Origin: a virus
IMG/VR virus record: IMGVR_UViG_3300050034_000187
Coordinates: 71,866 to 135,865 of that record
DNA length: 64,000 bases
Reading direction: 5' to 3' (one strand)
Program-made: the position numbers and the translations under genes
Shown: piece by piece, positions 1 to 64,000 of the stretch
Position numbering within the stretch: position 1 is the first letter of the stretch
Layout of the letters: each line of letters opens with the position of its first letter
The notes under the pieces: generated by a model
The model's input: only the letters and a program-made list of their open reading frames with translations
Database searches by the model: none
Told to the model about the DNA's origin: nothing

Positions 1-67
1 TATTGGTGGAAATGATGCTGATACATTTTTATCTATTGCAAATAATATAATAGATTTAGGAACATTA

Positions 68-1492
68 ATGGTTCCTAGTGATCCTTATTCTGGGTTTAGT
101 CACGCTGGGTGTTTTAAACAATTATTATCATCTGATTCAACTATTGGAAATCTAGATAATACTTTTTTTGGTAAAACAATATATGATTCTTCTACTAATA
201 CTAATATGATAGTTAATGAAAAATTATTGGATTATATTATTGCCAATCCGCAAGGAAGAGTATCAAATGATGTTTGCCAAATCGTTGCATTGAATCCCTT
301 GGATGTGGTATTAGGAGAATTTGCAAATAGTGTTTTGCAGGATATTGGGGATTTGGATGAAGTGGTATCATTTTTCAATGTAAATTCTAATGTAGGAACT
401 AATATCTATTGGTGGAGTGATACTTGTAATCTTAAAATATTATTTGGTGATAATTATCAAACAGTAAAAACTAATATTAATATGGGTGATTTGGATGCTT
501 ATTCATTTATATATGCATTAACCGAAAATATTTCTGGATTATCCAGTGTTGATAGTTTAACTGATCTTGGCGAGACTATGGCATCAATTACTCCATTATC
601 ATCTAATGCTAATATAATATTAGCAATGAGTGAGCCAGTATCCAATGTAATGTTTTCTAATCTATCATCTTCTTATGGTAATGGTTCTGGAACATATGGT
701 AATCCAACAGTAGATGATATTATGGGATCAAGTAATTTTAACGAAGCACTCTCAAATGTTATTACCGTTCTTAATACTATAAAATATACTTTGGATTATT
801 CAAATATTTCTACAGATACTTCAAATATTATTATTGCATTGGATGGAACTCTTCCCGTAAAATTGTCCAATGGAAATACTTATAATGATTTGAATACATT
901 GGCATATGATGGATATAATTTAATAGAAACCTATTCTGCAAATTTGGCGGCAAGTATATCGGATTCATCTGCAAATACTTTATCTAGTTATAATGCAGTT
1001 GCCGAAACTCATAATAATTCTTTGAGTGTTCAAAACGCAAGTCAATTTTCTTCAGTAAAAGAATATTATAATGCATTAAGTAGTGCTTCATCAATCGTAA
1101 CAACTGCATTAGCTACTGCAAGTAAATTTGAAGGAATGGTTGCTAGTGTACTATATAAATTGGTATTCCCCAGCACAATTTTAAGTATTGATTCTTCAAA
1201 AGCCGCGATGTATCAAAAAACTCCATCATTATCATCTCTGGGTGGTTTTTCTTCGGCATTGTCTTCTATTTCTTCATTATCCAGCGAAGTATCTGGATTG
1301 AGCCATGTAATGAATTGTATTGATATGTCAACCAAAGGCGGGCAAGCTTTATATGCATCTATTTTAGAATCCAATAATACTACTGCCTTGACGCAAGGTG
1401 GAATAACATCTCTTTCTAGTGAGGCTTCATCAACTTCTAAAACAATCAAATCTACCGGAACTAATACTCTTGGAGGCGGATTAATTTCATAG
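68..1492 (+). CDS. Ser/Asn/Thr-rich hypothetical protein, possibly virion structural
   Basis: 474-aa ORF with low-complexity S/N/T composition and a TAAATA motif upstream (~41-46); no catalytic motif seen. Confidence 0.35.
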   Translation: MVPSDPYSGFSHAGCFKQLLSSDSTIGNLDNTFFGKTIYDSSTNTNMIVNEKLLDYIIANPQGRVSNDVCQIVALNPLDVVLGEFANSVLQDIGDLDEVVSFFNVNSNVGTNIYWWSDTCNLKILFGDNYQTVKTNINMGDLDAYSFIYALTENISGLSSVDSLTDLGETMASITPLSSNANIILAMSEPVSNVMFSNLSSSYGNGSGTYGNPTVDDIMGSSNFNEALSNVITVLNTIKYTLDYSNISTDTSNIIIALDGTLPVKLSNGNTYNDLNTLAYDGYNLIETYSANLAASISDSSANTLSSYNAVAETHNNSLSVQNASQFSSVKEYYNALSSASSIVTTALATASKFEGMVASVLYKLVFPSTILSIDSSKAAMYQKTPSLSSLGGFSSALSSISSLSSEVSGLSHVMNCIDMSTKGGQALYASILESNNTTALTQGGITSLSSEASSTSKTIKSTGTNTLGGGLIS

Positions 1493-1521
1493 TTGACATT
1501 GGCATATTAAAATGCTATAAA
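1493..1521 (+). promoter_or_regulatory. sigma70-like promoter (also contains TATAAATA)
   Basis: TTGACA(1493)-17 nt-TATAAA with extended TG. Confidence 0.6.
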
Positions 1522-1528
1522 TATATAC

Positions 1529-1957
1529 ATGTGCATAAAAACGAAATTTGTATTCATTGGATTATTTTTGGTTTTGCATTTGGGCCGTGCATATGCGGTG
1601 ATCCGAGGAAATGATCAAAAATGTCTTGCAACAACAATGTATAGAGAAGCCAGAGGAGAATCTTTAACTGGAAAAATGGCAGTCGGAGAAGTAATTTTAA
1701 ATAGATTGCAAGCTGGATTTGGAAGAACTGTGTGTTCTGTGGTTGGATCAGATGAATTTTCACATAGTTCTGTTCATTTGTCGAAAGAAGAATTGCATTC
1801 ATTTTTGGAATTGGCCAAAAATATGCTACATCATGAAAATATTCCAATTCTTCCAAAACACGTATTGTATTTTAATAATCGACCATTTAAAAATAGAAAA
1901 TATAAATTGTTTCGGAAGATTGGACACCAAAGATTTTATACTCTTCCGAAAAAATAA
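1529..1957 (+). CDS. SleB/Hydrolase_2 cell-wall hydrolase
   Basis: N-terminal hydrophobic signal; CLATTMYREARGES..GKMAVGEVILNR and IGHQRFY motifs. Confidence 0.85.
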   Translation: MCIKTKFVFIGLFLVLHLGRAYAVIRGNDQKCLATTMYREARGESLTGKMAVGEVILNRLQAGFGRTVCSVVGSDEFSHSSVHLSKEELHSFLELAKNMLHHENIPILPKHVLYFNNRPFKNRKYKLFRKIGHQRFYTLPKK

Positions 1958-1960
1958 AAA

Positions 1961-1987
1961 GAAATCCTCCGAAGTTTGGAGGATTTT
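1961..1987 (+). terminator. intrinsic terminator hairpin
   Basis: AAATCCTCC-gaagttt-GGAGGATTTT right after the stop codon. Confidence 0.65.
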
Positions 1988-2071
1988 CTACATTATGTGA
2001 TATACTTGTGTACGATCATTTTAACAAATTTATATTAAAATAAGTAAAAATATAGAAATATAAATAGTATT

Positions 2072-2650
2072 ATGAAACTAAGTGAATATGCAAAAGAAAA
2101 AGGAATAACTTATAAAACTGCTTGGAATTGGTATTGTAATGGAGATATTCCAAATGCAATTCAAATGCCAAGCGGAACCATTATAATTAATGAAACCATC
2201 CCAGTTATAAACGAAGAAAATAATAAAGTGGTAATATACGGACGCGTTAGTAATGCCAGTAGAAAATTAGAACTTAATTATCAAATAGAAAGAATTGAAT
2301 CTTTTTGTATTGCGAGAGGATATCAAATAGAAAAAATATATAAAGAAGTGGCTTCTGGAATGAATGATAATAGAAAGCAATTATGGAAAATGCTAGATGC
2401 ATCTCCAAAAATAATTGTTGTTGAAAACAAAGATAGATTAACTAGATTTGGATTTAGATATCTTAAAAATCTTTTAAAACAACTAGGAACGGAAATTATT
2501 GTTATTCATGAAAATGAATCCGATGAAACAGATTTAATTAAAGATTTGGTTTCTATTATTACTAGTTTTTGCTGTAGATTATATGGCATGAGACGAGGAT
2601 ATAAAAAAGCACAAAATATTAAATATTCAATAGAAAATGACATTAAATGA
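2072..2650 (+). CDS. tnpA: IS607 transposase (MerR-type HTH + serine recombinase)
   Basis: MKLSEYAK..GITYKTAWNW HTH; YGRVS catalytic Ser; EVASGMNDNR; DRLTRFG; FCCRLYG. Confidence 0.92.
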   Translation: MKLSEYAKEKGITYKTAWNWYCNGDIPNAIQMPSGTIIINETIPVINEENNKVVIYGRVSNASRKLELNYQIERIESFCIARGYQIEKIYKEVASGMNDNRKQLWKMLDASPKIIVVENKDRLTRFGFRYLKNLLKQLGTEIIVIHENESDETDLIKDLVSIITSFCCRLYGMRRGYKKAQNIKYSIENDIK

Positions 2651-2691
2651 CATATTTTTACATAGAAGTATAAATAGTAATAGGAAATCAA

Positions 2692-3981
2692 ATGTTATTA
2701 ATTAGATCAACAAATCACTCAACTAAATTTTGTAATACGGGAAAATTAAATTCCTTAAAAGAATTTTTAGTTGAATATAATAAAGTAAAATGGGAATTTG
2801 TTGATTACCTATGGAACAACAGAATTTGTTGGAATAATAAAATCTTGGATATTAAAAATAATAAATTGGATTGTCCAAAATTTATATCCACAACAAATAT
2901 TCCAATTGATACTGATCTATCCGCAAGAGCCATTAAATTGACAAGCGGTGAAGCCCTTGGGATTATTAAAAGCCAAATAGAAAAACGAAGAAAACAGTTT
3001 TATATTCTTAATAAAAAGCAACGAGATATGGATATTATATCAAGTGCAAAAATACAATCCAAAATTGATAGTCATCCATTAATTAAGCCAACCAAAACAA
3101 AAAATATATTATTTGCTAATTTAGATTCCTTATGTTGTAATTTTAAAGAAGAAATAAATAATAAGAATTTTAATGGGTTTTTAGAACTAACATCATTATG
3201 GAAAAACCAACATAGATTTAAAATACATATTCCAATCAAATATACCAGAAATACTAATAAATTTAAAAATAATAATTGGGAATTAAAAACCAGTTGGCAT
3301 GTTCAATTAAATCAGGTTTCTAGCAGATGGGAAAAAGAAATACCTAAATCAATGGGAACTAAAATAGTTGGTGCTGATCAAGGTGCAACCACTTGCATTT
3401 CTTTATCAGATAAACAAGTTACCGGAAAAAATAAAGCAGGGTATGACCTAGCAGATATTATGAAAATATTAGCTAGAAAACAACCGGGAAGTAATGGATA
3501 TAAGAAAGCCCAAGATCATAGAGTTAATTATATAAATTGGGCGATAAAACAATTAAACTTAGATAATATTAAAGAGCTAAGATTAGAATATTTATATTTA
3601 TTAAGAAATGGAAACAAGACATCGAAATTTCTTAATAGATGGACATACACCCAAATAAATAGAGCAATATATAATGCATGTGAATTACATGGGGTTCAGG
3701 TAATAGAGCAAGCAGCGACATATAGAAGTCAAAGATGTTCTGGATGTGGGTGGGTACAAAAAACCAATAGGAAGCGAAAGGAGTTTATTTGTGCATCTTG
3801 CGGATTTATTGAAGATGCAGATATAAATGGCGCACTTAATCATGAAGTTGACTTATATCAACTCCCGTTTGGTTTTTATCAATTAAAATTAAATAATACC
3901 GGGTTTTATTGGCTGTCAACCGGCGTATTTAATATTAATGGTCAGGAGCTTATAGTCCCTGATGTATATAAAACAAATTGA
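2692..3981 (+). CDS. tnpB: TnpB RNA-guided nuclease (IS607-associated)
   Basis: RuvC-I IVGADQG, RuvC-II LRLEYL, Zn finger CSGC..CASC, RuvC-III DADING all intact. Confidence 0.9.
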   Translation: MLLIRSTNHSTKFCNTGKLNSLKEFLVEYNKVKWEFVDYLWNNRICWNNKILDIKNNKLDCPKFISTTNIPIDTDLSARAIKLTSGEALGIIKSQIEKRRKQFYILNKKQRDMDIISSAKIQSKIDSHPLIKPTKTKNILFANLDSLCCNFKEEINNKNFNGFLELTSLWKNQHRFKIHIPIKYTRNTNKFKNNNWELKTSWHVQLNQVSSRWEKEIPKSMGTKIVGADQGATTCISLSDKQVTGKNKAGYDLADIMKILARKQPGSNGYKKAQDHRVNYINWAIKQLNLDNIKELRLEYLYLLRNGNKTSKFLNRWTYTQINRAIYNACELHGVQVIEQAATYRSQRCSGCGWVQKTNRKRKEFICASCGFIEDADINGALNHEVDLYQLPFGFYQLKLNNTGFYWLSTGVFNINGQELIVPDVYKTN

Positions 3982-4022
3982 ATATTTTTCTATTCATTTT
4001 GTAACTGTTGAAAGGAAAAATA

Positions 4023-4346
4023 ATGACATATTCAAATGGAACGGAAATTAAGGTTGGTGATAGGATTGGCTTTACCTTGTCTGCTAATTTAATTAAGGTT
4101 GTAAATAGAATTGGATTTACCTTGTCTGCTAATTTAATTAAGGTTGTAAATAGAATTGGATTTGCCTTGCCTGATAATTTATCTGGTTATATGATCATTA
4201 ACGGTTTTGAAGATGGTGCTGTGAAGGTTTGGAAATCTGGCGGAAAAAGTAGGATTGCTATTATGCCCTATCAATTTTTTATGCGTGCAGCAATTACAAA
4301 TCTTAATTCTGATGAAGATTTCCTGCAATGGACACTGGAGAATTAA
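4023..4346 (+). CDS. small protein of the C-terminal-tag family (ends NSDEDFLQWTLEN)
   Basis: RBS GAAAGG; N-terminal NGTEIKVGD motif; internal 15-aa tandem repeat. Confidence 0.7.
   Translation: MTYSNGTEIKVGDRIGFTLSANLIKVVNRIGFTLSANLIKVVNRIGFALPDNLSGYMIINGFEDGAVKVWKSGGKSRIAIMPYQFFMRAAITNLNSDEDFLQWTLEN
4051..4181 (+). repeat. 45-bp in-frame tandem repeat, about 3 copies
   Basis: unit AGGTTGTAAATAGAATTGGATTTACCTTGTCTGCTAATTTAATTA (RIGFTLSANLIKVVN). Confidence 0.9.
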
Positions 4347-4347
4347 T

Positions 4348-4620
4348 ATGGTGAATTATTATATTAAAATACTGGATATCTGGGATGAAATCAGAATATT
4401 AGATGTGGATAGTGGTCATATTTATTATTGTGATACTAATGGTCCTAAAATAATTTGCCTTCAATACAAAATTCTTTTTGGAGGAGGATCGGGGCGATCA
4501 AAAGATGGTGGCTGGACATGGTATATTCCATTAAATACAAATTATTATGGAAAAGCAAGTATCAAATCCGTAGATATTATAGGAGAAGAAGAGTATCTAC
4601 AACTAATCATGGAGCAATAA
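4348..4620 (+). CDS. C-terminal-tag family protein (IIGEEEYLQLIMEQ)
   Basis: ATG at 4348 after a GGAG supplied by the previous gene; conserved tag. Confidence 0.75.
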   Translation: MVNYYIKILDIWDEIRILDVDSGHIYYCDTNGPKIICLQYKILFGGGSGRSKDGGWTWYIPLNTNYYGKASIKSVDIIGEEEYLQLIMEQ

Positions 4621-4863
4621 ATGAAAAAATATTATGAAGTAAATTCCTATGGGATACATTCTATTAATTTTATTATTTGTAATAGTGGAATTCTTTCTGG
4701 TAATGGTACTGCCTATCGATGCGATTTTGTTACAAAACCTTCCGATAATATAATAGTGTCTAATTTTTACGTTCCGTTGGACTGCAATTTTCGTTCATGG
4801 GGATTTGAATCACTTCGCGAATTATCTGATGAGGAAGTAGTACAATTGATTATGGAGCAATAA
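4621..4863 (+). CDS. C-terminal-tag family protein (LSDEEVVQLIMEQ)
   Basis: translationally coupled; conserved tag. Confidence 0.75.
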   Translation: MKKYYEVNSYGIHSINFIICNSGILSGNGTAYRCDFVTKPSDNIIVSNFYVPLDCNFRSWGFESLRELSDEEVVQLIMEQ

Positions 4864-4868
4864 TTTGC

Positions 4869-4897
4869 TTGACAAAATAATATTATTTTGATATCCT
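4869..4897 (+). promoter_or_regulatory. sigma70-like early promoter
   Basis: TTGACA-17-TATCCT with extended TG. Confidence 0.65.
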
Positions 4898-4942
4898 TAT
4901 ATTGTTAGGTTGATGGAATGACCGGCGAAGGAGAATTAAAAT

Positions 4943-5206
4943 ATGATTTCGGATGCAGTGAAGATTTTGATTTTTGGAAGTAATAAGCAGGAAGTGTGTG
5001 ATAAGCCTTCCCGTAGTATTGATTTGGATCGTATTGCAAATAGTATTGAAAAAGTTGATCGAATGATCCTTCGTATGAAGCATATTGGTAATCGGGATGG
5101 CCTTGCAACATGGCAGATTGTTCGTAATCGTCTTCGTCTTGAGTGGGAAGATGCAATGCTTTCAGTTCATACCGACGTTAAGCGCAATTATCAATTCTTG
5201 TATTAA
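4943..5206 (+). CDS. hypothetical protein
   Basis: AAGGAG RBS, downstream of a promoter. Confidence 0.6.
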   Translation: MISDAVKILIFGSNKQEVCDKPSRSIDLDRIANSIEKVDRMILRMKHIGNRDGLATWQIVRNRLRLEWEDAMLSVHTDVKRNYQFLY

Positions 5207-5220
5207 GAAAGGAAAATATT

Positions 5221-5706
5221 ATGAGGAAGCTGCATTGGTATGATAATTTGGACTACGCTCTGAGAATTCGATTGGTGACCAATGAGTATGAATTTCGCAT
5301 TGTCCGAGATGCATACATGAAGAAGTTGGTTGGAAATATAAATTATCTTGCGGAAGAACGGTTGAAGGTTGTATTCTTGCCTGATCAGGTAGCTCACTAT
5401 AATGAATTAATTTCGGCGGGTGACGTGTTTATTCAGGCGCTTGACGAGGGTATTGAAGAAAATTATGAAGGGCACAAGTCTGCACAATCTCCCGGTCTAA
5501 AATCATTTAATATGTTTTGCTCAGTAATTACTACTCTTTTTGGTATTTTTGGTAGCGCAATTTCGTTAGGTGGCCTATTCGTCATGTTAGTTAAACATTT
5601 GATTATTCCCACATGTATCATGGGCGGGTTTTCGGTGGTGTTGATAATCATGTTATATGTTGGTATTTGTATGACTCAAATTTTTGGACTTTGGAGAAAG
5701 GAATAA
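5221..5706 (+). CDS. membrane protein, 2 C-terminal TM segments
   Basis: RBS; hydrophobic C-terminus. Confidence 0.6.
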   Translation: MRKLHWYDNLDYALRIRLVTNEYEFRIVRDAYMKKLVGNINYLAEERLKVVFLPDQVAHYNELISAGDVFIQALDEGIEENYEGHKSAQSPGLKSFNMFCSVITTLFGIFGSAISLGGLFVMLVKHLIIPTCIMGGFSVVLIIMLYVGICMTQIFGLWRKE

Positions 5707-5988
5707 ATGACTTCACTTTTTACAATGTTATATATCGGATCAGCAGTAATCTTCGGAGGTTTGGTTATTGCTTATTGGAGAGCTTTTCTTGATATTTTGT
5801 TTAATATCACGATGTTCTCCATTGCTAAATTTATCAATCTCTTTATTGCACTTGTTTTTATATCATTGATTGGTGGAGCCATTTTCGGAGCATTAATTGG
5901 ATTTTCAATTTTTGGAATTGGCATGGCAATTGAAGCAATTCTTTTGTTGGTGCTGGCATTGGAATTGATTATAGGAGGAGTGAATTGA
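5707..5988 (+). CDS. small multi-TM membrane protein
   Basis: almost entirely hydrophobic. Confidence 0.6.
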   Translation: MTSLFTMLYIGSAVIFGGLVIAYWRAFLDILFNITMFSIAKFINLFIALVFISLIGGAIFGALIGFSIFGIGMAIEAILLLVLALELIIGGVN

Positions 5989-6605
5989 ATTATTTTTACG
6001 AAAAGCTGCGGGATTGCACCGAGAGCAAGTTAAGTGATTCAACGCTTGCTCTTATTTTAAATAAATATTCTGAGCCGCATCGCCACTACCACACGTTTAA
6101 TCATATTATTGATAGTTTAAGTAAAGCCATAATTCAAAATGGAAGTAAGGAATTATGTACTGCAATTTTGTTTCATGATATTATCTATGACAGAGCCGGA
6201 AGCCCATCTAATGAAGAGAGAAGTGCGGATTTTGCGGAAAAAATACTAATTGAATGCGACTCTTCACTGTGCATTCCTACTATTAGTAAATTAATTTTGG
6301 CAACCGGACATCCATTTAAAAATGAAGAATGGCTTCATGAACAAGATTTAATGATTGACATTGATTTTTCTGGATTGGGATCTCCTTGGGAAAATTATAT
6401 GGAAAATGAAAGAAAAATTTTTAAAGAGTCTATTTCTATGGGATTTTCCGTCGAGGAATATATTATTCACAGAATTTCTTTTTTGAAGAATATGTTTGCG
6501 CAGAAAAGACTTTTCAATACCGAATATTTTGATAAGAGATATTCATTGCAAGCATATAGTAACATTTTTCGGGAATTGGGCATTAAGGATGGCAATTTGA
6601 CATAA
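5985..6605 (+). CDS. HD-superfamily phosphohydrolase (COG4339-like)
   Basis: YSEPHRHYHTFNHI, AILFHDIIYD, NEERSA, DIDFSGLG. Confidence 0.85.
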   Translation: MNYFYEKLRDCTESKLSDSTLALILNKYSEPHRHYHTFNHIIDSLSKAIIQNGSKELCTAILFHDIIYDRAGSPSNEERSADFAEKILIECDSSLCIPTISKLILATGHPFKNEEWLHEQDLMIDIDFSGLGSPWENYMENERKIFKESISMGFSVEEYIIHRISFLKNMFAQKRLFNTEYFDKRYSLQAYSNIFRELGIKDGNLT

Positions 6606-6625
6606 CCATTTATTTTTGCTATTAT
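6597..6625 (+). promoter_or_regulatory. sigma70-like early promoter
   Basis: TTGACA-17-TATTAT with extended TG. Confidence 0.7.
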
Positions 6626-6653
6626 ATGTATATGGATAAAGGAGATAATAACT

Positions 6654-7085
6654 ATGGAAGATAACGAGCGTTTTTATATTTTAGTACCCGAGACAGTTCA
6701 ACCATTTCGTCCCTTTGGATGCGGTGATAGCGAGGAAAATCCAAGCTATAAAATGGTTCCGGGAAGATTGATTGCTCAAAGTTATCATATTGGAAGGAAG
6801 ATTGAAAACACTTCTCTTTCTGACGGATATTTTCCATACGAAGAAATCACTGCTATTACTTTGTCCACCCGCAATACCAAAGAACTTCGTAAAGTGAGCG
6901 ACGAAGTAAAGGCATGGTGCCAATCGTTAGAAGAAGAAATTTTGTATGAAGAATTTCATGATACCAATCCAGATTTTTATGGTACTTCTGTTCCGGTTCA
7001 TACTGCTACGGCATTTGGCCCAGTAACTCGCGAAGAAGTTGATCACTTGATAGGACATTTGGAATTGTATGGTGAAAATGATTAA
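6654..7085 (+). CDS. peptidyl-tRNA hydrolase 2 (PTH2)-like protein
   Basis: M.PGRLIAQSYH, FHDTNP, TATAFGP..VDHLIGHL.LY resemble PTH2 motifs. Confidence 0.55.
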   Translation: MEDNERFYILVPETVQPFRPFGCGDSEENPSYKMVPGRLIAQSYHIGRKIENTSLSDGYFPYEEITAITLSTRNTKELRKVSDEVKAWCQSLEEEILYEEFHDTNPDFYGTSVPVHTATAFGPVTREEVDHLIGHLELYGEND

Positions 7086-7482
7086 ATCGTGGAAAAGGGG
7101 ATTTGATGCTGCTCATGCGGCAGCGACTCATAGCAATGGTTCTCAGCCGGGACTGTGCCTTGGCGCTGCATTATTTGATGGTCCTCGTATTTTGTCTAGG
7201 GGATTCAATACTTGGGGAAAGACTACTCCATATACTCGCCATGCTTCGTATTTGGGAAATGTTCACGCCGAGGCGTCTTGTTTGATTCATCGAAAGTATT
7301 ATGATAATCCAAAGAATCTTACTCTGTATGTTGTCAGGCAGAAAACAAATTCTCGTCATACTATTCGAGAGAATGTTTGTTCTCGGCCCTGCAAGTCTTG
7401 TATGGAATTGATTAAGCAATTCAATATTAAGAGAATTCGATTTTATGATACCAACGGAAATCCGGCAGAAATGGAGGTTTGA
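7078..7482 (+). CDS. zinc-dependent cytidine/dCMP deaminase-like protein
   Basis: HAE...SRPCKSC zinc-binding motif. Confidence 0.8.
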   Translation: MIKSWKRGFDAAHAAATHSNGSQPGLCLGAALFDGPRILSRGFNTWGKTTPYTRHASYLGNVHAEASCLIHRKYYDNPKNLTLYVVRQKTNSRHTIRENVCSRPCKSCMELIKQFNIKRIRFYDTNGNPAEMEV

Positions 7483-7772
7483 GCTTGAATAAATATGAAC
7501 GAGAAGTTAAGGAAATTTATCCAGATGCAACTTTGTTGAAGGATATTCATGAGTATCGGGAACCTTCTCTAAATTGTCTTAAATATATTATCGTAAAATC
7601 TTGTTTACTGGGAGATATTAGTGAATTTGATTGGACCGATATTAATTTTTGTGAAAAGTATAATATACAAAATTTGGCATTTTTGGGAGAGTTCTCTTCA
7701 ACTATTGATGCGGCATGGAAAAGTGCATATGATGCAGTATTGGAAAATATAGAGCATAGAATGGAGCAGTGA
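7479..7772 (+). CDS. hypothetical protein (ends HRMEQ, weak tag similarity)
   Basis: overlapping starts and stops within the operon. Confidence 0.55.
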   Translation: MSLNKYEREVKEIYPDATLLKDIHEYREPSLNCLKYIIVKSCLLGDISEFDWTDINFCEKYNIQNLAFLGEFSSTIDAAWKSAYDAVLENIEHRMEQ

Positions 7773-8332
7773 TTATGAGCAAAAATCGTTTATCAAATAT
7801 GAAAGTTCTGGTACTGGATGCAAGTTATGAACCGGTAAATGTTGCCACCGTCAAGCGTGCTCTAAAAATGATTTATAAGGGGATTGCAAAAGCCGAAGAA
7901 GAAACTCCTGCAATTGTATATTCTACTAAGATGTGGGATGAAAATACAGGAGAATATATTACCATTGAAATTCATCGACCGGAAGTTATTCGTTTAGTAG
8001 AATATAAATATATTCCAAAGAGAATGCAAATACTAACCAGAAAAAATATTTTTATTCGTGATGGCTATAAGTGCATTTATTGCGGTATAAAGCAATCTTA
8101 TTCTGAATTAACCTTGGATCATGTTATTCCTCGCGCGCATGGCGGAAAAAGTACGTGGGATAACTTAGTCACTTGCTGCCACGAATGTAATTTAAAGAAG
8201 GGTAGTAAATTATTATCTGAACTAGATATGCAGCTATCTCACCCCATTTCTAATACTTCTCATAGTGCTAGAAATGTTCTTAGATTATTAGCATATGAGA
8301 AGCCAGCTTGGCAAAAATATTTGTTTTTTTGA
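7769..8332 (+). CDS. HNH endonuclease (McrA-like)
   Basis: VLVLDASYEP; RDGYKCIYCG; TLDHVIPRAHGG; WDNLVTCCHECNLKKG. Confidence 0.9.
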   Translation: MIMSKNRLSNMKVLVLDASYEPVNVATVKRALKMIYKGIAKAEEETPAIVYSTKMWDENTGEYITIEIHRPEVIRLVEYKYIPKRMQILTRKNIFIRDGYKCIYCGIKQSYSELTLDHVIPRAHGGKSTWDNLVTCCHECNLKKGSKLLSELDMQLSHPISNTSHSARNVLRLLAYEKPAWQKYLFF

Positions 8333-8597
8333 AATGACATTAAATTTTAATTCAAAGATAAATACCTTTAGATTTTATATTTATTTCACTCAAGAGAGTT
8401 AATAACGAATGTTTAAACAATACCTTCTTACTTTTTTAATATTATCTGTTATAGCCTTATCCCCGTCACAAATTATGTTGATATTACTTATACCATGCGC
8501 TGCATCATTGGTATGGCTACATTGTACATATCGATATGCGGGGATTTCACTCAAGAAGTATTTTCAACCCTTCACAAGAAAAGAATAATGGAGAGAT

Positions 8598-9791
8598 ATG
8601 GCGGCAATTACCTGCATTTTTTGTGGTAACGGAAAGAAAAATAGTCATAAACTATTACGTATTAACGGAAATGTAATTTGTGACAATTGTATTAATATGT
8701 TTTATAACGTAATAACTACCAAACAAGAATTAGAAAATAAATCAAACTTTAAATTAAATAGTCATGACTTACATAAGTACTTAGATCAATATGTTATTGG
8801 TCAAGAAGATGCTAAAGTTGCATTATGTGTTGCGGTATCTAATCATTATAAACGAATGAATGATAAAAGTGGAACTGTCAATAAAAGTAATTTAATTATT
8901 GCTGGTCCTAGTGGTAGTGGCAAAACTCTGTTGGTTTCCAATATTGCAAAGTGTTTGCAAGTGCCATTTGTGGCGATTGACACTCCATCATTAACTGAGG
9001 CTGGATATATCGGTCAAAATGTTGATACTATTATTACTAGATTACTTCTTGCAGCAGATGGGGATATTGAAAAAGCCGAGCATGGTATTATCTTTTTGGA
9101 TGAGATTGATAAAATTGCAAATAAAAAGAGAGATAATGGGTCATCTGGGAGTAATATTCAGCCGTCTTTATTGAAAATTTTAGAAGGGACGGTTGTATCT
9201 ATTAGCGTCGGTCCACGCGGCATTGGTGAATCAGTTGATATTGATACTAAGAACATTTTATTCATTGCCGGTGGCGCATTTCTTGGAATGGATAAGATCG
9301 TCGAAGCTCGAAAAAAGCACGATAGTCATATGGGATTTAATTCAAAAATTCCAGCATTATCTAAAAAATTTTTAGATGAAGTTACCACCGATGATTTAAT
9401 TGAATTCGGATTTATCCCAGAATTTATTGGAAGATTCCCATTAAAAACTTATACCAACGAATTACAAGATTCTGAATTAGAACAGGTATTACTTACTGCT
9501 AAAAATAATGTTCTTGATGATTATAAGTTTTATTTTAATATGGATAAAATTGAAGTTTCGTTTACTCCGGATTTTATTCACGAGACTGTTTCTCGCGCAA
9601 TTCATCAAAAGACGGGAGTACGCGGATTGCGATCTATTATCGATGGCATGATGCTTTCTCATCTATATAATATTCCATCTTATCAAAAAGATAAAGTTTC
9701 AAAAGTTATCTTTAATAAGGACTGTATTACAAATAATGCAACACCTATTTTGGAATTTGCCTCGATTGATAAAAAGAAAAAATTAATTTAG
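8598..9791 (+). CDS. clpX: ClpX AAA+ unfoldase
   Basis: C4 Zn finger CIFC..CDNC; VIGQEDAK; GPSGSGKT; TEAGYIG; DEIDK; MGF loop; GVRGLR. Confidence 0.93.
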   Translation: MAAITCIFCGNGKKNSHKLLRINGNVICDNCINMFYNVITTKQELENKSNFKLNSHDLHKYLDQYVIGQEDAKVALCVAVSNHYKRMNDKSGTVNKSNLIIAGPSGSGKTLLVSNIAKCLQVPFVAIDTPSLTEAGYIGQNVDTIITRLLLAADGDIEKAEHGIIFLDEIDKIANKKRDNGSSGSNIQPSLLKILEGTVVSISVGPRGIGESVDIDTKNILFIAGGAFLGMDKIVEARKKHDSHMGFNSKIPALSKKFLDEVTTDDLIEFGFIPEFIGRFPLKTYTNELQDSELEQVLLTAKNNVLDDYKFYFNMDKIEVSFTPDFIHETVSRAIHQKTGVRGLRSIIDGMMLSHLYNIPSYQKDKVSKVIFNKDCITNNATPILEFASIDKKKKLI

Positions 9792-9794
9792 GTA

Positions 9795-9823
9795 TTGACA
9801 AATATCCACAGATTTGATAACAT
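9795..9823 (+). promoter_or_regulatory. sigma70-like promoter
   Basis: TTGACA-17-TAACAT, followed by ATAAATA. Confidence 0.6.
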
Positions 9824-9891
9824 AAATAATGTTGGATGCCTCTTTGAGGGTCCAACAAATTAAATCTTGCTTTAAAAAGGAGAAAATAAGC

Positions 9892-10341
9892 ATGTCTAAT
9901 TATAGTAGTATTTCAGATGAATATTTAAACTTTAGCAAACAATATGTCGGTTTTGATCGACTATTTGAACCATTCCACGTAAAAACTCTTCCAATTAAAT
10001 ATCCTCCAATTAATCAATTGTGGGAAGATGAAAATACCTATGCAATCGAACTCGCTGTGGCAGGTTTCAAGCGATCTGATCTGGATATTTTTGTGGAAGA
10101 TGATATCTTGACCATCCGAACCGCTCAAGTAGAAAAGAAAAAGACCGAAGATGAAGTTCAAGGCAAATTTCCTCAGTATATTTCGCAAGGAATTGCGAAG
10201 CGGGATTTCAATTTGACATTCAAGCTTCATCCTTATGTGACGGTAGCATCTGCTACATTGAACGATGGTATTCTACATGTTTCAATGAAGTATGTTGTTC
10301 CAGATGAAAAGAAGCCAAAGAAGATTGACATTCTTGGTTAA
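9892..10341 (+). CDS. small heat-shock protein (IbpA/Hsp20)
   Basis: GFDRLF, YPP.N, IELAVAGF, GIAKRDF, A.LNDGIL, PKKIDI; RBS AAGGAG. Confidence 0.92.
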   Translation: MSNYSSISDEYLNFSKQYVGFDRLFEPFHVKTLPIKYPPINQLWEDENTYAIELAVAGFKRSDLDIFVEDDILTIRTAQVEKKKTEDEVQGKFPQYISQGIAKRDFNLTFKLHPYVTVASATLNDGILHVSMKYVVPDEKKPKKIDILG

Positions 10342-10350
10342 CTTTGATAT

Positions 10351-10382
10351 AATAATGGAGGGGAATATTCCCCTCCATTATT
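10351..10382. terminator. 32-bp perfect palindrome, likely terminator
   Basis: AATAATGGAGGGGAATATTCCCCTCCATTATT. Confidence 0.7.
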
Positions 10383-10398
10383 TGTAAGAAAGGATATT

Positions 10399-10713
10399 AT
10401 GGAAAATAAAACGGATACGCAGGTTATTGAACGAGTAAAAATTGATACCAGTATTGAGCCGCCATCGAAATATTCTGTGGTGTATATTAATGATAATACT
10501 ACGACTGTTGAATTTGTGGTAGAATCTCTTATTACCTTTTTTGGATATACTGAATTGGATTCATTGAATATGGCAGAAACTATCAATGATAAAGGCGAAG
10601 CTATCGCAGCCACTCATCAATCAGAAGAATATGCGCAATATCTATCTAATATTGTCATGCAAGCTGCTCGATCTATGAATTATCCTCTTGTTGTAGAAGT
10701 CAGAGAAGAATAG
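10399..10713 (+). CDS. clpS: ClpS N-degron adaptor
   Basis: EPPSKYSVVYINDNTTTVEFVVESL; YPL at the C-terminus. Confidence 0.88.
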   Translation: MENKTDTQVIERVKIDTSIEPPSKYSVVYINDNTTTVEFVVESLITFFGYTELDSLNMAETINDKGEAIAATHQSEEYAQYLSNIVMQAARSMNYPLVVEVREE

Positions 10714-10750
10714 TTTTGACTTTTGCTTGTAAAGATGCTATTATCTTTAC

Positions 10751-11458
10751 ATGAATATTTCTGCACATATCGTTTGGGCTTCGATTGTCGCTGCACAGCG
10801 TATTAATCATGAATATATTTCTACCAAAAATAGCTGTTATGGCTCCAACTGCATACCCGTTGGCGTAATCGAAACACTTCTTTCTGGAAAATGGTTGCCG
10901 GGACTTTCTAAATATTCAAATTTACAGATTTTCAAGCAGTTCTGCCAGAATACTAAGTATTTGCTTGATGCTGATTATGCCAAAGGTAGCATGCTCCGAG
11001 AATGGGCTGCAAATACTTTCATGGTGGATATTCTAAATGATTCTGAATCAGAATATGCTAATCATTGTTTTCAAGCATCACAAAAAGAAAGTTTTGACAT
11101 TGGATGGCATTCTTCTGATATTAAACTAATATATTCAATTGTATATTTGCAAGAATCCTATGAAAGAGAACAGGCAAGAAATTCTTTTAATAAGCTTGAA
11201 GAAACTTGCGAAAAGTTTCCGCAAGAGGTTGGATATCGAGTTAAAAATGCTATAATGAAAGTGGCATACTGCATTTATTTGAAAACAACTGATTCATATC
11301 TGATAATTTTGCAAATGGATAATTATCTATTTTCTACATTTCAACGTACTGCATTACCCATCAATACGTTGTTAACTATTAGTGGAACAATTAAAAAGTT
11401 CCGGGGAAAGCAAGCTTCTCTGAACCGAGTTAAGATTGATTGGAATAAGGAGTATTGA
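10751..11458 (+). CDS. hypothetical protein, possible C-terminal OB fold
   Basis: promoter TTGACT-17-TATTAT at 10717; ends GTIKK...LNRVK. Confidence 0.5.
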   Translation: MNISAHIVWASIVAAQRINHEYISTKNSCYGSNCIPVGVIETLLSGKWLPGLSKYSNLQIFKQFCQNTKYLLDADYAKGSMLREWAANTFMVDILNDSESEYANHCFQASQKESFDIGWHSSDIKLIYSIVYLQESYEREQARNSFNKLEETCEKFPQEVGYRVKNAIMKVAYCIYLKTTDSYLIILQMDNYLFSTFQRTALPINTLLTISGTIKKFRGKQASLNRVKIDWNKEY

Positions 11459-11460
11459 AA

Positions 11461-12513
11461 ATGACTAAGATTCAAGACATTATGGATTATAAAAAATTGA
11501 ACGAATTGATTAAAGATGGTTATATTTCTAAGAATGATCATCCTTCTTTCCCATTATCAATTCTTAATTATACTCCGACTGCTCAGTATGATCCAAAATT
11601 AGAATGGGGCAAGGAATTAAACTTTTCGCGAGGATTGATTTATAATAATATTACCAATGAAGTAATTTCTCTTCCTTATGCAAAATTTTGGAATATTGAT
11701 ACCGAAGCTCATCCAGAAACTCTTCAAAAGAATCTTCCTACAGATACCCCCCTGATTTTGGACAAAGCGGATGGTTCTTTGGCTATTTTTTATGAGTGGG
11801 ATGGTAGTATTTATATTGCTACTCGCGGATCTTTTGTTTCGGATCAAGCAAACTGGGCAAATAATTGGATTAAGAAAAATCATACGAATCTAATAATTCC
11901 TTCTGGATATACTCTTCTTGGAGAAATTATCTATAAGGAAAACAAGATTGTTGTTGATTATCCTTGGGAAGGAGTAATTATTCATGGCATGATGAATAAT
12001 GAAACTTCCAAGGAAATATTTCGAATTGATCTAGAAAAGTTCTGTGCAGAGCAAAATCTCTCTATTGTTGATAAGTTTACTGATAAGAATTTAGCTACTT
12101 GCCTTGCAGAGGATATCAAGAATCGGGAGGGATATGTTCTTACTTATGCCAACGGTTTAAAAATTAAGGCAAAGTTTGCAACGTACTTTAAACTTCATAA
12201 GTTACTTACTAACTTGAATGAGAATGATATTATTGATTTAATGCAGGTTGGTAATTTCAAACAATTGCTTGAATGGCAAAGTGATCATACTTTACCAGAA
12301 TCATTTCGTACTATGCTGAAAAGTAAACTGGATGAATATAATCAAAAGTATGAGGACTGCTTCCAAACAGTTTCGGAGATTTATTACAATCGTCCTACTA
12401 CGTTAGATCGAAAAGAAATTGCGGAATACTTTTCGCAATTTCCCGATTATAAGTCAATATTGTTTTCGATGTACGATCAAAATAATCGGGTATGGGCGAA
12501 AATTCGCAGTTAA
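11461..12513 (+). CDS. T4 Rnl1-like RNA ligase
   Basis: RGLI, KFWN, motif I KADGS, ATRGSF, GEII, EGYV, KIK. Confidence 0.88.
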   Translation: MTKIQDIMDYKKLNELIKDGYISKNDHPSFPLSILNYTPTAQYDPKLEWGKELNFSRGLIYNNITNEVISLPYAKFWNIDTEAHPETLQKNLPTDTPLILDKADGSLAIFYEWDGSIYIATRGSFVSDQANWANNWIKKNHTNLIIPSGYTLLGEIIYKENKIVVDYPWEGVIIHGMMNNETSKEIFRIDLEKFCAEQNLSIVDKFTDKNLATCLAEDIKNREGYVLTYANGLKIKAKFATYFKLHKLLTNLNENDIIDLMQVGNFKQLLEWQSDHTLPESFRTMLKSKLDEYNQKYEDCFQTVSEIYYNRPTTLDRKEIAEYFSQFPDYKSILFSMYDQNNRVWAKIRS

Positions 12514-12923
12514 ACGCTGTATAAACATTGATAATAGATTGTGTCGGCAGTTTGTGGCGCTTTTGTAAATGTGATATTACTACCTGATATGGTGTAGCCG
12601 ACCCCGGGAATAAGGGGATAGTTACACCATACTATTAAAGTATCTTCAAAAGGAACCACCGGCAATGTAAAAATTTTATTTGTTCCATTTTTAGTTCCTG
12701 ATGGGGTTCCTGCTGAGGGGGCGGTGGAGGCCAAGGTAGAGGTAAACGAAGTAGCAGTATAGATTTCTGTGTTCCCCTCAGTGGGAGCGCCTTCTGTGTA
12801 AGTTCCATTACCAATAAATAGTCGCTGAACATCAACGGCCCATCCCATTTCTCCCTTATCTAATATAGGAAGATGCTCATATATTCCAGATCGAACTTTA
12901 ATTCTTGATGTTTGCTTAATCAA
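12510..12923 (-). CDS. virion structural protein with Mtd_N-like N-terminus and a beta-repeat domain
   Basis: RIKVRSG..LP.LDKGEMGWAVD..RLFIGNG; TAAATA upstream. Confidence 0.65.
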   Translation of the reverse strand: MIKQTSRIKVRSGIYEHLPILDKGEMGWAVDVQRLFIGNGTYTEGAPTEGNTEIYTATSFTSTLASTAPSAGTPSGTKNGTNKIFTLPVVPFEDTLIVWCNYPLIPGVGYTISGSNITFTKAPQTADTIYYQCLYSV

Positions 12924-12963
12924 TGGTGAATCCTCTGTTATATTTATCTTTTTAAGGAGAGAT

Positions 12964-13242
12964 ATGAAATATTCTGAAACAAATGATGCGGTGAAGATTG
13001 GGGATTATGTTCGCATGTATTATAAGAACCTAAATGGATTGGCAATTATAGGAAAAATTGTTAATGGAAAAATTGTTAATAATGCACATGATGCTTATGA
13101 TAGTATTATTCCCGATAGCCTTGTTGCTGAAGTATTGCAAACTACATCAGATATACTTCGTTATGCTAAATATGTAACTTTAAATGATACCATGGTTAAA
13201 TTATCTAATGAAGAATTGATGCAATTTCTAATGGAGCAATAA
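12964..13242 (+). CDS. C-terminal-tag family protein (LSNEELMQFLMEQ)
   Basis: RBS AAGGAG; VKIGD motif; tag. Confidence 0.75.
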   Translation: MKYSETNDAVKIGDYVRMYYKNLNGLAIIGKIVNGKIVNNAHDAYDSIIPDSLVAEVLQTTSDILRYAKYVTLNDTMVKLSNEELMQFLMEQ

Positions 13243-13461
13243 ATGGAAAAAGATAGATATTTCATATACAATCCATTTAATACTGGATATTTGCATGCGG
13301 GATTGGTAGAGAATACTGAACAAAAAATGAATGGTATTATAGTTAATTTTAGAAGTATTGGAAGTTCTGTAATTAGCTCAGTTTTTATATATTATGATGA
13401 TTTTAAAAATTATTCTATAATATCGGAAGAAGAATATTTACAATATATTATGGAACAGTAA
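13243..13461 (+). CDS. C-terminal-tag family protein (ISEEEYLQYIMEQ)
   Basis: coupled start; tag. Confidence 0.75.
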   Translation: MEKDRYFIYNPFNTGYLHAGLVENTEQKMNGIIVNFRSIGSSVISSVFIYYDDFKNYSIISEEEYLQYIMEQ

Positions 13462-13462
13462 T

Positions 13463-13673
13463 ATGAAATTAAAAGTTGGTGTCTGGTTTATTAGTGATAA
13501 TTCATTTGTTCTGCTTGGGGGGACCATATTATGAAATAGTTAAAAACATTATTCGTAATAAGATAGAAGTTAGTGATGGAAATATTAGATCGTTTAATTG
13601 TGGATCAAATATCGAAAATAATATGATAAAGGATTCATATGAAGAAGTTATGCAATTGATGATGGAGAGTTGA
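13463..13673 (+). pseudogene. frameshifted tag-family gene
   Basis: MKLKVG start (like paralog 14464) is out of frame with the tag SYEEVMQLMMES; G6 run at 13517-13522. Confidence 0.65.
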
Positions 13674-13699
13674 CAATGGCGTGATTAATGTGATATCAT
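13670..13699 (+). promoter_or_regulatory. promoter upstream of the tRNA-like gene
   Basis: TTGACA-18-TATCAT with extended TG. Confidence 0.6.
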
Positions 13700-13722
13700 A
13701 AGAATAGTTAAAATAATAAAAA

Positions 13723-13801
13723 GATCCCGTATCGGTCTTACCTCCTAAGTAAGTTCACCGTAATTGGAAAGATGTGCGTTCGAGTCGCACCGGGATCACC
13801 A
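13723..13801 (+). tRNA. atypical tRNA-Arg(CCT) lacking a canonical D-arm
   Basis: acceptor stem GATCCCG/CGGGATC + ACCA; T-arm GTGCG-TTCGAGT-CGCAC; anticodon arm CTTAC-CTCCTAA-GTAAG. Confidence 0.8.
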
Positions 13802-13825
13802 ACCATATATAATGCAGGAGATTTA

Positions 13826-14203
13826 ATGAAGTTAGATACAAAACTATATTCATATGTAGGAACTTCTACCGATTTTTTTGGAGTAAGTAAACTAAGATTT
13901 GCAAACGAAGTTGAAGGAAGAAAAGCAATTCTTGCACAAGATGGTCATCAAAATATTGTATTCATTGAACTCCCTTCACCAATGACAAAACAAGATGCCG
14001 TTCAATGGTTAATTGATATTAAACCACCGGAAATTAATCAAGAGGTAATTGATCAAAAAATTAATTATATTAATAAAATCATAAAGAGAGAATCTCATTT
14101 AGGAAAACGCGGGCGACCCAGACTTCCGAGAGATAGCAACGGTAAGATAATTAGAAATCACTACGATGTTCATTATACGGAGAATCCAGATGAAATTTCT
14201 TGA
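13826..14203 (+). CDS. hypothetical protein with AT-hook-like KRGRPR
   Basis: RBS GGAG; KLRFAN...DGH...IELP.PMTK. Confidence 0.6.
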   Translation: MKLDTKLYSYVGTSTDFFGVSKLRFANEVEGRKAILAQDGHQNIVFIELPSPMTKQDAVQWLIDIKPPEINQEVIDQKINYINKIIKRESHLGKRGRPRLPRDSNGKIIRNHYDVHYTENPDEIS

Positions 14204-14462
14204 TAAAAATAATAAAGAATTACTAATTGGGAGTTATATTGTATGGACTCCTGTTAAAAATCCGTATGGAGCAGTATATGGACCAATAAGAAAATTTTTC
14301 AAATATCCTACATGAAGTAATAATGTATATGAAATAATATTTGCTAATACTAGAGGTTCTACTGCGGTGGTTGAAGGGGCGCTGGCTAACGATGGTATTC
14401 ATTTTTCTGCTATAGAAAAAATTTCAAAAGAATATTATATGCAGTTAATGATGGGGGCATGA
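14190..14462 (+). pseudogene. tag-family gene with a single in-frame TGA
   Basis: MKFLDKNNKELLIGS...YPT*SNN...ISKEYYMQLMMGA; TGA at 14313-14315. Confidence 0.7.
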
Positions 14463-14463
14463 T

Positions 14464-14670
14464 ATGAAACTTAAAGTGGGGGATTGCTTCATAAGTAGAG
14501 GAACTTCGCCAAGTTATTTGTTATATTATGGCAAAATTAAAGCGATATCAAATGACTATTATTTTTCAGAAAATGAACACACTGATCCTTTTACAAAAGA
14601 TTCTCCTATTTGTAAGAATGCAAAAATCATATCAGAAGAAGAATATATTCAATTAATAATGGAGCAATAA
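14464..14670 (+). CDS. C-terminal-tag family protein (ISEEEYIQLIMEQ)
   Basis: LKVGD motif; tag. Confidence 0.75.
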   Translation: MKLKVGDCFISRGTSPSYLLYYGKIKAISNDYYFSENEHTDPFTKDSPICKNAKIISEEEYIQLIMEQ

Positions 14671-14673
14671 AAT

Positions 14674-15342
14674 ATGGCATCATTTGAAATAGTACCGGCA
14701 AGTTATAAAATCATACATCCCGAGAGATTGGCAACTGCATTAGAAGATATTGAATATGCAGCCAGAATCTCCCATAAATCTGAACGCAAAGAAGACTGGA
14801 CCCCGGAAGATACTAAAAACTTTGTTAAGAAATGGGTTATTGGAAGTGGGCATTGGGCTTGTGGAGAGTTTGGCCCAGATTTAACTGTTGAATTTGTTTT
14901 TGATATTGGTGCTGGAAGAGAAGCACTTCGTCATAGACATATTTCTCCACTTCAACAAAGTACTAGGTATGTTAATTATGGAAAGAAGGGTGCAACTGTT
15001 ATTAAACCAGCGCCGCAATATCTTCCAAATAATTCATATCAAATTTGGTTTGACACAATTGAGCATAGTATAGTAGGATATAATAAGTTACTAAATGAAG
15101 GAGTTAAACCAGAATTTGCTAGATCAGTTCTTCCATTAGCTTTAACTGCACCAGCAATTATTAAAGCTAATTTAAGAGAATGGCACCAAATCTTTTTAAT
15201 GAGAACTTCAACTGCTGCCCATCCTCAAATTAGAGACGTTATGATTCCTCTACTTGAAGAAGTCAAAAAGTTAGTTCCCATTGTATTTGATGATGTTGAA
15301 CCTAATACATCTGAAACAATTAATAACCGCAAAACTCGATAG
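14674..15342 (+). CDS. thyX: FAD-dependent thymidylate synthase
   Basis: GH, RHR..S..QQSTRYVNY, ARSVLP, NLREW, AHPQIR. Confidence 0.92.
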   Translation: MASFEIVPASYKIIHPERLATALEDIEYAARISHKSERKEDWTPEDTKNFVKKWVIGSGHWACGEFGPDLTVEFVFDIGAGREALRHRHISPLQQSTRYVNYGKKGATVIKPAPQYLPNNSYQIWFDTIEHSIVGYNKLLNEGVKPEFARSVLPLALTAPAIIKANLREWHQIFLMRTSTAAHPQIRDVMIPLLEEVKKLVPIVFDDVEPNTSETINNRKTR

Positions 15343-15357
15343 TTATAAAGGAAAACA

Positions 15358-15960
15358 ATGAATCTTATTCCAATGGTAGTAGAGAAAACCCGTGATGGTG
15401 AACGTTCTTATGACATTTATAGCCGTCTTCTAAAAGATCGTATTATTATGCTGAACGGAGCAGTGACACAGGAAAGTGCGTCGGTTGTTGTCGCACAATT
15501 ACTTTATCTTAATAGTCTCGATGCGGCAGCACCTATTAATTTTTATATTGATTCAGAAGGAGGAAGTTGTAGTAGTGGTATTTCTATATATGATACTAGT
15601 CAATATATTTCTAATCCAGTTTCAACTGTTTGCATTGGTATGTGTGCATCCATGGGAGCGTTCCTTTTATGTTGTGCAGGAACACCCGGTATGCGATATT
15701 CATTACCAAATGCAAGAATTCTCATTCACGAACCCAGAATGATGGGTGGAGGAATTTCGGGAACAGCAACAGATATGGATATTGAAATGAAAGAAATGCT
15801 GGTGGTTCGAGAAAAGTTGGCTTCTATTATGGCAAAGCATACTAATCATACTGTAGAAGAAATCAATTCCGCCACCAAACGGGATCTTTGGCTATCTCCA
15901 GAAGAAGCAAAAGAATTTAATCTTATTGATAAGATTATTACTTCGCAGAATGATCTATAA
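15358..15960 (+). CDS. clpP: ClpP protease subunit
   Basis: [16 protein letters not shown]; catalytic CASMG (S), IHEP (H), RDLW (D). Confidence 0.95.
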
Positions 15961-16285
15961 TTAAAATTGCTGGCAGGTGCTCTCCAATTGCCAGAGAAGG
16001 TGGATGTTAATTACATCGCGACCTTCATTGTTTTACTTATAGGAGCAATAATGTCATTTTTCTATCTATACTTATATGCATCAATTATGTATGCTTTTCT
16101 ATTGTTAAAATATCATAATACTGAAGTTGGATTTGTTGGAGATCTTATATATGATTCACTTAAAAAGGATCTTCCTCATCAGTCCGATGAACAACTCCAA
16201 AAAGAAACATCTATTCTTTTATCAATTGGTGTTATGTTACAATCTTTGATTTGGCCATTTTTAATTGTTCAGGATAAATAGTTTT

Positions 16286-16885
16286 ATGCAAACTCTCACA
16301 GAAGCAGAAGAATTAAAGAAATTAGTTGCTATCCTAGAAGATCGAATTGATGATCCGAATGTTAGCTATGAAGATGTAACCACCGGAAAAACAAATAAAG
16401 TTATTGCAAATTTACATTCTTATAAGAGCGCCACTTACACCAAGCTTGCTCAAAAGTTAGAACAAATCGAGCAATTAGAAAAGGATATTAAACAGATCAA
16501 GGAAGACGTAAAGCAAGGTACTCGCGAAGATGTGGCAGATTTATTTGATGCTGAAGATGCTACAAAAACCAGAGTTATTGACACCATATCATTTATTTTC
16601 CAGCTTACTAAAGATCCTGAACCAACCACTACTTATAAGTGGGCAGCAATTATTAAAGAATTGGAAAAGAGCCTTACTCCTCAATTGATTGAAGTGTTAA
16701 GTGAATTGAAAAAGAAGTATCAATCTGAAACTCAAAAATCTCCTGCACTTTCTTATAAAAAGAAAGAAGTAACCGAATCATTTGTTGGTAATACCTTTAA
16801 TAAATTGAAATCAATTATTGAAAGATGGGCTATTAGATATGATTCTCAATTGGGTAAATTGAAAGCGGAAGCTGATTTGGCATAA
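16286..16885 (+). CDS. coiled-coil hypothetical late protein
   Basis: ATAAATA just upstream of the ATG; followed by a terminator. Confidence 0.55.
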   Translation: MQTLTEAEELKKLVAILEDRIDDPNVSYEDVTTGKTNKVIANLHSYKSATYTKLAQKLEQIEQLEKDIKQIKEDVKQGTREDVADLFDAEDATKTRVIDTISFIFQLTKDPEPTTTYKWAAIIKELEKSLTPQLIEVLSELKKKYQSETQKSPALSYKKKEVTESFVGNTFNKLKSIIERWAIRYDSQLGKLKAEADLA

Positions 16886-16905
16886 GATAAATAAAAGCAC
16901 GAAGA

Positions 16906-16938
16906 GGAAGCCATCTTTCGGGATGGTTTCTTTATTTT
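16906..16938 (+). terminator. intrinsic terminator with UUCG loop
   Basis: GAAGCCATCT-TTCG-GGATGGTTTC followed by a T-rich tract. Confidence 0.7.
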
Positions 16939-16948
16939 AGGAGAACTT

Positions 16949-17236
16949 ATGCTTACATCAAAAATTAATACAATTGAAGAACATTTAGATAAAGTTGGAA
17001 GTAGATTTTTATTGGCAACATTAACCATGATTCGCACCAACCAGCTAATCAAGGGAGCAAGGCCAAGTAAGGGACTACCAAGAGAATTGGATCAACATTA
17101 TCAGGGCGAAATTACCCACGAAACTTTACCAAAGGTGGCATTAGAAGAAATTAGATTGGGAAAGTTAAAATGGGAACGGAAGGAATCTGCATTTATAGAA
17201 AAACCTTCCAATAACATTATATTTGAAGGAAAATAA
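16949..17236 (+). CDS. rpoZ: RNA polymerase omega subunit-like protein
   Basis: IEEHLDKVGSRFLLATL..IRTNQL..GARP and VALEEIRLGKL match the omega pattern. Confidence 0.7.
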   Translation: MLTSKINTIEEHLDKVGSRFLLATLTMIRTNQLIKGARPSKGLPRELDQHYQGEITHETLPKVALEEIRLGKLKWERKESAFIEKPSNNIIFEGK

Positions 17237-17237
17237 T

Positions 17238-17837
17238 ATGATACGTTTTATCGGCGATATCCACGGAAAGAAAAAAGAATACTTGGAATTACTTCCAAAT
17301 GAATATCCGAGTATACAACTTGGCGATTATGGAATGGGCTTTTCTGGTTTAAAATCTCCGGTTGATTTAATTCTTCCATCGAATGCATATTTTATTCGAG
17401 GGAACCACGACAATCCGGAAGTATGTAAACGGCATCCCAATTATCTTGGAGATTTTGGATGTAAGGAAATAGATGGAAGAAAAATATTCTTTGTATCTGG
17501 TGCATGGTCCATTGATTGGATGTATCGAAGAGAAGGAATTTCATGGTGGCCCAATGAAGAATTATCACCATCTGAAATGAATGTGGTTTATGATATGTAT
17601 TGCGACGAAAAACCAGAGTTGGTAATTTCGCATGATGCACCCAAAGAAATTTGTACTCAGTTACTTCCATGGGGCGGGAAACTTCATGGTAATGCAACCG
17701 AAACTTTATTCAGTGCAATGTTTGCAGAATGGAAACCAAAGAATTGGGTTTTTGGTCATTGGCATACTACTCAGCAAATTACTTTATCCGGGACTGATTT
17801 TCAATGTTTGGATGAGCTTGATTATCTTGACTTTTGA
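17238..17837 (+). CDS. calcineurin-like metallophosphoesterase
   Basis: GDIHG, LGDYG, RGNHD, ISHDAP, FGHWH. Confidence 0.9.
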   Translation: MIRFIGDIHGKKKEYLELLPNEYPSIQLGDYGMGFSGLKSPVDLILPSNAYFIRGNHDNPEVCKRHPNYLGDFGCKEIDGRKIFFVSGAWSIDWMYRREGISWWPNEELSPSEMNVVYDMYCDEKPELVISHDAPKEICTQLLPWGGKLHGNATETLFSAMFAEWKPKNWVFGHWHTTQQITLSGTDFQCLDELDYLDF

Positions 17838-17873
17838 TCAATAAGCTGCTATCATATTTGAAGTGAGGTAAAT

Positions 17874-18035
17874 ATGGCAAAACAAAAGAAATTCGATGTG
17901 GTAGCAGCAGTCAAGGATGCGGCAAGATTCCATATAGGCCAGCCCAAACCTTCGGAAATCATTGTTCCAAGGAAAGATAAACCGCTTCGCTATAAGAAGA
18001 ATTGGCTGAAAAATCCAGATCAGGAGGAAGATTAG
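17874..18035 (+). CDS. small basic protein (53 aa, not in the ORF track)
   Basis: promoter TTGACT-17-TATCAT at 17828, RBS GAGGT; MAKQKKFDVVAAVKDAARFHIGQPKP... Confidence 0.65.
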   Translation: MAKQKKFDVVAAVKDAARFHIGQPKPSEIIVPRKDKPLRYKKNWLKNPDQEED

Positions 18036-18036
18036 T

Positions 18037-18807
18037 ATGAAGGTTGCGGTATCATGTTTCAATCCATCCCACGCTTATATTGATGAATTTCCAGATTTAT
18101 TTATCAAACAGTGGTTTGGGTATAATCAAAATAATTTAAATGGAGAATATGCTGGGTGGTATAACAGTCATAATGCAAAACCAGAATTGCCGAAATGCCC
18201 TTGCAAATGTTATGATAATATACGGTATATTTTGGTTAGGAATGTGACTGATGATATGCATTTTATTCAGGTAAAAGTTCCGAATATTAGTACAAGTCAT
18301 TGGTCAATGGCTGGAAAAACGATTTCTTCCTTGCAGAATTCTGCTATCCAAGCTATTAAAAATAATGGATTTGAATATAATAAAATGCAGAATGATGATT
18401 GGGCACAATTTAAATCAGAGGATGATAAAACCATTATTTGGATTAATTATGGTGGAAAAGATTATAAGAGAGTATTCACAGAAATTACCATTTTAACCAA
18501 TAATGATAATCAGCAAGTAATTCTTGATTTAAAAAAGATTTATGATGATTATCAAGCGAATCGAATTCCAATTAAGAAAGTAATACCAACTTATTGGACT
18601 GATCAGCTTGGAAATGTTGCAACAGTTGGAACGTGGATTATGTGTGTTGCTTCTGGGCATGATCGAATGAATGTGGCGGTAGTTTCAAGATTTACTGAGA
18701 AAACCATGTTTGCAAAAATTAATGGTCATGAAGTTTCGATATCATGGGACAAATGCTTTATGGTGTTGCCGCCAGAGGATGCTTTACAATTTACAATGGA
18801 GCAATAG
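18037..18807 (+). CDS. larger protein ending in a tag-family domain (LPPEDALQFTMEQ)
   Basis: C-terminal DQLGNVATVG... module plus tag. Confidence 0.65.
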   Translation: MKVAVSCFNPSHAYIDEFPDLFIKQWFGYNQNNLNGEYAGWYNSHNAKPELPKCPCKCYDNIRYILVRNVTDDMHFIQVKVPNISTSHWSMAGKTISSLQNSAIQAIKNNGFEYNKMQNDDWAQFKSEDDKTIIWINYGGKDYKRVFTEITILTNNDNQQVILDLKKIYDDYQANRIPIKKVIPTYWTDQLGNVATVGTWIMCVASGHDRMNVAVVSRFTEKTMFAKINGHEVSISWDKCFMVLPPEDALQFTMEQ

Positions 18808-18815
18808 GGGGAAAT

Positions 18816-19055
18816 ATGAGTTGGATTGACGAGGTTAAGAATGAACGGATTGCAGGAGCAGGAAATCATGCAATTATTTTGTCATCAGAAGATAATCCAA
18901 CTATGGTAGAAATCTATGATGGGGCCGGAAAAAGAATTGTAGTAAAAAATGTATCAGAAGCAAAAGCCCAAAAATTGATTGAGGTTTGGAATAATCTAGT
19001 TGATTCTGGGGAAAATCCAAATAAAATTAATTTAAAATGGATCTTTTCTGATTGA
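18816..19055 (+). CDS. hypothetical protein
   Basis: RBS GGGGG, operon context. Confidence 0.55.
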   Translation: MSWIDEVKNERIAGAGNHAIILSSEDNPTMVEIYDGAGKRIVVKNVSEAKAQKLIEVWNNLVDSGENPNKINLKWIFSD

Positions 19056-19097
19056 CATTTCCACGAAGTGTGCTATTCTTATTAAGAAAGGAAATAT

Positions 19098-19346
19098 ATG
19101 AAATTTGAATGGTATATCCGAATCGCACTCAGTGTTCTTGGATCGATTTTTGGTTCTGAATTCTTTATAAAAGAACCATCAATTTTGTGGTTTATCGTTG
19201 TGATTTGTGGTATACTTGGTTTGTTCATTTGTTGGTTTGATTTAAGTAATGTCCGGGAAATTCACAGAATCAATCAAACATTAGCAGAAAGTAATATGAA
19301 TATCACGAAGGAGGAATATGAATCCCTACAACATCGAAATTACTAA
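19098..19346 (+). CDS. small 2-TM membrane protein
   Basis: TTGACA promoter at ~19052; hydrophobic segments. Confidence 0.6.
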   Translation: MKFEWYIRIALSVLGSIFGSEFFIKEPSILWFIVVICGILGLFICWFDLSNVREIHRINQTLAESNMNITKEEYESLQHRNY

Positions 19347-19689
19347 AATTGCAATCACTAATACCATTGCAAGAACTAATATCTTTTATGATGACAGTAT
19401 TAATGCAGCGCGAGAAAAGTACCGAACATACAAGAAGTTTTGGCTATGGGGGGAAATAATTACTCGCAGCGATGATGAAATTGATAAAATCATCAATGAT
19501 GATTCTGGTAACGCGGCTGGATGTAATAAGTGGCTTAATATTCTTCGAAATGATAGCATTGCTCCACTTGAAAAACTTCGAAGGATTGCAGAAGCATCTA
19601 CGTCAAAAACAATTAATCTAACCAATTCAGAATTTGATTTAATTTCCACGGAATATTTAAAAGCAAAAGAATTGCTTGAAAGGAACTGA
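19318..19689 (+). CDS. hypothetical protein
   Basis: RBS GGAGG. Confidence 0.55.
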   Translation: MNPYNIEITKIAITNTIARTNIFYDDSINAAREKYRTYKKFWLWGEIITRSDDEIDKIINDDSGNAAGCNKWLNILRNDSIAPLEKLRRIAEASTSKTINLTNSEFDLISTEYLKAKELLERN

Positions 19690-19690
19690 A

Positions 19691-20122
19691 ATGGCAAAAA
19701 TTTCGGTAGTTGATTATAGTGATACGATGACTACAGAACATGCTGATCCCGATGATGCATGGAGTGCAGATAGTACTTTTACTTCGCATGATATTCAGGG
19801 AATCTCGCTGGAAGATACATATGGTGATTTAACAGTTTCATATGATATTGAGTATGATGTACCTTATTTTTTGGTATATTATATTTATAGCACCGGAGAT
19901 TCATTTCATAATGACGAGGGATTGATAGAGTTTATCGACCTTTACAAAACGAGGTACGAAGCAGAAAAAGCAGCCAATATTATTCGTGAGGCAGCAATCA
20001 ATGAATGGACTGCAACAATTTTAAATTCAGATGGGGAAGCATATGATGAATATCTTTCTGCGGTACATGATTATTTTGGTAGTTTAAATGAAGTGGAAGT
20101 TGTTAAAGTGGAACGGATGTAA
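19691..20122 (+). CDS. acidic hypothetical protein
   Basis: RBS; YSTGDSF motif. Confidence 0.55.
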   Translation: MAKISVVDYSDTMTTEHADPDDAWSADSTFTSHDIQGISLEDTYGDLTVSYDIEYDVPYFLVYYIYSTGDSFHNDEGLIEFIDLYKTRYEAEKAANIIREAAINEWTATILNSDGEAYDEYLSAVHDYFGSLNEVEVVKVERM

Positions 20123-20136
20123 GAAAGAAGGAACCA

Positions 20137-20691
20137 TTGAGTGAATGTTCAGATAAAGCATTATATATTGATCTTGAATTGACCTGCTGGGATACTCAGC
20201 CAATTCCAACAGGCCAATCAAGAGAAATTATTCAAATTGGATTGGTATATGCAAATCTATCTAATTTACAAATTATTAATACAGAACGATATTACATTAC
20301 GGTAAAATCGGAAATATCAGAATATTGTACTAATTTAACTGCTATCACAAAAGATAATATTTCCAGTTATGGAAAATCGTTTAAGCTCACTTTAAGTGAA
20401 ATTGTAAAGAAATTTCATCCAAATAATAAAGCAACCTTTGCATGGGGCGATGATTCATCTTTTATAAATGATGCATGTATTCAATATATGTGCAAAAATC
20501 CTTTTGATAATATGTATGATCTTGGTGTGCAATTTAAACACGCGTTTGGTACAAATAGAAACCATTCTTTACCAGATGCAATGTCCATGCTAGGATTATC
20601 ATTTGAAGGGCGGCAGCATGATGGATTGGTTGATGCAGAAAATCTATGTAATCTTCATCTAGAAATGCTTCGGAGGATTCGCGGTGGTTGA
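20137..20691 (+). CDS. DEDDh 3'-5' exonuclease (KapD/ERI1-like)
   Basis: IDLELTC, EIIQIG, C..LT.I, WGDD, GRQHDGLVDA. Confidence 0.88.
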   Translation: MSECSDKALYIDLELTCWDTQPIPTGQSREIIQIGLVYANLSNLQIINTERYYITVKSEISEYCTNLTAITKDNISSYGKSFKLTLSEIVKKFHPNNKATFAWGDDSSFINDACIQYMCKNPFDNMYDLGVQFKHAFGTNRNHSLPDAMSMLGLSFEGRQHDGLVDAENLCNLHLEMLRRIRGG

Positions 20692-20905
20692 TAGATACGG
20701 AACAGAATTGCAAAAAGGCGATGAAATATTATTTCATGACATTGATGGACAATGGATTGAAGGGACTTATTATGGTGACTCCGGGGAATATATGGTAATT
20801 CAATTTTTTCCAATCCGAGAGAATTATTATAGTGTTTGCAATCCAAATAAAGTATTTAAACCAAATAGCGAAGAAGAAAGAATTCAATTTTTAATGGAAC
20901 TTTGA
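20684..20905 (+). CDS. C-terminal-tag family protein (NSEEERIQFLMEL)
   Basis: DRYGTELQKGD motif; tag. Confidence 0.7.
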   Translation: MVDRYGTELQKGDEILFHDIDGQWIEGTYYGDSGEYMVIQFFPIRENYYSVCNPNKVFKPNSEEERIQFLMEL

Positions 20906-20981
20906 CCTTGACTATTAGTTTGGATTGTGATAAACTAATAAAGAACAATTACTAGCATGGAACACGAAAGGAATAAAATAT

Positions 20982-22220
20982 ATGGCTCGTAGTAAAAATA
21001 CCGCAAGTGTCGCATTAGACGATGAACTAACCCTAACAGAAGCCCGTGAACTTATTATTCGAAATATTACCGTTATGCAGCCTTCATTTCTATGGGGGCC
21101 TCCGGGACTTGGTAAGTCTGCGATGATGGCTTCTATTGCAACGGATCTAGATTATGTCTTGATTGATCTTCGGCTTTCTATGCTCGGTCCACAAGATATT
21201 CTTGGTATTCCTATTCCGAATGTTGAAAGTGGAACGGTTGTTTGGAGTCATCCAGATTTTCTTCCAACCGAAGAGTTTGCCGCTACTGTCAAGGGAATCA
21301 TTCTATTTCTTGATGAAATTAACCTTGCTCCACCGGCTATTTCAGCAAGTTGCTATCAGCTTATCAACGAGCGCCGGGTTGGTCAATACGTTCTTCCCGA
21401 CAATGTAGTATGCGTTGCTGCTGGGAACCGTGCCACAGATGGTGCAATGGTCCAAAAGCTGCTGAAGCCGCTTGCAAATCGCTTTACCCATTATACCGTG
21501 AAGCCTGATTTTGATAGTTGGCTGACTTGGGCGCTGGAAGAACGAATCAACACGAACATTGTTGCGTTTCTTAGTCAGTACCATACTAAGTTGTTTTCAT
21601 TTGATCCATCCTCGCCAGACAATGCTTTTCCTACGCCGCGTTCTTGGACATTTGCAAGCAAGCTGATTACTCCTCGTGTGAATGAAAATGGTCGAGAAAT
21701 TGATCATCTTTCTCCGCTAGTTGTTCAACGGTTGGTTGCTTCTGCTGTTGGTCGAGGCACTGCGAATGAATATGCAGTATTTTTGAGTCATGGTCAGAAT
21801 TTACCATCGGCTCGTGATATTCTAAGCGGTCGTATTACTACTTTGGTTGGAACAGACGGTGAACCAATTACCGAGATTTCTGCTCAATACCAGTTGGTAA
21901 CAGCGCTTCTTACAGAGCTTCGTGAATGGTGGGAAAGTAATAGCATTCTTTCTGGTAAGGAAATTGTTATGCCAAGCGGTCGTAAGTTTCGTCCGCGAGA
22001 ATGGAATTCTGCAAACCACGAAGATCAATGGAGAAAGATGTTGGGGATTTTTCTAACATTTGTTATGGATAATTTCTCCAAGGAATTGAATGTTCTTACC
22101 TGCCGTATTGGCTTTCGTGGATATAATATTGCGCGAAGCACCCCGATGAAAACTCTTCCAGCATGGCAAGAATTTACTCGTCAATATGGACGATATCTCA
22201 AGGAAGATACAGAGAAGTAA
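20982..22220 (+). CDS. MoxR-like AAA+ ATPase
   Basis: GPPGLGKS, ILFLDEIN, AAGN, LANRF, PTPRSW; promoter TTGACT-17-TAAACT at 20908. Confidence 0.88.
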   Translation: MARSKNTASVALDDELTLTEARELIIRNITVMQPSFLWGPPGLGKSAMMASIATDLDYVLIDLRLSMLGPQDILGIPIPNVESGTVVWSHPDFLPTEEFAATVKGIILFLDEINLAPPAISASCYQLINERRVGQYVLPDNVVCVAAGNRATDGAMVQKLLKPLANRFTHYTVKPDFDSWLTWALEERINTNIVAFLSQYHTKLFSFDPSSPDNAFPTPRSWTFASKLITPRVNENGREIDHLSPLVVQRLVASAVGRGTANEYAVFLSHGQNLPSARDILSGRITTLVGTDGEPITEISAQYQLVTALLTELREWWESNSILSGKEIVMPSGRKFRPREWNSANHEDQWRKMLGIFLTFVMDNFSKELNVLTCRIGFRGYNIARSTPMKTLPAWQEFTRQYGRYLKEDTEK

Positions 22221-22272
22221 CTAATAATGCGAGGGGAGAAATTCTCTCGCATTAATTTGAAAAGGAGAGTAC

Positions 22273-23568
22273 ATGTCAAAGAAGTCAAATGATGAGGTAA
22301 AGCCTCGAAACTATAAAACAGATGAGCCTATTTCTCCCGAATTGCATGAGCGAGTTGCTGAGAAGATTCTACGTTCTCGCATTCACCTTCTTCAAAATAA
22401 AGATTTTTTATTTTTTGGAATGATTATTACTCGGTTAATTCCGTGCTCGGCTGATAAGTGGCTAGATACTATGGCAGTTGATGGAAAATATCTTTATTAT
22501 AATCATAGATTTGTAGATGAACTTGATGCAAAAGAATTGCTATTTGCAAATGGCCACGAAGTTTTGCATATTGTGTATGATCATATCAATAGAACTAAAG
22601 ATTATGATCTTCATGCTAAGATTGCCAACTTTGCTCAAGATTATGTTATCAATGGAGAATTGGCAGATATCAATCTAGGAACTAAGCCAGAATGGATTCT
22701 ATATGATGAAAAATTCAAGGGTATGACTTCTGAGGAAGTATATGATGAATTGATGAAGAATTCAAAAATGCTTACTCCAGAAATGATTCAATCCATGCTT
22801 GATCAAATGTTGGATCAGCATCTTCCCGCTAATACCGGAGACGGGGATGGCGATGGAGAAGACGGTAAAGCAAAAGATGGCGGTAATGGCCCCGCTAAGT
22901 ATTCTCAGGAAGAAATTGCTCGAATTAAGACTGATATCACCAATGAAGTATTAAATGCTGCAAAAATGTCAAATGGAATTGGTTCTCTTCCTCTGGGTGT
23001 GCAACGAATGGTGAATCAGTTCTTGAATCCAAAGATGCCATGGCGTGATCTACTTAAAAATGAGTGCTCATCTTTGCTTCCATATGACTATAATTGGACA
23101 TTATTAAATCGTAATTCATGGGGAATGCAATGTATTCTTCCGGGAATTGAAACTGCGAAATCATTGGAAGTGGCAGTATTTCTTGATATGTCTGGAAGTA
23201 TTGGACAGAAGGAAGCAACCGAATTTTTAAGTGAAGTTCGCGGAATTATGGATGCTTATCCATCTTACAAAGTTACCGTTGGATGCTGGGATACCAAAGT
23301 CTATAATGTGAAGGAATTCACCGAAACAGATGATGATCTTCTTTCATATGAAATTCTTGGTGGCGGCGGAACTGATCCAATGTGTATTTTCGATTACATT
23401 CGAGATAATAATATCGATGTAAAAAAATTGCTAATATTCACCGATGGTTATTTTAATATTCCAGATAATTTTGATGGATACGGATTATCAACTATTTGGC
23501 TCATAAACAACGGGGATAAAAATCCAATTACTTTACCTTTTGGTGTTACAACTTATTACGATGATTAA
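22273..23568 (+). CDS. DUF2201-like metallopeptidase + VWA domain protein
   Basis: HEVLH zincin motif; MIDAS DMSGS, GGGTD, FTDG. Confidence 0.88.
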   Translation: MSKKSNDEVKPRNYKTDEPISPELHERVAEKILRSRIHLLQNKDFLFFGMIITRLIPCSADKWLDTMAVDGKYLYYNHRFVDELDAKELLFANGHEVLHIVYDHINRTKDYDLHAKIANFAQDYVINGELADINLGTKPEWILYDEKFKGMTSEEVYDELMKNSKMLTPEMIQSMLDQMLDQHLPANTGDGDGDGEDGKAKDGGNGPAKYSQEEIARIKTDITNEVLNAAKMSNGIGSLPLGVQRMVNQFLNPKMPWRDLLKNECSSLLPYDYNWTLLNRNSWGMQCILPGIETAKSLEVAVFLDMSGSIGQKEATEFLSEVRGIMDAYPSYKVTVGCWDTKVYNVKEFTETDDDLLSYEILGGGGTDPMCIFDYIRDNNIDVKKLLIFTDGYFNIPDNFDGYGLSTIWLINNGDKNPITLPFGVTTYYDD

Positions 23569-23569
23569 A

Positions 23570-23595
23570 AAATACGGGCAATATTGCCCGTATTT
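23570..23595. terminator. palindromic terminator
   Basis: AAATACGGGCAATATTGCCCGTATTT. Confidence 0.7.
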
Positions 23596-23644
23596 CACTT
23601 GTATAAATAAAGATGAAATCTCAAGTGAGATTAGGAGATAATTT

Positions 23645-24283
23645 ATGGCAACAATTACTAAACATATCGGATTGCATAATGCAGCAAAGGTTATTGTACT
23701 TATGCGCGAATTACCAGAAGAAGAGCATATGGCATTGGTTCTTCTTAATGACAAACTTCCACAGGTATATCATGCTCCAGTATTAGAAGCATTGAATAGT
23801 GCTGCCGGGCAAGCAGCAAACAATCTTGCAGATATTATTGACACTGTTAAATTGCCGGATGGTAGAAGTCTTGCTTATCTATTGCATACCGAGGGATTTA
23901 TTAAAAAAGTTCAAACTAATAATGTATTCATGACCCCCGATAGCACCAATAAAATCCGTCTTAGTGAGTTAAATGCATATATGAATGCCATTAGTAAAGG
24001 CGGCGATGCTTTAAAAAAGATGCAAGAATTGGATGAGCATCGAGGTATGCATCAATCAACCCGTATTCATCCATCGAAGGTTTTACGAGGACAGAACGTA
24101 TTAACCGAGGTTCCGGTATACAAAGATCCTTTACCAAGTCCTCCTCCACCTGCCCCACTTGAAAGTGCTGCACCAGCATGGGCGGGGGAATTGCTAAATG
24201 AAGTGAGAAGTCAGAAAGAAGTTATTGCTGAACTTTCTAAAAAGGTTGAACTTCTGGAAAGTTCTCCAAAGAAAAAGAAATAG
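23645..24283 (+). CDS. phage hypothetical late protein
   Basis: TATAAATA at ~23603; RBS GGAG. Confidence 0.6.
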   Translation: MATITKHIGLHNAAKVIVLMRELPEEEHMALVLLNDKLPQVYHAPVLEALNSAAGQAANNLADIIDTVKLPDGRSLAYLLHTEGFIKKVQTNNVFMTPDSTNKIRLSELNAYMNAISKGGDALKKMQELDEHRGMHQSTRIHPSKVLRGQNVLTEVPVYKDPLPSPPPPAPLESAAPAWAGELLNEVRSQKEVIAELSKKVELLESSPKKKK

Positions 24284-24284
24284 T

Positions 24285-24313
24285 AAAAACCGGAGCTTAA
24301 TGCTCCGGTTTTT
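24285..24313. terminator. bidirectional terminator between convergent genes
   Basis: AAAAACCGGAGC-ttaat-GCTCCGGTTTTT. Confidence 0.8.
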
Positions 24314-25436
24314 TAATGGCTTCTAGTTCTTCTTTAGTTAGTTGTGATAGATCAATTGTTCCACCAGCAATGTGTTTTTTAAGAAATTCAATATAGCTGG
24401 AATTAATATAATTTGGATTCTCTTCTTTGCTTGCCTCTACCCAGATTCCATTAATAACTTTATATAGTTTCCCGGGAATAGATTCTGTTGAAATGAAGAG
24501 AGTTCCTTCGGGTGCATTTTCTGGTAGAATCATTTTACCAACCAACTTCTGTCCATTTTCCGTAACCTCATCAATTTGTTTTGCTATTTCTTTATGTGCC
24601 CGGCGGGGTTTCCTTGCCTTTGAAGTAGGAAGAGCAGCTAGGGGCACTACAGCTTCAGCAATGGGGGTTTCTGATATTAGTTCTTTTTGCTTAGAAAGCG
24701 AAGAATCGGCAGCAATCAACATAGATAATGCTAACGGATCAAAAACACTTACTAATAAAATAATCACCCATCTTACTGCCTTTTCTAGCAAATCTTGGCT
24801 TGGGTTTGCGCCATATATCAATGCAGCAATAAATTTAATTGGGCCAACATCAATTTCATTTTTTTGAAGTTGTAATTTAATGGGGGCTTCCTCTTCTTTT
24901 AATTCATCAATTTTCTTTTGATCCTCGGTAATAACTTTTTGAATTGAAGATCGCTCCGACGATTGATTGTTTCTTAAATTTAATGCTTTGGTTGCACCTT
25001 GCTGGTTGCTACTTAAAGAAATAACTTGCGAAATAGCACCATCCAATTGTTTTAAAGTTTGATTATTGGAATTCTGTTCTTGCGTAATGCTAGAAATTTG
25101 ATTATCATAAATTGCTAATTTAGAATTAAGAGAATCGCTTCCTATACTTTGTTGAATATGCGCTCTAGAAAGGTAGCCAAAAATTCCTAGACTTGTTATA
25201 CAACCAAGAATTACCACAGCAGTGCAAAGATATGTTTTTAAAAGAGACGGAACAACTTCCCAGTTTTTATGTAACCATAAAGTTGTTGATATTTTTCCTA
25301 CTTCTAGAACAGTTCCCATGATTGCCACAGATATTACTGCCCCAGAAAAAATTGATATTAAACCAACAACGCTAAAGAAACCAGCCGTTGCAGAGATTAA
25401 TATTGCGACGATAATTAACAAATAGTTTAAGTCCAT
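24297..25436 (-). CDS. membrane protein with coiled-coil domain
   Basis: 3 N-terminal TM segments (SVVGL..IF, LEVGK, TSLGIFGYLS), coiled coil, VFDPLA TM. Confidence 0.65.
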   Translation of the reverse strand: MDLNYLLIIVAILISATAGFFSVVGLISIFSGAVISVAIMGTVLEVGKISTTLWLHKNWEVVPSLLKTYLCTAVVILGCITSLGIFGYLSRAHIQQSIGSDSLNSKLAIYDNQISSITQEQNSNNQTLKQLDGAISQVISLSSNQQGATKALNLRNNQSSERSSIQKVITEDQKKIDELKEEEAPIKLQLQKNEIDVGPIKFIAALIYGANPSQDLLEKAVRWVIILLVSVFDPLALSMLIAADSSLSKQKELISETPIAEAVVPLAALPTSKARKPRRAHKEIAKQIDEVTENGQKLVGKMILPENAPEGTLFISTESIPGKLYKVINGIWVEASKEENPNYINSSYIEFLKKHIAGGTIDLSQLTKEELEAIKKPEH

Positions 25437-25474
25437 GTTCCTCCATGTAATACCATTTTGCCATGCTAAAAATG

Positions 25475-26452
25475 TTAAATCAATGGCATATTTGAATTTT
25501 TTGTATTTTCAACATTTTTTTCGATAATCTTTTCAATGCATTCTCTTTCAAAAGAAGATAGATTCATTCCTTCTTCATACGATATTGCGCCTCTCATAAA
25601 CCATATCATTTCCAAAGTATTTTTTTGTATATTCTTTATATCATTATCCAATGAATTTAATTCATTGATTACCTTTTCTTCGTCATAGGGAATAAGTTTA
25701 TTCCGGAATATATTACAAAAATCCATGTCAACTGGCAATATTTCTTGATGGCCGCAGGCGCAAGTAATGGGTAGAGCAGAGATAGAACCTTCTTTGATTG
25801 CAGAAGTTATTTTATTTTCTATAAGTAAATATTCTTCGGGACTAATTTGCTCATACCATTCTCTTAGAAATTTTCCATCTACTCCATTTGTACTACTAAT
25901 ACAAGAAAAATAAAATGCTCTTTTAAGTTGAGTTCTCTGAATAGACAATGAAGTAATGATATTATTGCATTCTTCACTATTTTGCATGGTTGATAATTGA
26001 TATAATTGCTTTGCTAATCTAAAATCCGCTTGCTGAATCCCAGAATATTCTCTGTAACTTATTGGCTTAAATTTAATACATGCATTATTCAATATTAAAG
26101 GAGTATTCCATTCAGCGTAAGATAAGAAATCCGTATATTTATTAAGTTCTATGGTATATGTTGATTCTTCTTTACATTCTGGACATACTGTTAAAAAATC
26201 AATATCATTCATTCCAGATGCAATCCGAATACATATTAATAATTTTTGAATATCTGAGAATGGCAAAACTGCGACTTGCCCAATAGAAGGAATGCATCTT
26301 TCAATCAATCTCTCCGTGGCTTCCCCTGATAGTAAATAATCCGGGGTGCGAATAGTTAATTCATCCATTGTTACCATGCTATAAACATCATATATTCTTT
26401 TACTATCGGATAATAATGTCACTTTTAATTTTGGTTTTTGAAAACTATGCAT
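25475..26452 (-). CDS. baseplate hub assembly protein (T4 gp26/gp51-like)
   Basis: DELTIRTPD..LSGE; IRIASG; CPEC; C-terminal WFMRGAISYEE..NLS..ER. Confidence 0.65.
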   Translation of the reverse strand: MHSFQKPKLKVTLLSDSKRIYDVYSMVTMDELTIRTPDYLLSGEATERLIERCIPSIGQVAVLPFSDIQKLLICIRIASGMNDIDFLTVCPECKEESTYTIELNKYTDFLSYAEWNTPLILNNACIKFKPISYREYSGIQQADFRLAKQLYQLSTMQNSEECNNIITSLSIQRTQLKRAFYFSCISSTNGVDGKFLREWYEQISPEEYLLIENKITSAIKEGSISALPITCACGHQEILPVDMDFCNIFRNKLIPYDEEKVINELNSLDNDIKNIQKNTLEMIWFMRGAISYEEGMNLSSFERECIEKIIEKNVENTKNSNMPLI

Positions 26453-27369
26453 TATTTCTCCGTATTAAAATTACTTCCAATCAACGTAAACGTTGCTTCC
26501 CATTCTTCTGGAGCGCCAGCCATTTTCTCTTGTTCAGTACTTTGCATTATTCCACTTTTAAATACATATTTTTCTTTTTGGGATTCGATATGATCTTTAA
26601 ATACATTATAATATTCAACATCACAACTTTTTAAAATGTGTTTAATGCGTTGTTTATCATCTGGTAATGAGCTATCCAATTTACATATAATACTATCATC
26701 GCTTGCTCTTTGAATTACCAATTCAATTATAGAATCGCATACCATGTCAATAGATGAATTAGCAATGATTGCTGTTGCCGAAGAAAAAACTTCTTCATCA
26801 ACAATTTCGGTTCCTCCAATGGCAGACGTGAGCATTTTGTTTTGCGCCATTAATGCCCGAGTCGCCGTAAATACTTCTGCCATTGAAACTGGGCGGATTT
26901 TTGCTATAGAAGTTTTTTCATTATCCTTTACTTCAAGAACATCATCCCATTCAATATTATTCATCTGTGCAAATAAATCATTACTATTCATTTTAATAGT
27001 ACGAGTTAATCTTGTATTTGGAACGGATACCACAAATTCCAATGTTTCTCCATAACTTGCAACTTTTATTGCTAATAATAATGTTTCCATATCAATATGA
27101 GGAATAATGCTGGCATCCTTGATCGCCGGGCAGCAACTCTGAATAACATCATAAATTGATTTTCCGGTAAGTGTCGGATCACCTGTTTTTAATTTTATAT
27201 CATCTGTGGCAGTTAGCGCATAGATACTAACCTTCCCTTCTGAATTCAATTCCAAGGTTCCTGCCGGATACCATTTCCCTCTACTGGGCAATCCAATATT
27301 CAATTTTGGTTTGCGGAATAATCCCTTTAATGGATTCTCTTGGTCAATCGGTGTTGGTGCGCTGCTCAT
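26452..27369 (-). CDS. baseplate hub protein (T4 gp26-like)
   Basis: NPL..FRKPKL.I.LPSRGKWY; VIQSCCPAI; LLAIKVASYG. Confidence 0.7.
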   Translation of the reverse strand: MSSAPTPIDQENPLKGLFRKPKLNIGLPSRGKWYPAGTLELNSEGKVSIYALTATDDIKLKTGDPTLTGKSIYDVIQSCCPAIKDASIIPHIDMETLLLAIKVASYGETLEFVVSVPNTRLTRTIKMNSNDLFAQMNNIEWDDVLEVKDNEKTSIAKIRPVSMAEVFTATRALMAQNKMLTSAIGGTEIVDEEVFSSATAIIANSSIDMVCDSIIELVIQRASDDSIICKLDSSLPDDKQRIKHILKSCDVEYYNVFKDHIESQKEKYVFKSGIMQSTEQEKMAGAPEEWEATFTLIGSNFNTEK

Positions 27370-27830
27370 AAAATCTCCTTATCTTCCATATTTATATCTG
27401 CGAAAGATGCCAATTCTTTATCAGAATATTCTTTTATTTTAAATCTCAATCCCGGAATTAATCCATTCCAGAATTTATCTGATTGTACTGCATGCTTCAT
27501 TACAATTAATTCAATTTCTCTAAATGCTAAACTAGATCGATTTTCATGAAGAGAAAGAATTTGAAATTTGAAATTCTCTTTCCCCACTTTGGCAATTTCT
27601 TCATTAAGATCATAACTACTTCCGGTATATTTTTTCCAGTTTGATTCTTTAACTACTTTCCTCTTTCGGGTTTTACCTTTAAGTGGCGGTTTATGAGTTG
27701 TCATGAAGAAAAACTTTTTACCAATATATTTTTTACCAGAAACTAAACTAGTAATTAAATAGCAAAATCCAACATATTCATTTATATCAAATTCATTTGG
27801 ATATTCCCAATGCCCATTATCTTGCTTCAT
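27366..27830 (-). CDS. GIY-YIG endonuclease
   Basis: GFCYLIT..VSGKKYIGKK; W..YTGS; F.FQILS; E; FWNG. Confidence 0.85.
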   Translation of the reverse strand: MKQDNGHWEYPNEFDINEYVGFCYLITSLVSGKKYIGKKFFFMTTHKPPLKGKTRKRKVVKESNWKKYTGSSYDLNEEIAKVGKENFKFQILSLHENRSSLAFREIELIVMKHAVQSDKFWNGLIPGLRFKIKEYSDKELASFADINMEDKEIL

Positions 27831-28524
27831 TTATATTTCCAGTTTCTTTCGAAAAGTTGCCATTGTTATAGATTGATTTAATTTGTTTCGCATCCCATAC
27901 AACGTAAACAGAAGCATTGTTTTCGGTATATATAATGCCGTCTGCACGAAATACCTTCCGCATATTATCAAAAAGAGAATGCGTTTTATATGCTCTAACC
28001 ATTTCCGAAAGAATGGCGGTATCCCCCTCAAATGAATTTTGTTTATATGTTATCTCACAATATTTATCAATCATCTCGGGAGTACATTTTGGATAAGGTT
28101 CATGATAATCCAATGAAAATGGAATCCAATTGGTGAAAAACCATTCTTTATCTCCGTTCTTTATTATTTTAGTAAATATTTCTTTTGTAATAGAATGACT
28201 ATGATCAGAAATAGTTAATGGATTCTGAATTGAAAGATAACATTTATATAGTTGTTTATTGCTTCCTTCTCCCGGATGAATATCACTTTTCTTCATATAA
28301 GAACGAGCAAATCTTTCAGAATCGGTGAAATATATTCCGCCACCAATAGCACTGCCAAAACTCATAAAACTTTCTGGAATCTTAAATTCAGAAAATCCAC
28401 CATTCATGGTTCCATGGTAAACTATTTTTGGAGTACCGTCCGGGTTAGTTACTTTTGAATTTCCGAACCATGCAGAAAATTGCGGGGTGTTAATTGGCGA
28501 TTTCTTTATTTCATTCAATCTCAT
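27817..28524 (-). CDS. ADP-ribosyltransferase-like protein (ART-PolyVal-like)
   Basis: FSAWFG.SKV...G.P..VYHGT; GIYFT; ARSY; YL.IQNP; DGII; V.WDAKQIKS..NNG.F. Confidence 0.75.
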   Translation of the reverse strand: MRLNEIKKSPINTPQFSAWFGNSKVTNPDGTPKIVYHGTMNGGFSEFKIPESFMSFGSAIGGGIYFTDSERFARSYMKKSDIHPGEGSNKQLYKCYLSIQNPLTISDHSHSITKEIFTKIIKNGDKEWFFTNWIPFSLDYHEPYPKCTPEMIDKYCEITYKQNSFEGDTAILSEMVRAYKTHSLFDNMRKVFRADGIIYTENNASVYVVWDAKQIKSIYNNGNFSKETGNINEAR

Positions 28525-28588
28525 ATATCTATTTATTATTTATTTTTGCATAAATATTATCAGTGGAATTCCACCAATTGGGGGTTGC

Positions 28589-29140
28589 ATGCAATCAACT
28601 ATTTCACACTCACAACTCCAACATAATTATTTTAAGTTATGTAAACAACTACATCCAGATTTCAATCAACGGGCCACAGCCACGGAGGATTTTCAAAATC
28701 TCCAACAAATTTATTCGCACCTTAAAATCAATTATTATTGCTCTATTCATGTTTCTCTTTTAGATGCATTGAATGGATGCGATAGATATTTTGAAGATGA
28801 AGATCATATAAAATATGTGATTAATATCCCAAAATTATCTAAAAAAATCACACAGTTGACAATCACAATAGAAAAGAGTATCATCAATTTGAAGGTTGAA
28901 ATTGATCTTCCTTCAACTATGCGACTTCATCACGGATATTTGGTTAAAATAATTAAACTTTCGGCATGGCGGATGTTTTGGGGCGGGGTGGTATCATTCG
29001 AAATTATTGAAGATATTATTACTATTAAAATACCTCCCCATTCTAAAAATAATAATATATATAAGTTGGTGGAACATGGGCTATTTTGCAATGGAGATAG
29101 AAATCCGTTGTATATTCAATTGAAGCAAGGAAAGGACTAA
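28589..29140 (+). CDS. DnaJ-like co-chaperone
   Basis: Y.KL...LHPD J-motif; DnaJ-C-like VSLLDALNG and IKIPP..GL. Confidence 0.7.
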   Translation: MQSTISHSQLQHNYFKLCKQLHPDFNQRATATEDFQNLQQIYSHLKINYYCSIHVSLLDALNGCDRYFEDEDHIKYVINIPKLSKKITQLTITIEKSIINLKVEIDLPSTMRLHHGYLVKIIKLSAWRMFWGGVVSFEIIEDIITIKIPPHSKNNNIYKLVEHGLFCNGDRNPLYIQLKQGKD

Positions 29141-29148
29141 CAAAACAT

Positions 29149-31362
29149 ATGGCATTTACTAATCAGCAAATTCATTTCTTTCAAAATATTCTTACTAATG
29201 GCTTGCAAGTTGCCATGCAATTTGAACAAACAATCATTACCACCGATCATATTGCGTATGCTATTTTAGGCATTGGTGAAATTCAGCAACATTTAATTCG
29301 GGGTGGAATTGATCATACTGCCATGTGCGCAGAATTAAAAGATTTTCTCGAAGAGCAAATGGTTATGAAACCAATGGGTCAGTTGGGTGGTAAAACTCAA
29401 AAGGTAACTGATATTTGCATGGCGGCGGCTTCTAAGTCAGATAGAGAAAAGCGGGATGTCGATGTAATTGATGTTCTTCTTGAAATTTTCCATGATGAGA
29501 AGTCAAATGCTGCATATCTTATGCACAAATATGGAATTACGGAAGGAAGTCTATTGGAAATTCAAAAATCGGAAACTCCCAATCCACTTGAAGATTTTTG
29601 CATTAATTTAAATGAAAAAGTCAAGACTTCAAGCGATCCTTTGATTGGACGAGAAAAAGAACTATTTGCTATTTCTCATTCAATGTCTAGAAAGAGTAAA
29701 AATTCGGTATGCCTTATTGGCGAACCGGGCGTTGGTAAGTCGGCGGTTGTAGAAGGATTAGCACAGAGAATTAATTCTGGAAATGTACCAGAAAATCTAA
29801 AGGGAAAGATTATTTACAGTTTGAATGTCGGTGAAATTCTGGCTGGCTGCAATCTTCGCGGCGACTTTGAAGAAAAGATAAAGAATATCCTGCATGCCTT
29901 GGTGCAAAATAAGAAGGCTATTCTATTCATTGATGAAGCACATCAAATGGATGCTGGCGCTGGCAGTGGAACATCGCAGGGCATGTCGTTTTCAAATATG
30001 TTCAAACCAGAGCTAAGTCGAGGAAGAATCAAAGTAATTGCCGCAACAACATGGGAAGGTTATAGAACAACTTTTGAAAAAGACTCAGCATTAATGCGGA
30101 GATTTCGTATTGTGACCGTCGATGAACCGTCGCCGGAAGACACTCTTCTTATTCTAAATGGATTAAAAAAGGGTCTTGAAGATTTTCATCATACTATTAT
30201 CAAGAATGAAGCAATTAATGCTGCCGTGGAACTTTCTGTAAAATATATTCATGGCCGATTCCTACCAGATAAAGCCATTGATATTATTGATTCCGTGTGT
30301 GCTCGAAATAAGATTTCTACTAAAGAAGCTGCCATTACTAAAGAAATGGTTGTAAAAGAAGTATCAGATCAAAGCGGAATTCCAATTAATTTTGAAGAAA
30401 ACTCTAAGGAAAATACTAATCATATTCTTGGAATTTCTGATGAAATTAAACAAGTGGTATTTAATCAAAATGAAGCAGTAGATAGCGTTTGCGAAGGAAT
30501 TCTTATTTCTTCTGCCGGATTATCTGATGGCAAACCAGCCTCATATCTTCTTGCAGGGCCTAGCGGAGTAGGTAAAACTTATCTTGCTAAGACGGTCGCA
30601 GCAAAAACTGGCATGCATTTTCTTCGATATGATATGTCAGAATATTCAGAGAAGCATACTAGCAGTAAATTAATTGGATGCCCTCCGGGATATGTCGGAC
30701 ACGATTCAGAAGTCGGTGAGGGAATGCTGGTACATGATCTTATCAAGCATCCTAACTCAGTTATTCTTTTTGATGAAATTGAAAAAGCGCATTCATCAAT
30801 TTCAACGGTGTTTTTGCAATTATTGGATGAAGGGCGTATTACCGGATCAACCGGAAAAACTGCCAATGCCAGAAATTGCATCATTATGTTTACTAGCAAT
30901 CTTGGATCAAGTGATGCAAATAAAGGACCTCTTGGATTTAATAAGAGTTCATCTCAACCAAGTGCAATTAGCAAAGCCGTCGATAGTTTCTTTCTAACTG
31001 AATTACGAGGAAGATTAACAAAAATTATTGAATTTAATCCACTTGATGATCTATCTTATCGAAAGATTGTAGTTAATCGAGTAAATGAACTTGGTAAATT
31101 ACTATCTAACCGAAATATTATCATCGTTCCAAGTGAAAATTTAATTGATCATATCATTTCTTTGAATGATGCAAAACAATTTGGCGCACGAAAAATTAAT
31201 AACTTGGTTGATAGTATCATCAAACTCCCCCTAAGCATTTCTCTTCTTAAAGGAGAAATTACAAACAACAATACCATCTCTCTTGACTGGAAATTGCAGA
31301 AGCTAAATATCAGTGCAAAGAAGTTGCGCAAAACAAAAGTAACTTCTGCAATCACAGTATAA
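29149..31362 (+). CDS. clpA: ClpA-type double AAA+ chaperone
   Basis: Clp N-domain; DPLIGRE; GEPGVGKS; IDEAH; RFLPDKAID; GPSGVGKT; DEIEKAH; LGF loop; GAR. Confidence 0.92.
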   Translation: MAFTNQQIHFFQNILTNGLQVAMQFEQTIITTDHIAYAILGIGEIQQHLIRGGIDHTAMCAELKDFLEEQMVMKPMGQLGGKTQKVTDICMAAASKSDREKRDVDVIDVLLEIFHDEKSNAAYLMHKYGITEGSLLEIQKSETPNPLEDFCINLNEKVKTSSDPLIGREKELFAISHSMSRKSKNSVCLIGEPGVGKSAVVEGLAQRINSGNVPENLKGKIIYSLNVGEILAGCNLRGDFEEKIKNILHALVQNKKAILFIDEAHQMDAGAGSGTSQGMSFSNMFKPELSRGRIKVIAATTWEGYRTTFEKDSALMRRFRIVTVDEPSPEDTLLILNGLKKGLEDFHHTIIKNEAINAAVELSVKYIHGRFLPDKAIDIIDSVCARNKISTKEAAITKEMVVKEVSDQSGIPINFEENSKENTNHILGISDEIKQVVFNQNEAVDSVCEGILISSAGLSDGKPASYLLAGPSGVGKTYLAKTVAAKTGMHFLRYDMSEYSEKHTSSKLIGCPPGYVGHDSEVGEGMLVHDLIKHPNSVILFDEIEKAHSSISTVFLQLLDEGRITGSTGKTANARNCIIMFTSNLGSSDANKGPLGFNKSSSQPSAISKAVDSFFLTELRGRLTKIIEFNPLDDLSYRKIVVNRVNELGKLLSNRNIIIVPSENLIDHIISLNDAKQFGARKINNLVDSIIKLPLSISLLKGEITNNNTISLDWKLQKLNISAKKLRKTKVTSAITV

Positions 31363-31375
31363 TCGGAGAATTAAT

Positions 31376-31549
31376 ATGGCAAAAATAGTAGAAGAAGTTA
31401 TCGCAGTAAAAGTAAGTTATCTAATAAAAGAGGGAGAAGACGCCGCCGATTCTATTGGCATTCTTCAAGATAATGTTATTGATGATATTTCAAAGGCGGT
31501 AACTTCTGCTATTAATAACTCAGCAGTTTTGGTTGAGGTAGTTAAGTAG
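31376..31549 (+). CDS. small hypothetical protein (57 aa, not in the ORF track)
   Basis: RBS GGAG; MAKIVEEVIAVKVSYLIKE... Confidence 0.6.
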   Translation: MAKIVEEVIAVKVSYLIKEGEDAADSIGILQDNVIDDISKAVTSAINNSAVLVEVVK

Positions 31550-31923
31550 TGAATCAAACCATTATTTCTGGATTACGAATCGATGAAGATAATAATCCAA
31601 CAGCAAATTCGTATGTAAGTATGCCGGTCATCGGTGACGGCATACTTCATCGTGCATCTGGTAAACATACTTTATATGTACACACCATGCATTTTACTGG
31701 AAATGTTGTTATTGAAGCAACTATGGGAGCAGATTCTAACATTGGACCATATTTAACTATCCCTATAACAAATACAATGTATGGTAATTCAATCGATACT
31801 TTAAATTTTTCAAATACTACTACCCATGATTTTTATACCATTCTTGGACAATATACTTATATTCGAGCCAATGTTCAATCTATGTCAGCAGGAATTCTTG
31901 CCAGTATTACTTTAACAATTTGA
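31549..31923 (+). CDS. beta-rich hypothetical protein, possibly structural
   Basis: HT...F.G...IEAT...G.Y.YIRA pattern. Confidence 0.5.
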   Translation: MNQTIISGLRIDEDNNPTANSYVSMPVIGDGILHRASGKHTLYVHTMHFTGNVVIEATMGADSNIGPYLTIPITNTMYGNSIDTLNFSNTTTHDFYTILGQYTYIRANVQSMSAGILASITLTI

Positions 31924-31969
31924 AATCACTTAATAACTCAGAAATATTATCATCATACGAAATCTCTAA

Positions 31970-32085
31970 TGAACTACTGCGACCCTAAAGGGTAACAGTT
32001 TCCTGCTTCATCGATATAGCTTTCATATCTCCACAGGCATTTTTACTGGTGACAATTCCTGCCATACCAATCTTTAAAATATTAA
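31970..32085 (-). ncRNA. orphan IS200/IS605 right end / TnpB omega-RNA scaffold remnant
   Basis: minus strand reads ...GCCTGTGGAG...CGATGAAGCAGGAA..CTTTAG..GTAGTTCA, the recurring tnpB 3'-end/right-end pattern; no tnpB ORF. Confidence 0.7.
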
Positions 32086-32190
32086 AACTGGAGTTTGACT
32101 ACTAACATATATAACATTGTTATGAGAATATTTTGAACCATGCGTAAGTTTTGCTTTTAATATAAAACTATCTCTCGTATCTTTTTCCAT
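32074..32190 (-). pseudogene. truncated homing-endonuclease-type N-terminus (38 aa)
   Basis: MEKDTRDSFILKAKLTHGSKYSHNNVIYVSSQTPVLIF*, resembling the FI.KA...HG.KY.Y..V.Y repeat of phage homing endonucleases. Confidence 0.5.
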
Positions 32191-32232
32191 ACCTATATTT
32201 AACAACTATAAATACTCGCATCAAGGAGAATT

Positions 32233-33159
32233 ATGCAACTTCAAGTTACAAAAGAACAAATTGAATTTCTGCGCACTCAACATCTAGCAATTATGACTCC
32301 CATGTATGGTGGTCTTTGTTATTCAAATTATGTCTCCGCTCTATTAGAACTCAACAAAATTGCGTTACAAATTGGTATGAAAATTTCTTTTATGCCGCTA
32401 GTAAATGAGTCACTCATCCCCCGGGCGAGAAATACTTTGGTCGCAAGAGCATTAATGGATGAATCAGTTACTAAGCTATTATTCATTGATGCCGATATTT
32501 CATTTACCCCATTTCAGATTATTCAAATGATGCTTCATGAGAAGGAAGTAATTGGTGGATTATATCCAAAGAAAACTCTTCCTATTGATTATGTTGTTAA
32601 TGTTGATCCAATTGCGGTTGATGCCGAAGGGAAGATTAAAAACAAAGATGGATTGATTCCGGTTACTCGCATGGGAACTGGCATGATGATGATTGATAGA
32701 TCAGTTTTTGAAAAGTTAATGGTTGCCTTTCCCACTCTTCAATTTAATAACAATATTGGTCAACCTCCCGAGATTAATAAGTATATGTATGCATTTTTTG
32801 ATTGCTGGATTACTACTGATAAGACGCGGGAATATGTGTCAGAGGATTGGGCATTCTGCCAATTGGTTCGTTCAATCGGAATTGAGATTTGGATGGATCA
32901 ATCGATTCGATGTGATCACACCGGCACATTTACTTATCCAGCATTTCCAGATGCTCTTTATCAACGATTTGGGATTGAAACCGCCAAGGATGATAAAAAA
33001 TATGCTCCGCATATTGCCGTCCGCCCAGATGAAGTTGATGAAAACGGAAAAATTGCAATGCCAACTCAGCCAGACTTAGATGCCCTAAAGAAATGGGAAG
33101 AAAGTAAAACTAAAAAAATTGAAATTGCAGAATGCTTTGGAAATATTAAAATTGTATAA
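32233..33159 (+). CDS. GT-A-fold glycosyltransferase-like protein
   Basis: TPMYGG, NESLIPRARN, LLFIDADI (DxD), GTGMMMI, SEDW.FC; TATAAATA upstream. Confidence 0.8.
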   Translation: MQLQVTKEQIEFLRTQHLAIMTPMYGGLCYSNYVSALLELNKIALQIGMKISFMPLVNESLIPRARNTLVARALMDESVTKLLFIDADISFTPFQIIQMMLHEKEVIGGLYPKKTLPIDYVVNVDPIAVDAEGKIKNKDGLIPVTRMGTGMMMIDRSVFEKLMVAFPTLQFNNNIGQPPEINKYMYAFFDCWITTDKTREYVSEDWAFCQLVRSIGIEIWMDQSIRCDHTGTFTYPAFPDALYQRFGIETAKDDKKYAPHIAVRPDEVDENGKIAMPTQPDLDALKKWEESKTKKIEIAECFGNIKIV

Positions 33160-33373
33160 GATAAGGGCCATTAAAATGGCCCTTTCGTTTGGAGAAAAAT
33201 ATGATTAAAAGATTAATAGGCGCTCATAGATTTTTCATTGAGAAAAGTCCACATTATCTTTTTGATAATTACAAAGAATATAAGAAATATAAAAGAGAAT
33301 ATTACTTTAATTTCTCTCTTGCATATGTCAGATTTATGTGGTATACTATTAAAGATGAATGGAAAGGATACTC

Positions 33374-34537
33374 ATGGAAAAAATTTTAAATAGTGAATTA
33401 AATAAGTGGTTATATTCGTCACCTAATCAGGATGATTCAATGTGTAGCAAACTAATTCCTTATTTGGAATATCTTGCTAATACAAAGATGAGTAAAATTA
33501 GATTTTTTACTCGGCTAGAATCCGTGTTTTCAATTCAGTTCATAGATGATTCAAACACCGAAAGTTGCTTTACTTTTTCTTTTCCGCCATTGGACGATGC
33601 AACGTATTTTGATGAAACTTTAATTAAATACAATCTAATTCCAAAAAAATACTATAAGGAATTCAAGAATAAGATTTTTGGGAAAATTAGCTCATTTTAT
33701 AAAGTGGGAGATATTATTCAATATGCAGATGGAATTGGGCGCATTGTTGAGAGCGAATATTTTCCAGAAATTAAACAGTCTGATCTAGTAGACCTGCAAC
33801 CTCGTTCATCTCTTTGGGGATACGCAATTGATAATGGAATTGAGCGAGATTATATTCATCTTATTAGTCTTAAAGAAGATGATATTTTGCAGAAGGCAAA
33901 CAAGGCTATCGCTGATAATTTTGCAAAATCTTATCCAGAAAAAGACTTTTCCAAAGAGAGAGAAGATTATTACTCCGAGAAAACCAAGCTCAAGAAACAG
34001 CGAACTGATGAAATTGCCGCAATGAAAGATGTTCAATATAATACGGGAGATTTTTTATTTATTCCAGATGATATTGGCGGATTTCATATGATCATCGAGA
34101 TTGTTGAAATGAAGGATAACTCCATTAAGTATAATACCAGATTTGTTGGTGGAAATACCGGCAAACCAATCACTCTTACTTCTCCCGATTCCATTATGGA
34201 TAAGTGGAGAGAAACTGTTACCAAAAAACTTTCATCAGAAGAAGCTGATACATTTATGAAAGATGGGCGCGATCCTATCTATGATTGGAATCGAAAAGAT
34301 ATTCGGCATGGTGGGGAAGCTTCAAAAAAGGAAACTAAAATTGTTGCTGGTGATCATTATCAATTGGCAATGAACGGCATGGAGTTTGTTTATGAGATTA
34401 TCAAAGTAACTGAAAAGGAAGTTACTTATAAATCTAGAATTTCCTCAACTAAAAAATGGGGAAAGAAAATTGTAAAACCTCTTATTCCATTTGAAAAATG
34501 GTTATCCAATGGAGTTAGCAAAGTTACCGAAAAATAA
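33374..34537 (+). CDS. hypothetical protein with several KOW/SH3-like modules
   Basis: YKVGDII, YNTGDFL, IVAGDHY motifs. Confidence 0.5.
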   Translation: MEKILNSELNKWLYSSPNQDDSMCSKLIPYLEYLANTKMSKIRFFTRLESVFSIQFIDDSNTESCFTFSFPPLDDATYFDETLIKYNLIPKKYYKEFKNKIFGKISSFYKVGDIIQYADGIGRIVESEYFPEIKQSDLVDLQPRSSLWGYAIDNGIERDYIHLISLKEDDILQKANKAIADNFAKSYPEKDFSKEREDYYSEKTKLKKQRTDEIAAMKDVQYNTGDFLFIPDDIGGFHMIIEIVEMKDNSIKYNTRFVGGNTGKPITLTSPDSIMDKWRETVTKKLSSEEADTFMKDGRDPIYDWNRKDIRHGGEASKKETKIVAGDHYQLAMNGMEFVYEIIKVTEKEVTYKSRISSTKKWGKKIVKPLIPFEKWLSNGVSKVTEK

Positions 34538-34578
34538 TTAAAGTAAAGGGAGATGCCATCATCTCCCTAAATATAAGT

Positions 34579-35463
34579 ATGGCGAATAACACTTATCAAA
34601 CAAGCTGGAATACAATTTTAAATGCGTTAACTAAAGCTGATCGTGGCGCATATAAATGCACATATATTGCGCAGGTAGAACGCAGCAAAGTTGGCACAAA
34701 TTCATATAGAGTATTACATACTTATACCGGCTCGGTATCTCCTGTACAAGGGCACCCATGGTCAACTTCTGCTACTATCTATTTTTCTGGTAATAGTACA
34801 TTATCGCCAACACCAGATGGAACCACCACTATTTTTACTATTCCAAATTCAGCAGTAGTAGATGGCAGTTTAATTATTTCATATAATGGATTAGTACTTA
34901 ATCCAGATAAAGATTATACAATAAGTGATCAAACCATAACAATGTCATTTGCTCCGAGCGCATCCATGATATTGTCTGCATTTTATATATACAGCGTAGA
35001 AACCATTGCTGGATATTATGTAGAGGCTCCCACCGGAACAATTGATGGAAGTAATGTTACTTTTACTACCAGCGAATCAGCACGCCCGTCTACCAGCCTT
35101 AGAACGTTTTTAAATGGCCTTCTGTTAGTACCAATCACAGACTATACTTATTCCGGGACTACTATTACTTCAAATATAACCATTCCATCCGGAGAATTGC
35201 TTTTATGTGAATACCGAACAGTTAATGCAGAAGAAGGTGGATATACATTTGTAGATTATGAAATTCCGTCAGGAACTATTAATGGGAGCAACACTACCTT
35301 TACCTTGGTCAATGCGCCATCACCAACTGATTATACTCAAATTTTTTATCGAGGAGAATTGTTGACATTGGGAGATGATTATTCATTATCAGATTCCACT
35401 ATCACTTTTAATTTTGCTCCAATAACAGGATCATATCTATATGCATTCTACGTACATGAATAG
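34579..35463 (+). CDS. virion structural protein with 3 beta-repeat domains
   Basis: three P.G..(D/N)G.N..FT...NG..L....DY..S...IT repeats; TAAATA upstream. Confidence 0.65.
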   Translation: MANNTYQTSWNTILNALTKADRGAYKCTYIAQVERSKVGTNSYRVLHTYTGSVSPVQGHPWSTSATIYFSGNSTLSPTPDGTTTIFTIPNSAVVDGSLIISYNGLVLNPDKDYTISDQTITMSFAPSASMILSAFYIYSVETIAGYYVEAPTGTIDGSNVTFTTSESARPSTSLRTFLNGLLLVPITDYTYSGTTITSNITIPSGELLLCEYRTVNAEEGGYTFVDYEIPSGTINGSNTTFTLVNAPSPTDYTQIFYRGELLTLGDDYSLSDSTITFNFAPITGSYLYAFYVHE

Positions 35464-35471
35464 GAGTTTGT

Positions 35472-35987
35472 TTGAAAATACCGGAAATTACTACCAAATT
35501 TTTTATAGATATGGACGGAGTGTTAGCTGACCTAAAATCAGCTATAGCTGAATATAATATGGTTTCCATGGATGAAATAGAAAAATATTATTGGGGAGGA
35601 CCATATTGGAATAATATGATGATGAATGCCAATATGAGAGACATTTTTGCAAATCTAAATTGGATGCCGCAAGCAAAAGAGTTATTGTCATTTTTTAATG
35701 ATAGAGAAATTCCCTATACTTTCCTTTCTAGACCAGCAGATGAACCAAAAACTTTTGATTGTATTTCTGGCAAGATGGCATGGCTACATTCTCATAAGTT
35801 GGATGATCATCCAGTAATATTTGAATTTGATAAAGAAAAATATTCTGGATTAGATCATGTATTGATTGATGATGATCCTTATAATATTTCAAAATGGAAT
35901 GATGCTGGTGGAATTGGAATGTTATATTCTGTAAATAGATATGATGAAATATTAGACGAGGTTGAACATATTCTAAATGAAGATTAA
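35472..35987 (+). CDS. HAD-family 5'(3')-deoxyribonucleotidase
   Basis: FIDMDGVLAD; K..W; LIDD; W..AGG.G. Confidence 0.85.
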   Translation: MKIPEITTKFFIDMDGVLADLKSAIAEYNMVSMDEIEKYYWGGPYWNNMMMNANMRDIFANLNWMPQAKELLSFFNDREIPYTFLSRPADEPKTFDCISGKMAWLHSHKLDDHPVIFEFDKEKYSGLDHVLIDDDPYNISKWNDAGGIGMLYSVNRYDEILDEVEHILNED

Positions 35988-36618
35988 TGAAGTTATAAAT
36001 AATGATTTAGATAATATACTTGATACAATATCCCAAGAATGCTCAGATTTTCTCGAAGAGGGTGGGTGGCAATTATTGTTCCGAGGAATTAAAAATGCAA
36101 ATTCTCCTACCTTACTATCTCAATCAAGAGAAGGTAGGAGAGCCAAAGATTCTTCATGGCAATGGCAAGAAGCAATTGATACTAAATTAAAGGAAGCTGG
36201 ATATTCTGCATTACGAAGTAATAGTATTTTCGTATCTGGAAATCAGCAAGTTGCACAAGCGTACGGAGATTTATATTGCATATTCCCCATTGATGGATTT
36301 CAATATACATGGTCCGGAGAAATCAGAGATATTTTTGCAGAGTATTCTACTGATGAATATAATTGGGATAGATGGACCAAACATGTTAGTATTAATCCAA
36401 AAACCGATCCACTTCTTGCTAAATCATATAATTTTTTTGTTGATTTAAAAACGTTAACAGGAAAAGAATTTGCAGGTAAATATGCCTTTGAAAATTCTGA
36501 TTTAAAAGATGCAATCAATTCTAAGCATGAGATTTATATACGAGGAAGTTATTATGCAATATTATATAAGAAATTAGAAGACATGGGATATGCAGAAAAT
36601 TGGAGGCTATTTCTTTAA
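35977..36618 (+). CDS. putative ART-fold protein (paralog family), MKINEV start
   Basis: CS.FL..LFRG, RSNSIFVS...A..YG..Y.IFP, HEIY. Confidence 0.55.
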   Translation: MKINEVINNDLDNILDTISQECSDFLEEGGWQLLFRGIKNANSPTLLSQSREGRRAKDSSWQWQEAIDTKLKEAGYSALRSNSIFVSGNQQVAQAYGDLYCIFPIDGFQYTWSGEIRDIFAEYSTDEYNWDRWTKHVSINPKTDPLLAKSYNFFVDLKTLTGKEFAGKYAFENSDLKDAINSKHEIYIRGSYYAILYKKLEDMGYAENWRLFL

Positions 36619-37178
36619 TGAAAATTTTAATAATTTTATCGGGAGGGTATCATCCAATTTCACCACACCATGTTTATCTGTGGAATAAATTAAATAATGA
36701 ATTCCCATCTGCTGATATTTTCTTAGCTGCCAGTAATAATACAAAAACTCGTCCATTTCCGTTTATATGCAAACAATTTTTAGCAAGTCAAGCAGGAATT
36801 CCATCAAATCATTTTATTCAGGTGTCTCAACCTTATAAACCCATTGAAATTACGTCTTGCTATGATCCAGCAAAAACTATCTTAATTATGCCGCTTTCTT
36901 CAAAAGATTCTAATAGATTTATAATGAATTCTTCTAGTTACTTTCAACCATTTTCTCAAATTGATGATTGTACTGCGATGAATAATCATGGTTATATAAT
37001 GAATATTCCTTCTATTAAATATCATTTAAATGGCTCCATTATATCATCGGCAAGTCAAATAAGAGATATGTATCATACTTCTAAAAATAAAAGTGAATTT
37101 CTAAAAATGTTATATCCTCATTGTACCGACTTATATAAAATAAAACAAATTTTTGATGCTGTTCTTGGGAATGCTTAA
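36618..37178 (+). CDS. HIGH-like nucleotidyltransferase (cytidyltransferase-like)
   Basis: GGYHPISPHH, RPFPF..K, SASQIR. Confidence 0.65.
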   Translation: MKILIILSGGYHPISPHHVYLWNKLNNEFPSADIFLAASNNTKTRPFPFICKQFLASQAGIPSNHFIQVSQPYKPIEITSCYDPAKTILIMPLSSKDSNRFIMNSSSYFQPFSQIDDCTAMNNHGYIMNIPSIKYHLNGSIISSASQIRDMYHTSKNKSEFLKMLYPHCTDLYKIKQIFDAVLGNA

Positions 37179-37205
37179 TGCATTCCCATTTTGTTAAATA
37201 CTATT

Positions 37206-37412
37206 ATGAAAATATCTGAAGTAGTTAAACATATCTTTCCAAAACATATCAAGAAAATTGATTGTGAAAATTGTAGTGGAACTGGCTTCGTAAAAGGCAG
37301 CAGAGATGGGAAAAGCTATTCCAAGAAATGTCCAACTTGCCATGGTTGGGGATGGTTCCCGGAAAAAAGCGAACCGGACATTCAAAAAATTCGAGCAAAT
37401 GATAAAGATTAA
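37206..37412 (+). CDS. small DnaJ-type Zn-finger protein, MKISEV start
   Basis: CENCSGTG and CPTCHGWG. Confidence 0.65.
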   Translation: MKISEVVKHIFPKHIKKIDCENCSGTGFVKGSRDGKSYSKKCPTCHGWGWFPEKSEPDIQKIRANDKD

Positions 37413-37435
37413 TAAATACCGATAGGAGATTTATA

Positions 37436-37870
37436 ATGGATAATTTCAAAATTAGATTAAGAATTTTAAGTGCATCAGTTTTTTGCTTATATTTAAAAAC
37501 ACACAATTATCATTTGAACACCATCGGCCCCTCGTTTTATCAAATCCATTTACTTTTAGATAATCAATGGAAATTTTTAATAGACAGTTGGGATTCGTTA
37601 TCTGAGCAAATTCGAGCATTGGATATGTATGCTCCAGCAACGTTGCATGAATTTTCAACTTTATCAGCGGTGCAAGATGGCAAGCAAAATACAGAAGCAT
37701 ACGAAATGCTTCGAGAATTATTGATTGATAATGAAAGAGTTTTACAATTATATACAGAAGTCAATGATATGGCTACCGGGCATATTGGCTTACAAAATTT
37801 AATTACAACCAATGCGCAAGAACATGAAAAAATGTGTTTCTTTCTACGAAGCATGATTGGTAAAAAATAA
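37436..37870 (+). CDS. dps: Dps-like ferritin
   Basis: YLKTHNYH.N..GP.FYQIH; D...EQIRAL; HEK. Confidence 0.8.
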   Translation: MDNFKIRLRILSASVFCLYLKTHNYHLNTIGPSFYQIHLLLDNQWKFLIDSWDSLSEQIRALDMYAPATLHEFSTLSAVQDGKQNTEAYEMLRELLIDNERVLQLYTEVNDMATGHIGLQNLITTNAQEHEKMCFFLRSMIGKK

Positions 37871-38589
37871 TGAGATTAAAAGAATTTTGCGGAACTAGCT
37901 CAGGAAGTATTTCAACGGGAATGGCATCTGGTTCAATCCCAGATGGTCAATTCTTTGGCGGAGATCCAGCATCTTCAATTTACCCATCCATAAAAAAGCA
38001 TAGGGATGATCGGGAAGAAGTTGTTGATGAAACCAGCAAGAAGATGGGTCCGCAGAAGCATCCGAAGGCTCTAGGACCGACTGAGAAGGTTAAAAAGGTA
38101 TCACCCCTGCTCGGAACTAATAAGAACGTCATAGCCACTGACAAATTCGTTGGGGAAAGCGCCCATTTAGGAAAAGCTGGATTTATTCCGTATTATAAAG
38201 ATGGGAAGGATATCTTCATGAAATTTGTTATTTCGTCTGATCCAGAATATGGTGGAAGCAAACCTATGATTGCCAAAGGACATATTGATGCGGGAGAAGA
38301 TGCATATACCGCAGCAGTAAGAGAAGCTCACGAAGAATGCGGATTGATATCTTCTAATTTAATTTCCAATACCATTAAAGTTGGATGGAGAGGAAATATT
38401 ACTGGTATGACCGAAACGGCTCCAATGACAATTTATATTGGAGAAGTTCAAAATCCAAATAATTTTGATAAACCCGGATATGAAGTATCTAAAACTGTAT
38501 GGATGACAATGGAAGAATATACTGCCAATGGTAGAAAATCTCAATTGGGTGTCGTTCAATCTTGCTACAATAATATAGGAAACGATTAA
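37870..38589 (+). CDS. NUDIX hydrolase with N-terminal extension (MRLKEF start)
   Basis: KGHIDAGEDAYTAAVREAHEECG NUDIX box. Confidence 0.85.
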   Translation: MRLKEFCGTSSGSISTGMASGSIPDGQFFGGDPASSIYPSIKKHRDDREEVVDETSKKMGPQKHPKALGPTEKVKKVSPLLGTNKNVIATDKFVGESAHLGKAGFIPYYKDGKDIFMKFVISSDPEYGGSKPMIAKGHIDAGEDAYTAAVREAHEECGLISSNLISNTIKVGWRGNITGMTETAPMTIYIGEVQNPNNFDKPGYEVSKTVWMTMEEYTANGRKSQLGVVQSCYNNIGND

Positions 38590-39359
38590 TCGTTTCCTAT
38601 ATTATTTAATAAACCATTTCCATATTTAGATCGAAGAATATTAATATATTCTTTTGCTTTGACATTTATCAGATAGCATTTGCTATCAGTCCATAATTCA
38701 CGAGGATCATTGCTTGCTTCTGGTAATCCTTCAATTGGTACTACCGAAAATCCCAAGTTTACTGGATCATACATTTCATCTAGATAAACAATCATCTCTG
38801 CATCAGTTTTAATATTTATATCATTGTTAAATATACTAGCTGCCAAACCATCATAATGCATATCTCGGATCATAGATTGATAACTACTATCTGAAATACC
38901 ATAAGATGAATATATTCTATTCCACTCATACATGCGTCTTCCTTGAATATTAGTTAACCATATATCTCTTTGCGGGCAAATTCCTATCTTTGCACCATTA
39001 AATGGTAGCACAATATAAACTCCACCGTTTTTATCATTGTCCTGACTGAATAATTCAGCGACATGCCGACTGGTAGAACATATCAACGACTTACTTCTTT
39101 TTGGATAGTTCTGCCAACTTGGAAGATTATCGATCAATAAAGTATAATAATTTTCTGTATTTGCACTTTTTCTTTGAGAAGCCGATGGATCAACTAACAT
39201 TACGGGAAGAGTATTAATTCTAGTTCCTCGAAATATCATTTTTCCATTAGAACAAGCTTCTAAAGCATCAGAACAGCGCCCTTCTATCTTTGCAAAATTA
39301 TCATTAGCTTTGCCGTTCTTTTCAAAAACTTCATATTTTAATACTTCATTTATTCTCAT
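38586..39359 (-). CDS. putative R-S-E ART-fold protein (paralog family), MRINEV start
   Basis: IFRG, RKSANTENYYT, PKRSKSLICSTS, ELW; TATAAATA upstream. Confidence 0.6.
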   Translation of the reverse strand: MRINEVLKYEVFEKNGKANDNFAKIEGRCSDALEACSNGKMIFRGTRINTLPVMLVDPSASQRKSANTENYYTLLIDNLPSWQNYPKRSKSLICSTSRHVAELFSQDNDKNGGVYIVLPFNGAKIGICPQRDIWLTNIQGRRMYEWNRIYSSYGISDSSYQSMIRDMHYDGLAASIFNNDINIKTDAEMIVYLDEMYDPVNLGFSVVPIEGLPEASNDPRELWTDSKCYLINVKAKEYINILRSKYGNGLLNNIGND

Positions 39360-39373
39360 ATAAGTATTTATAA

Positions 39374-39685
39374 CTACCAATACATAGCATCAAAATCAGC
39401 ATCACTTAATCTTCCGCGATTTTTTGATCCATAAGTATCCGTTTGACTATGACAATTAGGACAAAGAAATCTCAGATTTTCCGGAGAGTTATTCAAAAAA
39501 TCCCCATCAATATGATCTATTTGTAATAATAAGTTATTACTATTCCATTCGCAGGAACATCCGCAAATACCACACTGATAAGGAAATCCATATTCAAACA
39601 TTGCTCTTCTTAATAATGCAGTATTTGTTCTAGATTTCCTTCTTCCATTTACCAAAATATCTTCGTAACACAATCTCTTAAACAT
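39374..39685 (-). CDS. HNH endonuclease
   Basis: CGICG; LQIDHIDGD..NN..ENLRFLCPNCHSQT. Confidence 0.9.
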   Translation of the reverse strand: MFKRLCYEDILVNGRRKSRTNTALLRRAMFEYGFPYQCGICGCSCEWNSNNLLLQIDHIDGDFLNNSPENLRFLCPNCHSQTDTYGSKNRGRLSDADFDAMYW

Positions 39686-39689
39686 AAAA

Positions 39690-40478
39690 CTATTTATAAT
39701 TAATTATTTCTTGTAAAAACTGTGAATCTTCTTGCACCAAATAACTTTCTCCATTTGTCCAGACTTCATTATCATCAAAATCATTATTTAAAATAGTACT
39801 TATAGTTCCAATTTTAAACCCGGCTTGAGTTGGATTATATAACTCGGATATGAATTTTAACACATCTCCATTACAATTATTCCATGCTGTAGGAGCAGCT
39901 TCCACCGGATCATCAAATTGGGACTCTTCATTAGATAATTCATTTGCAAAGTGTTCTCTCATCCATCTATCTATATATCTTTTCTTTAATTCTAAAATAA
40001 ATTCTGCAAAATTATTATCTGGTAAATGATATTTATCAAATATTTTATTTAGTTTTACAATGTGAATATTATATAGTTTTGTTCCCCATATATCATTGTC
40101 AGGGCAAATTCCCCATTTGTTTCCATTCACAGGGAGAACAACATAACTATAGCCTCCCCCATAACCTCGTGCATACTCACAATTTGTAGAGCAAATTATA
40201 GATTGACTTCTTTTTGGAAACATACTCCATTCCGGTAGACTATCAATGATCATTGTATAATAATTACTTGTATTTGCAGACCTTCTAATAAATTTTGATG
40301 GCTCAACATGCACAATATCCGAATCTATGGACCGAATACCTCTGTATATAAATTTATTCTGCTTTGCTAAAAGCACTGCTTCAGAACAATTAGTAACTAT
40401 GTTCTTGATAGTATTATTTGTTAACTTTACTGGATTTTCCCGAGTAGTTTTATATTTAACGATTTCATTAATTTTCAT
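39690..40478 (-). CDS. putative R-S-E ART-fold protein (paralog family), MKINEI start
   Basis: IYRG, RRSANTSNYYT, PKRSQSIICST, EVW. Confidence 0.6.
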   Translation of the reverse strand: MKINEIVKYKTTRENPVKLTNNTIKNIVTNCSEAVLLAKQNKFIYRGIRSIDSDIVHVEPSKFIRRSANTSNYYTMIIDSLPEWSMFPKRSQSIICSTNCEYARGYGGGYSYVVLPVNGNKWGICPDNDIWGTKLYNIHIVKLNKIFDKYHLPDNNFAEFILELKKRYIDRWMREHFANELSNEESQFDDPVEAAPTAWNNCNGDVLKFISELYNPTQAGFKIGTISTILNNDFDDNEVWTNGESYLVQEDSQFLQEIINYK

Positions 40479-41226
40479 ATTTTCCACCTGTCAATGTATT
40501 AAACAACGGAGTGTTCCCTCTAATCAAATATGATTTAGAATTTGTCCAGACTTCACTATCCTTTCTTCCTTCCAATGAGTTTATGCTTCCATGAGAATAT
40601 CCCCACGCAACTGGATTATATAGTTGCTTAACAAATTCCAATGGGTTATCTTTATATTTCAACATCATATTACTTAATTGAATATAATATCTCCCATGCA
40701 CATATTCTAATATCTCACCAAAATTATTTGTATAATCATTAATGAAAGCCGATAGATTATCTTCAGATAATTTACACCTTTTCCATATTCCATTTAACTC
40801 GTATATGCACAAATTATCAATATATTTTGAATTTTGAAAATCAGTAAATGAACTTATGCCAAAATTAGCATTATCAAATGGTAATACCAAATATAAACTG
40901 TTAATAGAATCAGCATAATCTATGGCATACCCATAGGAAGTAGAACATATTAATGACTCACTTCTTTTTGGATATGCCTTCCATTCAGGCAGACTATCAA
41001 TCATCATTGTATAATAATTAGAAGTCCATTTTGATTTTCGTTTTTGCAAAGTTGGATCAACTAATAATACTTTATCGGTTATGTTGTTCAATCCGCGATA
41101 TACCCGTATATTATGTTGTGCCGCATCAAGTGCTTGCGAACAGTTCACTTTAATTTCATCATAAATATTTTCTGGATTATCCACTGCTAGATTTCTTTTA
41201 TCGCCAATAATCTCATTGATTTTCAT
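40468..41226 (-). CDS. putative R-S-E ART-fold protein (paralog family), MKINEI start
   Basis: VYRG, RKSKWTSNYYT, PKRSESLICSTS, EVW; ATAAATA upstream. Confidence 0.6.
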   Translation of the reverse strand: MKINEIIGDKRNLAVDNPENIYDEIKVNCSQALDAAQHNIRVYRGLNNITDKVLLVDPTLQKRKSKWTSNYYTMMIDSLPEWKAYPKRSESLICSTSYGYAIDYADSINSLYLVLPFDNANFGISSFTDFQNSKYIDNLCIYELNGIWKRCKLSEDNLSAFINDYTNNFGEILEYVHGRYYIQLSNMMLKYKDNPLEFVKQLYNPVAWGYSHGSINSLEGRKDSEVWTNSKSYLIRGNTPLFNTLTGGKYEN

Positions 41227-41249
41227 ATTAGTATTTATGTTTAAGACCG

Positions 41250-43514
41250 CTATGATGTTTCAACGGTCTTAACAAAATGATCAAATGATCCGCATTTTAC
41301 TTTATTAGGATCAGCAGAAGTAACCCATTGTTGGTATACTTGTTGAATCATATCATTGGAAAACATTTGACGATGATTCTTGATATATCCAACAATTTTA
41401 CAATATGGAATATCACGGTGATGCGGGCGAACTTCATCAATTCTCTTTAAAATAGGAGCCATGATATTGTTGTTTTGAACAAACGGAATAATGATAGTTT
41501 CTTTATCTTCTTGATTGCACACTTCAATAACATTTCCCGAAGTATAATAGAAAAAATTATAGTCGGAAAACTCTTTATTAATACCCGGCATATAATAAAG
41601 CTGAGTAATCTTATAAGATGATTCATCAATTTCAAAAATAACTTTACTTTGAGTATCTTTAATAAGAGAATATATCATTTCTCCTACGGCAATTGATACT
41701 TCTCTGTACTGAATAGAATTACTAACAGATTCATTCAATGCAATCATAACTCTCATCTTGTTTATGCCATCTTTTTTATGATTAAATGATGAGCATACAA
41801 TTGATTCAAGATTTGCATCATGTAAAATACTTGCTACTTTTTTCGGTTCAATATTAGAATTGTCAATATCCAATACAACCATTGGATTATATTGGATAAT
41901 ATCTTTATTGGTTCTTCCATTTGCTTTTGCATTCATGAATAGGAGTGCTTCATTCTTGGAAGTGTAAGTACGATTCATACTTTCGAAAAACTCTGCCATC
42001 TCTTTAAATGAAGTAAATGAATAATCATTTTCTGCTAGTTTGCTTGATACTTTTGAATAAAATGAAAATACAATATTCTCTTCAGACGCAGGATTATTTA
42101 CAAAATACTTTTTAATATTCTTTCTTACTCTTGACCGAATAGACAACTGTGCATTGGTAAGAACTTCCTTATTCTTCAGAAAATCATTATATAAAACGTT
42201 TTTTGTAGTCATCTGTTGAACAGAGGCATTGGGAAAAAAGTTATTTTTTAATTCGGTTGCTATCTTTTCGGTGGGAACAAAAATACGATGAAGAAATTTA
42301 TTTGCATTTTCTGTTCGAGCAGATGAACGCATGAATCCCTGATAGTTATGAAGAACCATTCGACGTAGTTGTAATTTATCTGCATGCGGAATATGTTCAA
42401 TTTGCATAATAGAAAGTCTTTCAGGAGTAAAATTATATGCGCCGCATTCCGAATAATTATGAACCTGAGTAAACTTTTCCTTATTCAATCCCTCTGCATT
42501 ATATGGAAGTTGTACTCTTTTCAATTCAGGTATCCAAGTATTGTTCTTATTGTTTTGAACTAAAATTGAATCTTCCCTATTATTCTCTTTTACCAAAGCC
42601 ATATATACATCTAAATTAGACATGGCATTATTATATGACTGCTTATAATAACTTACTGACCATGTATCTCGATGAGAAGCATAATTAATTTCTACTTTTA
42701 AATTATGCTTCTGATTAGAATTATGAGAAGATGGAACTAAATCAAAACCGGCTTGAATTAACATACTGGACATTTGAGAATTCTCAATATCGGCTCCCAT
42801 AATGGTTACACTTTTAAATTTAGTAAACATAGCCATATCAAAAATAGCCCACAGATATAATTTCTTACTTTCCTTATTCATAAAAGTATTCCAATATTCT
42901 TGGGTAGTTTTAATTCTAAAATTCTTTTTTGAAATATACGAATTCAAAGACTTAAATGCTCCGTAAAGGGCATCATCATTGGACCACACTTCTAAATCTT
43001 GCCATGAAACCTCTTTATTAGGTCTAAAATATACAAAGGGAGACTCTTGATTATTAACTTCCATCACATCTTTCAAATAAGTAATAGCAAAATCTTGTGA
43101 TCCTAAATTTCTCGGATCATTAAATTGTAATGTTAAATCATATAAAAACTCCATCTCTTCATCAATATATAAATTCCATTCATTTGAAAACTGCCAGTAT
43201 GTATTTAAAGTAAATAATGACTGGGTAATAATTAGAATTTGAGCACCATTGTGCGATTCCAAATGATTTCTTAAATCAATGGATGCAGAGGTAGATTGTA
43301 GATTGGTAGTATTAATAGCATATACATCCACTTTAATTTTTTTAGAATGACAAAAATCATTAATTCTACTTACATATTCTTTTTGCAAGTCAATTGAAGG
43401 GACAACAAATGCATACTTTTCTTTAGATAATGATGCACCGATACAAGCTTGTTTAATTGCAAATGCAGTTTTTCCAGAACCGCAAAGACCGTTCATATAA
43501 TTAATTGTTTTCAT
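41250..43514 (-). CDS. helicase-like P-loop domain fused to a primase-like C-terminal domain
   Basis: GLCGSGKT, YIDEE, QGFMRSSAR; C-terminal VVLDID, SFNH, MRVMIAL, YYMP. Confidence 0.6.
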   Translation of the reverse strand: MKTINYMNGLCGSGKTAFAIKQACIGASLSKEKYAFVVPSIDLQKEYVSRINDFCHSKKIKVDVYAINTTNLQSTSASIDLRNHLESHNGAQILIITQSLFTLNTYWQFSNEWNLYIDEEMEFLYDLTLQFNDPRNLGSQDFAITYLKDVMEVNNQESPFVYFRPNKEVSWQDLEVWSNDDALYGAFKSLNSYISKKNFRIKTTQEYWNTFMNKESKKLYLWAIFDMAMFTKFKSVTIMGADIENSQMSSMLIQAGFDLVPSSHNSNQKHNLKVEINYASHRDTWSVSYYKQSYNNAMSNLDVYMALVKENNREDSILVQNNKNNTWIPELKRVQLPYNAEGLNKEKFTQVHNYSECGAYNFTPERLSIMQIEHIPHADKLQLRRMVLHNYQGFMRSSARTENANKFLHRIFVPTEKIATELKNNFFPNASVQQMTTKNVLYNDFLKNKEVLTNAQLSIRSRVRKNIKKYFVNNPASEENIVFSFYSKVSSKLAENDYSFTSFKEMAEFFESMNRTYTSKNEALLFMNAKANGRTNKDIIQYNPMVVLDIDNSNIEPKKVASILHDANLESIVCSSFNHKKDGINKMRVMIALNESVSNSIQYREVSIAVGEMIYSLIKDTQSKVIFEIDESSYKITQLYYMPGINKEFSDYNFFYYTSGNVIEVCNQEDKETIIIPFVQNNNIMAPILKRIDEVRPHHRDIPYCKIVGYIKNHRQMFSNDMIQQVYQQWVTSADPNKVKCGSFDHFVKTVETS

Positions 43515-43718
43515 TAATTTCCTTTTGTGAATATTATCCTTATATTTAGAGGGCCACTACAGCCCTCTCTTCAAAGGAATAATGATTCATTGAATAGCAA
43601 GTTCAATGAGATACTTTTCATATCTGTAAACAAGTTTATCAAAGAAAAAATGTCATTTCAAATTTTCTTTATTGACAATGCTAGAGTATTTTGGTATATT
43701 CAATTAACAGGAGTAATA

Positions 43719-43994
43719 ATGAATATTCCCTATGATAAAAATAATAATATAATTCATGTGGGGGATTGGATTAAGACGAGAACCTTTGCATCTATATTAG
43801 GTCCAGATTCTAATCCAATTCTAGAAAGTGATTATATTATAACTCAAGTAATAGATATTATATTTAACGAATATATTTCAAAAACTGTGGTATATTTTGA
43901 TAATTTATTAGAAGCTTATGATGGAGCAAGAATATCAACTGCATGCGAAGTAATATCCAAAGAAGAAGCAATGCAATGGAAAATGGAAGCATGA
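43719..43994 (+). CDS. C-terminal-tag family protein (ISKEEAMQWKMEA)
   Basis: promoter TTGACA-17-TATATT at ~43672, RBS GGAG, YDKNNNIIHVGD. Confidence 0.75.
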   Translation: MNIPYDKNNNIIHVGDWIKTRTFASILGPDSNPILESDYIITQVIDIIFNEYISKTVVYFDNLLEAYDGARISTACEVISKEEAMQWKMEA

Positions 43995-44142
43995 CAGGAA
44001 ACCCGTAAAGATCTATACGAAAAACATGTCGGTCCTAGTTGTCTATAATAATTTACTACACAAGATATAGTGCTTTTAATATAACCAACCCATAATCTTT
44101 TTATATGATATTCGTCCAAAAAATAATTAATTAGGAGAAAGT

Positions 44143-44385
44143 ATGAATGTGATTAAAGATATGAATAGAGTAGAAATTCATATAGGAGATTATTTATGTA
44201 ATTTTGATGCATATTGTGCATATTGTGCATATGTAAAAGATATCGAGGAAGAGGATGACGGAATTCTGCTGCACACTAATTTAAGTTATGTAATATTATA
44301 TGCATGGAAATATAACAATTATGAATTAAAAAATACTATCAAAATATCTGAAGAAGAATATTTGCAATATGTGATGGAGAAATAA
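44143..44385 (+). CDS. C-terminal-tag family protein (ISEEEYLQYVMEK)
   Basis: DMNRVEIHIGD; tag. Confidence 0.78.
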   Translation: MNVIKDMNRVEIHIGDYLCNFDAYCAYCAYVKDIEEEDDGILLHTNLSYVILYAWKYNNYELKNTIKISEEEYLQYVMEK

Positions 44386-44387
44386 CT

Positions 44388-44651
44388 ATGCGCAAAGTAT
44401 ATGATGTCAAGGGAGAAGAAATTCATATTGGTGATTATTTTTGGCAAGTTCTTAATTGTTTAACTCAGGAGCATGATATGTATGTCTACAAACTCCTTGA
44501 CTGGAAAAATGCCGCGATTGACGGAGAGTATCAACTTCGTTATGTTGGTAAAGTAAATGGAAATGATATCACATTATCATGCACACTAAGTTGGACAGAT
44601 ATTTTAAAATTATCAGAAGAAGAAACCTTGCAATATGTGATGGAGTTATAA
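44388..44651 (+). CDS. C-terminal-tag family protein (LSEEETLQYVMEL)
   Basis: YDVKGEEIHIGD; tag. Confidence 0.78.
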   Translation: MRKVYDVKGEEIHIGDYFWQVLNCLTQEHDMYVYKLLDWKNAAIDGEYQLRYVGKVNGNDITLSCTLSWTDILKLSEEETLQYVMEL

Positions 44652-44653
44652 TT

Positions 44654-44896
44654 ATGAGAAACGTATATGACAAAAATGGTGTTGAAATTCATAATGGAGA
44701 TTTTCTTTTATATTCTTATAAATTAGAGAGTGCGGTATATGCTGTGGTAGAAATGAGAATGATTAATTCTAGCAGCATATGCGTTGCCAACAATGATTAT
44801 CAAGGATTGTATGCGGTTTTATGTAATAATTATAATCTTGAAAATACTTGTAAAATAAGTGAAGAAGAATATTTACAATACTTAATGGAGGAATGA
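44654..44896 (+). CDS. C-terminal-tag family protein (ISEEEYLQYLMEE)
   Basis: YDKNGVEIHNGD; tag. Confidence 0.78.
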   Translation: MRNVYDKNGVEIHNGDFLLYSYKLESAVYAVVEMRMINSSSICVANNDYQGLYAVLCNNYNLENTCKISEEEYLQYLMEE

Positions 44897-45156
44897 TAAT
44901 GATTAAAGTATATGATAAATCTGGTGATGAAATCAATAATGGTGATTTTCTGATATGCAAAGATAAAGGCGGCGAAGAATATTTTGCAGTCACCGATATA
45001 CAGGAACCAAAAGCCATTGATGGAAGTATTTTGATTTCTAAAAATGATTTATATAGTTTGAATGCAATTCCTTCAGAAACTTCAGAAAATTATAAATTAC
45101 GAACTACATATAAAATAAGTGAAGACGAATATCTGCAATATATTATGGAGAAATAA
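44893..45156 (+). CDS. C-terminal-tag family protein (ISEDEYLQYIMEK)
   Basis: YDKSGDEINNGD; tag. Confidence 0.78.
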   Translation: MIMIKVYDKSGDEINNGDFLICKDKGGEEYFAVTDIQEPKAIDGSILISKNDLYSLNAIPSETSENYKLRTTYKISEDEYLQYIMEK

Positions 45157-45352
45157 CTATGCGCAAAATATATGATAAATCTGGCAGATGATGGTACTAA
45201 GTATTTTTTGGATTCTGAGAATGTTGCGGTGATCACGGCGGACGAGTATTATGAAAATGTAGCTTCCTTGCAAAAGGTGGCAACATTTTAATATAATTTT
45301 CTTGCGTTTTCAACAACAATGTTGTATAATTATTTTATTGATTGGAGAGAAC

Positions 45353-45553
45353 ATGACGATTCATCGGATGACGCAGCTTACCACGGTTTATGATTATTTC
45401 AAGACGAAGGCAGAACGTATTCATAAGACTGCCTATAATCAGAGGATGATTGGAAATGTTGGCTTTGCAGATGAACGCGAATCTCGTGCCAATCGCTATG
45501 ATAGGATTGCCGGAAAGATTCTTCATCGTCTTGAGACTGATATTGTAGAATAA
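45353..45553 (+). CDS. hypothetical protein
   Basis: promoter TTGCGT-17-TATAAT at 45302; RBS GGAG. Confidence 0.6.
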   Translation: MTIHRMTQLTTVYDYFKTKAERIHKTAYNQRMIGNVGFADERESRANRYDRIAGKILHRLETDIVE

Positions 45554-45616
45554 TATCAGTTGACATCACCAGAATTTTTTGGTATTATTAAATAGTAATC
45601 AAGAAAAGGAGTAATT

Positions 45617-46810
45617 ATGAAATTCAGAGTTTTTAATGATGTGCCGAAAGAGCAAGAAAAAGAGGTCACATTCGCGCAAAAAAACTTGACAGGCTTCCCG
45701 CCATTAACAGGCATCGAAACGTTCTGCGGTGCTGGGGGAATGTCTTTGGGATTGATTCGTGCCGGGGTCGATGTGCGCTTGGCGTTCGATCTAAACCCCA
45801 AGGCCGTTGAAACCTACAACCGCAACATTGCCAATCACTGCCGGGTTATGGATGCCCGCAACGTTACAGGCAGTCAACTCTTAGAGTTGGCGGGGCTTTC
45901 TAGCGTTGGGGTAGATGTAATCAGCGGTGGGCCACCATGCCAAGGCTTCTCCAAGCAAAAGCGAGGGGCGCACCTTCTTTCGGATAAACGCAATTCTCTA
46001 GTTCTTGAGTTTGCTCGGATCGTTGAAGAAACCCATGCACGAGCATTCATCTTCGAGAACGTCGAAATTTTCGGACAAAAGCGCGGTGGCGAACTCATTG
46101 ATGAGATTCGCCATACACTTGCTAACTATCAGATTTACACCTACTTTGTTTCCTCGTCAGATTTCGGGCTTGCCCAAAAGCGCGGTAGATTTCTGATGAT
46201 CGGAATCGACCGGGCGGAAAGTGACATTATTCCAGTCCTTGAGGTTACAAACAAGATGAGGACGGTTAGAGATGTCATAGGCAATCTTCCGGCCCCGCCA
46301 GCCGACTACACAGAGCACCCTCTCTACCCTAACCACATGAAATGTAAGATTACGAAGCTCAACGAAGAGCGTTTTTCTCATGTCCCGCCCGGGGGTGGTT
46401 GGCAGGATATACCTCAGTCTTTGCGCCTTCCTTGCCATCAAAACGCAGACATTAAGAGTGGCGGGTGGCCCGATGTCTATGGCCGTTTGGTTTGGGATGG
46501 GCAATGCCCCACGATTACGGCGGGGTTTGACAGTTTCACACGAGGTCGCTACGGACACCCGGAACAGAACCGGTCTTTGACCCTTCGTGAGGGCGCGCGC
46601 CTACAGGGATTTCCTGACGATTTTCGCTTTTATGGGACGCGCCATGATGTCCGCCTTCAGATTGGTAATGCTGTTGCGCCTCCCGTGGCGAAAGCGGCGG
46701 CGGAGGCCGTCCAAAGAGCGCTCAATGGGGTGAAGCAACGTCCTGCCTTGTATCAATTGCCAGAGGAAACCCTGATGGAGATCAGCCAGCTTTCTCTTGC
46801 CCGGAAGTGA
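45617..46810 (+). CDS. dcm: DNA (cytosine-5)-methyltransferase
   Basis: FCGAGG, GGPPCQGFS, FENV, QKRGR, RSLTLREGARLQGFPD, QIGNAV; promoter TTGACA-17-TATTAT at 45560. Confidence 0.93.
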   Translation: MKFRVFNDVPKEQEKEVTFAQKNLTGFPPLTGIETFCGAGGMSLGLIRAGVDVRLAFDLNPKAVETYNRNIANHCRVMDARNVTGSQLLELAGLSSVGVDVISGGPPCQGFSKQKRGAHLLSDKRNSLVLEFARIVEETHARAFIFENVEIFGQKRGGELIDEIRHTLANYQIYTYFVSSSDFGLAQKRGRFLMIGIDRAESDIIPVLEVTNKMRTVRDVIGNLPAPPADYTEHPLYPNHMKCKITKLNEERFSHVPPGGGWQDIPQSLRLPCHQNADIKSGGWPDVYGRLVWDGQCPTITAGFDSFTRGRYGHPEQNRSLTLREGARLQGFPDDFRFYGTRHDVRLQIGNAVAPPVAKAAAEAVQRALNGVKQRPALYQLPEETLMEISQLSLARK

Positions 46811-47091
46811 GCAGTATTTATCGAAAGTCTCTGGGAAATGCTGTCATGGAATTTAACGAAGACATACTTTCGCTTGATGCACCAGCCAATCAAGATTTTC
46901 AGCTTGGTATGAGAGAAGGACAACGAGATGCTGCCAGAATGACACTGAGACAAATCGAACGATTTTACCACAACGTAGCTGAAAGCCCCTAGTTTCAACT
47001 ATGGGGATGAAAGCGGCTTCGTCGTTCCCTTCTTTTTGTGATATTTCTTTAATTTGTTGTACTATATAGCTAACTGTGATATACTACATAT

Positions 47092-47508
47092 ATGAATATT
47101 AAATATAAGTCTAACAACAATATTGTCTATTCCTGCAAATATCATGTAGTCTGGTGTCCTAAGTATCGTAGGAAGGTTTTGACTGGCAAAATTGAAGTTC
47201 GTTTGAAAGAATTAATACAAGAAACATGTATTGAACTTCAATCAGAATTAATTGAACTAGAAATAATGTCAGACCATGTACATCTTCTTATAGAGGTTGA
47301 TCCTCAATTTGGAGTCCATAAAGTCATTAAAGTCATTAAAGCCATTAAAGGTAAAACATCAAGAATACTCAGAAAGGAGTTTCCAATACTAACATCCAAA
47401 ATTCCTACATTATGGACAAACTCATATTTTATATCTACCGTTGGTGGTGCGCCATTAGAAATAGTTAAGCAATATATTGAGAATCAGAAAACATCAGGAA
47501 GGAAGTGA
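47092..47508 (+). CDS. tnpA: IS200-type Y1 HUH transposase
   Basis: YHVVWCPKYRR, DHVHLL (HUH), LWTNSYF, YIENQ. Confidence 0.95.
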   Translation: MNIKYKSNNNIVYSCKYHVVWCPKYRRKVLTGKIEVRLKELIQETCIELQSELIELEIMSDHVHLLIEVDPQFGVHKVIKVIKAIKGKTSRILRKEFPILTSKIPTLWTNSYFISTVGGAPLEIVKQYIENQKTSGRK

Positions 47509-47512
47509 TAAT

Positions 47513-48610
47513 ATGCAGATAACAACACAAGTCAAACTACTTCCAACTCCCGAACAAATACTCTTGATTAATAGCACCATGCAAGAGTATATCAGTACTG
47601 CCAACAACATAGTTAATGATTATGTTGTTGGTGACAAAGGAACAAAGCATACATCTAAAACCGTTATTGCTAACTTGCCAAGTGCCTTGAAGAACCAAGC
47701 CATTCAAGATGCTAAAAGTATTTTCAAGAAGTACACTAAGAAGCTGAAAGCTAATGAAAAGAAAGAAACTGACAAACAAAAAATCATCAAAGTTCCAATT
47801 CTCAAAAAGCCTATAGCCGTATGGAATAATCAGAACTATGCTATCAAATTTAGCTATATAACCTTTCCTGTTTGGCTTAATGGCAAGTCCACTAGAATTT
47901 TAGTTAAAGCCGTCATAACAGACCATCAAGCGAATCTAATAACCAATAAACTAGGCACTCTACGAATAACTAAAAAGTTAGGGAAGTATATTGCCCAAAT
48001 TGCCGTTGAAGTTGAACCAATACTATCTACTGGAACTATCGCTATGGGAATAGACTTAGGCTTGAAGATACCTGCTGTAGCGGTAACTGAGAGCGGTAAG
48101 ACTAAATTCATTGGCAATGGTCGGCAGAATAAATACATGAAACGTAAAAATCGTGCTACTCGTAAAAAACTAGGCAAGTTGAAGAAACAAAAAGCAATCA
48201 ACAAACTAGATAACAAAGAACAACGATGGATGCAAGATGCCGACCATAAAGTAAGTCGTCAATTGGTCAATTTCGCAGTAACTAATAATGTTGCAGTAAT
48301 TCGACTAGAAAAACTATCTGGCATACGTCAGACGGCAAGAACAAGCCGTAAAAACGCAAAGAATCTTCACACATGGTCATTCTACCGATTAGCTAATTTT
48401 ATCGAATATAAGGCAATTTTAGAGGGTATTAAGGTTGAATATGTCAATCCTAAATATACTAGTCAGACCTGTCCTGCCTGTGGTGAAAAAAATAAGGCTA
48501 ATGATAGAAAGTATAAGTGTGGATGCGGTTATAAGAAACACCGCGACATGGTGGGTGCAATCAATATCATTTCTGCACCTGTGGTAGATGGTAAAAGTCT
48601 ATCAGCCTAG
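47513..48610 (+). CDS. tnpB: TnpB RNA-guided nuclease
   Basis: RuvC-I GIDLG, RuvC-II LEKL, TSQTCPACG..CGC, RuvC-III RDMVGA.NI. Confidence 0.93.
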   Translation: MQITTQVKLLPTPEQILLINSTMQEYISTANNIVNDYVVGDKGTKHTSKTVIANLPSALKNQAIQDAKSIFKKYTKKLKANEKKETDKQKIIKVPILKKPIAVWNNQNYAIKFSYITFPVWLNGKSTRILVKAVITDHQANLITNKLGTLRITKKLGKYIAQIAVEVEPILSTGTIAMGIDLGLKIPAVAVTESGKTKFIGNGRQNKYMKRKNRATRKKLGKLKKQKAINKLDNKEQRWMQDADHKVSRQLVNFAVTNNVAVIRLEKLSGIRQTARTSRKNAKNLHTWSFYRLANFIEYKAILEGIKVEYVNPKYTSQTCPACGEKNKANDRKYKCGCGYKKHRDMVGAINIISAPVVDGKSLSA

Positions 48611-48768
48611 TCTGCTATATGCACTGGACTAGGAAGGGTAATGGCATACCCTCAACTTGGGTCATACTTGCCTACTGGAAACAGACTGGCATTTAATCAC
48701 CAAGAATCCCCCAGATTCATCTGTGGGGAGTGTCAAACAGAGTTAAATAGTCACTAAGGAGAATAAGC

Positions 48769-49095
48769 ATGAAGAAGATTTTTGATTGGGACGAAGATAT
48801 TCTAGAAAATGAAGAAGATGCGATTGCCCGCGTAATTGAAAGTTTTAGTTGTCCGGGAGGATTGGATGATGCTGAATTGCATTATGCAGTATATGGTATT
48901 GAGGATTACGCTGACGGCTCAGCCGAAGTAGTTTTTGAGCGGGGGGGAAAGTTATTTGCTGTATATGGCAGTCATTGCTCTTGCTACGGTTTGGAAGATC
49001 AATGGGAACCACACGAGACGGATTGGGAAACATTAGCAATGCGTTCTGATGAACTTGGTGCATATGCAAAATTTATGATTTCTAGCAAGAACTAG
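48769..49095 (+). CDS. phage hypothetical protein
   Basis: RBS AAGGAG; GSHCSCYGLE.QWEP motif. Confidence 0.65.
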   Translation: MKKIFDWDEDILENEEDAIARVIESFSCPGGLDDAELHYAVYGIEDYADGSAEVVFERGGKLFAVYGSHCSCYGLEDQWEPHETDWETLAMRSDELGAYAKFMISSKN

Positions 49096-49107
49096 AAAGG
49101 ATATTAT

Positions 49108-49416
49108 ATGTCATTTAATTCAGATACTTCAATTAATTTTGAATGTTATGCACTTTTTAATTATGCGCATTTATATGTGAACTATCATACTGATGAGGCA
49201 AAGCAAGAAGTCATTCGATTATTGACTCCATTTTTGGATAATGCCGAGAATATCTCAGACATTCGTTTTGATACTAATGGCGGCTTACTTATTGTTCGGC
49301 CTCCATTTCTTCCAGAATGGCATGAGAGGGTGTTCCGTATTCCAGAAGAAGTGTCACATGGTGGATCGTTGAAGGGGTTTTTCGATAGCATTCATGATGG
49401 TGTTTGTGTTGATTGA
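49108..49416 (+). CDS. hypothetical protein
   Basis: RBS GAAAGG. Confidence 0.55.
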   Translation: MSFNSDTSINFECYALFNYAHLYVNYHTDEAKQEVIRLLTPFLDNAENISDIRFDTNGGLLIVRPPFLPEWHERVFRIPEEVSHGGSLKGFFDSIHDGVCVD

Positions 49417-49466
49417 CAATTGATTTAAATTTTGGTATTATAGATTCATTGGTCGAGGAGAAACAG

Positions 49467-49811
49467 ATGATTGGAAAAATTATCAAAGACGCGTACAAAC
49501 AAAAGTACGGAGGATATCCAGTTCTGCATATCGAAGAGATATATCGTGGTGAGGATTATGAAGGAAAAAGCGGCGGTGAATTTTACATTGATATTGCTAA
49601 GTTAGAATCTATTGGGGATTCTGAACTGCGATATGTAGAGGGGATTCTACGGATTCCTTTAAATAAGGGAACAAAGGATAGCAGAACTTTTGAAACAGAA
49701 GCATCCGCAAAATATTCTTTTTCAGATGAAGAGGAATGGTGGAGGAATTCAATTTCCTATGATCATAAGAATAGGATGATTATTTACATTGATGTTACCT
49801 TGACACTTTAA
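49467..49811 (+). CDS. hypothetical protein
   Basis: promoter TTGACA-17-TATTAT at 49413; RBS GAGGAG. Confidence 0.6.
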   Translation: MIGKIIKDAYKQKYGGYPVLHIEEIYRGEDYEGKSGGEFYIDIAKLESIGDSELRYVEGILRIPLNKGTKDSRTFETEASAKYSFSDEEEWWRNSISYDHKNRMIIYIDVTLTL

Positions 49812-49830
49812 TTGAAAGGGGATTTATTAC

Positions 49831-50733
49831 ATGGGAAAGACAAATTGGGGAGTTGTAATCGGACGATTTCAGTTGGATAATCTGACAGAAGCGCATAAGC
49901 TTCTTCTAGCAAAGGTTTCATCAAAGCATCCTCGGGTGGTTGTATTTATTGGAGTGCGGGCAGGTTGTTCAACTTCAAATGACCCTTTGGATTATGCAAC
50001 CCGAGAGAAGATGATTCGAGCAGAAGTTCCGAATGCTATTATCTCTCCACTTCGAGACGAGAAGTATGATGAGGATTGGTCACGTAATCTTGACAATAAG
50101 ATTCTTGAAATTACAGGATCAATTCCCGCAGATATTACTCTTTATGGTGGCAGGGATAGTTTTGCAACAAGTTATCTTGGACGATTTTCCGTAAAGGAAT
50201 TGGAGCTTGAAGTACCCATTGAAATTTCTGCAAGTAAGGTTCGAGCATTCATCACAGACAATGTGATGAGTTCAAGTGATTTTCGAGCAGGGGCAATTTA
50301 TGCTCTTCAGCAAAATTTTCCGAAGGTTTATACCACGGTTGATATTGCGCCAATTCACGGTGATGAAATTCTGCTAGGAAAGAAGAAGATGGATCGTGGT
50401 TGGCGCTTTCCGGGCGGATTTGTAGAAGTTCAAAGTGAAGATAGCTCTCTTGAAGAAAATGCTAAGCGAGAACTTCAAGAAGAGACTGCGTTGAGCGTTA
50501 GTTCTATCCATTATATTACTTCTCATGTGATAAATGATTGGCGATATAAGGGAAGTCCAGATAATATTATGACAACCTTTTTTCTTGCTCATACTACCGA
50601 TCTTGCTGCAAGGGCCTCCGATGATCTTGATTCTGTGAAGTGGTTCAAGCTTGCTGATGTAAATGAAGATATGTTCGAAGGGGAACATGCGCAACTTTGG
50701 AAGGCTCTGAAAAGTTATTTGGATAAGGAGTAA
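49831..50733 (+). CDS. bifunctional NMN adenylyltransferase / NUDIX hydrolase (NadM-NUDIX)
   Basis: GRFQ...LTEAH, DPL...R..MI, ISAS.VR, TVD, FPGGFV...ENAKRELQEET, DD. Confidence 0.9.
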   Translation: MGKTNWGVVIGRFQLDNLTEAHKLLLAKVSSKHPRVVVFIGVRAGCSTSNDPLDYATREKMIRAEVPNAIISPLRDEKYDEDWSRNLDNKILEITGSIPADITLYGGRDSFATSYLGRFSVKELELEVPIEISASKVRAFITDNVMSSSDFRAGAIYALQQNFPKVYTTVDIAPIHGDEILLGKKKMDRGWRFPGGFVEVQSEDSSLEENAKRELQEETALSVSSIHYITSHVINDWRYKGSPDNIMTTFFLAHTTDLAARASDDLDSVKWFKLADVNEDMFEGEHAQLWKALKSYLDKE

Positions 50734-50736
50734 TTT

Positions 50737-51063
50737 ATGCATAATAGGATTTGGTTTGCGGTGATGATATTTATGTTGTTGACTATCATCACCGGATGTA
50801 AAGATACTTCGGTTGTCGATGGAACACTATTATATAGGAGTATTGATCCCGCCCACGATGTAATGGTTATGAAGTCGGCTGGAAAACTTCAGTATGTTGA
50901 AACAGATCATATTGATGCCCGATATTATATTACCGTGGCAGGAATAAATTCGTCCGGAAAACATGTGCAAGAGAGTTTGGGAGTTCCAAAAGAATTCTAT
51001 GACTCTGCTCGGGCAGGAAATCATTTTGTATATTCAAATAAGCATTATTGGTGGAGTAAGTGA
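50737..51063 (+). CDS. putative lipoprotein
   Basis: signal peptide with ITGC lipobox. Confidence 0.6.
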   Translation: MHNRIWFAVMIFMLLTIITGCKDTSVVDGTLLYRSIDPAHDVMVMKSAGKLQYVETDHIDARYYITVAGINSSGKHVQESLGVPKEFYDSARAGNHFVYSNKHYWWSK

Positions 51064-51201
51064 TATATTCTCAAAATGGATTTTTTCAAAGAGCAAGAGA
51101 AGTACATGGCAAAAAGTATCTTTGTGATAAGATGAATTGAAATAAAATTATTATTATGTGTCCAATTTATTTCAATTTTAAAGTTAGTACAGGAGGATAT
51201 T

Positions 51202-51447
51202 ATGAATCTATTCAAGAAAACTATTACCAAGATTTGCGGAGATTACAAACGAGTGCATAAGTGTACTCGTTGTGGCGCGGTAAATGCTAATTTAACCATA
51301 GATATTTGCTGGTCCTGTGGTAGCAATAGTAATTATTTTGTTGATACGGTTGCTCGGCATGTTACCGAATCTGTCTATGAATGGTGGAAGCCATTTTCTT
51401 ATTCTTCTGGAGAATATTATTGGGAAGAATCTCCATATCAAGATTAA
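51202..51447 (+). CDS. small Zn-ribbon protein
   Basis: CTRC..CWSC; RBS GGAGG. Confidence 0.6.
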   Translation: MNLFKKTITKICGDYKRVHKCTRCGAVNANLTIDICWSCGSNSNYFVDTVARHVTESVYEWWKPFSYSSGEYYWEESPYQD

Positions 51448-51494
51448 TTGCACGCAAAATATGTGCTATAATTAATAATGAAAAGGAGAAATAT

Positions 51495-52919
51495 ATGGGG
51501 CAGGACTTGGTAATTAACAATTTGGATTTGGTGGATTCTTACAAGGATACGCAATTTTCAATGTATCCGACGGGTGTGGAAACAATTTATGATTATTTCG
51601 AACCTCGCGGCGGAATTTATCCATACACTTGTTTATTTGGTTTGCAGTATATTTTGAAGCGATATCTAGCGGGGGAGTTTGTAACTCAGAATATGTTGAA
51701 TGAGCAAATTGCGATGGTAATGCCGAATCATATGGGTCCACAATTTAAGTACAATGTTGCAGGATGGCAATATCTTATTGATGAATACGGCGGGCGTCTT
51801 CCAGTTAAGATTCGGGCAGTTCAAGAAGGTATTCCAATTCCAGTTAAGAATATTGTGTTAGATATTGAAAATACTGGGGGAAATAAGACTGCGTGGATTC
51901 CCAACTTTTTAGAAACAATAATTCAGCAATCATGGTACGGTTCAAGCGTTTTTTCTACCAGTCGCATAATTAAGGAAACAATTCATAATGCTCTGGTAAA
52001 GTCTTCAGAAAGTATTAATGGAGAATATCCTTCTCTTCCTTTTCAGTTGCATGATTTCGGTTTTCGCGGAGTTAGTTCAGTAGAATCATCTGCAATTGGG
52101 GGAGCGGCCCATCTTTGCAATTTTCTAGGGACTGATAATAAGATTGCAATGAGTTTTCTCCATCAGTATTATAATGCTCCATATGGATGTGGAAAGAGCG
52201 TGGTTGCTTCCGAGCATTCCGTGATGGAATTTTCTCTCGGAGAAGAAAATGAAGCGGAAACCGTTTCAAGAATTTTGGATGAGAATCCTATTGGAATTGT
52301 TTCTATTGTTGGGGATACCTATAATATTTTTAAGTTTGCCGATAATATTATTGGTAAAGAATTACATGATAAGATTATGAATCGTCCCGATGGAAGTAAG
52401 GTTGTAATTCGGCCAGATTCTGGTGAGCCTACGGAGATTGTTTTGTATGTTCTGAATTCTCTTGCAAATAGCTTTGGATATACCGTGAATTCGCTTGGCT
52501 ATAAGGTTCTTAATCCACATGTTGGCGTTATTCAGGGTGATGGTATGACTCCTTCATCTATTAAGGAATTGTTTGATGTAATTCTTACGCAGGGGTGGTC
52601 TGCGGAAAATGTTCTCACTGGTTCTGGCGGTGGGTTGCTTCAACGCATTAATAGAGATAGTCAAAAGTTCGCTATTAAGGCATCTGCTGCGATTGTTGAT
52701 GGAAAGGTGCTCGAACTATTTAAAGATCCTATTACTGATCCGGGCAAGAAGAGCAAACGAGGATTTCATTCATTGGTGTTTCGAAATGGAAGTTATCAGA
52801 CCATTAATCGAGGCCACGATGAAATTGTTCCCGATGATCTGCTTGAACCTGTATTCGAAAATGGAGAAATTCTTCGTGATCTTTCATGGGATACCATTTG
52901 CAAGAATGCCGCACTTTAA
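51495..52919 (+). CDS. nadV: nicotinamide phosphoribosyltransferase (NAMPT/NadV)
   Basis: DSYK..Q..MYP, LHDFGFRG, SEHS, IRPDSG, IQGDG, GSGGGLLQ, KDPITDPGKKSKRG. Confidence 0.95.
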   Translation: MGQDLVINNLDLVDSYKDTQFSMYPTGVETIYDYFEPRGGIYPYTCLFGLQYILKRYLAGEFVTQNMLNEQIAMVMPNHMGPQFKYNVAGWQYLIDEYGGRLPVKIRAVQEGIPIPVKNIVLDIENTGGNKTAWIPNFLETIIQQSWYGSSVFSTSRIIKETIHNALVKSSESINGEYPSLPFQLHDFGFRGVSSVESSAIGGAAHLCNFLGTDNKIAMSFLHQYYNAPYGCGKSVVASEHSVMEFSLGEENEAETVSRILDENPIGIVSIVGDTYNIFKFADNIIGKELHDKIMNRPDGSKVVIRPDSGEPTEIVLYVLNSLANSFGYTVNSLGYKVLNPHVGVIQGDGMTPSSIKELFDVILTQGWSAENVLTGSGGGLLQRINRDSQKFAIKASAAIVDGKVLELFKDPITDPGKKSKRGFHSLVFRNGSYQTINRGHDEIVPDDLLEPVFENGEILRDLSWDTICKNAAL

Positions 52920-52922
52920 TTA

Positions 52923-52972
52923 AATATACTCTTCATATTTTGGTTGACATCCTTGTATGAAGAGTATATTAT
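52923..52972 (+). promoter_or_regulatory. promoter embedded in a 15-bp inverted repeat
   Basis: AATATACTCTTCATA(52923)/TATGAAGAGTATATT(52956) around TTGACA(52944)-17-TATTAT. Confidence 0.7.
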
Positions 52973-52982
52973 TGTAATTAAT

Positions 52983-52999
52983 GCGAATATCAGGAAGGT
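52983..52999 (+). repeat. 17-bp direct repeat, copy 1 (copy 2 at 57520-57536)
   Basis: GCGAATATCAGGAAGGT, exact in both places. Confidence 0.85.
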
Positions 53000-53566
53000 G
53001 TGATGGAATATATAAATGATGCCAAAGAAGCTTCGCGATTAGAGAATGTCAAGGTATGGAAAAATATTAGCGGGAGAAATAAATTATTTCCGAATGAGCA
53101 ATATTGGAGTTTGATTGATGGAAATTCAAATGAAGCAGAGTCTCTTCTTAAGTCCGGTGCCATGTACAAATATCAAATGCATGGAATAACCAGAGAGCAA
53201 AATGATTTGGATTTATATGTCAGCAAGTATTCGATTGATGCATATTGCGGAGATTGGAATACTATTGTAAAATCTATAGGTATCTGCCCAAACGGAGGAA
53301 TTGTATATTTGGATTCAATTACCAATGTGAATAATCCAGAGGCATCCGAACTGGCAAATATTACTATGCAGTATAGTGGATTGCATACGTTAATTTGTGC
53401 TAATTATATTGCTGAAAATTATCATCATGGCGGTAAATTGGATGAGAGAACATTGTTTGAATTATTGACAATCCCGGCGGGATGGACTATGATTAATAAT
53501 AAGTATTATCCACCAAAAACTCATTTAACTCAGATGGTTACATACTTTTTTTGGAGAGAATTTTAA
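53000..53566 (+). CDS. hypothetical protein, possibly a degenerate Rossmann/MTase-like fold
   Basis: CGDW and GGIVYLDS segments; stop overlaps the helicase ATG. Confidence 0.4.
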   Translation: MMEYINDAKEASRLENVKVWKNISGRNKLFPNEQYWSLIDGNSNEAESLLKSGAMYKYQMHGITREQNDLDLYVSKYSIDAYCGDWNTIVKSIGICPNGGIVYLDSITNVNNPEASELANITMQYSGLHTLICANYIAENYHHGGKLDERTLFELLTIPAGWTMINNKYYPPKTHLTQMVTYFFWREF

Positions 53567-55509
53567 TGAAAATTTTTAGTTTGAATGTTGATAATTTATT
53601 TGATACAAAAGCAATGCCGCATGGTAGGTGGGAAGCAATTGATGAAGATCTATTGCAGAAAGTGCAAAATAAAAAGAAAATAAATACTGTTGCCTTTTCT
53701 GGTAATTATCAATGGCAAGAGGATGTTATTCATATGGTGGTGAATAACGATGTTTCTTTGATTAATAGTCCAACGGGTAGTGGTAAGTCGAATATTCTCA
53801 TGTGTTCTGCGGCAGTTTTATCATCGGTTGGATTTAAAACTATGATTATTTGCCCCCGCCAATCAATTGTGCATGGTTTTTTATCTAAAAATTTTATGTT
53901 TGAAAATAAAGAATACATCGGAAATGTATCGACAGTATCCAGCACAAATACGTATAATTCTATCAATAATATTAAAACATGGTTATTGAATAATAAAACT
54001 TCAAATACCATGGTAACAACTATTCCATCTTTTCTGGGAGCATTTAATTCATTTTCCGATGAAGAAAAGAATTATTTTATTGAAAATATTGCCCCTAAAT
54101 TTTGGATTGGAATTGATGAATTTCATCATGCGGGTGAAGAAGATACCGATGATAATACTACCGAGTTGGGAAAGATAGTCAAAGAATTACTTACAATGAA
54201 AATTCGTATGGTTGGCTGCACTGCCACTTATTTTCGTAACGATGATATGCCGCTATTTCCCGGTTTACATTTTGCTCTATTTGATTCAGTAACTAAAATT
54301 GGAAATCAATATGTGCGGGAATTTATTGATCATTTTTCTACTTTGAATCTTGATAGTTTCACTTTGAATATTTTTGGTTCTGATCTTGACCCAATGGATG
54401 ATCTAATTGCTAATATTCAAAATGAGCCAAATGAAGTGCATCTTGTTTGCATTCCGGCACTGCTTCCAACTCATGCATATTGCAATGAAAGTTGGAAAAG
54501 CAAAATTCGTTTCTCCTTTAAAGAATTATTTGGAGATACCTGCATTGATTTATTGGGAGAAGATAGGCATGATAATTTGAAGAAATTAATTAAGGCAAAT
54601 TGTGAATATGAAAAATCTAATGTTTTCCCATATAAGGTTATTTTGTCATGTGATATGGTGCGAGAAGGCACTGATATTATTCCGGCATCTAGATTGCATG
54701 ATTTGGCTCCTTCGAAAAGTGAAGTGAAGAAGCAACAAACTATTGGCCGGGTATTGCGGCGTGACCCTTGGGGAAATAAACACGATGCACAATACAATGT
54801 ATATTTTGCAAATTTTAATTCTTTTTATTCAGAAGAACAGCAGAAACAATTAGCATCTGATTTTATCATAGTTGCGATGGTTGGTCTTCTTACTTCATTG
54901 GATTATTTTGAACCCCCAACTATTAATCAAGCAGATAATAATATATGTGAAGAGGTATTTAACACTTCTGCAAAAGAAGTTAAAAGCTCGTTGATGACGA
55001 CATTATTGTTAGAGAATGGAGACAAAGAAAAAACAATTAATACGGTGTTGCAAAATAATAATATTTGTGGTATAAACAATAGGAAGAGAGCTAAAAAATA
55101 CCTTGAGAAATTGTGTATTCAATGGGAAAAAACTATTGATCAACCAGAAAAAGAAGTTGATAAAATCCCAACTAAGCAAGAAAAAGATAGTTCAACTATT
55201 GTAAAGAAACCTTCGGTGTGGTATTATTATCCAAATGGAGAAGTACAATACCTAAGTAAATTATATCCAGCATTGATGAGTAGCATTGGAAATTATTTTG
55301 GGAAATATACCGAAGGAATTATGCAAAAACTACGGCAGGATGTGAATTTTTTAAAAAGTGATCGAACGGATGCAATTTATGCAATTTATAAAGACCGATT
55401 CTCTGAGCGAAATAAAAAAGGAAAAACTGCTCGTAATAGAATGCGATCCAAGGGAATTCACAATATTTTAATTGAGGCGGGAAAACCTGAAAAAGATATT
55501 GACAGTTAA
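53566..55509 (+). CDS. SF2 (DExH) helicase
   Basis: Q-motif WQ, SPTGSGKS, IDEFHH, TAT, REGTD, QTIGRVLR. Confidence 0.88.
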   Translation: MKIFSLNVDNLFDTKAMPHGRWEAIDEDLLQKVQNKKKINTVAFSGNYQWQEDVIHMVVNNDVSLINSPTGSGKSNILMCSAAVLSSVGFKTMIICPRQSIVHGFLSKNFMFENKEYIGNVSTVSSTNTYNSINNIKTWLLNNKTSNTMVTTIPSFLGAFNSFSDEEKNYFIENIAPKFWIGIDEFHHAGEEDTDDNTTELGKIVKELLTMKIRMVGCTATYFRNDDMPLFPGLHFALFDSVTKIGNQYVREFIDHFSTLNLDSFTLNIFGSDLDPMDDLIANIQNEPNEVHLVCIPALLPTHAYCNESWKSKIRFSFKELFGDTCIDLLGEDRHDNLKKLIKANCEYEKSNVFPYKVILSCDMVREGTDIIPASRLHDLAPSKSEVKKQQTIGRVLRRDPWGNKHDAQYNVYFANFNSFYSEEQQKQLASDFIIVAMVGLLTSLDYFEPPTINQADNNICEEVFNTSAKEVKSSLMTTLLLENGDKEKTINTVLQNNNICGINNRKRAKKYLEKLCIQWEKTIDQPEKEVDKIPTKQEKDSSTIVKKPSVWYYYPNGEVQYLSKLYPALMSSIGNYFGKYTEGIMQKLRQDVNFLKSDRTDAIYAIYKDRFSERNKKGKTARNRMRSKGIHNILIEAGKPEKDIDS

Positions 55510-55527
55510 ATATAAACCTGCTATCAT
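55499..55527 (+). promoter_or_regulatory. sigma70-like promoter of the Cas12m-like gene
   Basis: TTGACA-17-TATCAT with extended TG; RBS GAAAGG. Confidence 0.7.
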
Positions 55528-55548
55528 TGAAAATGAAAGGAATATATT

Positions 55549-57552
55549 ATGGCACTTGCCAAGAACAAAGAAACTTTTGAAGCAAAGATGAAAAAGTATG
55601 ATGAAATGCGAGAAGATAACGAAAAAAGTGCGCAGGTATTGGCAAAGATTGAACGTTCTCGGCAGCAGTATATTATGCAAAATCAGGGATTTGCGCAAGA
55701 ATGCGGTATTAATCTTGGTAATAGTGTTACGCGGGTTGTAACCTATGCCGGATTTGGACACATTCATGAGGTTAATACCAATCTTACTGGTGAACAATAT
55801 ATGCGGTTGAGTCATGAATATTATAACGATTGTGCCGAGGCTCTTCAGCCAATGGTTAAAAAGTTTTGGAAGATGATTAATGGACCTATCGGAATGCAAT
55901 TTCAAAAACTTTCCAATGATATTAATACATTGTATGATACAATTCGAAAAATTAAATCAATTGCATTTCTTCAAAAGAATGCCACAGCAGAAATGAAAGA
56001 AGTAACTGACAAGCAAATTTCTGATATTAAAGATCAAATTTCAGTTTTTCAAAATCTGAAGTCGGAAATCATTCTACCGATGTATGATGAACGTCGCCAG
56101 AATATGAAAAAGCACGCCGAAGAAATTCTTGCTCTGAAGGATGAGAAGAATGCAATCATTACCGGCTGCCGCGCCAAGATTCGTGAGCAAAAGCTTTATG
56201 CCGGAGCATACAAGGCAATTGAGGCGGCAGTAAATGCATCCTATAAGAAAGTAACCGATACCAAGAATATTGATCGGCTTGAAATGCGTTATCGTTATGG
56301 CGATATTCGTACTGGCAACCCACCTTCCGAAAGTATGCTTACTTATCCTAAATGGGATGGGGAAGGAACAATTTATAGCAATCAGATTTCAGTCAATTAT
56401 TCTGTCAAGGATATTATGAATCGTATTAATACAATTGTACAGATTCGTAAGTATAATCCGCAAGTAGATAATGAAATTTTTGGTATGAAATCGTCATTTA
56501 CCGAAAAGAAAGTTCCTCTTTATATTGTAGCAATTGCCGATGCAATGGTGCACGATTCTCGCGGCAAGGCAAGCATTAAAACATGGTATGAAATTCCGAT
56601 GTTTATGCATCGTCCTCTTTCAGATAATGATTCGGATTCTGTTCTTGGGGTGAAAGTGGTTCGAACAAAGGTTGGATTTAAGCATTCCTTTGAGATTCAG
56701 TTTTGTATTAAGAAGGAAGTTTTTTTTGATAGAATTACCAATAAAAAGAAGGAAGTTTTCATTACTCCCACCTTTGAAACATTAGAAAATAATGATCTTC
56801 AATTTTGTACTTGGACAGACAATAGTGGAACTTCTGGAAATGGCATTATTCCATCAAACCTTTTTGTTGATAAGAAGATGACACAAAATGCTGATTTGCA
56901 GCGGCGAATTCAAGAACATCTTTCAATGATGAAAAACTATCTTGATAGCAATAAACTTTATAATTCACCAGAATTGCAAGTATATGCTGTTGATATCACG
57001 TCTGGAAGAAGTCAGATGCGGTATGCTTTTCGAGATTGGACAAATAAACTTATTACTTCAGATAAAAGTAAATATGACGATATTAAGCATCTTCGTTATT
57101 ACGCCCGGGATCGTCATTTGGAAAAGTCTCCAGATGGTAAATTTATTCCATATGGCGGGGATTATGAGGCAATGGTAGATCACATCGCCACTAACATCGG
57201 AAAACTATTCCCCACCATGAATCAAACATCTACGTATGCATATGCAGCGTTGCTAATATTTAATGAGAGGTTCTCTCATTTGTATACCTTTTATACCGAT
57301 GCATCAAGTAAGGCAGAACGTCAACGAAAAGAAGAATTTCGAAAGTTTGCTAAGAGTATTTGTGATACTTATAATAATGTAACCATCACAAATGTTAATT
57401 TTGCAACCCGCCGAATTACTCCAACTCAAAAAATTATTGCTCCTTCTATTTTTGTTAGTGTCTTGGAAAGCACCGCTGGTAATAATGGCGTTCGCTTAAT
57501 TAAACTGAAGGAAAAGAAAGCGAATATCAGGAAGGTCCGCGCTAATTCATAG
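55549..57552 (+). CDS. Cas12m (type V-M/V-U1)-like CRISPR effector, nuclease-dead and C-terminally truncated
   Basis: QYMRLSHEYYND, long coiled coil, LYAGAY, KWDGEGTI, WYEIPMFMHRPL, VKVVRTKVG match my recollection of Cas12m WED/REC motifs; RuvC acidic residues absent; CRISPR array 113 bp downstream. Confidence 0.8.
   Translation: MALAKNKETFEAKMKKYDEMREDNEKSAQVLAKIERSRQQYIMQNQGFAQECGINLGNSVTRVVTYAGFGHIHEVNTNLTGEQYMRLSHEYYNDCAEALQPMVKKFWKMINGPIGMQFQKLSNDINTLYDTIRKIKSIAFLQKNATAEMKEVTDKQISDIKDQISVFQNLKSEIILPMYDERRQNMKKHAEEILALKDEKNAIITGCRAKIREQKLYAGAYKAIEAAVNASYKKVTDTKNIDRLEMRYRYGDIRTGNPPSESMLTYPKWDGEGTIYSNQISVNYSVKDIMNRINTIVQIRKYNPQVDNEIFGMKSSFTEKKVPLYIVAIADAMVHDSRGKASIKTWYEIPMFMHRPLSDNDSDSVLGVKVVRTKVGFKHSFEIQFCIKKEVFFDRITNKKKEVFITPTFETLENNDLQFCTWTDNSGTSGNGIIPSNLFVDKKMTQNADLQRRIQEHLSMMKNYLDSNKLYNSPELQVYAVDITSGRSQMRYAFRDWTNKLITSDKSKYDDIKHLRYYARDRHLEKSPDGKFIPYGGDYEAMVDHIATNIGKLFPTMNQTSTYAYAALLIFNERFSHLYTFYTDASSKAERQRKEEFRKFAKSICDTYNNVTITNVNFATRRITPTQKIIAPSIFVSVLESTAGNNGVRLIKLKEKKANIRKVRANS
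57520..57536 (+). repeat. 17-bp direct repeat, copy 2
   Basis: GCGAATATCAGGAAGGT. Confidence 0.85.
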
Positions 57553-57665
57553 CAAATGACTTAGAAGATATTATGAATTAATTGTAACAAAATGTAACAC
57601 TACTTGGGGCGGTTCGCGTAATTCATTGCATAAGTAATTGATTGCACGAGAGTTAAAATGCCGCC
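57553..57665 (+). promoter_or_regulatory. CRISPR leader with IHF consensus site
   Basis: TAAGTAATTGATT (57631-57643) fits YAANNNNTTGATW; TTGGGGCGG(57604)/CCGCCCCAA(57661) inverted repeat. Confidence 0.6.
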
Positions 57666-57845
57666 CCAACAATAGGGTGCTCAATCCCTTTATAGTTGAG
57701 ACGCTGATATGTATTCGCCCAGTCTTGCCACTCAACACCAACAATAGGGTGCTCAATCCCTTTATAGTTGAGACCTAATTTATGTAAAATTTCTATCGGC
57801 TCACGCGGCCAACAATAGGGTGCTCAATCCCTTTATAGTTGAGAC
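57666..57845 (+). CRISPR. mini CRISPR array: 3 identical 37-bp repeats, 2 spacers (35 and 34 bp)
   Basis: repeat CCAACAATAGGGTGCTCAATCCCTTTATAGTTGAGAC at 57666, 57738, 57809; spacers GCTGATATGTATTCGCCCAGTCTTGCCACTCAACA and CTAATTTATGTAAAATTTCTATCGGCTCACGCGG. Confidence 0.93.
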
Positions 57846-57906
57846 TGACCGTTCCCTCTTTACAATTGAGAGTGAATGGTATATTATTTTTATAGAGGGG
57901 AATTAT

Positions 57907-58356
57907 ATGAAAACTGCACACGATTTTACCGGATTTCAACTCATCGTGGTATTGATGATTGTTGTTCCGTTTATTTTTCTTCCAGCAATGCTGTTTAGCT
58001 ATTACATGCATAGTACTCTTTTGGTACTTTGCCTGTTTTTTGCTAGTTGGCCTATTTCTGGGATGTTTACCGCTGCAATGCTTGGCTATTATGTTCGGAA
58101 AGCAGCAGACATTAATCGGAGGAATCATGTAGAAACTCCTTGCATTTTCTTTCCAAGAATTCTTGATCAGTTGACCAATGGACCAATCTTTGAATGGATT
58201 GCGATCTTTTCATGGATGTTTTTGTGCAGTATTGGTGGATATTTTATTTCTGTTTTCAACTTGGTGGTTTGCCATTGGATGAAGCAGCATATTCGTACCT
58301 TGATGGTGACCGAAGTTCAGAATGAAGTTTGGGATATGCGCCAAAATAATCGGTAA
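57907..58356 (+). CDS. membrane protein
   Basis: RBS GAGGGG; several TM segments; promoter TTTACA-17-TATTAT upstream. Confidence 0.6.
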   Translation: MKTAHDFTGFQLIVVLMIVVPFIFLPAMLFSYYMHSTLLVLCLFFASWPISGMFTAAMLGYYVRKAADINRRNHVETPCIFFPRILDQLTNGPIFEWIAIFSWMFLCSIGGYFISVFNLVVCHWMKQHIRTLMVTEVQNEVWDMRQNNR

Positions 58357-58402
58357 GAATTGTCAAAATCGTGCTATAATAAGGTTATTGAAAAGGAGAA
58401 AC

Positions 58403-58618
58403 ATGAATTATTTCGCAGATGGAACACAGGTTACTATTCATTCGCTCGGTATTGACACTCCCGGAGAATTCCATGCAATTGTTCGCGGGATTGCTGTCAA
58501 GGATAACGTCGAACCTGCCCAGATTTACATTCTGGAAATGGTTGATGTGATTGATGCCGACTACGAATATCGATTTGCTACGTTTCCTCGTGCTTGCCTT
58601 CGGGAAGGATGGAATTAA
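58403..58618 (+). CDS. hypothetical protein
   Basis: RBS AAGGAG. Confidence 0.6.
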   Translation: MNYFADGTQVTIHSLGIDTPGEFHAIVRGIAVKDNVEPAQIYILEMVDVIDADYEYRFATFPRACLREGWN

Positions 58619-58843
58619 ATGGTGGATATTATCAAGTTTGCAAATCCGGTGGGCGTCAGTAAGATAAGTGGATCTGGTGTGGTCACTTCAAAGATTGGAA
58701 AGGAGGATACGACCATTGCTGGTGTGGTGCTTTTTGCAGAAGCAACTCCCTATATCAATCTCAAATTGAATCGAAAAGTGACCATAGAAGAATTACATGG
58801 CATTATTTCCGAGCTTGCTGATTTGGAAAAAGCATTAAAGTAG
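58619..58843 (+). CDS. hypothetical protein
   Basis: coupled start. Confidence 0.55.
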   Translation: MVDIIKFANPVGVSKISGSGVVTSKIGKEDTTIAGVVLFAEATPYINLKLNRKVTIEELHGIISELADLEKALK

Positions 58844-58900
58844 TTGACAATCTGCTGATTTTTTGATATTATTTAAGAGTCCTAGAAAGGGATAATCACA

Positions 58901-59176
58901 ATGACGTATTCTTCTTATGCTACAGAAATGGAAAACGGTTGGAATAAGAATGTTATTGGGAAGAAGGCATACGCGCACGGATTGACCCGGGAGACGAAGA
59001 TTTTGTATTGCGTAGCCAAAATTAATAAGGCTCCGTATACCATCACAGATCGTACTTCTGGTTTAGTTATCCCCTGTGAGACAATTGAAGAAGCTCGTTC
59101 TGAGTTTGGTCGTATTCAGAAGAAGCTATATGCCAAAGGTTGGAAAACTTCAGATAAGATTTGCAAAATCTATTAA
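58901..59176 (+). CDS. hypothetical protein
   Basis: promoter TTGACA-17-TATTAT at 58844. Confidence 0.6.
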   Translation: MTYSSYATEMENGWNKNVIGKKAYAHGLTRETKILYCVAKINKAPYTITDRTSGLVIPCETIEEARSEFGRIQKKLYAKGWKTSDKICKIY

Positions 59177-59185
59177 GGAGAGGAA

Positions 59186-59377
59186 ATGGATACGAATGAT
59201 ATTTTGGAAGTTCTTCGCGATGCAGAAATGAAGTTTGTTGCCCTGTATCGGTCGGTCGCTCCCTTGGGAAATTATAATACATCAGATAACTACTGTGCAG
59301 ATCGCGATGAATCTGTTCAAAAGGTACGGGCCACGATTTTTACTTTGGAAAAGGAGATTCATGAAAGAGTTAATTGA
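59186..59377 (+). CDS. hypothetical protein
   Basis: RBS AAGGAG. Confidence 0.55.
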   Translation: MDTNDILEVLRDAEMKFVALYRSVAPLGNYNTSDNYCADRDESVQKVRATIFTLEKEIHERVN

Positions 59378-61358
59378 AACGTTGAATAGCGAGTTGAAGA
59401 ATTACCAGCATGCCTATTATGCTGGTAATCCCCTTGTTTCCGATGCAGAATATGATCAAAAAGAACAGCAACTTATTTCTTTGATCAAAAGCAATCCCCA
59501 ATATTCTAATATTGCCACGGTTCTATATACTGTTGGAACTAAGGATAGCTCTGGCCGAATTCCGCATACCCGTCCAATGAAGTCTATCGAAAATCATTAT
59601 ACCAAAGAGTCTGCGGTTGATGAAGCTCGGACATATGGCAAAATTGTTTTGGTTGAGCAAAAGCGAGATGGTATATCCAACGAAATTACCTACGTTGACG
59701 GGGATCTTATTCAATCTGTCACGCGAGGAGATGGCGCAGCAGGAGAAGATCAAACTCTCCAAACAAAGGCTTGCAAATTGATTCCGCAACATATCAATTC
59801 TCCCGTACACATTTTAAAAGTGCGCGGAGAAATGGTGATGCGCAAGGATGAATTGGAACGTATCAATGCTTTGCAAGAAGCCAAGGGCCTTCCTGCATAT
59901 GCCAATACTCGCAATCTGGTTGCTGGTACATTGAAAAATAAAGATACTAGGATTATATCTGAACGAAACATTTTTTTGATGCCGTGGGATGTATACTCTC
60001 CTAATGAAGATGATACTTTGCCAGATAGCGCATATGAAAGAATGCTTCTTTTGGAATCGCTCGGTTTTCCAAAGTATCAGGGATTCATTGCACACAATAT
60101 CAATGAGATTGAACCATTGATTGATAGGGTTCTGAAGTTCAATGAGACTGATTCCATCCAGAATGATGGCGTTGTAATTAAGACTGATTCTCATAAGCTT
60201 CGTAATGTACTTGGTGTAAAAACGAAATTTACAAACTTTCAGTGCTGCTATAAAAATCAGCACATTAGTGCAGAAACCACCATTCTTGGCATTGAATGGG
60301 GGGTTGGTCGGCAAGGAAAAGTTACGCCGGTATTATTGATTGATCCTATTGATTTGGGTGGAGCAATCACTTCTCGGGCAACCGGAAACAACGTTACTTG
60401 GATGAATGCTCTTGGTATTCAAAATGGATCGGTGGTAAGCGTGTGCCGCAGTGGAGAAGTAATTCCGATGGTGACCGAAGTTATCGATAATTCGCATGCT
60501 ACTCCCTTTGATATTCCAGAAGTATGCCCTGCCTGTGGAAATAAACTGGAAGTGAATTGCGATAATGGAATTACAATTCTATTCTGCCGCAATTCTTTAT
60601 GTGAAGGAAAAGCAGCAGAAACATTTTATTACATTGCAGATCGTGCTACTCTGGAAATTGATAATCTTGGAATTGAAATGGCAAAAGAATTGATCGAACA
60701 TCATATTACTAGTTTAAGTGATCTATTTGAGTTTGCGAATGTATCAATTAATGCTCCAGCAACTTATTTTAAGAACACCTTGCAGTTTCGTTCAGGGGCG
60801 AATGTAGTAAAAATGGTCAAGTCTATTCAAGATGCAAAGACTAGAGATTGGGATAAGTGGTTTGCTGCATTTGGTATTCCAATGGTTGGTCATACTCTTG
60901 GAAAAGTGATTGCTACAAAGTTGAATCTGCAAAGTGAGGATATGCAAGATCTTTGTGAGAAGATTCTAACTATTCAAGATGGGCAGATTGATGGTCTTGG
61001 AGTAGTTAAATTGCAATCATTGCGTACTTGGGCGAATGATGAAAAGAATGTTGCACTTTGCATTGCTCTTTATCATGATGGCGTGCGCCCACAACCATTA
61101 ACTAACAAGGAGAAAACTATGGATGGAAAATTGAATGATATTACGTTTTGTATTACCGGAACATTCAAGGAAACCTTTGGTTCTAGAACCGTTATTACTG
61201 GGCAGCTAGAGGCCCTTGGCGCGAAGTCTGTTTCTTCGGTGACCAAAGCTTGCAACCTATTGATCGCCGGAGACAAGGTGGGCTCAAAACTTTCAAAAGC
61301 TGAGAAGCTTGGAATCAAGATTGTGGGTGAAGAATGGCTGAGTTCGGCGCTGGACTAG
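59361..61358 (+). CDS. ligA: NAD-dependent DNA ligase
   Basis: YY..NP.VSDAEYD, EQKRDG (KxDG), TRGDG..GED, VRGE, NTRN..AG, DGVVIK, C4 Zn finger, BRCT (FCITG..GSKL.KA). Confidence 0.95.
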   Translation: MKELIETLNSELKNYQHAYYAGNPLVSDAEYDQKEQQLISLIKSNPQYSNIATVLYTVGTKDSSGRIPHTRPMKSIENHYTKESAVDEARTYGKIVLVEQKRDGISNEITYVDGDLIQSVTRGDGAAGEDQTLQTKACKLIPQHINSPVHILKVRGEMVMRKDELERINALQEAKGLPAYANTRNLVAGTLKNKDTRIISERNIFLMPWDVYSPNEDDTLPDSAYERMLLLESLGFPKYQGFIAHNINEIEPLIDRVLKFNETDSIQNDGVVIKTDSHKLRNVLGVKTKFTNFQCCYKNQHISAETTILGIEWGVGRQGKVTPVLLIDPIDLGGAITSRATGNNVTWMNALGIQNGSVVSVCRSGEVIPMVTEVIDNSHATPFDIPEVCPACGNKLEVNCDNGITILFCRNSLCEGKAAETFYYIADRATLEIDNLGIEMAKELIEHHITSLSDLFEFANVSINAPATYFKNTLQFRSGANVVKMVKSIQDAKTRDWDKWFAAFGIPMVGHTLGKVIATKLNLQSEDMQDLCEKILTIQDGQIDGLGVVKLQSLRTWANDEKNVALCIALYHDGVRPQPLTNKEKTMDGKLNDITFCITGTFKETFGSRTVITGQLEALGAKSVSSVTKACNLLIAGDKVGSKLSKAEKLGIKIVGEEWLSSALD

Positions 61359-61621
61359 GAATTGATGATGTTAATGGGGTTCCATTGAAAATTGGAACCC
61401 CAATTAAATTTGAAATAGAAGACGTGGGCTGCTATTATGGGTACATTAAATCTTTGATTTATGAGGCTGAGGGCCATCATGTTTTTGATATGGATAGTAG
61501 CGCAGGTTCTAACGGAAGATTTTACAAGTCCATTAATATTTCGTGGCACGATTGGGTTCGTGCGTATCAGTTAACTGTTATTTCAGAGGAAGAATATGTG
61601 CAGGGAATAATGGAGAGTTAA
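61334..61621 (+). CDS. C-terminal-tag family protein (ISEEEYVQGIMES)
   Basis: DVNGVPLKIG; tag; near-duplicate of the next gene. Confidence 0.75.
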   Translation: MAEFGAGLGIDDVNGVPLKIGTPIKFEIEDVGCYYGYIKSLIYEAEGHHVFDMDSSAGSNGRFYKSINISWHDWVRAYQLTVISEEEYVQGIMES

Positions 61622-61622
61622 T

Positions 61623-61898
61623 GTGAAAATTGAATTAGGTATTAGTGATGTTAGGGGGGTTCCATTAAAAATAGGAACCCCAATTAAATTTGGAATGGAA
61701 TCTGAATGTTATGGACACATTAAATCGCTGATTTATAAATATGATTCGGTATATCATGTTTTTGATATGGATAGTAGTGTATGCCCAGATGGAAAATTTT
61801 ACAAGAATGTTGCTAGTTCGTGGGCCGAGCACGTTAGTTTGTATCAGTTAACTGCAATTTCAGAGGAAGAATATGTACAGGGAATAATGGAGAGTTAA
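61623..61898 (+). CDS. C-terminal-tag family protein (ISEEEYVQGIMES)
   Basis: tandem paralog of 61334. Confidence 0.75.
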   Translation: MKIELGISDVRGVPLKIGTPIKFGMESECYGHIKSLIYKYDSVYHVFDMDSSVCPDGKFYKNVASSWAEHVSLYQLTAISEEEYVQGIMES

Positions 61899-61899
61899 T

Positions 61900-62163
61900 A
61901 TGTTTAAATTTACAGATATGCATGAAAATGAATTACATAATGGAGATTACATTGCATTTGGAAAATTTCCTAAATTATATAGAAAAATAGATCATTTTGA
62001 GCAATCCGCAGATTTCGCATATATGTATGATGATAATACTAATATTTTGTGGTCCATTTCTCTGCTGCGCGTGGCAGATGACTGGATGATGACGTGCGCT
62101 CGTGCAAGTAATCTAGAAAAGGTTTCGGAAGAGGAATATTTGCAATGGATAATGGAGCAATAA
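61900..62163 (+). CDS. C-terminal-tag family protein (VSEEEYLQWIMEQ)
   Basis: DMHENELHNGD; tag. Confidence 0.78.
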   Translation: MFKFTDMHENELHNGDYIAFGKFPKLYRKIDHFEQSADFAYMYDDNTNILWSISLLRVADDWMMTCARASNLEKVSEEEYLQWIMEQ

Positions 62164-62164
62164 A

Positions 62165-62463
62165 ATGAATGATGAATTGGGAATTAATGATGTTAATGGT
62201 GTTCCATCATATATTAAATGGCAATTTTCAGATTGGAAAAAAGAAAAAATATAGAATATTGTTGGGGAATAATTACTTCGTTGATCGGTGAATGTGAATT
62301 TGCTGGCATAGAAAAATATCACTTCTTTTCAATAAGCAATTCAAATTTATCGATAATCAGGTTTTCTAAGCCAATTCTTCTTTCATGGGATCTCTGTATA
62401 TCGACATGTAGGATGACTGTTATTTCGAAAGAAGAATTTTGGCAACTTGTAATGGAGAACTAG
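62165..62463 (+). pseudogene. frameshifted tag-family gene
   Basis: MNDELGINDVNGVP start is out of frame with the tag ISKEEFWQLVMEN; A-runs at ~62247-62259. Confidence 0.6.
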
Positions 62464-62719
62464 AATATTGTTGACAGTCTAATTTATCTTTGATACTATT
62501 GAATAGTCAATGAAAGAGGATTCCATGAAGCTCACACAAACTCAAATGAAGATCATGAACAACATCGAGTATTTTGGATTCTACATCGTTAAAGGGAAAG
62601 TTGAATGATGCATTGCAGCACGCCATTATTCGAAATGACAAACAACTGATTGCTGAAATCCGCGCGAAGATTTTAAAGCGCGATGAAAATAGCAATCAAT
62701 AATTGATGGGAGAATTAGT

Positions 62720-62911
62720 ATGTCAAAAGATAAAAATGTATTTGTAATTAATTTTAATGACCCACGCATTCCAGAGGAAATTCATGCTGATTTTGTGGCG
62801 GTAATAGAGAGATTTGTTCATTTTGTGCAAGGAACTTCCGAGGATAATATGGTGGTTGGGCTTTATCCGATTGCGGATATTAAGTCGGTTTACCGCAAGG
62901 ATGTAAAGTAA
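62720..62911 (+). CDS. hypothetical protein
   Basis: RBS GGGAG. Confidence 0.55.
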   Translation: MSKDKNVFVINFNDPRIPEEIHADFVAVIERFVHFVQGTSEDNMVVGLYPIADIKSVYRKDVK

Positions 62912-63140
62912 TATGGGATGTGCGGAGAGGGAAGCAGATCGGTTTGAAGAGGAGGAAGAATATCTTGCTTCTTTGGAAACTCGATGGGAAAATGATCAAC
63001 TTAAAATTAAATATTTAACGCAGAAAAATAAATAACTGCAAGATAAGGTTGATCATTTGAAAACGGTTTGTGCAATTAAAAATTGATCCTCTTCGCCATA
63101 CCGGAAAAGATAATCCAATTATTGATGAATTACCAGAGGT

Positions 63141-63371
63141 ATGACTATGAAATTTAATTATGATGGCATTGAACTTGATAGATGGTCAAAAGGAATAGAT
63201 CATGATCGCCGATCAGAAAAGATTGGAAGAGCGCTTGGCACCATTGATTATGAAATATTTGATGATTCTATGGATTTGAAGTTTGGTGGTGCCGGGGATA
63301 ATGGAGAAACTCTGATGTATGCTCTTGATATCTATTTTGATCTTTTAGATCGGGGGAAGATAAAAGAATGA
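63141..63371 (+). CDS. hypothetical protein
   Basis: RBS GAGGT; KFGGAGDNGETLMY.LD.YF. Confidence 0.6.
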   Translation: MTMKFNYDGIELDRWSKGIDHDRRSEKIGRALGTIDYEIFDDSMDLKFGGAGDNGETLMYALDIYFDLLDRGKIKE

Positions 63372-63634
63372 AAAAATTAATTGAATGGTTTAAATTTCAA
63401 TATGCAAAATGCGTCCTTAAATCAAATAATATTTGTCTTGAACATCTTCTTCCAGAGACGTGGGAAAATAATCCGGTTTCTAATACATGGGAGCCATATA
63501 TTAGAATTTGCCCAGAATGTTTAAAGAAAATTCAAGCAGAAGACAAAGAAAGATGGAAGAAACGTTTTGCTACGTTAAATGAGGAAGAAAAAGAATTAAA
63601 TAAAGCAATTTTATATATTAAGAACAGAAAATAG
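63368..63634 (+). CDS. hypothetical Zn-binding protein
   Basis: CLEH..CPEC. Confidence 0.5.
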   Translation: MKKLIEWFKFQYAKCVLKSNNICLEHLLPETWENNPVSNTWEPYIRICPECLKKIQAEDKERWKKRFATLNEEEKELNKAILYIKNRK

Positions 63635-64000
63635 TTCTTGCATTTTGAACATTAATTTGCTATATTATATTTGTTGTTAAGAAAGAGAACACATGACGTA
63701 TACCAAGATTTTTGTAACCATGGCATTGCTTGTTAGTAGCTATGTTTCCGCCCAGAATGTTGTTGCAACCGCCATCAAGGAAAATGTTCATGCCAATGGC
63801 TATATTGAATTTTCATTGGCTCCCCCACATAACGAAATTGATCCGGGCATTTGCGGATTGCGTAATACCGATACATATTGTTCAGCTTTTGCTCGATATA
63901 TGTTAGGTGAGAATATTTCCATTCAACCATTTGCAAATGTTCCATATGCCAGCCATCTTCGAACACATTTTAACACCAATTTGCTTCTGGGGAAGACTAT

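Follow-up and report, generated by a model that had tools for sequence, protein, structure and literature searches.

Type V-M effectors of the Cas12m group (MmCas12m, 8HHL/8HIO; GoCas12m, 8PM4; PDB 23vw and 23vu) are the nearest described relatives of the phage protein analysed here, and share with it a sequence profile match and a coiled-coil REC region. A pseudoknot repeat of 36-37 nt with GAGAC at its end, occurrence on phages and a non-cutting mode, predicted for our protein, are also common to both, and no tracrRNA candidate was seen. However, according to the available text of PMC11013384, known Cas12m proteins retain a RuvC triad (D-E-D, H-D-D or N-D-D) and a zinc finger, and our effector has neither. 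It adds an N-terminal extension, and two enzyme genes are attached to it. The single-gene effector module, a trait of type V-M, is replaced by a conserved three-gene cassette.

Non-cutting Cas12 proteins joined to a second enzymatic module are also known from the Cas12m + Cas3 hybrid and from CasMu-V, which the accessible part of the source describes as having lost RuvC-III (Altae-Tran 2023, PMC10910872). Compared with what is given there, the partner in our locus is a ResIII/XPB-like DExH helicase that lacks an HD nuclease and carries a methyltransferase fold, and the cassette holds no transposase. Type IV-A systems with CasDinG, as portrayed in the portion of PMC11656645 at hand, are likewise mobile-element-borne and nuclease-free, combine a guide complex with an SF2 helicase, lack adaptation genes and are aimed at competing elements. 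In our locus, a single-protein class 2 guide module takes the place of Cascade, the helicase belongs to an unrelated family and a methyltransferase fold is added. Known single-chain enzymes pair an SF2 motor with a methyltransferase, as do the fused loci described below, but in these enzymes the methyltransferase acts on adenine, a nuclease is present and the target-recognition domain is a protein one; here RNA targeting is proposed and no nuclease is evident. Phage Cas-mu is said to have been reported by Al-Shayeb in 2022.

We have analysed a 64,000-nt window of a 195,761-nt viral contig, in which a methyltransferase-fold gene, a helicase gene, a dead Cas12 gene and a CRISPR array follow each other on the + strand. 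After near-identical contigs were collapsed, this order was found in five independent complete loci, including the window. A sigma70-type promoter-like site (TTGACA-17-TATTAT, 52944..52972, + strand), read by eye, lies 5' of the cassette. It is followed by a 17-nt stretch (52983..52999, + strand) that holds the Shine-Dalgarno-like site for the methyltransferase-fold gene and recurs exactly, in direct orientation, within the cas12 3' end (57520-57536); four related loci do not share this feature.

Judged by its sequence, the effector (55549..57552, + strand) is Cas12m-derived. The top five PDB matches of its family profile were all Cas12m (E 3.6e-16 to 0.011), in agreement with the ancestry put forward in the original prediction. 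With PADLOC, the protein matched Cas12u1 (5.4e-15), tied with a Cas12f model (4.7e-15), and its ESM Atlas model resembles TnpB/Cas12f-like clusters (TM by query 0.42-0.59). The family profile aligned to the REC region of 23vw/23vu, and the long helices in a low-confidence single-sequence AlphaFold2 model (pLDDT 34) are weakly suggestive of the REC coiled coil. Kinship with the five ordinary TnpB genes of the contig was rejected, since tblastn showed no link and these genes retain their zinc fingers.

The effector ORF encodes 667 aa, arranged as an N-terminal extension, the REC region, a WED domain and degenerate RuvC-I and RuvC-II segments. It is preceded by its own sigma70-type promoter-like site (TTGACA-17-TATCAT with extended -10, 55499..55527, + strand, 11/12 with TG), which ties for the best score among 27 sites in a scan of 54000-59000. 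Since shuffled sequences yield 19.7 such sites, the evidence lies in the score and position of 55499-55527 and not in the site count. When aligned with nuclease-type Cas12m-like proteins, both the RuvC-I Asp and the RuvC-II Glu columns hold Thr in the effector (P0001), and the third triad position is absent. No CxxC and no DxDxN motif occur downstream, and 37 residues follow the APS column, compared with 73-120 in zinc-finger proteins. The ORF with its own promoter, the extra N-terminal segment, the missing Asp and Glu and the early stop lacking zinc finger and RuvC-III had all been read correctly. The label "RuvC-less" needs correcting, as a degenerate, clipped RuvC fold is still present. The description as further-minimised had to be dropped: five nuclease-type viral relatives measure 547-685 aa, and MmCas12m, at 596 aa in the text available of PMC11013384, is shorter than the effector. 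A run from another study spans 57380-57665, and with it the stop codon, without a single differing letter; the early C-terminal end is therefore not an assembly error.

Proteins that have lost the catalytic residues together with the zinc finger and RuvC-III form a clade of their own (22 distinct members, 24 rows, SH-aLRT 100); the truncation is thus a family trait and not the one-off lesion that had been named as an alternative. The RuvC-I Asp is present in 0/24 rows and the RuvC-II column holds Glu in 1/24, while CxxC downstream of the APS column is missing from 24/24.

The array comprises three identical 37-nt repeats of the Cas12m pseudoknot type (57666..57702, 57738..57774 and 57809..57845) separated by two spacers of 35 nt (57703..57737) and 34 nt (57775..57808), all on the + strand and as originally described. 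No further repeat copy occurs elsewhere in the 195,761-nt contig, the exact repeat had no match in IMG/VR, and Rfam returned no family in the window. The repeat, read at first as one hairpin, is instead a pseudoknot that includes a second stem. All four pairs of this stem change on both sides, a score reached by 0/500 shuffles; as six of the eight repeats were picked by a pattern that fixes the pseudoknot stem, only the second stem provides an unbiased test. Likewise, the term "mini array" suits this phage but not its relatives, which have 7 to 46 repeats. In run X2, one contig carries a one-repeat form whose joint skips 143 nt, and this may be repeat collapse. The leader (57553..57665, + strand) folds into a long hairpin abutting repeat 1 (57553-57702: z -3.30, with 1/200 shuffles as good), and a hairpin lies directly 5' of repeat 1 in 5/5 family loci. 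On the - strand, 35 nt 5' of repeat 1, positions 57631..57643 match the IHF consensus (~0.02 expected per leader), a candidate site; the motif recurs at -36 in L039 and is missing from three other family leaders. Cas1 (PF01867) was absent from the whole contig and from three related virus records, which bears out and extends its reported absence from the window.

Each spacer is matched exactly by other DNA in run X1, the probable source sample (peat), with loose ends at 57703 and 57737 for spacer 1 and at 57775 and 57808 for spacer 2. The trinucleotide 5'-GTT-3' directly precedes both protospacers (two cases only), compared with the T- or C-rich 5' PAMs of type V-M, such as TTN in GoCas12m. 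This fits the expectation that the target lies outside this contig, and no self-target was found in the contig of the window (G000) or in G002. An origin of the matches in another CRISPR array was rejected, as the sequences flanking the matches are different in all four cases and include no repeat. The depth of the target was estimated at 35-41 against about 98-109 for the phage, or roughly 40%, on an assumed contig placement and with matches from one run that is possibly the window's own source. For spacer 1, GTDB genomes gave no exact match of 20 nt and IMG/VR none of 18 nt, and comparison of the leader and array with phages and plasmids gave chance-level matches only. The 46-repeat array of L039 had no target match, and 85 pooled spacers, compared with the loci retrieved, gave no cross-match of at least 18 nt.

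The first gene of the cassette (53000..53566, + strand) encodes a 188-aa protein, of an unnamed family with no Pfam counterpart, that is predicted to adopt the seven-stranded Rossmann-like fold of class I SAM-dependent methyltransferases (AlphaFold2, pLDDT 89 with a 9-sequence alignment). Foldseek and VIA-align searches listed SAM-fold proteins (best Z 14.2, rmsd 3.2, 163 aligned). Across the nine family sequences, 32 columns are invariant, including Asp40 and Asp105 at strand ends; many are polar (K9, N16, D40, E45, Q59, H61, D105, N135, K173, T174, Q178). DNA amino- and C5-methyltransferases carry the catalytic motifs [DNS]PP[YF] or PC. Neither was present in the family alignment, which has D-[TS]-[MIT] after strand 4 instead, and motif I is not glycine-rich. 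No single class leads the fold matches, in which methyltransferases for RNA, protein and small molecules score alike; the sole DNA restriction-modification enzyme listed stands at rank 50 (Z 12.4), and the model contains no target-recognition domain. Among 14 candidate stretches in GTDB genomes, no relative was confirmed.

The second gene (53551..55509, + strand; 652 aa from a TTG, with a likely ATG start at 53566 that overlaps the preceding stop by one base) encodes an SF2 DExH helicase/ATPase (Pfam ResIII 1.8e-11, DEAD 1.5e-9). It has a Q motif, and Walker A, DExH and motifs III, V and VI are kept in 6/6 homologues. Among solved structures, it comes closest to DNA translocases of the XPB/Rad25 kind. 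Pfam found no HD family in it, and the PADLOC match to Cas3 was weak (E 3.5e-4) and covered the ATPase core only. In three RNA runs, short contigs cross the helicase end and the cas12 start; these cannot show transcription.

We have then compared the gene order across relatives, mostly searching from the methyltransferase side. Among the ten loci matched by the methyltransferase profile, the helicase is the next gene in nine, and the tenth contig ends 91 nt past the gene; the dead Cas12 is reached in seven and the array in six. No locus with enough DNA has an intervening gene, and the order is constant although the effectors are only 21-28% identical. The first relative was discovered by its repeat alone, and the whole cassette was present there. 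Methyltransferase and helicase form a single ORF in L044 and L048-L050, the fusion being found in two independent loci. In L039 and L046, satellite arrays are placed either between these genes or ahead of them. For the five viral Cas12m-like loci of the nuclease type, neither gene occurs in the 0.8-3.5 kb of available sequence upstream.

A non-cutting Cas12 linked to a helicase and a methyltransferase fold, with guides matching DNA of the same peat sample, likely marks rival DNA instead of cutting it. In the mechanism that we propose, the phage-borne, cutting-deficient protein is predicted to bind crRNA-matched DNA beside GTT, with the crRNA presumably processed by the effector as in Cas12m and the spacers probably supplied in trans by host Cas1-Cas2. 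Once on its target, the dead Cas12 would load the coupled SF2 motor and methyltransferase-fold enzyme, which would likely travel along the target and methylate it, assuming SAM binding and a DNA acceptor; the rival replicon would be silenced or marked, not cut. We assign a probability of about one half to the reading that the dead Cas12, guided by crRNA, brings a translocating methyltransferase onto rival DNA, which is thereby silenced or marked. That the dead Cas12 and array of a jumbo phage load a helicase-methyltransferase which spreads a chemical mark along that DNA is advanced more tentatively. A helicase acting behind a non-cutting guide complex has precedents in the parts seen of the work on type IV-A DinG (PMC11656645) and Cas12m + Cas3 (PMC10910872). 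On the other hand, nuclease-deficient Cas12m already protects by binding alone, according to the accessible text of PMC11013384, the effector has a strong promoter of its own, and some of the ~17 dead-clade proteins without genomic context may lack methyltransferase and helicase partners.

The missing DNA-methyltransferase motif and the atypical motif I, which together with the tied fold matches speak against the proposed mechanism, would suit a dead Cas12 that recruits the helicase as a DinG-like long-range silencer. The methyltransferase fold would then control the motor without catalysis, as an adaptor or a SAM sensor. Shared synteny and the methyltransferase-helicase fusion are equally expected there, and type IV-A works by a helicase with no nuclease (PMC11656645, portion available); however, the 32 invariant columns, many of them polar, resemble an active site more than a scaffold, and we regard this as possible but unlikely. 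If the enzyme were instead active on the crRNA, on the target transcript or on a protein of the host or the Cas module, the helicase would remodel the R-loop or RNP. Many of the best fold matches are indeed rRNA or tRNA methyltransferases (RlmO, TrmN, METTL6, Trm4), and the missing target-recognition domain agrees with such substrates, but those matches are tied with unrelated methyltransferases and the helicase is closest to DNA translocases, which leaves this reading improbable.

The original prediction, a stand-alone programmable DNA-binding repressor, would turn the upstream genes into passengers. The effector can be produced without them from its own strong promoter, Cas12m silences through binding alone (PMC10442227, PMC11013384, as far as their text was available), and the exact targets have a TT-containing flank. 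Yet the two genes, which that prediction overlooked, accompany the dead effector wherever the DNA suffices, and the order constant across divergent effectors, the satellite arrays beside these genes and their absence from the available DNA of nuclease-type relatives all speak against passengers; we thus find it very doubtful. A decaying Cas12m pseudogene or assembly artefact might be suspected because word-based searches with the effector returned only itself and no further loci; two-sequence profiles recovered the seed locus alone. But the 23 best of 38 non-self matches, some of them fragments, also lack zinc finger and RuvC-III, the independent study agrees over the stop region and both spacers have perfect matches. 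With the truncation clade-wide, this explanation is already refuted.

The preferred reading, a guided motor-methyltransferase, places the novelty of the locus in the cassette rather than in the effector alone. Our search of the openly available literature found no account of such a cassette. No module named as Cas12 + helicase + methyltransferase stands in the listed rows of Table S3 of PMC10910872 for "cas12", "helicase" and "methyltransferase". Even the weaker reading, a Cas12 that silences in the manner of type IV-A DinG, has no match in those parts of the 2025 classification that were searched. The cassette is readily testable: its three genes together take up <5 kb, its repeat is defined, and two natural guides with a candidate PAM are available. 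The known outputs of CRISPR effectors are cutting, blocking and guiding transposases. If our reading is true, a conserved class 2 module that passes its target to a methyltransferase-fold motor would be a new output, the programmable chemical marking of nucleic acid. On the more tentative reading, in which the mark spreads along rival DNA, jumbo phages would possess a prokaryotic epigenetic weapon guided by RNA, and its three parts would make a natural epigenome editor.

The window lies in a virus record of 195,761 nt with an estimated completeness of 53%. Based on its major head, tail sheath, DNA polymerase, UvsX-like and DnaB-like genes, the source is, by gene content, a large contractile-tailed phage; the runs containing the stretch are peat metagenomes. 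The positions originally predicted for the 667-aa effector ORF (P0001, 55549-57552), the promoter-like site (55499-55527) and the array of three identical 37-nt repeats (spacers of 35 and 34 nt) were confirmed.

PADLOC matched the effector to Cas12f (4.7e-15) and Cas12u1 (= V-U1/Cas12m, 5.4e-15). With a five-member family profile, all top five PDB rows were Cas12m structures (23vw, 3.6e-16; 23vu, 5.3e-8; 8pm4, 0.002; 8hio and 8hhl, 0.011), the remaining three of eight rows being noise. An exhaustive search returned 38 non-self homologues. The zinc finger was kept in nine, and the other 29, including the 23 best, had neither CxxC nor DxDxN after the conserved APS column, several of these 29 being fragments. 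In a quick maximum-likelihood tree (39 rows of at least 540 aa, nine shorter matches left out, no bootstrap, midpoint root), P0001 fell in a 24-row clade with 22 distinct proteins (SH-aLRT 100), where the RuvC-I Asp, RuvC-III and the zinc finger were absent from all rows and a Glu occupied the RuvC-II column in one. This clade-wide absence indicates, at the sequence level, that the loss of catalytic residues, zinc finger and RuvC-III is an old family trait. The description of the effector as RuvC-less and truncated held for these losses; the RuvC fold itself persists in a degenerate, clipped form. P0001 is not smaller than Cas12m, so "further-minimised" does not apply.

In the window repeat, bases 9-12 pair with 21-24 in addition to the predicted hairpin, which is present but not single, as the second stem forms a pseudoknot. 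The same stem-plus-pseudoknot form is reported, in the available text, for MmCas12m crRNA (PMC10442227). Across eight related repeats, all four pairs of the 9-12/21-24 stem change on both sides and 91% of cells are paired (slid controls, 28-48%; shuffles reaching the score, 0/500). The other stem was set by the search pattern in most of the eight rows and is not an independent test. The 3' half of the repeat recurs in degenerate form 7 nt past repeat 3 (57853-57872), where promoter-like sites of the following gene overlap it.

Scanning for arrays of this repeat shape gave 29 stretches, representing eight distinct arrays, and led to the related record G001, which encodes a 648-aa effector relative with the same end point followed by 46 repeats. 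Its upstream genes are homologues of the pair preceding P0001, namely a 188-aa small protein with a methyltransferase fold (53000-53566, 36% identical) and an SF2 helicase (53551-55509, 28%). A nine-sequence small-protein profile found 10 loci, G001 among these; the helicase came next in nine, an effector of the dead clade was reached in seven and an array in six, the rest ending earlier. Once near-identical contigs are merged, five complete loci remain that are independent of each other: the window, G001, two virus records of 360 kb and 222 kb, and the L048-L050 group. The two partner genes are one ORF in L044 and L048-L050. Satellite arrays of about four repeats occur between them in G001 (L039 6800-7040) and upstream of the methyltransferase gene in L046 (1-290). 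Linkage was searched mostly from the partner genes, with only G001 reached otherwise, and about 17 dead-clade proteins came without genomic context. As a limited control, neither partner was found in the 0.8-3.5 kb examined upstream of five nuclease-type viral Cas12m-like loci.

The cassette is directly preceded by NAD salvage genes (a nucleotidyltransferase-Nudix fusion and a nicotinamide phosphoribosyltransferase, 49831-52919) and has an NAD-dependent DNA ligase gene downstream, surroundings that may serve counter-defence. The three genes are flanked by two exact copies of a 17-nt direct repeat (52983-52999, before the methyltransferase start; 57520-57536, last cas12 codons), which could mark either the end point of a recombination or a site of regulation; the contig contains 50 pairs of this sort within 6 kb, and the flanking repeat is absent from four related loci. 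The contig also carries five TnpB-like genes with zinc fingers (whole-record G000 coordinates 74557-75846, 119342-120475, 155931-157004, 159500-160801 and 161225-162427; the first two are 2692-3981 and 47477-48610 in the window). At least 12 short genes (4293-62458) share a C-terminal motif like EEEYLQxIME-stop (repeat family D1) and, from this shared ending, are a paralogous small-gene family. Three non-identical intergenic repeats of 80-107 nt (families D9, D11 and D15) are dispersed over 39073-41229.

In metagenome run X1, possibly the source sample of the window, contigs meet the window exactly at either terminal base of each spacer and then continue for at least 255 unrelated letters. No two of the four flanks are alike and none matches the repeat, which rules out a second CRISPR array and identifies the matches as protospacers. 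Estimated from bin depths, and assuming contig placement, target contigs have depths of 35 and 41 vs. ~98-109 for the phage, which suggests a replicon other than the phage, perhaps shared by both targets. Spacer 1 had no exact 20-mer match in GTDB genomes and no exact 18-mer match in IMG/VR, and leader plus array gave only chance-level matches in phages and plasmids. If the printed letters are those adjacent to the junction, GTT directly precedes each of the two protospacers (two cases; a chance of ~1 in 64 if all bases are equally frequent). GTN is the type I-D PAM, chosen by Cas4. This flank, taken with an IHF-like site that two of five family leaders carry at matching offsets, hints at a host adaptation module as spacer supplier. 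No Cas1 was found in the window's record or in three related virus records (one 91% complete). The PAM given for GoCas12m is TTN (PMC11013384, available part).

In guide form and in non-cutting binding, the latter predicted here, the cassette resembles Cas12m; its combination of a guide complex and a helicase is like that of type IV-A (PMC11656645, available part). It departs from V-M as described in lacking the triad, lacking the zinc finger and carrying extra genes. The available text of Altae-Tran 2023 (PMC10910872) describes Cas12m with Cas3, a CasMu-V that lacks RuvC-III and a phage Cas9 accompanied by an SNF2 helicase; "methyltransferase" is absent from that part of its main text, and the cassette is not among the Cas12 module names examined in its Table S3. 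The word is likewise absent from the main texts of the 2025 classification and of a TnpB/Cas12 survey, and keyword literature searches, with subscription papers (e.g., Al-Shayeb 2022) outside their scope, returned no such cassette. From the available parts of two preprints, phages are already known to encode Cas12m whose triad is intact (bioRxiv 2026.09.14.751636), and Cas12r is nuclease-active (bioRxiv 2026.04.20.719267). Virus Rctr197k (KX853510; L001 3512-6930) carries a 622-aa Cas12m-like gene, annotated only as "similar to transposase," with a zinc finger, a long array and, unlike P0001, an intact D-E-D triad. Loci L013, L026, L027 and L028 are of the same kind; viral arrays of the same repeat shape at L031, L033 and L034 had no Cas12m-like match in the DNA examined there.

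We give a probability of about 0.5 to a mechanism in which the effector takes up crRNA cut from its own array, locates a GTT-flanked target and there loads the helicase motor with its methyltransferase-fold partner, which would travel along the DNA and modify it; both catalysis and contact are predicted. Helicase motifs Q, Walker A, DExH, III, V and VI are kept in 6/6 sequences, the nearest solved relatives being Rad25/XPB-type ATPases (weak match, 4.3e-7), and no HD domain was found in the helicase. The small protein was confidently modelled (pLDDT 89), its model giving at least 500 Foldseek matches (E < 0.001) to class I SAM-dependent methyltransferase folds, and a best VIA alignment with Z 14.2 (rmsd 3.2, 163 aligned). 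ESM Atlas also gave this fold, at TM ~0.7, and 32 columns are invariant across nine sequences.

The characteristic DNA-methyltransferase motifs ([DNS]PP[YF] or PC) are absent from the small protein, and a possible, less probable reading is helicase-driven silencing with a non-catalytic methyltransferase fold. The fold matches single out no substrate class; that the substrate is RNA or protein seems rather unlikely. The stand-alone repressor of the original prediction, set beside the recurrent partner genes, appears slightly less likely still. That the effector is a pseudogene is highly improbable: the one-off lesion that the prediction had allowed for is instead a truncation shared by the 24-row clade, and in a run from a separate study the sequence across the stop codon matches letter for letter.

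The original finding is real and larger than first described: the phage CRISPR cassette has four parts, is conserved and has live targets. That the effector has lost both its zinc finger and RuvC-III is consistent, under the proposed guided loading of the motor and its partner, with its being kept solely as an address label.
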